Notes under the pieces: model-generated
The model's database searches: none
Seen by the model: only the letters and a program-made list of their open reading frames with translations
What the model was told of the DNA's origin: nothing
IMG/VR virus record: IMGVR_UViG_3300049782_000062
Location: 1 to 27,471 of that record
Length of the DNA: 27,471 nucleotides
Origin: a virus
Taxonomy: Duplodnaviria; Caudoviricetes
Strand: one strand, 5' to 3'
Part shown: in pieces, positions 1-27,471 of the stretch
Position numbering within the stretch: position 1 is the first letter of the stretch
Layout of the letters: every line of letters begins with the position of its first letter
Translations under genes and position numbers: made by a program

Positions 1-86
1 CCCCGGACGACCCCGCCACGCACGACCCCGGCGACACCACCCCCACGCTCGGTGTCTTCTTCCTGCGCGAGAGGCCGCGCCGATGA
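1..86 (+). CDS. 3' end of upstream virion gene (partial)
   Basis: Frame 3 reads PDDPATHDPGDTTPTLGVFFLRERPRR* with TGA 84-86 overlapping next ATG (ATGA). Confidence 0.6.
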   Translation, partial: PDDPATHDPGDTTPTLGVFFLRERPRR

Positions 87-925
87 CCACCCCCGTTCGG
101 CGCCGCGGCCGTACCCTCCGCCAGCGCCTCCTCGGCTTCATCACCGACGCCGTCGACCGGCTCCGCGCCGCCTGGTCCATCCTCACCACCGCCCAGACCC
201 GGCTCCTCAACGCGCTCGCCGCGATCCGGCCCGGCCGCTCCGCCCGCACCGGCGCCGCCCTGCGCGCCGCCATCGCAGTCTTCAACCAGTCCCTGGCAGC
301 CTTTGCCCGCGCGGCCGGCGCCTTCGCTGAACGCTGGGCCAGCGCGGACCTGCCCCTCATCTACCGAGAGGGCGCCTGGACGATGCTCGACAACGCCGAC
401 CGTCGCACCAGCCTCTTCCAGTGGACCGACCGGCACCGGGCCGCCGTCACCGCAGCATCCGCCCAGTACTACGCCGACCTCACCACCCGCATCAACGAGG
501 CCCTGCGCCGCGCCCGCGCCTTCCTCCGCGCCGCCCAGGACGCCGCCCGCGGCACCGCCGACCGCTTCGACGCCACCGCTCTACGCCGCGATCACCCGCT
601 GGGCACGGTGATCTACGCCAACAACTCGAGGCACCCGGTGGATGCGTGGGCACGTGCCGCGATCACCTGGCAGGCCGTCACCACCGCCAACACCGCCGCC
701 GCCCGCACCGCACTCGATGAGCTGGGTGTCGACTTTGTCGAGGTCCGCGATGGGCACGGCTGCGGATGGCGTGACCACGACGACGAGGACAAGGCGGACC
801 GTACCCTGCGCACCGTTCAGGACGCCCTCGCCCACCCCACGGCTCATCCGCACTGCGTTCGGGAGTTCCTGCCCCGCCTGGACCTGATCGGCCGCGCCAC
901 CATCCGCACTGGAGCGCCCCTGTGA
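83..925 (+). CDS. Phage minor head/head morphogenesis protein (Mu gpF / SPP1 gp7-like)
   Basis: 280 aa, helical N-part, C-terminal D-x-x-x-C ... HPHCVR motif resembling the MuF HPNCRC signature; phage structural context. Confidence 0.65.
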   Translation: MTTPVRRRGRTLRQRLLGFITDAVDRLRAAWSILTTAQTRLLNALAAIRPGRSARTGAALRAAIAVFNQSLAAFARAAGAFAERWASADLPLIYREGAWTMLDNADRRTSLFQWTDRHRAAVTAASAQYYADLTTRINEALRRARAFLRAAQDAARGTADRFDATALRRDHPLGTVIYANNSRHPVDAWARAAITWQAVTTANTAAARTALDELGVDFVEVRDGHGCGWRDHDDEDKADRTLRTVQDALAHPTAHPHCVREFLPRLDLIGRATIRTGAPL

Positions 926-1431
926 GCAAACAGACCACCCGCGTCGAGCCCACCATCGGACAGCAGCTGGACAACCTCGGCCTGGCCGACGCCCTGCCGC
1001 AAGGACATCGAGTCGTTGAGGCCACGGTCAGCCTCGTAACAGCCGAGCACGAGGACGGCGGGGACGTAGTCCATCGGCCGATTCATCTGCCCTGCAGCGC
1101 GCCCGGCGCCATCCCCGTCCCGCACCCACACGTGCGATGCGTCCGCCTGATCTGCGATGCCGACCAAGCCCTCGCACCTGCGCAGAGAGACCGCGTGGCC
1201 TCCTGGCTGGACGCCAACGGAATCCAACCGTCACGGGTGGCCGCAGGACACCCCGTCACCGTGGAGTACAAGACCGACGGGCAGAAGGAATGGGGCCACC
1301 TGATCTGCTTCGCTGAGTACTACGAGGACGCCAGCGGCAGCAGGACGTTCGACTACAAGACCCAAGCCGCCACCGTGGTGCAACGATGCGTTCGACAGTC
1401 CGTCGCGCTGGGACCGGAGAACAGCGCATGA
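922..1431 (+). CDS. Hypothetical phage protein
   Basis: 169 aa ORF, GTGA overlap with upstream stop, GGAG RBS upstream. Confidence 0.7.
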   Translation: MSKQTTRVEPTIGQQLDNLGLADALPQGHRVVEATVSLVTAEHEDGGDVVHRPIHLPCSAPGAIPVPHPHVRCVRLICDADQALAPAQRDRVASWLDANGIQPSRVAAGHPVTVEYKTDGQKEWGHLICFAEYYEDASGSRTFDYKTQAATVVQRCVRQSVALGPENSA

Positions 1432-1814
1432 CCGAGGCCCCCACCGAGCCGCAGACCCATGGTGTCCGTATCGACGCCCAGCCCGGCCACGCCACGATCA
1501 GTCTCGACGGCACGCCGATCCCTCCCGGCCAGGTCACCGGCTACACCCTCCACCACGACGTCCACAACGCGCTGCCCACCCTCGTCCTCCACACCCGGCA
1601 ACCGTCAGGCGCCCTCTGGGAGGGACTAGCGCGGGTCGCCGTTGCAGACCCGCAGCAGGACCACACAGCCACCATCATCGAGTTCCTGGACGCCATCGAC
1701 CCGGCGGCGCTCGAAAACGCGGCCCTCAACCGGGACGACCTCGGCAACAGCAAGTACGACCTGACGCGGGCGATGCTGCGGCAGCTCGCCGACTGGGCGC
1801 GAGGAGACGTCTGA
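1428..1814 (+). CDS. Hypothetical phage protein
   Basis: Start MTEAPTEP at ATGA overlap (1428), GGAG RBS upstream; 128 aa. Confidence 0.75.
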   Translation: MTEAPTEPQTHGVRIDAQPGHATISLDGTPIPPGQVTGYTLHHDVHNALPTLVLHTRQPSGALWEGLARVAVADPQQDHTATIIEFLDAIDPAALENAALNRDDLGNSKYDLTRAMLRQLADWARGDV

Positions 1815-2272
1815 TGGCCGGCCTCGATGACGCCCTGGCCGGAGTCGTCCAGTGGATCCAGACGAACCTGATGGTGGACACGGTGCGAGTCGAGCGGCCG
1901 TCGGCCGCCGCCCCCGTCCTGGACCCGGCCACAGGCCGGCTCACCTACCCGAAACCGGAGATCCTGTACGAGGGACCCGGTGCTGTCCTCTCCACGGGCG
2001 CCCCGGGCGGCATCAACGCGCTTCCGTCAGCCACGCTGCCATGGACGGAGGAGACCACCTCCCCGGCCCGCCTCCTCACGCCCCTGGCCGCGCCGATCCC
2101 CGCCCGCGACGACCTGGTCACGGTGGTCGCCGTCCACAACCCCGCCAACACAGCCCTGATCGGTCGGTCCTGGTTCGTGCAGGATCCGGGTCGCGCTTCC
2201 ACCGTCGAGGTCGTCCGCACCACGCCCCTGGACATGAAGCAGGCAGGGCGCCGGGAAGCAGGTGCGGGATGA
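1814..2272 (+). CDS. Head-tail joining/stopper protein (DUF6093-like)
   Basis: 152 aa, LMVDTVRVERP...LDPATG...ILYEGPG pattern typical of actinophage head-closure proteins; TGATG overlap; position. Confidence 0.7.
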   Translation: MAGLDDALAGVVQWIQTNLMVDTVRVERPSAAAPVLDPATGRLTYPKPEILYEGPGAVLSTGAPGGINALPSATLPWTEETTSPARLLTPLAAPIPARDDLVTVVAVHNPANTALIGRSWFVQDPGRASTVEVVRTTPLDMKQAGRREAGAG

Positions 2273-2658
2273 ACCTGGACGAGATGGCCGACCGCCTCGA
2301 GAGGGCAGCCGACCGGCTTGGGGAGGTCACCGAGCAGCGCATGCGGCACGTCGGCCGACTGGGGGTCGCCCGGATCCGGCAGAACGCGTCCGGCCGGCCC
2401 GGCCCCAACGTCATCACCGGCCAATACCGGGCATCGTGGCGCGCGGAGACCAGGGGCATCCCGCACGGCGCCGAGTGCACCATCGGCACCACCAAACCAC
2501 AGGGGCGACGCCTGGAATTCGGCTTCTACGACATGACCGACTCGATCGGCCGCCACTACTTCCAGCCACCGTTCCCGCACGTCCAACCCGCCCTCGGCTT
2601 CATCGAGGACACCCTGCACGAGCAGATGCGCGGCGTCGTCGAGGAGCTGCTGTCATGA
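2269..2658 (+). CDS. HK97 gp10-like neck/tail-completion protein
   Basis: MNLDEMADRL start at ATGA overlap; GRPGPNVITGQYRASW and RLEFG...PPFPHVQPA motifs; position. Confidence 0.75.
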   Translation: MNLDEMADRLERAADRLGEVTEQRMRHVGRLGVARIRQNASGRPGPNVITGQYRASWRAETRGIPHGAECTIGTTKPQGRRLEFGFYDMTDSIGRHYFQPPFPHVQPALGFIEDTLHEQMRGVVEELLS

Positions 2659-3116
2659 TCCCAAAACGGCTGGTCACCGCCTGGGTGGTGGACACACTGG
2701 AGGCGGCGTCGGGGATGCCCGTGGGCCGCGGTCACAAGCCGGGCGACAGAAACCCGCCCTTCTACCTGCTGTACTCCGTGGACACCAACGTCGACGGCGC
2801 CCCGTACACGGACCTCAACGAGGACGCATCGCTCGTCTACCAGATCACTTCCGTGTCCGGACCCGACCCTGAGATCCCGGAGTCGACCGCCGATTTGACT
2901 CAGTTGGAGTGGATGGCCGACAAAGCCCGGTCGACGTTCCTCGGCCGCGACCCGATCACCGGTCTGTGGCTGCACCCTCTTACCGTCCCCGGCGTGTCAT
3001 GCATGGCCCGCCGTCTGGACGTTGAGTGGGGCGGGCAGCCAGGGGGAACGTCCGAGCAGGAAGCTGCAATCATGACCTACGTGCAAAGGTTCAGGTTCGA
3101 CCTGACCCCCGCCTGA
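2655..3116 (+). CDS. Tail terminator-like protein
   Basis: MIPKRLVT start at ATGA overlap, GAGGAG RBS; immediately upstream of major tail gene. Confidence 0.65.
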   Translation: MIPKRLVTAWVVDTLEAASGMPVGRGHKPGDRNPPFYLLYSVDTNVDGAPYTDLNEDASLVYQITSVSGPDPEIPESTADLTQLEWMADKARSTFLGRDPITGLWLHPLTVPGVSCMARRLDVEWGGQPGGTSEQEAAIMTYVQRFRFDLTPA

Positions 3117-3241
3117 CCTTCCGGTCGGGCAGAAACCGCACCGCGGCGGGACCCCACGCGGACGCCACCACGCAGGTGGCCGCCACACCGACACGTGTAG
3201 CAGGGGCCCCAACGCTCGGCCCCTAACCGCAAGGGGCCACC

Positions 3242-3715
3242 ATGGCGAGGTTCAACCGCAAGGGCACCACCCGCATCTACTTCCTGCCGACGATCGCCTC
3301 CAACACGCTCGTCCCGACCGGCGCGGAGATCACCGCCGGCACCGACTACACCGGCCAGATCAACGCCGTCGAAGGCTTCTCGATCGAGAACACCCCGATC
3401 GACACCCCCGACATGGCGTCCACCTTCGTGTCCAAGATCGGCGGCGACGACACGGCACCCGACTCCTCCCTCACCTTCTACGAGGACAGCACGGCCGACG
3501 ACATCGAGAGCGACCTGGCCAAGGGCACCAGCGGCTACGTCGTCATCTTCAGCAAGGGCCTCACCGCCGGCGCGAAGGGCATGGACGTCTTCCCCGCCGT
3601 CGTCACCTCCATCAGCAAGCCCTACACCACGGACAACGAGGCCGCGCGGATCACCGTCCAGTTCGCGATCACCGCGCGCCCGCTGCAGAACGGCACCGTC
3701 CCGACCCTGACCTGA
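3242..3715 (+). CDS. Major tail (tube) protein
   Basis: 157 aa, Thr/Ser-rich beta-type sequence (IDTPDMASTFVSKIGG, LTFYED), between terminator and chaperone genes. Confidence 0.85.
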   Translation: MARFNRKGTTRIYFLPTIASNTLVPTGAEITAGTDYTGQINAVEGFSIENTPIDTPDMASTFVSKIGGDDTAPDSSLTFYEDSTADDIESDLAKGTSGYVVIFSKGLTAGAKGMDVFPAVVTSISKPYTTDNEAARITVQFAITARPLQNGTVPTLT

Positions 3716-3817
3716 CCCCCGGCCGCCGCACACCCCACCAGCCCCCGGCCGGGCCCGTGACGTACACGGGAAGGGCGCCACGTGCGCCCGGCCGGGCCTT
3801 CCCCTCCGGAGAACCGC

Positions 3818-4339
3818 ATGCCGAACAACTGGGACGCCCTCAAGAAGCGCCTGGACAAGGTCAAGAAGCCCGTCGCCGCGTTCCACCTGTGCGAAGACCC
3901 CGACATCCGCGACCGCTACCTGGCCGCGAAGCGGGCCGCGGAACGGACCGCCGCCAACCTCAAGGCCCTGCCCGCCGACACAGCCGCCGACGCCCGAGCC
4001 CTGGCCGAGAGGCGAGCTGGGGAGGCGGCCTCCGACTTCGCGGCCGCCGAACAGGCGTACAAGAACGCCACCATCACCCTACGGTTCACCGCCCTGGAAC
4101 GCACCGAACTGGAAGCCCTCCAGAACGCCCACCCGGCCAGCGAGCAAGACGAAGCCGACGGCAACGCATTCGCCGACTCCTTCGCCCCGGCACTGATCTC
4201 CGCCGCCTCCCTGGACGGCATGCCCGTCGAGGACGCCGCCCACTTCCTCAGCACCTGGACCGCGGCCGACGCCAAGGCCCTGTTCGATGCCGCCTGGTCC
4301 GTGCAGCACATCCAGCGGACCGACCTGGGAAAAGGCTGA
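3818..4339 (+). CDS. Tail assembly chaperone (gpG-like)
   Basis: MPNNWDAL start with GGAG RBS; ends DLGKG over slippery GGGAAAA; between major tail and tape measure. Confidence 0.85.
   Translation: MPNNWDALKKRLDKVKKPVAAFHLCEDPDIRDRYLAAKRAAERTAANLKALPADTAADARALAERRAGEAASDFAAAEQAYKNATITLRFTALERTELEALQNAHPASEQDEADGNAFADSFAPALISAASLDGMPVEDAAHFLSTWTAADAKALFDAAWSVQHIQRTDLGKG
4327..4333 (+). other. Programmed -1 ribosomal frameshift site G GGA AAA
   Basis: X XXY YYZ heptamer at the end of chaperone ORF; -1 frame stays open to 4701. Confidence 0.85.
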
Positions 4340-4701
4340 TCGACGATGACCGGTTCCGCGCCGAGATGGAGCTGTGCCGCCAGTACCGCATCCCCCACAG
4401 CCTCTTCCGCGGCCACGGAACCGGCAGCTGGACCGACCTCGACCGCCGCAAAGCCCTCGCCTACGAGACCTACCTCAAATCGGTCTGCCCCACCTGCGGC
4501 ACCCGCCCCGACGAATGGGACGAGAACGCGGGCGGAGACGAGGACGCTTACCGGGCCATCACCCACCGCTGCATCGGCTGCCAGATCATCGCCGACCGGC
4601 AGAAATCCGTTCCGGACGGCGACGAAGGCCACGGCGTGAAGGTTCTACTGATCCCGTCCAGCGTCCACGCAGCCATGGAACTCGCCCGCCACCAGCACTA
4701 G
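4327..4701 (+). CDS. Tail assembly chaperone frameshift extension (gpGT C-terminal part)
   Basis: -1 frame reads KRLIDDDRFRAEMELC...HQH*, contains CPTC and CIGC; ends 19 nt before tape measure start. Confidence 0.8.
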   Translation, partial: GKRLIDDDRFRAEMELCRQYRIPHSLFRGHGTGSWTDLDRRKALAYETYLKSVCPTCGTRPDEWDENAGGDEDAYRAITHRCIGCQIIADRQKSVPDGDEGHGVKVLLIPSSVHAAMELARHQH

Positions 4702-4720
4702 CTCCGAAGGGAGGCACCGG

Positions 4721-7700
4721 ATGGCATCGCAGTGGAACCTGTCCGTACGGCTCACCGGCCAAGGACAAAACCTTTCCCGCACCCTGCGCGAAACCAGCCG
4801 TGACGCCCGCCGAGCCTCCCGCGACATCGACACCCTGCGCCAGGACATCAACCGTCTGCGTGCCGCAGTCGGCAGAGACATCCGTATCGGTGTCCGCCTC
4901 GATGCCACCAACCTGCGCCGCGACGTCCAGGCCGCCATCAACGGAGCCGGACCCCGGCAGGGCATCCGCGTGCGCATCGGTGTGGACGCCACCAACCTGC
5001 GCAGAGACGTGCGTGTCGCACTCACCGGAGCCGGCCCCCAGCAGGGCATCCGGGTCCGTTTCGATGTTGACGCCGCTCACCTCCGCGACGACATCCAGGC
5101 CGCGATCACCGCCGCAGGCAGAGGACAAGGCCTCGGCATCCAGCTGAACCTGACCGACACCATGCAGCTGCGCCGCGACGTCGCAGACGCTGTGCGCTGG
5201 GCCGCCTGGGGTCACCGCATCGACATCCCCATCGGCCTGCGCAACCCCGACCAACTGCGTCGCGACGTCGACGAAGCCGTCCGGCAGGCCCAGCTCAACC
5301 AGGTCATCCGCGTCCGGGTCGACACCGACACCGCGGCGCTGCGCAACCTCGGCCGCACCCTGAACACCGGCGGAGGAGGTTCAGGCGGCTCCAGGGGGCT
5401 CCAGAACGCGCTCAAGGCGCTGCTGTTCCTGCTGCCCGCAGTCATCCCGCTCGCCGGCGGGCTCGGAGCGAACATCGCCCCGCTGGCCGGGCAGTTCGCC
5501 GCCAGCGGAGCCGCAGCCACCGTCTTTGGTGCCGCCATCGCCGGCCAGGTCACCAACCTCACCGAGGCGGTCGAGGCGCAGAAAAAGTATGAGGATGCTG
5601 TCGCTCAGCACGGCGAGGCGTCTGAGGAGGCAGCGACGGCCTCCGACGAATACCAAGTGGCCCTCAGCAAGCTCCCGGCGGCTACCCGCGAGACCGCGGC
5701 CGCCCTCGCCGACCTGAAGGACGACTACCAGGACTGGTCCGACGCGCTCGCCAGTGACACCATGCCGGTCGCCACGAAGAGCCTCCAGCTCCTCGACGCG
5801 CTGCTGCCCCACCTCACCCCCTTCGTGGAGGGCGCCGCCAACGCGTTCGAACGGCTCGTCACCTACGCCGGCGGCCGCATGAACACCGGCCAGTTCGAGA
5901 ACCTCATGGAGACGTTCTCCGAGAACTCCACCGACAGCCTGAACGAACTCGTCACCGACATCATCCGCTTCGCCGAATCCGTGGACGAGTTCACCGGCGG
6001 TGAGGACGTTCAGGCCTTCCTCGCCTTCTGCCGGGAGAACGGTCCGCTCGCCGCGGAGACCCTGGGGAACATCGGAAGCGCCCTCGTCCATCTGCTGGCG
6101 GGGGCGTCCGGGAGCGGGGAGATCCTCCTCACCGTTGCTAACGCCCTCGCCAAGGTCGTCAGCGCGGTGCCCGCCGAGGCGATCTCCGTCTTCCTCCAGT
6201 TCTACACGGCCATGCGTCTGGCCAGCATGGCCGCGGCCGGCCTGACAGCCGTCACCGGATCCGCAGCCGCCACCAGCCTCGCCACATTCGTGCGCTCCGC
6301 ACGGTTCGGCGGTGTCGGCAACGCTGTCGCGGGCGTCACCCAGCAGATGAGCGGACTCCAGAAAGTCGCGGGCGGGCTCGGCATCCTCGGCGCGGTCGCT
6401 ATCGCCATCGACGAGATCGCCGAGCGCGCAAAGGGCGCCCCACCGGACGTCGACAAGCTCACCACGTCCTTGAAGGAACTGGCGGCCACTGGCGAGTTCT
6501 CAGGCGAGCTGGAGAGCACGTTCGGTGACATCGACGGGTTCGTCTCCAAGATGAACAGGCTCGAGGGCACCGAGAAAGTCCTGGACAAGGTCCTGAACCC
6601 TCGCGGCAAGGCGGCGCTGGAGCCCATCCTGGACGGGGTCATCTCGAAGATTGATCCCCTCGTCAACGGCAGTGACGGGCTCGAAGCCATGAAGGACGAC
6701 TTCGAGTCGCTGGACAAGGCATTCGCACAGCTTGCCACCAGCGGTCACGGCGACCTGGCCGCCGAGCAGTTCGCGAAGTTCGAGCAGGCCGCTCTCGACG
6801 CTGGGCACTCCCAGTCCGAAATCAACAAGCTTTTCCCTGAGTACCAGAAGGCCGTCGCCGCCATCGACGCGGAGCAGAAGGTAGCCGCGCGCTCGATGGG
6901 CCTGTTCGGTGAGGCCGCTCTCGAGACCCAGGCCAAGCTCGACGCGCAGAAGAAGAGCACGGACGGCCTGCGCGCCAGCATCCAGGCATTGAACGAGGTC
7001 AACCGGGCGGCCGGCAGCGCGATGAACGCCATGGAGCAGGCCATCGACGATGCCGCCGACGCCGCCAAGGAAAGCGCCGGCGCGCTCACGATGAGTAATG
7101 GCCAGCTGGACCTGAACAGCCAGAAGGCCCGGGACGCGGAGAGCTCACTGAGCGACCTGGCCGCAAGCACGGACGAAGCCGTCACCGCAGCCCGGGAACA
7201 GGGCAAGTCCTGGGAACACGTCACCGGCATCTACGAGCGGGGCCGCAAAGCGTTCGTAGACACTGCCATGCAGATGGGCCTGACGAAGACGCAGGCTGAA
7301 TCGCTGGCCGACGCGTACCTGAGCATCCCGGACAAGGCGTCCACCAAGGTGGAGATGCAGACCGCTGACGCCATCGCTGGTCTGGAAGCGGTCATCGCCG
7401 CCATCAAGAAGACCCCGGACAAGAAGAGCGTCAAAGTCGACGCTCTCTCGAAGAGCGCGATCGACGAACTGGAAGCTTTGGGATTCAAGGTCAAGCGCTT
7501 GCCCGACGGCCGGTTCGAGGTCATCGCCAACACCGCGACGGCACAGGGCCGACTAGGAGACGTGCAGGCCGCCCGGGACCGACTCAAGGGCAAGGAAATC
7601 TCTATCGACGCCGATCCCAGCGGATTCTGGGCGAGCGTGACAGGTCTGGTCGGCAGAGTCCTCGGCACCTCATACATCAACGTGGCCTACCGGAAGACGG

Positions 7701-9097
7701 ACTCCAGCCTCCAGCCCAAGTTCCAGGCGGACGGTGGGCTCCTGGACTTCTACGCCCAGGGCGGCATCCGCAGCGCTGACGTCCGGTCGTTCGCCAACGG
7801 TGCCGAGAGGCACGTGGCGCAGATCGCTCCGGCCGGCTCCTGGCGTGTGTGGGCCGAGCCGGAGACCGGCGGCGAGGCCTACGTGCCTCTCGCTCCGTCG
7901 AAGCGTGGCAGGTCCCGGCAGATTGTGGAAGAGACGGTGCGTCGCCTCGGCGGCGACCCCGCCATGATCCAGTGGAACGCCGACGGGTCGGTGACGGACT
8001 GGCGCTACGACCCGCAGACCGGCTCCCTGTATTCACCCAGCGACGCCGGCCAGGCCGGTAAGAAGACCAAGAAGGTCAAGGGCAAGGACGTCGACTACTT
8101 CGACCTGGGTGCGGTCGAGAAGAAGCTGAAGTCGGCGGCGAAGGCGACGCAGGCGTGGAACAAGGATCTGGAGAAGGTCGCGGAACGGGTCGGTGGCGAC
8201 GTCGCCGAAGCCCTCGCCTCCATGGGGGAGGAGGGCATGAAGCTGGCCGACAAGATGGCCAACGGCTCCACGAAGTACATCAACGAGATGGCCGACGCCC
8301 TCCGCAAGCTCCAGGAAACCGCCAAGGCCACGCTCACCGACTACACGCGGCAGCTCACCGGCGCCAACAAGATCAACCAGAAGTTCGCCAACGATCTCGC
8401 CAAGCTCTCGGCCATGGGCTACGACGACCTCGCCGCCCAGCTCGCCGCCCAGAACGACGAGGCAGCCCAGCAGCTTGCCGCGGCCGCCATCAAGGACCCG
8501 TCGAAGGCCGCGAAGGCCGACGCGGCGGCAAAGACCGCGAACAACGCCCTGACCGCCGACCAGGTGCAAGCCCTGGTGCAGATCATCGCCGCGATCACCA
8601 ACAACAAGACCGGCATCCACGACGTGGCCGCCAAGACCGGCCTCGGCGAGGACGAGATCATCACGGTGGCCAACAAGGCCCACGGGCAGATCCGCGGCTC
8701 CCTCGGCAGCAAGGCCACGAAGTTCCTCTCCGACCTGCGTAACGCCAATGCGGGCAAGGCCTACGCCAACGGCGGGATCCGCGCCGGGATCTACGCCAGC
8801 CAGGCCGGGATCATCCGGTTCGCGGAGCCGGAGACCGGCGGGGAGGCCTACCTGCCGCTGTCGCCGTCCAAGCGGCGCACCGCGATGCCGGTCCTCGCCG
8901 ACGTCGCCCGACGGTTCGGTGTCGGCCTGACCGACGCCCAGGCCTCCCGGCCGGTCGTCATCGTGCAGGGCGGCGGCGACACCCATGTCAACGTCACCGC
9001 GGTCCGCTCCGGTGCCACCGCGTCCGACATCGCAGCCCAGGTCGGCCGCAGCGTGCGCCGTGCCCGCAGAGGAGGGGTGGCCGCCCGTGCCGCTTGA
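4721..9097 (+). CDS. Tape measure protein
   Basis: 1458 aa Ala-rich helical protein with hydrophobic segments, GGGAGG RBS, directly after chaperones; two AEPETGGEAY motifs. Confidence 0.93.
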   Translation: MASQWNLSVRLTGQGQNLSRTLRETSRDARRASRDIDTLRQDINRLRAAVGRDIRIGVRLDATNLRRDVQAAINGAGPRQGIRVRIGVDATNLRRDVRVALTGAGPQQGIRVRFDVDAAHLRDDIQAAITAAGRGQGLGIQLNLTDTMQLRRDVADAVRWAAWGHRIDIPIGLRNPDQLRRDVDEAVRQAQLNQVIRVRVDTDTAALRNLGRTLNTGGGGSGGSRGLQNALKALLFLLPAVIPLAGGLGANIAPLAGQFAASGAAATVFGAAIAGQVTNLTEAVEAQKKYEDAVAQHGEASEEAATASDEYQVALSKLPAATRETAAALADLKDDYQDWSDALASDTMPVATKSLQLLDALLPHLTPFVEGAANAFERLVTYAGGRMNTGQFENLMETFSENSTDSLNELVTDIIRFAESVDEFTGGEDVQAFLAFCRENGPLAAETLGNIGSALVHLLAGASGSGEILLTVANALAKVVSAVPAEAISVFLQFYTAMRLASMAAAGLTAVTGSAAATSLATFVRSARFGGVGNAVAGVTQQMSGLQKVAGGLGILGAVAIAIDEIAERAKGAPPDVDKLTTSLKELAATGEFSGELESTFGDIDGFVSKMNRLEGTEKVLDKVLNPRGKAALEPILDGVISKIDPLVNGSDGLEAMKDDFESLDKAFAQLATSGHGDLAAEQFAKFEQAALDAGHSQSEINKLFPEYQKAVAAIDAEQKVAARSMGLFGEAALETQAKLDAQKKSTDGLRASIQALNEVNRAAGSAMNAMEQAIDDAADAAKESAGALTMSNGQLDLNSQKARDAESSLSDLAASTDEAVTAAREQGKSWEHVTGIYERGRKAFVDTAMQMGLTKTQAESLADAYLSIPDKASTKVEMQTADAIAGLEAVIAAIKKTPDKKSVKVDALSKSAIDELEALGFKVKRLPDGRFEVIANTATAQGRLGDVQAARDRLKGKEISIDADPSGFWASVTGLVGRVLGTSYINVAYRKTDSSLQPKFQADGGLLDFYAQGGIRSADVRSFANGAERHVAQIAPAGSWRVWAEPETGGEAYVPLAPSKRGRSRQIVEETVRRLGGDPAMIQWNADGSVTDWRYDPQTGSLYSPSDAGQAGKKTKKVKGKDVDYFDLGAVEKKLKSAAKATQAWNKDLEKVAERVGGDVAEALASMGEEGMKLADKMANGSTKYINEMADALRKLQETAKATLTDYTRQLTGANKINQKFANDLAKLSAMGYDDLAAQLAAQNDEAAQQLAAAAIKDPSKAAKADAAAKTANNALTADQVQALVQIIAAITNNKTGIHDVAAKTGLGEDEIITVANKAHGQIRGSLGSKATKFLSDLRNANAGKAYANGGIRAGIYASQAGIIRFAEPETGGEAYLPLSPSKRRTAMPVLADVARRFGVGLTDAQASRPVVIVQGGGDTHVNVTAVRSGATASDIAAQVGRSVRRARRGGVAARAA

Positions 9098-9980
9098 GGA
9101 CTGGCAGTACGACATCGGAGGCGTCGTCATCGGCGCCGGCACCAGCGTGGACGTCATCGAGACCACCGGCCTCGGCCGGCCCCCGGTCCGCGACTCGGAT
9201 GTGGACCAGCCGTCCATGGACGGCCAGTTCGCCGGCCCCGACTACTGGGCGGGCCGCCAGGTGCAGATCGACGCCGCCATCAAGATCCCCGGGAACCCGG
9301 CGGCCTGCCACGACATGGTCGCCGCCTTGCAGGCCGCCACCGACCCCGCTGCTGTCCGCCTGGTCGGCGGGCAGGGCCTGACCCTGCGGATCAAGCGGCC
9401 CGGCCGACCGGTGAAGAGGCTCACCGTGCGGGCCCGCAAGCTCGATCCGGAGTACGAGCAGGTCATCCACGGCTACGTGCCGCTCGACCTGGAGTTCCTT
9501 GCGCACGACCCCACGTTCTACGCCGACACCGAATCCGTCACCGAGCTGCCGCTGGGATGGCTCACCGGCGGGGGGTTCGCCGCACCCGTCACCGCGCCGA
9601 TCTACGTGCAGGACGGCACCGTCGCCGCCGACCGGCCCGGCTGGGTCACCAACAACGGTGACGCGGACGCCTGGCCCATCATCCGCATCACCGGCCCCTG
9701 CGCCAACGTCACCATCACCCACGTCGCCTCCGGAAGGCAGCTGGCGCTTCCCACCCTGAACCTCGCGGCGGGCCGCTGGATCGAGATCGACACCCGGCCC
9801 GGCTACCGCACCGTCACCTGGGACAACGGCGGCAACGCCTCCACATACCTCAGCCCCGCATCCCGCATCGACCTGTTCTCCCTCCCGCCTGGCCAGTCCG
9901 AGATGCGCTGGACCGCGTTCGACAACACCCAGACCGCCCGCATGCGCGTCACATGGCGCGACGCCTACATCGCCCTCTGA
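9087..9980 (+). CDS. Distal tail protein (Dit-like)
   Basis: GTG start 9087 after GGAGG; AHDPTFY, VTNNGDADAWPIIRITGP and LPPG motifs typical of actinophage Dit; follows TMP. Confidence 0.8.
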   Translation: MPLEDWQYDIGGVVIGAGTSVDVIETTGLGRPPVRDSDVDQPSMDGQFAGPDYWAGRQVQIDAAIKIPGNPAACHDMVAALQAATDPAAVRLVGGQGLTLRIKRPGRPVKRLTVRARKLDPEYEQVIHGYVPLDLEFLAHDPTFYADTESVTELPLGWLTGGGFAAPVTAPIYVQDGTVAADRPGWVTNNGDADAWPIIRITGPCANVTITHVASGRQLALPTLNLAAGRWIEIDTRPGYRTVTWDNGGNASTYLSPASRIDLFSLPPGQSEMRWTAFDNTQTARMRVTWRDAYIAL

Positions 9981-9991
9981 GGAGCGCCACG

Positions 9992-10930
9992 ATGACCCTG
10001 TTTCCTCGCCCCCTCCTCACCAACGGGGCCACCCACCCCGCACAGCAGTTCCGCATGATGATCCGCGACCTTTCCAACGGCGCGGAGGGCATCACCCAGG
10101 GCGACGACCTGAAAGTCACCCAGCGCACGACCCCCGGCGGCGGGGTGGTCGTGGGGGACGGCTCTGCGGTGGTGCGGGGCCGGGCGAATGCGTTCCAGGG
10201 CTCCTACAGCGTGTGCAACATCGGCGCCGCGGACGTGCCGATCGCGGCGACCGGCGGCACTGCCCGCTCCGACATGGTCATCGTCCGCGTGGAGGACCCC
10301 GAGTACGAGGGAAGCCTGAACCCCGAGGTCGACCAGATCGAGTACTTCCAGGTCATCTCCAACGTGTCCGCTTCAGCGACCACGATTCCCGACGGCCGTA
10401 CCGGTATCCCCCTGGCCCGGATCGACATCCCCGCGAACACGTCCACGATCACCAACGCGATGATCACCGACCTGCGGAAGGTCGCAAACCCGCGCAGGCT
10501 CCGCGTCGTCGACACCCAGTCCCCGTCCTCGATGAGCACCGGCATCGGTTCATCCACCAGCTACAGCTACTTCTCCACCGCCGCCGGATGGAACATCGCG
10601 ATCCCCGACTGGGCCACCAAAGCCATCGTCAAGATCGATGTCAGTCCGATCCGCTACGACCTCGGCAACTTCTACGGCCAGATCTCCGCCACGTTCGGCT
10701 CCAGCCTCGCCACCCAGGCCATCACCCTCGACGACAACCAGGGCACCGGCACCCGCCGCATCCCCGCGATCATCGCCGACACCCTCACCCTCCCCGCCTC
10801 CTACCGCGGCACCACCCAGCTCCTGCGCGTCCGCGCCGCCGGCCTCAACGCCGGGCAGGCCGCCCGCATCTACGTCGACTCCGGCACCACCCTCGTCGCC
10901 GACGTGCAGTTCGAGGAGGCCGCCAGGTGA
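9992..10930 (+). CDS. Minor tail protein
   Basis: ATG 9992 after GAGGAG; 312 aa beta-rich; RSDMVIVRVEDP and IPLARIDIPAN...ITDLR motifs seen in actinophage tail proteins. Confidence 0.75.
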   Translation: MTLFPRPLLTNGATHPAQQFRMMIRDLSNGAEGITQGDDLKVTQRTTPGGGVVVGDGSAVVRGRANAFQGSYSVCNIGAADVPIAATGGTARSDMVIVRVEDPEYEGSLNPEVDQIEYFQVISNVSASATTIPDGRTGIPLARIDIPANTSTITNAMITDLRKVANPRRLRVVDTQSPSSMSTGIGSSTSYSYFSTAAGWNIAIPDWATKAIVKIDVSPIRYDLGNFYGQISATFGSSLATQAITLDDNQGTGTRRIPAIIADTLTLPASYRGTTQLLRVRAAGLNAGQAARIYVDSGTTLVADVQFEEAAR

Positions 10931-12030
10931 CCACCGCCCCACCCGTGCGGGTCCTCACCCAGCACGCCCTGACCGGGGAATGGCTGTCGACCGCGCTCCC
11001 GGTCACCGACCTCGAATACGGGCACGAACTGTCCGGGCCTGGCGAGCTGCGCGGACGGCTCTCCCCGCGGCTGCTCGCCACCAACCCCACCCTCGCCGAC
11101 CCCGGCAACACCCTCATCTACGTCGAATCCGCAGGCCAGCTCGAGTGGGGTGGCCTCGTCTGGGACGTCCGCACCCAGGGCGACGAGTACAGCATCGAGG
11201 CCGCGTCCTGGTCGTCGTACCTGATGAAACGGTTCGACCTGCACGGTGAGCACGGCGGCCGCGGCCCCTACACCTACGCCGACCGCTGCCAGGTCATCCG
11301 CAACATCTGGGACTACGCCCAGTCCATCCCGGACGGCGACCTGGGCGTCATCGTCGACGCGACCACCTCCACCAGCAAGATCGGCACCCCGGACGACGTT
11401 CACCACTCCTACTGGTACGAACACAAAAGCCTCGGAGACCAGGTCGACGAGTTGGTCTCCGACCAGGGCACCCCCGAGTACACGTGCGTGACTTCCTGGA
11501 ACGCGGCGAAGACCGACGTCGTGAAGCGGATCAAGCTGGGCTGGCCCCGCCTCGGTGCCCGCCGCACCGACATCGAGTTCTCCTCTGGCGTCAACATCAT
11601 CGAAGACCCCGAAGAGGTTCGCTCGGGTGACGACTACGCCCAGGTCGTCATCGGGACCGGCGCCGGAGACGGCTCCGCGAAACTCCGTCAGGTCTCCGCC
11701 GTCCGCAACGGCCGCCTTCGTCTCGAGGCGACTGAGGCGTTCCCCGAGGTCAACGGCAACGACGTCCTCAAGGCCCGCACCGAGTGGGCGCGCGCCTGGC
11801 GGCAGAGTCTCGGCCGAGTCGAGTCCATTACCCTGCGCGACACCCCGGCCGCCCCGTTCGGGTCGTGGCAGGTCGGCGACGACGTCTACACCCGCATCCA
11901 CAACAACTGGACGTCCTTCACGGGCTGGTGCCGGGTCACCGGATGGACGATCCGCCCGACCGCCCCCGGCGGCCCCCAGGCCGTCGTCTCCCTCAAGCCG
12001 TCCGCGATGTACTCCTACGGAGGCGCCTGA
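10927..12030 (+). CDS. Baseplate hub / Tal-like minor tail protein
   Basis: GTGA overlap; ELSGPGEL, WGGLVW, LGWPRLG, WQVGDDV motifs typical of siphoviral hub proteins. Confidence 0.7.
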   Translation: MTTAPPVRVLTQHALTGEWLSTALPVTDLEYGHELSGPGELRGRLSPRLLATNPTLADPGNTLIYVESAGQLEWGGLVWDVRTQGDEYSIEAASWSSYLMKRFDLHGEHGGRGPYTYADRCQVIRNIWDYAQSIPDGDLGVIVDATTSTSKIGTPDDVHHSYWYEHKSLGDQVDELVSDQGTPEYTCVTSWNAAKTDVVKRIKLGWPRLGARRTDIEFSSGVNIIEDPEEVRSGDDYAQVVIGTGAGDGSAKLRQVSAVRNGRLRLEATEAFPEVNGNDVLKARTEWARAWRQSLGRVESITLRDTPAAPFGSWQVGDDVYTRIHNNWTSFTGWCRVTGWTIRPTAPGGPQAVVSLKPSAMYSYGGA

Positions 12031-12031
12031 C

Positions 12032-13690
12032 ATGGACATCGGCCGCAAACTCGCCGACCTCGAGAAGCGCCTGGAGCGGGTCGAGCACTCCCGGCGTCTG
12101 TCCCACGCCGCCCTGGACGACACCAGCCTGGTCGTCACGGACGGGACTGGCACGGTGCGGGCCCGGATCGGTATGCAAGCCGACGGAACCGTCGGCCTGA
12201 TCGCCGTGGACGGCCCGGCACCCGGCGCCCCCTCACCGCCGATCGTCACCCCGACGATCGGCGGCCTGCGCGTCACCTGGGACGGCACCCTCGCCGATGG
12301 CAGCCCCCTGCCCGCCGACTTCGACCACATCGCCGTCCACGCCTCCACCAGCAGCGGCTTCACCCCGTCCGCAGCCACCTACGCCGGCACCATCACCAAG
12401 GCCGGGAACGGCGGCATGCTGCCCCTCATCCCGCTGCCGTACCAGCCGCACTACATCCAGCTCACCGCCGTCAACACCTCCGGAAACGCCAGCTCCCCCT
12501 CCGCGGAGACCACCAGCACCCCGATCAAGGTTGACGGGCCCGACCTCAAGGCCGGATCCGTGACCGCGGCCGCCATCCAGGCCGGCGCCGTCACCGCCGA
12601 AAAGCTCGAGGCGATCCTGCAACTCGCCACCCGCCTGGTTGCCGGAGACCCGTCCGGCGCCCGCGTGGAGCTGAACGAGGACGGCCTGCGCGTCTACAAC
12701 ACCAGCAGCGAACTCGTCATCCGCTTCGACTCCGCAGACGGCTCTGCCGCGTTCACCGGCACCATCACCGGCAGCACCGTCACCGGCGGACTCATCCGCA
12801 CCGCCGTCACCGGCCCGCGGATCACGATGAACGAGGGCGGCGAGAACAAGATCCTCGTCTACGACGGCACCCGCTCCGTCGCAGGACTCTCCGCGTTCGG
12901 CCTGGGCCTGGCCGGCACCAACGGGGCTCTCATGCTCCTCGACCCCAACGCCACGTTCCCAGCCATGCGACTGACCAACGCGGCCGGTACCAACGAGGCC
13001 GTCATCAACGTCAGCGAGAACACCGCAGGCTCCGCCGACCTCGGCCTGAACTCCGGCACCTTCACCGGCAGCGGCTTCACCGACATGAAATGGCGCACCT
13101 TCTTCGGCAACGACTTCTGGGTCGCCGAACGACTGCGCAACAGCCCACCCCTGACCTACATCGGCGGCCGCATTTACCTTGGGCCCGACACCGCAACCAT
13201 CGGCTTGCGCAACAGCACCACCCCGAGCGAGGAGTGCTACGTCGGTTTTCATCCCGGCCGCGCCCAGCTCATCAACGGCCGCATGGAAATTTACGCCACG
13301 GCGTCCGCCAGCTCCGCTCTCTATGTGCAGGGCGACGCCGCCCACACCGGAAACCTCATCCGTGTCTTCCGCGACGGCGCCGACCGGCTGACCGTCGACA
13401 AGGACGGCAACACCAGCATCGCCGGAATACTCGCCGCCGGAAACGTCGCCGTCGGCCGGATCACCATCACGCCGAGCGCGTCCGGCGTCCCCACATCCGG
13501 CAACGTCACCGGCCTGAACCTCAAAGGCAGCACCATCCGCGTCGTCGCCACACCGGTCACCGCCGTCCCCGGCACCGCCGTCACCGGCGTCGGCGTCACC
13601 AACCAGTCACCCACCGGATTCACGGTCTGGCTGACACGCAACGGAACCACCACCTCCACCGGAATCGATTGGATCGCATACGGCGTATGA
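12032..13690 (+). CDS. Tail fibre/spike protein (N-terminal coiled coil, FnIII-like segment)
   Basis: ATG 12032 after GGAGG; LRVTWDG...LTAVNTSGNASSPS FnIII-like segment, AGSVTAAAIQAGAVTAEKL repeat, beta-rich C-terminus. Confidence 0.75.
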   Translation: MDIGRKLADLEKRLERVEHSRRLSHAALDDTSLVVTDGTGTVRARIGMQADGTVGLIAVDGPAPGAPSPPIVTPTIGGLRVTWDGTLADGSPLPADFDHIAVHASTSSGFTPSAATYAGTITKAGNGGMLPLIPLPYQPHYIQLTAVNTSGNASSPSAETTSTPIKVDGPDLKAGSVTAAAIQAGAVTAEKLEAILQLATRLVAGDPSGARVELNEDGLRVYNTSSELVIRFDSADGSAAFTGTITGSTVTGGLIRTAVTGPRITMNEGGENKILVYDGTRSVAGLSAFGLGLAGTNGALMLLDPNATFPAMRLTNAAGTNEAVINVSENTAGSADLGLNSGTFTGSGFTDMKWRTFFGNDFWVAERLRNSPPLTYIGGRIYLGPDTATIGLRNSTTPSEECYVGFHPGRAQLINGRMEIYATASASSALYVQGDAAHTGNLIRVFRDGADRLTVDKDGNTSIAGILAAGNVAVGRITITPSASGVPTSGNVTGLNLKGSTIRVVATPVTAVPGTAVTGVGVTNQSPTGFTVWLTRNGTTTSTGIDWIAYGV

Positions 13691-14055
13691 GCACCGAAAC
13701 CGACCCCACCACACCATCCGGCACGACGAACGACACCTCATCCGACCCGCCGCCCTTCGAACCGCCGCCGGCCCCGTCCGAACCGGAACCGGTCGAGGAC
13801 AGCGACCCGCCGCCCCCACCGGATCAGCCCTCCACCCCCATCACGTTCGAGCCAGCCACCTGGTACTCCGTCGAGACCGTGTGCCTGACCCAGAACCGCG
13901 GTGACGGAGCTCCCTGCCCAAACCTGAACGTGACCGCCACCGACCCGATGGTGTACTCCAACGCCGGGAAGCCGATCATCGTGTGCGGACTGTGCGGCAA
14001 AAACCGCACCATCCTGTCCGCGACAAAGCTCGACCCTCAGCCCGAAGTCGCCTGA
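13687..14055 (+). CDS. Pro-rich hypothetical protein with C-terminal Cys cluster
   Basis: ATGA overlap; 122 aa; P/T/E-rich N-half, C..C..CGLC C-half. Confidence 0.7.
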   Translation: MSTETDPTTPSGTTNDTSSDPPPFEPPPAPSEPEPVEDSDPPPPPDQPSTPITFEPATWYSVETVCLTQNRGDGAPCPNLNVTATDPMVYSNAGKPIIVCGLCGKNRTILSATKLDPQPEVA

Positions 14056-14066
14056 CTCCGCCAGCG

Positions 14067-14089
14067 GCCGAGGCAACACCAGCCTCGGC
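14067..14089 (+). terminator. Hairpin after tail genes (possible terminator/processing site)
   Basis: GCCGAGGC-7 nt-GCCTCGGC, 8-bp perfect stem. Confidence 0.4.
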
Positions 14090-14208
14090 TCGCCCTACCC
14101 TGATCTTTGGGCGACCCTCCGCCCCCTGCTCCACCCTCGAGGGACGACCGCACACCGCGGTCCGCCAACACTGTTCACTGGGCGCGGGGAGATCCAGGAG
14201 CACGGGCT

Positions 14209-14589
14209 ATGCCCGAGCCGACCACACAGCAGGACGAGACGACGGCTGCCCGCAAGAGCAAGGACACCGCTCCCGAACCCACCCAGCCGTCTCCCACGGA
14301 ACCGCCGACCACCAGCGCCGACACCGAGCCGTACCCGGGCGCCGTCTTCTTCCACGGCGGCCGCCACTCGCCGATCATCGCCGCCATGGCCCGCCGCCTC
14401 GAGCAGGAAGGCCACGGCGACGGCCGCTACCTCGGCCCGGACTGGACGAACGCCCACCGCGACGCCTTCGCCCGCTTCCAGCACCAGCTGCGCCCCAAGG
14501 GGAACGGCGACGTCTCTGGTATCCCCGACGAGACCGCCTGGGACCGCCTGAAGGTCCCGCGGGTCACGCCCCTGCGCGAGGAGTCCTGA
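14209..14589 (+). CDS. Stand-alone peptidoglycan-binding domain protein
   Basis: ATG after AGGAG; YPGAVFFHGGRHSPIIAAMARRL...FARFQ...GIPDETAWDRLKVP resembles Streptomyces phage PG-binding domain. Confidence 0.7.
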   Translation: MPEPTTQQDETTAARKSKDTAPEPTQPSPTEPPTTSADTEPYPGAVFFHGGRHSPIIAAMARRLEQEGHGDGRYLGPDWTNAHRDAFARFQHQLRPKGNGDVSGIPDETAWDRLKVPRVTPLREES

Positions 14590-15533
14590 TGGCCAACGCC
14601 CCCTCCGCCTCCACCTTCGCCGACCTGCTGCGCGCCGAAGGCGTCACCGTCGTCGAGGTCGGCGACTGGGAGACCCACAACCGCAACAGCAAGGGACCGT
14701 GGGGCCCGGTCAACGGCGTGATGATCCACCACACCGTCACCAAGGGCAGCGCGAACACCGTGGAGCTGTGCCGCAAGGGCCACAGCAGCCTGCCCGGCCC
14801 GCTGTGCAACGGCGTCATCACCAAGGACGGCCGCGTCCACCTCGTCGGCTACGGCCGCGCCAACCACGCCGGCCTCGGCGACCCCGACGTCCTCGCCGCG
14901 GTCATCGCCGAACGCACGCCGCCAGCCGACAACGAGGCCACCGTCGACGGCAACCGACACTTCTACGGCTTCGAATGCGAAAACCTCGGCGACGGCCGCG
15001 ACCCGTGGCCCGACGCCCAGCTCCTCGCCATCGAGAAGGTCGCCGCGGCGATCTGCCGCCACCACGGCTGGTCCGAGCGGTCCGTCATCGGCCACCTCGA
15101 ATGGCAGCCCGGCAAGATCGACCCGCGCGGCTTCACCATGGACAGCATGCGGGCCCGCATCGCCGCCCGCCTCGCAGCCGAGAAACCCGAACCGAAGCCC
15201 ACCACACCCACCCCCGCGGTGCCGAAGCCCCAGCCCAAGCCGTCCACGCCGGTCGTGGACCTGTCCCGGCTCGTGGCCGCCGCCAAGGCCAACCCGGCCT
15301 CGAAGGGCACCCCCGTCACCTACAGCGGCGTCCGCACCGTCGAAGCCGCACTGGTCGACGCCGGACTCCTCGCCAAGCGCTACTCCGACGGGCACTTCGG
15401 CACCTCCACCATCGCCGCCTACGCCGCCTGGCAGCGCCGCTGCGGCTACACCGGCAAGGCCGCCGACGGCATCCCCGGCCGCGCCTCCCTCGAACGCCTC
15501 GGCGACAAGTACGGCTTCAAGGTCACCGCATGA
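14589..15533 (+). CDS. Endolysin, N-acetylmuramoyl-L-alanine amidase (Amidase_2-type) with C-terminal PG-binding domain
   Basis: VMIHHT, RANHAG, YGFECEN, VIGHLEW..GKIDP zinc-amidase motifs; PT/PK linker; DGHFG...AAWQ...ADGIPG cell wall-binding motif. Confidence 0.92.
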   Translation: MANAPSASTFADLLRAEGVTVVEVGDWETHNRNSKGPWGPVNGVMIHHTVTKGSANTVELCRKGHSSLPGPLCNGVITKDGRVHLVGYGRANHAGLGDPDVLAAVIAERTPPADNEATVDGNRHFYGFECENLGDGRDPWPDAQLLAIEKVAAAICRHHGWSERSVIGHLEWQPGKIDPRGFTMDSMRARIAARLAAEKPEPKPTTPTPAVPKPQPKPSTPVVDLSRLVAAAKANPASKGTPVTYSGVRTVEAALVDAGLLAKRYSDGHFGTSTIAAYAAWQRRCGYTGKAADGIPGRASLERLGDKYGFKVTA

Positions 15534-15727
15534 AGATCACCCCACGCCGCGCCGCGACCCTGCACTACTGCCTGGCCGGCGTATGGGCCCTGCTCGTCAT
15601 CCCCACCCTGCTGTTCTGGAAGAACAGCGTCCTCTGGGTCGCCGCGATGTCGCTCTACGCAAACTTCGTCGGGCACCTCTCCGCGGCCAAAGCAAGCCGC
15701 GCCGAACAGGAAGCAGAAACCTCATGA
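15530..15727 (+). CDS. Small two-TM membrane protein (lysis cassette)
   Basis: 65 aa, ATGA overlaps at both ends, two hydrophobic segments. Confidence 0.7.
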   Translation: MKITPRRAATLHYCLAGVWALLVIPTLLFWKNSVLWVAAMSLYANFVGHLSAAKASRAEQEAETS

Positions 15728-16110
15728 AGCTCTTCGGACGCGAGCCGGTCATCCTGCTCGCCTTCGTCGCCGTCGCCCTGAAGCTGGCCTCCGCCTACGG
15801 CCTCGACGTCACCGCCGAACAGCAGGCCGTCATCATGGCCGTCCTGTCCGGCATCGTCGCCCTAGCAGAAGCGATCGTGCTGCGCACCGGCGCCGCCGCG
15901 GCCACCATCATCAACCTCGCCCAAGGCCTGCTGGCCCTGTTCCTCGGCTTCGGCCTCGAGATGACCGCCGAACAGCAGGCCCTGTGGATGCTCGCCGTCG
16001 AAGGCGCCGTCGCCCTGTTCCTGCGCCGCGAGGTCACCGCCCCCGTCCCCGCCCTGAAGATCGAGCAGTCCAGCCCGCTGACCCAGCACAGCGGCCCCAC
16101 CGCGGTCTGA
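15724..16110 (+). CDS. Holin-like membrane protein
   Basis: MKLFGREPV start, about 4 hydrophobic segments, internal duplication (TAEQQA twice), LRREVTAP tail typical of actinophage holins. Confidence 0.75.
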   Translation: MKLFGREPVILLAFVAVALKLASAYGLDVTAEQQAVIMAVLSGIVALAEAIVLRTGAAAATIINLAQGLLALFLGFGLEMTAEQQALWMLAVEGAVALFLRREVTAPVPALKIEQSSPLTQHSGPTAV

Positions 16111-16183
16111 CCCATGACCATCCGGCACGCACCGCGTCGACTGGCAGCGACGCACGCGTGCCCCACCACGAGGAGCGGCACCG

Positions 16184-16519
16184 GTGAATGAGCTGTCGGC
16201 CGTCAACGTCCTTTTGCCGGGCGGGGCCGGAGCCATCGTCACTCTCGTCGTGCTGCTCATCCTCAAAGGCCATCTCGTCTCACGAGCCGTCCTTGAGGAC
16301 GTCCGAAAGGACCGCGACGACCGCATAGCCGAACTGGCCAAAGAGCGGGACATGTGGCGAGACGCGCACCGAGAGAGCGAAGCTGCGCGAATCGAAGCGC
16401 AGAACCAGGTCGGCGAACTGGTGGAACTCGCGCGAGTCGCCGACCACGTACTGCGCGCTATACGAGGGGAGGTGCCCGGGGATGCGATGGATCAGTCGGT
16501 TGCTGCGCCGCCGTCCTGA
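16184..16519 (+). CDS. Single-TM coiled-coil membrane protein (lysis-associated)
   Basis: GAGGAG RBS, N-terminal TM, charged coiled coil with ERDMWRDA. Confidence 0.7.
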   Translation: MNELSAVNVLLPGGAGAIVTLVVLLILKGHLVSRAVLEDVRKDRDDRIAELAKERDMWRDAHRESEAARIEAQNQVGELVELARVADHVLRAIRGEVPGDAMDQSVAAPPS

Positions 16520-16724
16520 GCCCACCCCGCGCCCGGAGGATCCCAGCAAGACACCTGGGCAGCGGGAAGCGGAGAAGGCGCTGTCCCGCGCCCGGGAAGC
16601 ACGCCGGGAGGTCGAAGCCCACCGCTCGGTCGTGTCCCACGTTGCTGCGCGTCTCGCCCGCGAGCGCCAGCAGAATCACTTCGCGGAGATCTTCCGCGCT
16701 GCCTTGGAGGGAGGCCGACACTGA
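16482..16724 (+). CDS. Small basic hypothetical protein
   Basis: 80 aa after GGGGAGG RBS; ends ERQQNHFAEIFRAAL; overlaps next start (TGATG). Confidence 0.65.
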   Translation: MRWISRLLRRRPEPTPRPEDPSKTPGQREAEKALSRAREARREVEAHRSVVSHVAARLARERQQNHFAEIFRAALEGGRH

Positions 16725-17065
16725 TGGACTGGGCGCAGCTCGCCAACATCGCAGCATCGGCTCTGGTCACCCTTGCCTCTGCTGTTTTCGCGATCGTCTA
16801 TCACCTGCACGCCCCGTGGCAGTCCACTGCGGTGGGCCGTCACGTCATGGCTTTCACCCTCGCGATCGGCGCGCTCGGCGCGTACACCGTCGCGATCTCC
16901 GTGTGGCCTGACGGAACGCCCGCCGCGGTGCTCCGCGCCACCCGCACCGTGCTCCTACTCGTGATCGCCGTGCTGGTCGTGCAGCGCACCCGCATGGTGC
17001 TGCGCGCCCAGCACCAGGGAGCCCTGCACAGCATGGACCAGCCAGGTCCGCCGCCTTCTGCCTGA
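16724..17065 (+). CDS. Three-TM membrane protein (putative holin-like)
   Basis: 113 aa, three hydrophobic segments, [12 protein letters not shown] motif, GGAGG RBS. Confidence 0.7.
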
Positions 17066-17079
17066 ACTGGAGCGCACCC

Positions 17080-18429
17080 ATGACCACGGTGACCGGGAAA
17101 CTGATCGGACCCGCCGACGGCCGGCGGGTGGAGATGACCGCCACCCTCGTCGACGTCACCGGCAAGCCCGCGGTCGGCTACGTCGCCAGCGTCCCCGGTG
17201 AAGTGGTGCAGCCCCAACGCATCACGCCCGCCGAGGACGGCACCTGGACCGTCGATCTCCTCCCCAACGGCGCGATCACCTCCGACGCCGGGGACACCCT
17301 GTGGTGCATTACCGAGGGCCGCGCCCTGGACGGCACCCCCATCCGCACCTACATCGCCGTCCCCGACACCGGCACCCACTGGGTGGGCAGCATCCGCGCC
17401 GACCTGTCCGACACCCAAACCGGGCAGAGCACCGTCGTCTACCTCCCCGGCCCCCCGGGACCGGAAGGACCTGCCGGGCCCGCAGGCGACACCGGCCCGC
17501 AAGGACCCCAGGGTGAGCCCGGACCGACCGGACCCGCAGGCCCCCAGGGACCGGCTGGAGAGACCGGCCCGCCAGGCCCGCAAGGCGATCCCGGCCCGCA
17601 GCCACCGCTCGGCGCGGCCGGTGCAGGAGACGACATCGCGCTGCGCTCCACCGACCCGTCCACCACGAACGCCCGCATACCTACCGCGCACGCCGCCTCC
17701 CACGCCACCGACGGCAGCGACCCGATCACCCCTACCGCAATCGGCGCCGAACCTGCTGGCACCGCCGCAGCCACCGTCACCGACCACACCGCCGCCACCG
17801 ACCCGCACGGCGACCGCTCCTGGGCGGACACCAAGTTCGCCACCACCACGCAGCTCGCGGACGTGAACAGCACGGTCACCACCCTGGGTGGAGCCGTCAC
17901 CAACCTCGACGGCTTCGTCAACGACTGCCTGACCCGCGTTTCCGCGATCGAGCAGGGCACCGCCTGGCTGGCTGGCGTGAACTCCACCGGGCCCGTCCAG
18001 GTCGTCGGTAACAACCTGACCGTCAGCCGCAACACGGCGGGATCCCTCGGCGCGTACCGGTTCCGCACCACCGGCGGCGGCCTGGACCTCGAGGTCGCGG
18101 GCCTGGACGTCATCGTCTCCCACTGGGCGAACGCCGACTTCACCGGAGCCCAGAAGAACGTCATGCGCTGGGAGTCGGCCGGCCCGCACCTGATCGGCCG
18201 CACCCAGTTCGGCACCACCCCCTACAACACCGTCCACGACATCGACGCCACCACCGGCGTCGCCGCCGTGGGCGCGAAAAACGGGCTGACCAACATCCGC
18301 CTGGCCGGGTTCAAGAACACCGCGGGCGCCCCCACGACCGGCACGTGGACCACTGGGGACGTCGTCCTCGACTCCGCTGGCGCATGGCACCTGTGCACGG
18401 CCGGAGGCACGCCCGGCACCTGGACCTGA
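17080..18429 (+). CDS. Collagen-like fibre/decoration protein
   Basis: 449 aa; 17 consecutive G-X-Y triplets (17449-17601), [12 protein letters not shown] and DPHGD motifs, C-terminal [12 protein letters not shown]...AGGTPGTW. Confidence 0.85.
17449..17601 (+). repeat. Collagen (Gly-X-Y)17 coding repeat
   Basis: [51 protein letters not shown]. Confidence 0.9.
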
Positions 18430-18445
18430 CCCACAGCTGCGGCCT

Positions 18446-19186
18446 CTATGGCGCGACACGACCGTTCGCGTTGAAGGCGGCGTAGGTGAGCGGCATGAGC
18501 TTGGCCCACTCCGCCTCCATCTTCTCGCCGACCATCTCGATCTCCCGCTGCGGGAAGGACGGCACCTTCGCCAGCTCGTGCTGGGTGCGCAGACCGAGGA
18601 AGTGCATCAGCGAGCGGGCGTTGCAGGTGGCGTACATCGAGGAGAACAGACCGACGGGGAGGACCGAGCGGGCGACCTCGCGGGCGACGCCGGCGGCGAG
18701 CATCTCGCGGTACGTCCGGTACGCCTGGCGGTAGGACTCCTGCATCGCCTCACTGGCCAGCTTGTGCTGCTCGGGGGTGCCCTCGACGAACCGGTACTTG
18801 CCGGGCCGTCCCTCCTGCACCAGCTTGCGGGAGGCGTCGGGCACGTAGAAGACGGGCTGCAGCTCGCGGTAGCGGCCCGACTCCTCGTTGTACGACCAGC
18901 CCACGCGGTGCCGCATGAACTCGCGGAAGACGAAGATCGGGGCGCTGACGAAGAAGGTCATCGAGTTGTGCTCGAACGGGCTGCCGTGCCGGTCGCACAT
19001 CAGGTAGTTGATCAGCCCTTTGGAGCGCCCGGCATCAGCCCTTACCTGCTCGAGGGACTGCTCGCCCAGGGTGGAGACGCGTGCGGACCACAGGACGTGG
19101 GCGTCGTCAGCGGTGTGTTTGACCAGCTCCACCGTGACGTCGCTGCGGAAGGTCGGCTCAGCGGGCTGATCGGATCGTGCGGGCAT
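18446..19186 (-). CDS. thyX: FAD-dependent thymidylate synthase
   Basis: HGSPFEH, RHRVGWSYNEESGRY (ThyX RHR-x7-S-x-R motif), REVARSVLP, NARSLMHFLGLR, PQREI; ATG 19186 with GGAG RBS. Confidence 0.96.
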   Translation of the reverse strand: MPARSDQPAEPTFRSDVTVELVKHTADDAHVLWSARVSTLGEQSLEQVRADAGRSKGLINYLMCDRHGSPFEHNSMTFFVSAPIFVFREFMRHRVGWSYNEESGRYRELQPVFYVPDASRKLVQEGRPGKYRFVEGTPEQHKLASEAMQESYRQAYRTYREMLAAGVAREVARSVLPVGLFSSMYATCNARSLMHFLGLRTQHELAKVPSFPQREIEMVGEKMEAEWAKLMPLTYAAFNANGRVAP

Positions 19187-19282
19187 AGCGCAGCTCCGGG
19201 AAGGGGCGGGGAAGGAGTGGATGCGCCCAGTCTCCCGGCCCTCCGCCGCGGTGTTCCCTCCGCACGTTCGTACGATGGCCGC

Positions 19283-19477
19283 ATGAGCACCACCGTCTCC
19301 GGCAGACCGAAGCCGCCCACCCCTGAGTGCGCCCCGTCCCAGGTCGGCCCGTGCGCGAGCTGTCAGCAGCCCACCCACCGGTACGGGCACGGCGCGAGTC
19401 CGCTGTGCGTGGTCTGCCAGAAGGCTCTGGATGAGTGGCGGGCGTCCGTGGGGAATACCTCGGCTGGACGGTCGTAG
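19283..19477 (+). CDS. Small zinc-finger protein (CxxC...CxxC)
   Basis: 64 aa, CASC and CVVC; TACGAT -10-like hexamer 6 nt upstream of ATG. Confidence 0.6.
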
Positions 19478-19487
19478 GCTCCCTGAC

Positions 19488-20072
19488 GTGCTCCTCTCCG
19501 ACCAAGACCTCCACGCGGCGATATCCAGCGGCCGGCTCGGCCTCGACCCGTTCGACGAGGCGATGCTCCAGCCCGCCTCCATCGACGTCCGCCTCGACGC
19601 CCAGTTCCTGGTGTTCGAGAATCACCGGCATGACTGCATCGACCCCGCGGTGGAGCAGTCCGATCTGACCCGGTTGGTCGAGGTCCGGGGCGACGAACCG
19701 TTCATCCTCCACCCGGGGGAGTTCGTCCTTGCCTCCACGCTGGAGCGGGTCCGCCTACCGCGGGACCTGGCCGCGCGCTTGGAGGGGAAGAGCAGCCTTG
19801 GTCGGCTCGGGCTGGTCACGCACTCCACGGCCGGGTTCATCGACCCGGGCTTCGAGGGGCACGTGACGCTGGAGCTGTCGAATCTGGCGACGCTTCCGAT
19901 CAAGCTGTGGCCGGGTATGAAGGTGGGGCAGCTGGCGGTGTTCCAGATGAGTGGCCCGGCGCTGTTCCCGTACGGCAGTGTGGAGCGGGGGTCGCGGTAT
20001 CAGGGGCAGCGGGGGCCGACGGCGTCCCGCTCCTGGCAGGGCTTCCACCGCACGTCGTTGTCGTCCCGCTGA
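19488..20072 (+). CDS. dcd: dCTP deaminase (actinobacterial type)
   Basis: GTG LLSD start, [59 protein letters not shown]. Confidence 0.96.
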
Positions 20073-20176
20073 GCCTCGGCGTTGTCAGTGCCGCCAGGTA
20101 GCGTTGAGGCAGTTCGGACTGCCGGGGTCAAGAGGGCTCGTGGAGCGACGGCGGTCCCTGCACGAGGGGAGGCCCC

Positions 20177-20449
20177 GTGGCCAAGGCCCGAGTGAAGGTC
20201 AAGTTCAACCAGGCGGCGCTGAAGAAGGCCGTCGTAAAGTCGGTAGACGACTGGGCTGCGAAGATGACCCGCAAGATCAACGCCCTGTCGCCGCAGTACA
20301 CCGGGCGTCCGGTGCCGGAGGTGAAGCAGGCGATTGCACGGGTGTGGGCACGTGAGGCGGACGGCACGAAGTTGCCTGAGCCGCATCTGACGGCGTACGC
20401 GGAGCAGATCGCGGCTGGTGGTCGGGTGACCATCAGGACGAAGAAGTAG
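20177..20449 (+). CDS. Small basic hypothetical protein
   Basis: 90 aa, GTG start after GGGGAGG RBS, ends at hairpin. Confidence 0.7.
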   Translation: MAKARVKVKFNQAALKKAVVKSVDDWAAKMTRKINALSPQYTGRPVPEVKQAIARVWAREADGTKLPEPHLTAYAEQIAAGGRVTIRTKK

Positions 20450-20459
20450 GGTACGCACG

Positions 20460-20496
20460 ACGGTGCCCCGGCTGCTTTCCTCAGCCGGGGCACCGT
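20460..20496. terminator. Bidirectional intrinsic terminator-like hairpin
   Basis: 15-bp perfect stem ACGGTGCCCCGGCTG / CAGCCGGGGCACCGT with 7-nt loop between convergent genes. Confidence 0.8.
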
Positions 20497-20516
20497 GGCG
20501 TTCGACGTCGGTGTCC

Positions 20517-20678
20517 TCACTTCTCGGCGGCGCGCTCGGCGGGGGACTGTCCAACGCCCGCGCAGGGCGGGGAGGGCTTGAAGCCGTTGGCCTGCTTCTC
20601 TAGGTGGAGAGGCAGTGTGCCGTTGTCAGTGAGGGTGTACGGGCGGTGGCAGGCGGGGCAGGTTCCAACCGCTGTCAT
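20517..20678 (-). CDS. Array gene 4: 53-aa putative metal-binding protein (CPAC...H...C), ends EK
   Basis: Starts at repeat ATG, stops in next repeat TGA. Confidence 0.75.
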   Translation of the reverse strand: MTAVGTCPACHRPYTLTDNGTLPLHLEKQANGFKPSPPCAGVGQSPAERAAEK

Positions 20679-20689
20679 GGTCGGCGTCC

Positions 20690-20839
20690 TCACTTCTCGG
20701 TGGCGCGGTCGGTAGACAGCCCGAGCCTGTGAAACAGGGCGTCCAGACCGTCCTCCACGGTGCTCGTGGCTCGCTGCACTTCGTCCAGTTCGGGGTGGTC
20801 GGCTTTCCAGTCGAGGTAGTCGGAGAGCCAGTCGCTCAT
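20690..20839 (-). CDS. Array gene 3: 49-aa acidic protein, ends EK
   Basis: MSDWLSDYLDW...RATEK; bounded by repeats. Confidence 0.75.
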   Translation of the reverse strand: MSDWLSDYLDWKADHPELDEVQRATSTVEDGLDALFHRLGLSTDRATEK

Positions 20840-20850
20840 GGTCGGTGTCC

Positions 20851-21228
20851 TCACTTCTCGGTTTCGGGTGTCGTGGGGCGGCGCGTCTGCCACCCCTTCT
20901 GTCCGCCGGTCGGAGTCCGGACAGCGCGCGATACAGCACCAGCCCGTCGGCGAACGAACCGCTCCTCGTACTCCTCCCGCTCCCGGTGCTCTCGATCCTC
21001 CTCATCCTCGACCTGGAGGAAGGCCGGGTAGGCGTCTCGTGCGGCGGCGACAGCAGCGAGCGCGGTGTCGTGCAAGGAGTCCTCAAGTCGGTTGTGGGAC
21101 CAGGTGAGGTGCCACCCGGCGTCGGTCTCTGCGATCTTGGCGATTCGCTCGTGGTGGTCGTGGTGGCGAATGGTCATGGCACGGCCGTCCCACGGAGTGA
21201 AGATGGGTACGGGCTTCGGGCGGGCCAT
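20851..21228 (-). CDS. Array gene 2: 125-aa hypothetical protein, ends EK
   Basis: MARPKPVP...PETEK; bounded by repeats. Confidence 0.75.
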   Translation of the reverse strand: MARPKPVPIFTPWDGRAMTIRHHDHHERIAKIAETDAGWHLTWSHNRLEDSLHDTALAAVAAARDAYPAFLQVEDEEDREHREREEYEERFVRRRAGAVSRAVRTPTGGQKGWQTRRPTTPETEK

Positions 21229-21239
21229 GGTCGGTGTCC

Positions 21240-21656
21240 TCACTTCTCCACGTTGCGGATGGCGGTCTCGAAAACAGGGATCAGGTCTTCGGCGATCTCG
21301 TACCCTTCGACCTTGCCGAAGCCGGGCCCCACACCGGTCACCGGCTGCTTCATCGCCTCGGGCCAGCGGCGCAGCGTCTTGCCGCGCTGGAGGATGCGAC
21401 TCAGGGGGGCGCTGTGGCCGCGCAGGCTGTCATCGGGGTTGTCGCGGAGGGCATCCGCCGGCACCATCCCGCCGCGAGCCACCGCCTCCTTGACGATTCG
21501 TCGGGCGCGGGCGGGCAGCATCCGGTAGTACTGGGTGGCGCGTTCCTCGGTCCAGGTCGTGTCGGTCTCGACGTCCTGAGCGTGGTCGGCGAGGAGGGCC
21601 AGGAGCTTGTCCTGGAACTCGGGCGTGGGCTCATCCACGGTGACGGTGATACGCAT
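21240..21656 (-). CDS. Array gene 1: 138-aa hypothetical (possible DNA-binding) protein, ends EK
   Basis: MRITVTVDE start with GGAAGG RBS; stop lies in first repeat. Confidence 0.75.
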   Translation of the reverse strand: MRITVTVDEPTPEFQDKLLALLADHAQDVETDTTWTEERATQYYRMLPARARRIVKEAVARGGMVPADALRDNPDDSLRGHSAPLSRILQRGKTLRRWPEAMKQPVTGVGPGFGKVEGYEIAEDLIPVFETAIRNVEK

Positions 21657-21659
21657 GAC

Positions 21660-21790
21660 ACCTTCCGTAGCAACTAACGAGATCTGACGTGTTCTTACGA
21701 GAACCGTAGCGGACTCACGCACGTCTGTTACTCGTTTACTCGCATTAGTTTCACGATAGTTGGCGCGCGATCCTCACTGAGGAGCGCCCA
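21660..21790. promoter_or_regulatory. AT-richer divergent promoter/operator region
   Basis: Intergenic between divergent genes; imperfect IR 21671-21682/21751-21762, TTACTCG x2, CCGTAGC x2, palindrome TCCTCA-C-TGAGGA 21771-21783. Confidence 0.55.
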
Positions 21791-21842
21791 GCGTGGTTCC
21801 CGATAAGCTCATATGCCAGGCCACAAGAGCTACGGAGACCCA

Positions 21843-22010
21843 TTGAGCCTCGCCGGATACATCGTCAGCGTGCTGGCCGTCCTCGTCTCGCTCGCCAGCA
21901 TCACCGTGTCTCGGTCCGCACGGAAGCACGCTCTGCGCGCGCAGGCCGCGTATGCACGGGCCGAGGCTACGCGTGATGCGAGGCGGAAGATGAGGAACCA
22001 GACCCTCTGA
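21843..22010 (+). CDS. Small single-TM protein
   Basis: TTG start after GGAG (alternative ATG 21813); hydrophobic N-terminus, basic C-tail. Confidence 0.5.
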   Translation: MSLAGYIVSVLAVLVSLASITVSRSARKHALRAQAAYARAEATRDARRKMRNQTL

Positions 22011-22051
22011 CTCCAGTTAATGTTCCATCAGTCGACCTATGGAGCGTCGTC

Positions 22052-22261
22052 ATGGACCAGCCGGATGAACATACGCTCGTTGCGCAGGTCGACGCAGCGA
22101 TTGAGGCGCGCTGGCAGGTAGCGCAGCGCCGGCACCGGGATGCTATGGCCGCAATCGAGCGTCGTCGGTGCCGCGCCAACCTCCGCTTCGGCCTCGTGCT
22201 GATCGGGTGCGCCGCCGCGGCCGGCCTGGCGGCTCTGGTGTCTTCCTGGCTCGGTGGGTGA
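22052..22261 (+). CDS. Small protein with C-terminal TM helix
   Basis: 69 aa, GGAG RBS. Confidence 0.55.
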   Translation: MDQPDEHTLVAQVDAAIEARWQVAQRRHRDAMAAIERRRCRANLRFGLVLIGCAAAAGLAALVSSWLGG

Positions 22262-22326
22262 GGGTCCGACGCCACGGCTGGCGCGACACCCCCTGATCTG
22301 CTCTCCGAGGGATCACGGAGCCCCAT

Positions 22327-22354
22327 GTACTAGATAATTACTGTTATGTTGATC
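22327..22354 (+). other. dif-like (Xer-type) recombination site
   Basis: GTACTAGATAA-TTACTG-TTATGTTGATC: 11-6-11 layout with ATAA/TTAT inner symmetry and TTATGTT XerD-type arm; strongly AT-rich island in intergenic DNA. Confidence 0.65.
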
Positions 22355-22394
22355 TCCCGCACGGGCGGGGGATTAACGGCGATCCGGAGGGCCC

Positions 22395-22814
22395 ATGAAG
22401 GACTTGGTGCAGTTTCTACGTGACCGGCTGGACGAGGACGAATCGATCGCGCGGGAGGCGGCGCACTACGAGGCTGGGCACTGGACAACGAAGGACGGGT
22501 ACCCCGTCTCGGTGGCGGACGAGTTGCCGGAGGCAGCGGATACCTTTGAACGGGTGGTGGTCTTCGACGAGGGATCGCCCAGTGAGGAGCAGGCTGCCCA
22601 TATCGCCCGCCACGACCCGGCCCGCGTTCTCGCCGAGGTGGCCGCTAAGAAGCGGATCCTGGACCTCTACGACGCAGCACACTCCGATGCGGTCCGCGAC
22701 GCCATCGGTATCGACTCGCAGGATGGCACCATCAGCGCCATAACAGCGGCTCTCCAGTACCTCGCCACTGTGTACGCCGACCACCCGGACTACAACGAGG
22801 CGTGGCGGCCGTGA
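22395..22814 (+). CDS. DUF6221-like protein
   Basis: DLVQFLRDRLDEDE...HIARHDPARVLAEVAAK...YADHPDYNEAWRP pattern; GGAGG RBS. Confidence 0.8.
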   Translation: MKDLVQFLRDRLDEDESIAREAAHYEAGHWTTKDGYPVSVADELPEAADTFERVVVFDEGSPSEEQAAHIARHDPARVLAEVAAKKRILDLYDAAHSDAVRDAIGIDSQDGTISAITAALQYLATVYADHPDYNEAWRP

Positions 22815-23884
22815 CCGAGCTCGTCCCAAGAGCGCGCGGCGGCCAACTCGCCGCGCGCACCCGCAGCGCCGTCGACGACTGGCCACCCGAAGCCCTCGAC
22901 TTCGCCACCGAACTCGCCGACCACTACCCAGCAGGCGACCCCTACCCCGGCCTCGTCGGCGCCTGGATCGCACGCCAGAAGACCGCCAACACCCGACGCA
23001 CCTACGTCCGCCAGTACCGGGTATGGGACACCTACGCCCGCGAGAGAGGCACCCACCCGCTCCAAGCCCGCTTCCCCCTCGCCGAGGCATTCTCCCGGCA
23101 CCTTGAGACCGCCCCCACCATGCGACCGGTCAAGGGAGGGCACCGCGGGGAGAAGGCGCCCACCGGGCCGCCCCGCTCCGACGCCGCCCGGGCGAACCTG
23201 CTGTCCGCCTGCTCCTCCTTCTACACCTACGCCGTCCGCGCCGGCGCCGCCGAGTTCGACCCCTTCGACCTCGTCGCCCGCCCCGAGCTCGACCAGGACG
23301 GTTCCAACACCCAGGGCAGCACCGAAGAAGAGTCCGCGGCGCTCCTGGCGGCCGCCTACGAAGACGGGCCCCGCTCCTACGCCCTCCTGCTCACCATGTA
23401 CACCGTCGCGCTACGCCTGGACTCCGCGCTCGGCGCCCAGGTCGAGGACCTCGGCCACGACAAGGGCCACCGCATCCTCAACGTCCGCCTCAAGGGCGGC
23501 CGCCGCAAACCCAAGGTCGTCCCCCCGGCCACCGGGCACGCCATCGACGTCTACCTCAACGGCCGCACAGCCGGCCCGCTGTTCCAGACCCGCACCGGGC
23601 GCCCCCTCGACCCGGCCTACGTGTGGCGGCTCGTACGGCGCCTCGCCAAGAAGGCCGGCATCGCCAACGCCGCCACCTTCCACCCGCACGTTCTCAAGCA
23701 CGACGCCGTCACCCATGCCCTGGACGCCCCGGACGCTAAGCTGCACCACGTCCAGGACTTCGCCGACCACAAGGACCCGCGGACCACCCGCCGCTACGAC
23801 CGGCGCCGCGGGCGCCTGGACAACAGCCCCGGCTACCGCATCGCCGCACGGATCGCCGAGCGCCTGCCCGGAGGCGACGAGTAG
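22811..23884 (+). CDS. Tyrosine recombinase/integrase (XerC/D-like)
   Basis: GTGA overlap; N-terminal core-binding domain (NTRRTY...LSACSSFY), ALRLDS (Arg I), LKGG, HPHVLKH, DHKDPRTTRRY (His/Tyr). Confidence 0.9.
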   Translation: MTELVPRARGGQLAARTRSAVDDWPPEALDFATELADHYPAGDPYPGLVGAWIARQKTANTRRTYVRQYRVWDTYARERGTHPLQARFPLAEAFSRHLETAPTMRPVKGGHRGEKAPTGPPRSDAARANLLSACSSFYTYAVRAGAAEFDPFDLVARPELDQDGSNTQGSTEEESAALLAAAYEDGPRSYALLLTMYTVALRLDSALGAQVEDLGHDKGHRILNVRLKGGRRKPKVVPPATGHAIDVYLNGRTAGPLFQTRTGRPLDPAYVWRLVRRLAKKAGIANAATFHPHVLKHDAVTHALDAPDAKLHHVQDFADHKDPRTTRRYDRRRGRLDNSPGYRIAARIAERLPGGDE

Positions 23885-23918
23885 CCGTACTCGGACCTTC
23901 GTTGGTAACAGCCCTCCA

Positions 23919-23946
23919 GGCGGTCGGTCTGATCGGGCCGACCGTC
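23919..23946 (+). terminator. Hairpin downstream of recombinase
   Basis: GGCGGTCGGTCT-GATC-GGGCCGACCGTC stem with G-U pairs. Confidence 0.5.
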
Positions 23947-24021
23947 GAACCGCTCGGCATTACCACCCGGTGCCCTGACCTTGGGGTCCTCGGGTGAAGG
24001 CGCCCGGCATGAACTCGCGAC

Positions 24022-24237
24022 ATGCGTCTGCCCTCCTGTCCGGAGGGCCTCGACGCCTCGGAAGGGGTGACACCGACCGAGACGTTGGGAGACGACGCCG
24101 TGTACCTTCCCGATCCGTTCACCCTTGAGATGCTCGCGGCCGCGTGGCCCGCGTACCAGCTGGCCCGTGCGGCCGTCGGGGGCCTGGTCCGACTGCTGCG
24201 GCCCGGGCGCGGACGTCACCGTCGGCCGCGCCGCTAG
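24022..24237 (+). CDS. Small hypothetical protein
   Basis: 71 aa ORF with basic GRGRHRR tail; start uncertain. Confidence 0.45.
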   Translation: MRLPSCPEGLDASEGVTPTETLGDDAVYLPDPFTLEMLAAAWPAYQLARAAVGGLVRLLRPGRGRHRRPRR

Positions 24238-24326
24238 CAGACCGCGGCGCAGACCAGGACTGTCTCGACAACAGTCCCGGCCTGCGCCGCCACACGAATC
24301 ACGAAACGCCTCCCCGGTGGGGACGA

Positions 24327-24782
24327 CTAGGCCTCTTTAAGAGCCTGCCACTTCTCCGTCTCGTACGGGTACGGCGCCTCCGCCCACTGCTGGATCACCG
24401 TAGCGGCGTCAATGTCGTGGTGGTCGCGCCACACACGCCAGGCGGTGCTGCGCAGGTCGGTGAGGAACTGCGTACCCACCGCCCGGAAGTCGCCCGCCGT
24501 GATGTGACGTCCGATCGTGTCGATCAGCTTGGCCTCGCGCTCGGGCGTTTCCCTGGCGAACAGCATCAGGACGTAGTCGGCGAAGTCGCGAGCCTGGTAG
24601 TCGTGGTTGTAGGTCTGCTTGGCGACCGCGGCAATTCCGGCCTTGATCTTCTTGAAGCCGTATCCGTCCAGGTCGTGGCGCCAGCTCTCCCAGAAGCCAC
24701 CGTCCTCGGTGGGGGAGCCGAGGATGCCGATGAGGCGGAGGAGACGGTCGAGGTCGGGGCACTCGTGTACGGGTTCGTCCAT
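24327..24782 (-). CDS. Hypothetical protein (probably leaderless)
   Basis: 151 aa globular-looking ORF; TAACGT -10-like hexamer 7 nt upstream of ATG. Confidence 0.75.
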   Translation of the reverse strand: MDEPVHECPDLDRLLRLIGILGSPTEDGGFWESWRHDLDGYGFKKIKAGIAAVAKQTYNHDYQARDFADYVLMLFARETPEREAKLIDTIGRHITAGDFRAVGTQFLTDLRSTAWRVWRDHHDIDAATVIQQWAEAPYPYETEKWQALKEA

Positions 24783-24862
24783 GCCCGGGACGTTAGACGT
24801 GCCGTGTTCTTCCTGCCATGGAGTTGCGGGTTATCGGCCAGACGTCGGCGCCAAGTCGTTGC

Positions 24863-25711
24863 TCAGCCGCCGGCGGGCACGTCCCAGTAGCCGGTGTGTG
24901 CGATGGTGTCGGCGGTGACGGGGGGTGTGCGCTGGGCGAGGGTGGGTTCGGTGGCGATCATCTGCCGGATGAGCATGTTGGGGTAGCGGGAGATGATGGG
25001 GCGGCCGCCCTGGCCGAGGATGAGGGCGTGGACGCCTTCGGCCGGCCGGGGCCGTTTGGGCAGGTACCGCTTGAGTGCGGCGGCGGTGAGCGGTTCGAGG
25101 GTGAACTTCTTGCCGACGTTTTCGAAGTCGTCGGGGGCGCGGACTTCGTAGGTGCCGTTGGGGAGTTCGTAGAGGTGGCGCATGTCGAGGCGGACGATTT
25201 CGCCGGGGCGCAGGCCTTCGAGGAGGAGGTAGCCGATGAGGCGGTCGCGGAGGTAGTGGCGGGCCTGGTCGGGGCCCCAGCCGCCGAGGCAGGTGAAGAA
25301 GGCGACGCGTTCCATGGGGGTGAGGCGGCGGGGCGGGTTGGCGTCGCGGTCGACTCCGCTGCGGAGCATGGTGAGGTCTGGGGGGAGGCGGATGGCGCCG
25401 CGGTCGGCGGCCGCGGTGTAGAAGCCGGTGAGGGCGGTGATGCGCCGGTCGTGGGATTTGGCGACCTCGGGGTGCTGTTCGGCGAGCTGCGCGAGGGCGT
25501 CGGGGCTGTCGAAGGGCCGGGTGAGGTAGGGGTGGAGGAAGGTCTGCTCGGACCAGGCGGCGATGTCCTCGATGCCGGCCGCGTAGGGGTTGATGTGGTG
25601 GTGGGTGCACCAGTCGAGCCAGGAGGTGACCTCACGCCGGTACTCGGCGGCGCTGGAGGGGCGCAGGGTGGAGTGGGTGAGCCAGTCCTCGAGGAGCGTG
25701 CGTGGGTCCAT
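24863..25711 (-). CDS. Degenerate tyrosine recombinase-family protein lacking HxxR and catalytic Tyr
   Basis: Core-binding domain (LRPSSAAEYRRE...RRITALTGFY), RDRL...GLRPGEIVRLD, then TADTIAHT where TPHxLRHT is expected and stop 9 aa later; alternative start 25735. Confidence 0.8.
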   Translation of the reverse strand: MDPRTLLEDWLTHSTLRPSSAAEYRREVTSWLDWCTHHHINPYAAGIEDIAAWSEQTFLHPYLTRPFDSPDALAQLAEQHPEVAKSHDRRITALTGFYTAAADRGAIRLPPDLTMLRSGVDRDANPPRRLTPMERVAFFTCLGGWGPDQARHYLRDRLIGYLLLEGLRPGEIVRLDMRHLYELPNGTYEVRAPDDFENVGKKFTLEPLTAAALKRYLPKRPRPAEGVHALILGQGGRPIISRYPNMLIRQMIATEPTLAQRTPPVTADTIAHTGYWDVPAGG

Positions 25712-25749
25712 GCCCCTTATCTTGCCCGCTCTCATTCCTAGATCAAGAT

Positions 25750-25870
25750 TTATACAAAACCTCGGGAGACCTCAGCCCTGGATGCCGTTGTGGTGCGGGG
25801 CGTGGGGAAGGTGCGGGGCGTTGCGCGCGCGACTTCTCCTGGTGGGTGGTGGTCCCGAGGTTTTGTATAA
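25750..25870. repeat. Perfect 18-bp inverted repeat flanking 85 bp
   Basis: TTATACAAAACCTCGGGA (25750-25767) / TCCCGAGGTTTTGTATAA (25853-25870); 22/24 when extended outward. Confidence 0.92.
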
Positions 25871-25976
25871 GTCCTGGTGGGATGGGGTGCGGGGGTTTGG
25901 TTGGTCCCGGACCGGGGGCCTGACAGCACGCTACGACGGAACCGGTGCGGTGCTCCCCCGCGCCCCTCGCGGCGTG

Positions 25977-26498
25977 TCAGTAGTCGCCGTCGAAGCCGTA
26001 CATATCCGGGGTGTCGCCGCAGCAGACCGGGCACATGCACCGGCAGGTGTCTTCTCGTCCGGTACAGCGGCCCGCCTCCCACATACAGCTGCCGTCCGCA
26101 CCCTGGCAGCCCGGGCCCGGTTCAGGGCAGTCCGCCACGGCCATCTGGTGGGTCTCGCACCAGGTCCGCATCGCCGTCTCCAGTTGGACGTCGCCCCACA
26201 CGTGACCGTAGCGGCGCGCGTTGTCCTCCCACGGACAGCGGGCCTCAACGCCCTGCGGAGGGCAGGAGGGTGCCTGCCCGTCCGGGTAGGTCACCCAGCC
26301 GCCGTCCTCGGGGAAGGAGGACCAGTCCCGTCCGTCCGGCGCGTGCCACTGGAGCCATTCGCGGGGGCCATCCTTGTGGCTGGGCGTGGTCCGGCGCCAG
26401 ACGGTAACGCCGCAGTCGGGGCATCGTGCGAAATCCTCGCCGCCCCGCAGGCGGTGCTGGCCGGTGAGAGCAGCTAGGGGTACGCGGGTGTCCTGCAC
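25977..26498 (-). CDS. Cys/Trp-rich hypothetical protein
   Basis: 173 aa, GTG after GAGGAG; CPDC and C-terminal CRCMCPVCC cluster. Confidence 0.65.
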   Translation of the reverse strand: MQDTRVPLAALTGQHRLRGGEDFARCPDCGVTVWRRTTPSHKDGPREWLQWHAPDGRDWSSFPEDGGWVTYPDGQAPSCPPQGVEARCPWEDNARRYGHVWGDVQLETAMRTWCETHQMAVADCPEPGPGCQGADGSCMWEAGRCTGREDTCRCMCPVCCGDTPDMYGFDGDY

Positions 26499-26511
26499 TT
26501 GGGTGCTCTCC

Positions 26512-26709
26512 TCACAGGCCGGGTATGGCGTCTTGATCGATGTCGAACCGTGCGTGGCCGTGTCTGGGCTCGGGATCGCACTCGGCTCCCCAGCCGCGCA
26601 GCCGCGACTCCTGGTCGGTCAGCTCCCGTCGGCAGCCACGGCACCACACCCGCCGGCGCGGCCCGGCCGGAACCTCGGGGAGCGCTGCCTGCTGGTGTTG
26701 TGGCCTCAT
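26512..26709 (-). CDS. DUF6011-like small zinc-binding protein
   Basis: CRGCRRELTDQESRLRGWGAEC motif. Confidence 0.7.
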   Translation of the reverse strand: MRPQHQQAALPEVPAGPRRRVWCRGCRRELTDQESRLRGWGAECDPEPRHGHARFDIDQDAIPGL

Positions 26710-26792
26710 GGGTTCCAGTGTCTTCCGGGGAACGGGTAGCGCGATGGCGAGATGATTTTGTACGCTGCGCGTGCGCGATACGTACGCGATAA

Positions 26793-26820
26793 GCCACCAA
26801 CCCCGGTCCGGGGTGGTGGC
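26793..26820. terminator. GC hairpin downstream of FtsK-gamma gene
   Basis: GCCACC(A)ACCCCG-GTC-CGGGGT GGTGGC stem with one bulge. Confidence 0.45.
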
Positions 26821-26838
26821 CTTCGGTGTATCCGGGGG

Positions 26839-27180
26839 TCAGTCGTCGTCACGCGGCTGCTCGGGCCGACGCTTTCGACAGGCATCCCGGTTTGAGCACA
26901 CCGTGATCTCGATGCCGTACTTCTCGCTGGTGAGCGTGCGGAAGCCGCGCTTGCCGATGCGGCCGCACTGCTCGCAGTACCGGGCATGAACGTCGCGCGA
27001 CTTGCTTCCCTCGGCGGGGCCCACGTAGCCGCGCTGTTGGAGCTCGTTGAGGAGGGCGTCGGCGTCACGAAAGGAAATCCGCATCCAACGCTGTAGAGCT
27101 GATGTGGCGGCGAGGCGGCGGGAGGCGACCAGGCGTAGGGCTCGGTCGATCTGTTCGGGAGCGAGTGTCGTGCCGGTCAT
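26839..27180 (-). CDS. Stand-alone FtsK gamma (winged-helix) domain fused to CxxC zinc finger
   Basis: ATSALQRWMRISFRDADALLNELQQRGYVGPAEGSKSRDV matches the FtsK-gamma pattern; then CEQC...CSNRDAC; GAGG RBS. Confidence 0.85.
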   Translation of the reverse strand: MTGTTLAPEQIDRALRLVASRRLAATSALQRWMRISFRDADALLNELQQRGYVGPAEGSKSRDVHARYCEQCGRIGKRGFRTLTSEKYGIEITVCSNRDACRKRRPEQPRDDD

Positions 27181-27190
27181 CTGGTTCCTC

Positions 27191-27471
27191 TCAGGCGGCG
27201 AGTGCGGTGGACGAGCGGGTGATGCGCGGGCGGTTGGGGAGGTAGTCGCGGCCGAGTTCGCGGGCGATGAGCTGCTGTTCGCTGCGGACCACGATGCCGC
27301 GTCCGGCGGGGGTGGTTGCCTCGGGCCGCTGCAGGACGAAGGCCATGCGGTGGACGGTGTAGGAGCGGATGCGGTCGATGTAGAAGGAGCGGGCGTCGCC
27401 GCGGAGGCGGCACATGGCGCGGACCTGGATGCGGCCGGCCTTGGTGGTGCGGATCTCGTACGCCTCGATGG
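27191..27471 (-). CDS. WYL-domain protein (5' end outside window)
   Basis: Frame open to window edge: IEAYEIRTTKAGRIQVRAMCRLRGDARSFYIDRIRSY matches WYL C-x-x-R...R-x-F-x-x-D-R-I. Confidence 0.8.
   Translation of the reverse strand, partial: IEAYEIRTTKAGRIQVRAMCRLRGDARSFYIDRIRSYTVHRMAFVLQRPEATTPAGRGIVVRSEQQLIARELGRDYLPNRPRITRSSTALAA

Follow-up and report, generated by a model that had tools for sequence, protein, structure and literature searches.

The window analyzed here, i.e., the whole 27,471-nt (27.5 kb) IMG/VR record, carries on its minus strand a compact array of four small open reading frames (138, 125, 49, and 53 aa), all of which end in E-K and are joined by copies of one short repeat. 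The array opens with a 138-aa leader gene (21240..21656, family F4), identified as an ORF with homologues, followed by cassette genes of 125 aa (20851..21228), 49 aa (20690..20839), and 53 aa (20517..20678, family F5). It closes at a hairpin with a 15-bp stem and a 7-nt loop (20460-20496; fold z = −6.2) located between convergent genes. A 19-nt core of the repeat was found at 21230-21248, 20841-20859, 20680-20698 (one mismatch), and 20507-20525 on the minus strand, while 100 dinucleotide shuffles of the sequence yielded no core match at ≤3 mismatches. Extended to the full linker described below, the copies span 21226..21263 (copy 1, in which the 3′ end of the leader itself forms the left arm), 20837..20874 (copy 2, with 23 nt of perfect identity to copy 1), 20676..20713 (copy 3, nearest to the family consensus), and 20503..20540 (the terminal copy 4), and the core start-to-start spacings are 389, 161, and 173. 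After trimming of the tails, all six pairs of array proteins scored no better than shuffles (p 0.39-0.92), so the four genes are not paralogues. An earlier, sequence-only reading of this DNA had listed the four core positions, four mutually unrelated E-K-ended genes, and the closing 15-bp hairpin, all of which held. It had also described every junction as stop, ribosome-binding site (RBS), spacer, and ATG (…CC ATG); this is true of three of the four, but copy 4 keeps the RBS and spacer, lacks a start codon, and runs into the hairpin. Its repeat was real at the cores but drawn too short, at 19–24 nt against a family consensus of 38 nt.

None of the four array genes, the leader included, matched Pfam or PHROGs over cut-off in our searches. 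For the leader, the closest lead is an Atlas feature look-alike, DUF6416 (0.92; family on 65% of cluster members), and its family was the first gene in all five arrays compared, with a different successor each time. The 125-aa protein has 14 homologues, mostly with TEK-like tails; one of these, 67% identical and located in L133, has a different predecessor and a hairpin directly after it. Four matches were found for the 49-aa protein, one of them identical, with ends TEK, DEK, DEK, and TEQ. The 53-aa protein contains a CxxC motif and a weak, below-cut-off match to zf-Tbcl_FmdE (E=0.012), and is probably zinc-binding judging from these sequence features; its family follows five different predecessors across five arrays.

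Upstream of the leader, a non-coding region (21657..21760, minus strand) likely provides the sole promoter of the array. The sequence-only reading had placed one promoter region at 21660-21790; a sigma-70-type scan of 20300-22500 found no promoter, and what supports the placement is a TACGGT −10-like hexamer at 21703-21708, which by eye resembles the upstream regions of homologous leader genes in six of eight cases, the remaining two sitting behind another gene. Also by eye, an inverted-repeat pair seems to flank promoter-like hexamers in the window (21660-21760) and in L004, L062, L045, L138, L069, and L085; it is a perfect 12-bp pair in L004, varies by leader subfamily, and possibly represents an autoregulatory operator. 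At the other end, the exact array-end hairpin pattern was found at 15 viral loci, and this conserved hairpin is likely a terminator. It also occurs in six records without an upstream linker (L029, L033-L037), in which no alternative junction repeat was evident, and is thus not specific to linker arrays.

The window derives from a Streptomyces plasmid-phage of the pSLE1/pSAM1 type, with which it has a common neighborhood and close homologues. Among plasmids, the 4.6 kb around the array matched best to those of S. leeuwenhoekii (pSLE1; 86,370 bp), S. pseudovenezuelae (93,705 bp), and S. ambofaciens (pSAM1; 89,658 bp). A search of the GenBank phage collection returned dCTP deaminase matches only. 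As in the pZL12/pSLE1/pSAM1 type, the array lies between two recombinase genes with a DUF6221 gene on one side and dcd-thyX on the other, and at this very site pSAM1 and pSLE1 carry small genes wholly different from those of the window. The accessible text of the pSLE1 description (PMC4487206) reports synteny with pZL12, phage genes, ParA/B, and two putative integrases, and mentions no such repeat; the cargo differs per element. The record ends before the annealing-protein slot and the ParA/ParB region. Proteins identical to window cargo (P0001, P0015) occur on five contigs, the longest of 46,075 bp, so that a longer assembly of the element exists. Near the end of the window, an FtsK-gamma-domain gene (E=1.3e-13) lies beside an ORF resembling, by eye, the end of a WYL domain (26839-27180 and 27191-27415, minus strand), and WYL genes occupy a similar place in pSAM1 and pSLE1.

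Next, we surveyed the linker across related elements. Pattern scans yielded 28, 15, and 35 viral loci, 17 genome loci, and 36 metagenome loci, to which protein-led scans added 6. Fifteen loci were excluded before counting (6 isolated matches outside any array setting, 2 isolated sites identical to each other, and 7 duplicates); within L001-L078 each contig region is represented once, and 9 loci found later were left out as duplicates. Overall, 207 linker sites were counted across 77 related loci, with a single site in 18 loci and a maximum of 8. The 38-nt consensus encodes A-D-R-A-T-E-K, i.e., about five codons ahead of the E-K pair, and continues with a TGA overlapping GAGGA, an 8-nt C/A-rich spacer, and ATG. 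A 12-nt core is nearly invariant, although pattern-based locus finding inflates core conservation. The linker profile had no match in 808 kb of mononucleotide-shuffled loci, and the exact core 11-mer was confined to one or two arrays in all ten whole records.

One reading of these units is that they are the relic of tandem duplication of a single gene, or a network of repressor-bound stoperators. Head-to-tail units of similar size and an asymmetric, co-oriented junction repeat would fit either version. Nevertheless, the window cargo is unrelated, the wider cargo comprises 88 families, with the same family found twice in only 1 of 77 loci, and exact core 11-mers are restricted to arrays in 10 of 10 whole records. 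We consider this reading highly improbable, and largely refuted already.

We then asked which property of the linker is conserved. In a peptide-tag scenario, the C-terminal DRATEK sequence itself would be maintained for stability, targeting, or packaging, and 107 of 178 linker-following ORFs do have an EK terminus. To evaluate silent positions, we retained a single site for each independent upstream family (61 of 140) and considered codons −3 and −5, which lie outside all search patterns. Arginine at codon −3 was CGC in 28 of 31 cases (background 0.40, p 8e-9) and alanine at codon −5 was GCC in 22 of 24 (background 0.45, p 2e-6); codon −4 was uninformative. Furthermore, the linker persists untranslated behind an earlier stop at 4 of 206 sites, and 10 terminal sites without a downstream start retain the core and, in some, the spacer. 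This silent-position conservation, together with retention where the linker is non-coding, indicates that the linker is not an EK tag. The tail variants EQ, EN, EH, ET, and EE and the conservation of the non-coding spacer point the same way, making the peptide tag, which the sequence-only reading had listed as an alternative, scarcely credible.

Constraint at the DNA level could equally reflect an expression signal. Under this hypothesis, the linker would be conserved mainly for translational coupling or as an RNA- or DNA-binding factor site, similar to mycobacteriophage start-associated sequences (SAS), and swaps would accumulate there only since recombinants survive at gene boundaries. The linker does overlap the stop, RBS, and start, its 8-nt spacer is present in exact form at 82 of 192 junctions, and conservation of silent sites fits an RNA signal no less than it fits a substrate of recombination. 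Transcription is also consistent with such a role: we mapped to the pSAM1 array the reads of three raw RNA runs bearing the same species label as pSAM1-array holders, and observed the whole length of the array covered by continuous sense transcription in one direction, with sense depth dropping near the hairpin. The oppositely oriented dcd gene provided an internal strand control: its first mates mapped mainly to the plus strand, those of the array to the minus strand. However, the 10 terminal copies keep the core, and some the spacer, with no gene to start, no conserved RNA fold was detected for the linker (mean z +0.28, 136 sites), and other small-gene operons within 20 kb of pSAM1 lack such a junction repeat. 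An expression signal alone would also leave the reassorted junctions described below (177 vs 3) unexplained. We therefore regard it as an unlikely sole explanation; a role in translational control probably coexists with one in recombination.

These RNA data were also inspected for traces of rearrangement. Among 11,307 pSAM1-array RNA reads, no circle or deletion joints were found, with low power given a depth of hundreds compared to events near 1e-5, and a wider mapping of reads to this array likewise yielded no joints or indels at low power. A single joint supported by 2 reads begins outside the repeat and was left uncounted, and no variant was seen in RNA runs X20 and X8. Separately, direction-specific RNA mismatch clusters of mixed type occur at linkers of L052 (10014-10025, 10380-10390, and 10543-10565), most likely as a result of sequencing error.

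Comparison between relatives is where exchange becomes visible. Among 16,805 classified junction pairs from different loci, 90 had only the upstream gene in common and 87 only the downstream gene, while 3 shared both, the latter count depending on duplicate removal. Gene order across the first 49 arrays showed 4 direct conflicts and a cyclic order graph (a 13-family cycle), although some conflicts rest on distant homologues and two are weakened by the chimeric nature of one family involved (F2). At odds with entirely free shuffling, polarity is partly kept: 15 family pairs recur in repeated order, one family (F7) is last in 4 of 4 arrays, and preferred first and last genes exist among these 49 arrays. 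Ends of shared DNA blocks fell within the linker in 284 of 427 cases for a linker spanning 24% of array length, an enrichment confounded by the tendency of phage mosaic boundaries to lie towards gene ends regardless. Homogenization of linkers within arrays was not significant (p=0.07), and of the 10 best pairs with a common downstream gene (95-99% identical), 6 had different spacers. Based on these comparisons, the content and order of the arrays have been reassorted among relatives. The sequence-only reading had envisaged exchange of single genes, in register, at the repeat, and this part of it is supported. Among the observations it proposed to look for were varying cargo number and order in relatives and cargo that is not merely diverged paralogues; both were found, as cargo number, identity, and order all differ at the orthologous locus and the window cargo is not paralogous.

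The genes exchanged in this way form a large and mostly unannotated pool. Immediately downstream of linkers we counted 178 ORFs with a median length of 81 aa, 108 of which also terminate in a linker, and they group into 88 families, including 50 singletons, for a Chao1 estimate of ~165. Pfam matched 2 of 86 family representatives (DUF6354 and RHH_1), leaving 84 without a match, and PHROGs matched 7 of 86 (one weak tail-fibre match and six without known function), while PADLOC returned 0 of 25. These at least 88 small-protein families, organized as an expressed pool, are candidates for new phage-host functions.

Several cases bear on how genes may enter arrays. Homologues of the DUF6354 protein have the EK end in 8 of 49 cases, including the closest ones, and lack it in 41, which supports the exchange envisaged in the sequence-only reading; in contrast to this family, homologues of the window's 125- and 49-aa genes are mostly tailed. 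In L069, a 64-aa gene has kept its own stop ahead of a non-coding linker. Gain of the EK tail is the likelier direction as far as these sequences indicate. In addition, two genes are chimeras of two families, with microhomologies of 9 and 11 nt, both off the core, as the points of joining (L080 ~6003-6362, minus strand, and L052 ~9466-9712; families F2 and F29). Assembly from pieces of two array families is a possible route to new proteins.

We next evaluated which enzyme could act at the linker. A tyrosine recombinase gene (22802..23884, plus strand; PF00589, E=2.8e-15) starts ~1.15 kb from the first array gene, close to the 1.2 kb noted earlier, and an integron-like scheme would have this enzyme, possibly helped by a second one, cut the core and move cassettes site-specifically. 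The candidate helper is a degenerate tyrosine-recombinase-like ORF (24863..25735, minus strand; weak Pfam match, phrog_1 E=3.6e-6) whose protein, by eye, seems to stop short of the usual C-terminal His/Tyr catalytic region. In favor of this scheme, a PF00589 match was found in 26 of 27 records, coordinates place one at a distance of 1-3.5 kb from the main array in 19 of the 22 records that bear arrays, the 12-nt core is near-invariant (partly through search bias), and the layout runs from leader through cassettes to terminator. Yet the recombinase slot is not occupied by one enzyme. Across 19 proteins compared, it holds seven groups with 13-34% cross-group identity beneath one unchanged repeat; the window protein (Int1) is 92-95% identical to those of pSAM1 and pSLE1 and 16-30% identical to other occupants of the slot. 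Loci with such unrelated occupants include L068, L046, L075, L054, L072, and L053.

Distance and sequence structure argue against the same scheme. Three proviral records have 32-44 kb between recombinase and array, and two plasmids carry a second array at a distance of ~30 kb. One of these second arrays, a short linker array of pSLE1 (L148 34585-35985; pSLE1 47084-48484), has its own hairpin, sits directly upstream of a Ku gene, and is ~30 kb from any integrase. The degenerate protein has 54-76% homologues near many arrays, in many plasmid-type relatives, but was absent or had one weak match in all five other array-bearing records tested. The linker itself shows no dyad (best 4 of 7), its four window copies form no single-stranded DNA fold beyond shuffles on either strand (z −0.1 to +1.4), and the chimeras join off the core. 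With seven slot subfamilies and a repeat without a dyad or attC-like fold, the nearby recombinase is unlikely to act on the linker; we judged it to be context rather than the array's recombinase, and its use as proposed in the sequence-only reading is unsupported. Overall, integron-like site-specific recombination appears improbable, and the slot would instead hold a merely syntenic maintenance gene serving resolution or integration.

Annealing recombinases are the other candidates. Over cut-off, 17 of 27 records encode one, namely RecT/Bet (4), ERF (4), Rad52-like (6), or AAA_24 (3), the last of which we take as a mark of Sak4-type recombinases. These families are mutually exclusive, never two in one record, and their genes replace one another in this phage family (L139-L147); in pSLE1, an unclassified 296-aa gene lies next to the methyltransferase where pSAM1 has bet. 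Against a short-homology model, among the 22 array-bearing records only 14 have an annealing protein, with sub-cut-off matches in 2 and none in 6, and a pSAM1 Bet query found nothing in 5 records without an annealing protein.

The available homology is also short. According to the accessible text of PMC3945230, Red-beta needs a pairing segment of at least 23-27 bp and RecA one of at least 31-34 bp, with ~17% divergence tolerated. Linker pairs share a median perfect identity of 14-15 nt, or 22 nt with two mismatches, which weighs against the short-homology model; 12-14% of pairs reach 23 nt perfectly and 47% do so with ≤2 mismatches. By the values in that text, the 23 nt shared by the first two window copies come close to the minimum for Red-beta and fall short of that for RecA. 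Off-core chimeras and variable spacers fit a homology-led, position-variable crossover, and chimeras at 9–11-nt microhomologies along with interchangeable annealing proteins would favor short-homology recombination, while a crossover fixed inside the invariant 12-nt core may also be compatible with the sequence comparison.

Taken together, these results suggest that the linker is likely a plug-in joint at which short-homology recombination swaps translation-ready genes in Streptomyces plasmid-phages. We give roughly two chances in three to a variable operon built on 38-nt linkers, with short-homology crossovers made by whichever annealing recombinase is available and no dedicated integrase. 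Genes would be deleted, inserted, or swapped by short-homology crossover within the linker, catalyzed by any annealing recombinase from phage or host. Since crossover between two aligned linkers would restore stop, ribosome site, and start, all products would be translatable. Crossover between copies on the same molecule would excise a gene circle, of 389, 161, or 173 bp in the window and, judging from linker spacings, of 302, 188, 178, 173, or 193 bp in pSAM1; genes would be swapped or inserted when the crossover partner is another element or a circle. Recruitment of new genes would proceed via microhomology recombination at their ends, a likely route because the linker resembles unexceptional sequence on both sides, namely GC-rich coding DNA in its left arm and an RBS in its right arm.

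A stronger version of this model can be put forward only tentatively, and we hold it to be possible but rather doubtful: the linker would be a purpose-built, recombinase-agnostic analogue of an integron, selected for evolvability, with single-gene circles shed by induced plasmid-phages and taken up by co-resident elements, and foreign genes becoming cassettes by gaining the linker. If so, these elements would draw on a common repertoire of small proteins, numbering >150 (88 families observed; Chao1 ~165) and mostly uncharacterized, whose role would probably be in host takeover or counter-defence.

It has long been asked how phages swap whole small genes without disrupting expression. In PeSLs, the most thoroughly worked example, every repeat needs a promoter, whereas here a short, half-coding linker appears to suffice within one operon, and exchange appears independent of the element's integrase or annealing protein. 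The linker can be directly tested in strains with pSAM1 or pSLE1, and amounts to a seamless joint of natural origin for assembling several genes in Streptomyces. In the mostly openly accessible literature outside the pZL12 and pCQ3 primary papers and supplements, we found no description of this repeat. Besides the plasmid-phages above, the closest known systems are as follows.

In the accessible text of PMC2839356 (see also PMC4122927), PeSLs are mobile regulatory cassettes of T4-type phages: small orphan genes are flanked by a repeat whose end provides the Shine-Dalgarno sequence and start codon, and related phages lose or exchange genes through recombination between copies of it, with mini-circles detected by inverse PCR at about 1 per 1e5 virions for one species. 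The linker likewise places a Shine-Dalgarno and start end at points of gene insertion or deletion between relatives. However, each PeSL has its own promoter and stem-loop, and the linker has neither: at 38 nt, GC-rich, and half protein-coding, it leaves no room for −35/−10 elements, the sigma-70-type scan was negative, and the sole hairpin stands at the end of one operon with one promoter region. The host here is a temperate Streptomyces plasmid-phage rather than a T4-type phage, and circles documented for PeSLs are predicted here.

SAS and their extended versions (ESAS), reported from Cluster K mycobacteriophages (accessible text of PMC3203893) and Microbacterium cluster EF phages (accessible text of PMC7302621), are asymmetric, over-conserved ribosome-site sequences at many genes of actinobacteriophages, and over-conservation at the ribosome site before starts is found in the linker as well. 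As described there, SAS are 13 bp, genome-wide, and interpreted as translation signals, with ESAS adding inverted repeats. Unlike these, the linker spans the upstream coding end and stop, persists without a start, and shows neither dispersal nor inverted repeats, the exact core being restricted to arrays in 10 of 10 records and the dyad absent. For Rad52-like relaxed recombination, the enzyme class and the mismatch-tolerant 23-27 bp scale given in the accessible text of PMC3945230 fit the linker, but that system uses chance homologies in E. coli phages, as opposed to one standard linker around dozens of genes.

The layout of the array resembles that of an integron, i.e., promoterless single-gene units behind one promoter, in a variable array drawing on a large cargo pool; sense transcription of the pSAM1 array is continuous, and the promoter position is a putative one. 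Integrons consist of IntI, attI, and attC, the latter an imperfect palindrome forming a single-stranded DNA hairpin with a GTTRRRY core. By contrast, the linker consensus contains no GTT, its best dyad is 4 of 7, its four window copies form no such fold, and comparison at the PF00589 level reveals seven groups of recombinases instead of a single conserved and constantly linked integrase. Its junctions are also translationally seamless and its crossovers not limited to one point. Overall, while lacking defining features of PeSLs, integrons, and SAS alike, the linker system is a variant of repeat-mediated modular shuffling that works in the manner of PeSLs and is laid out in the manner of an integron.
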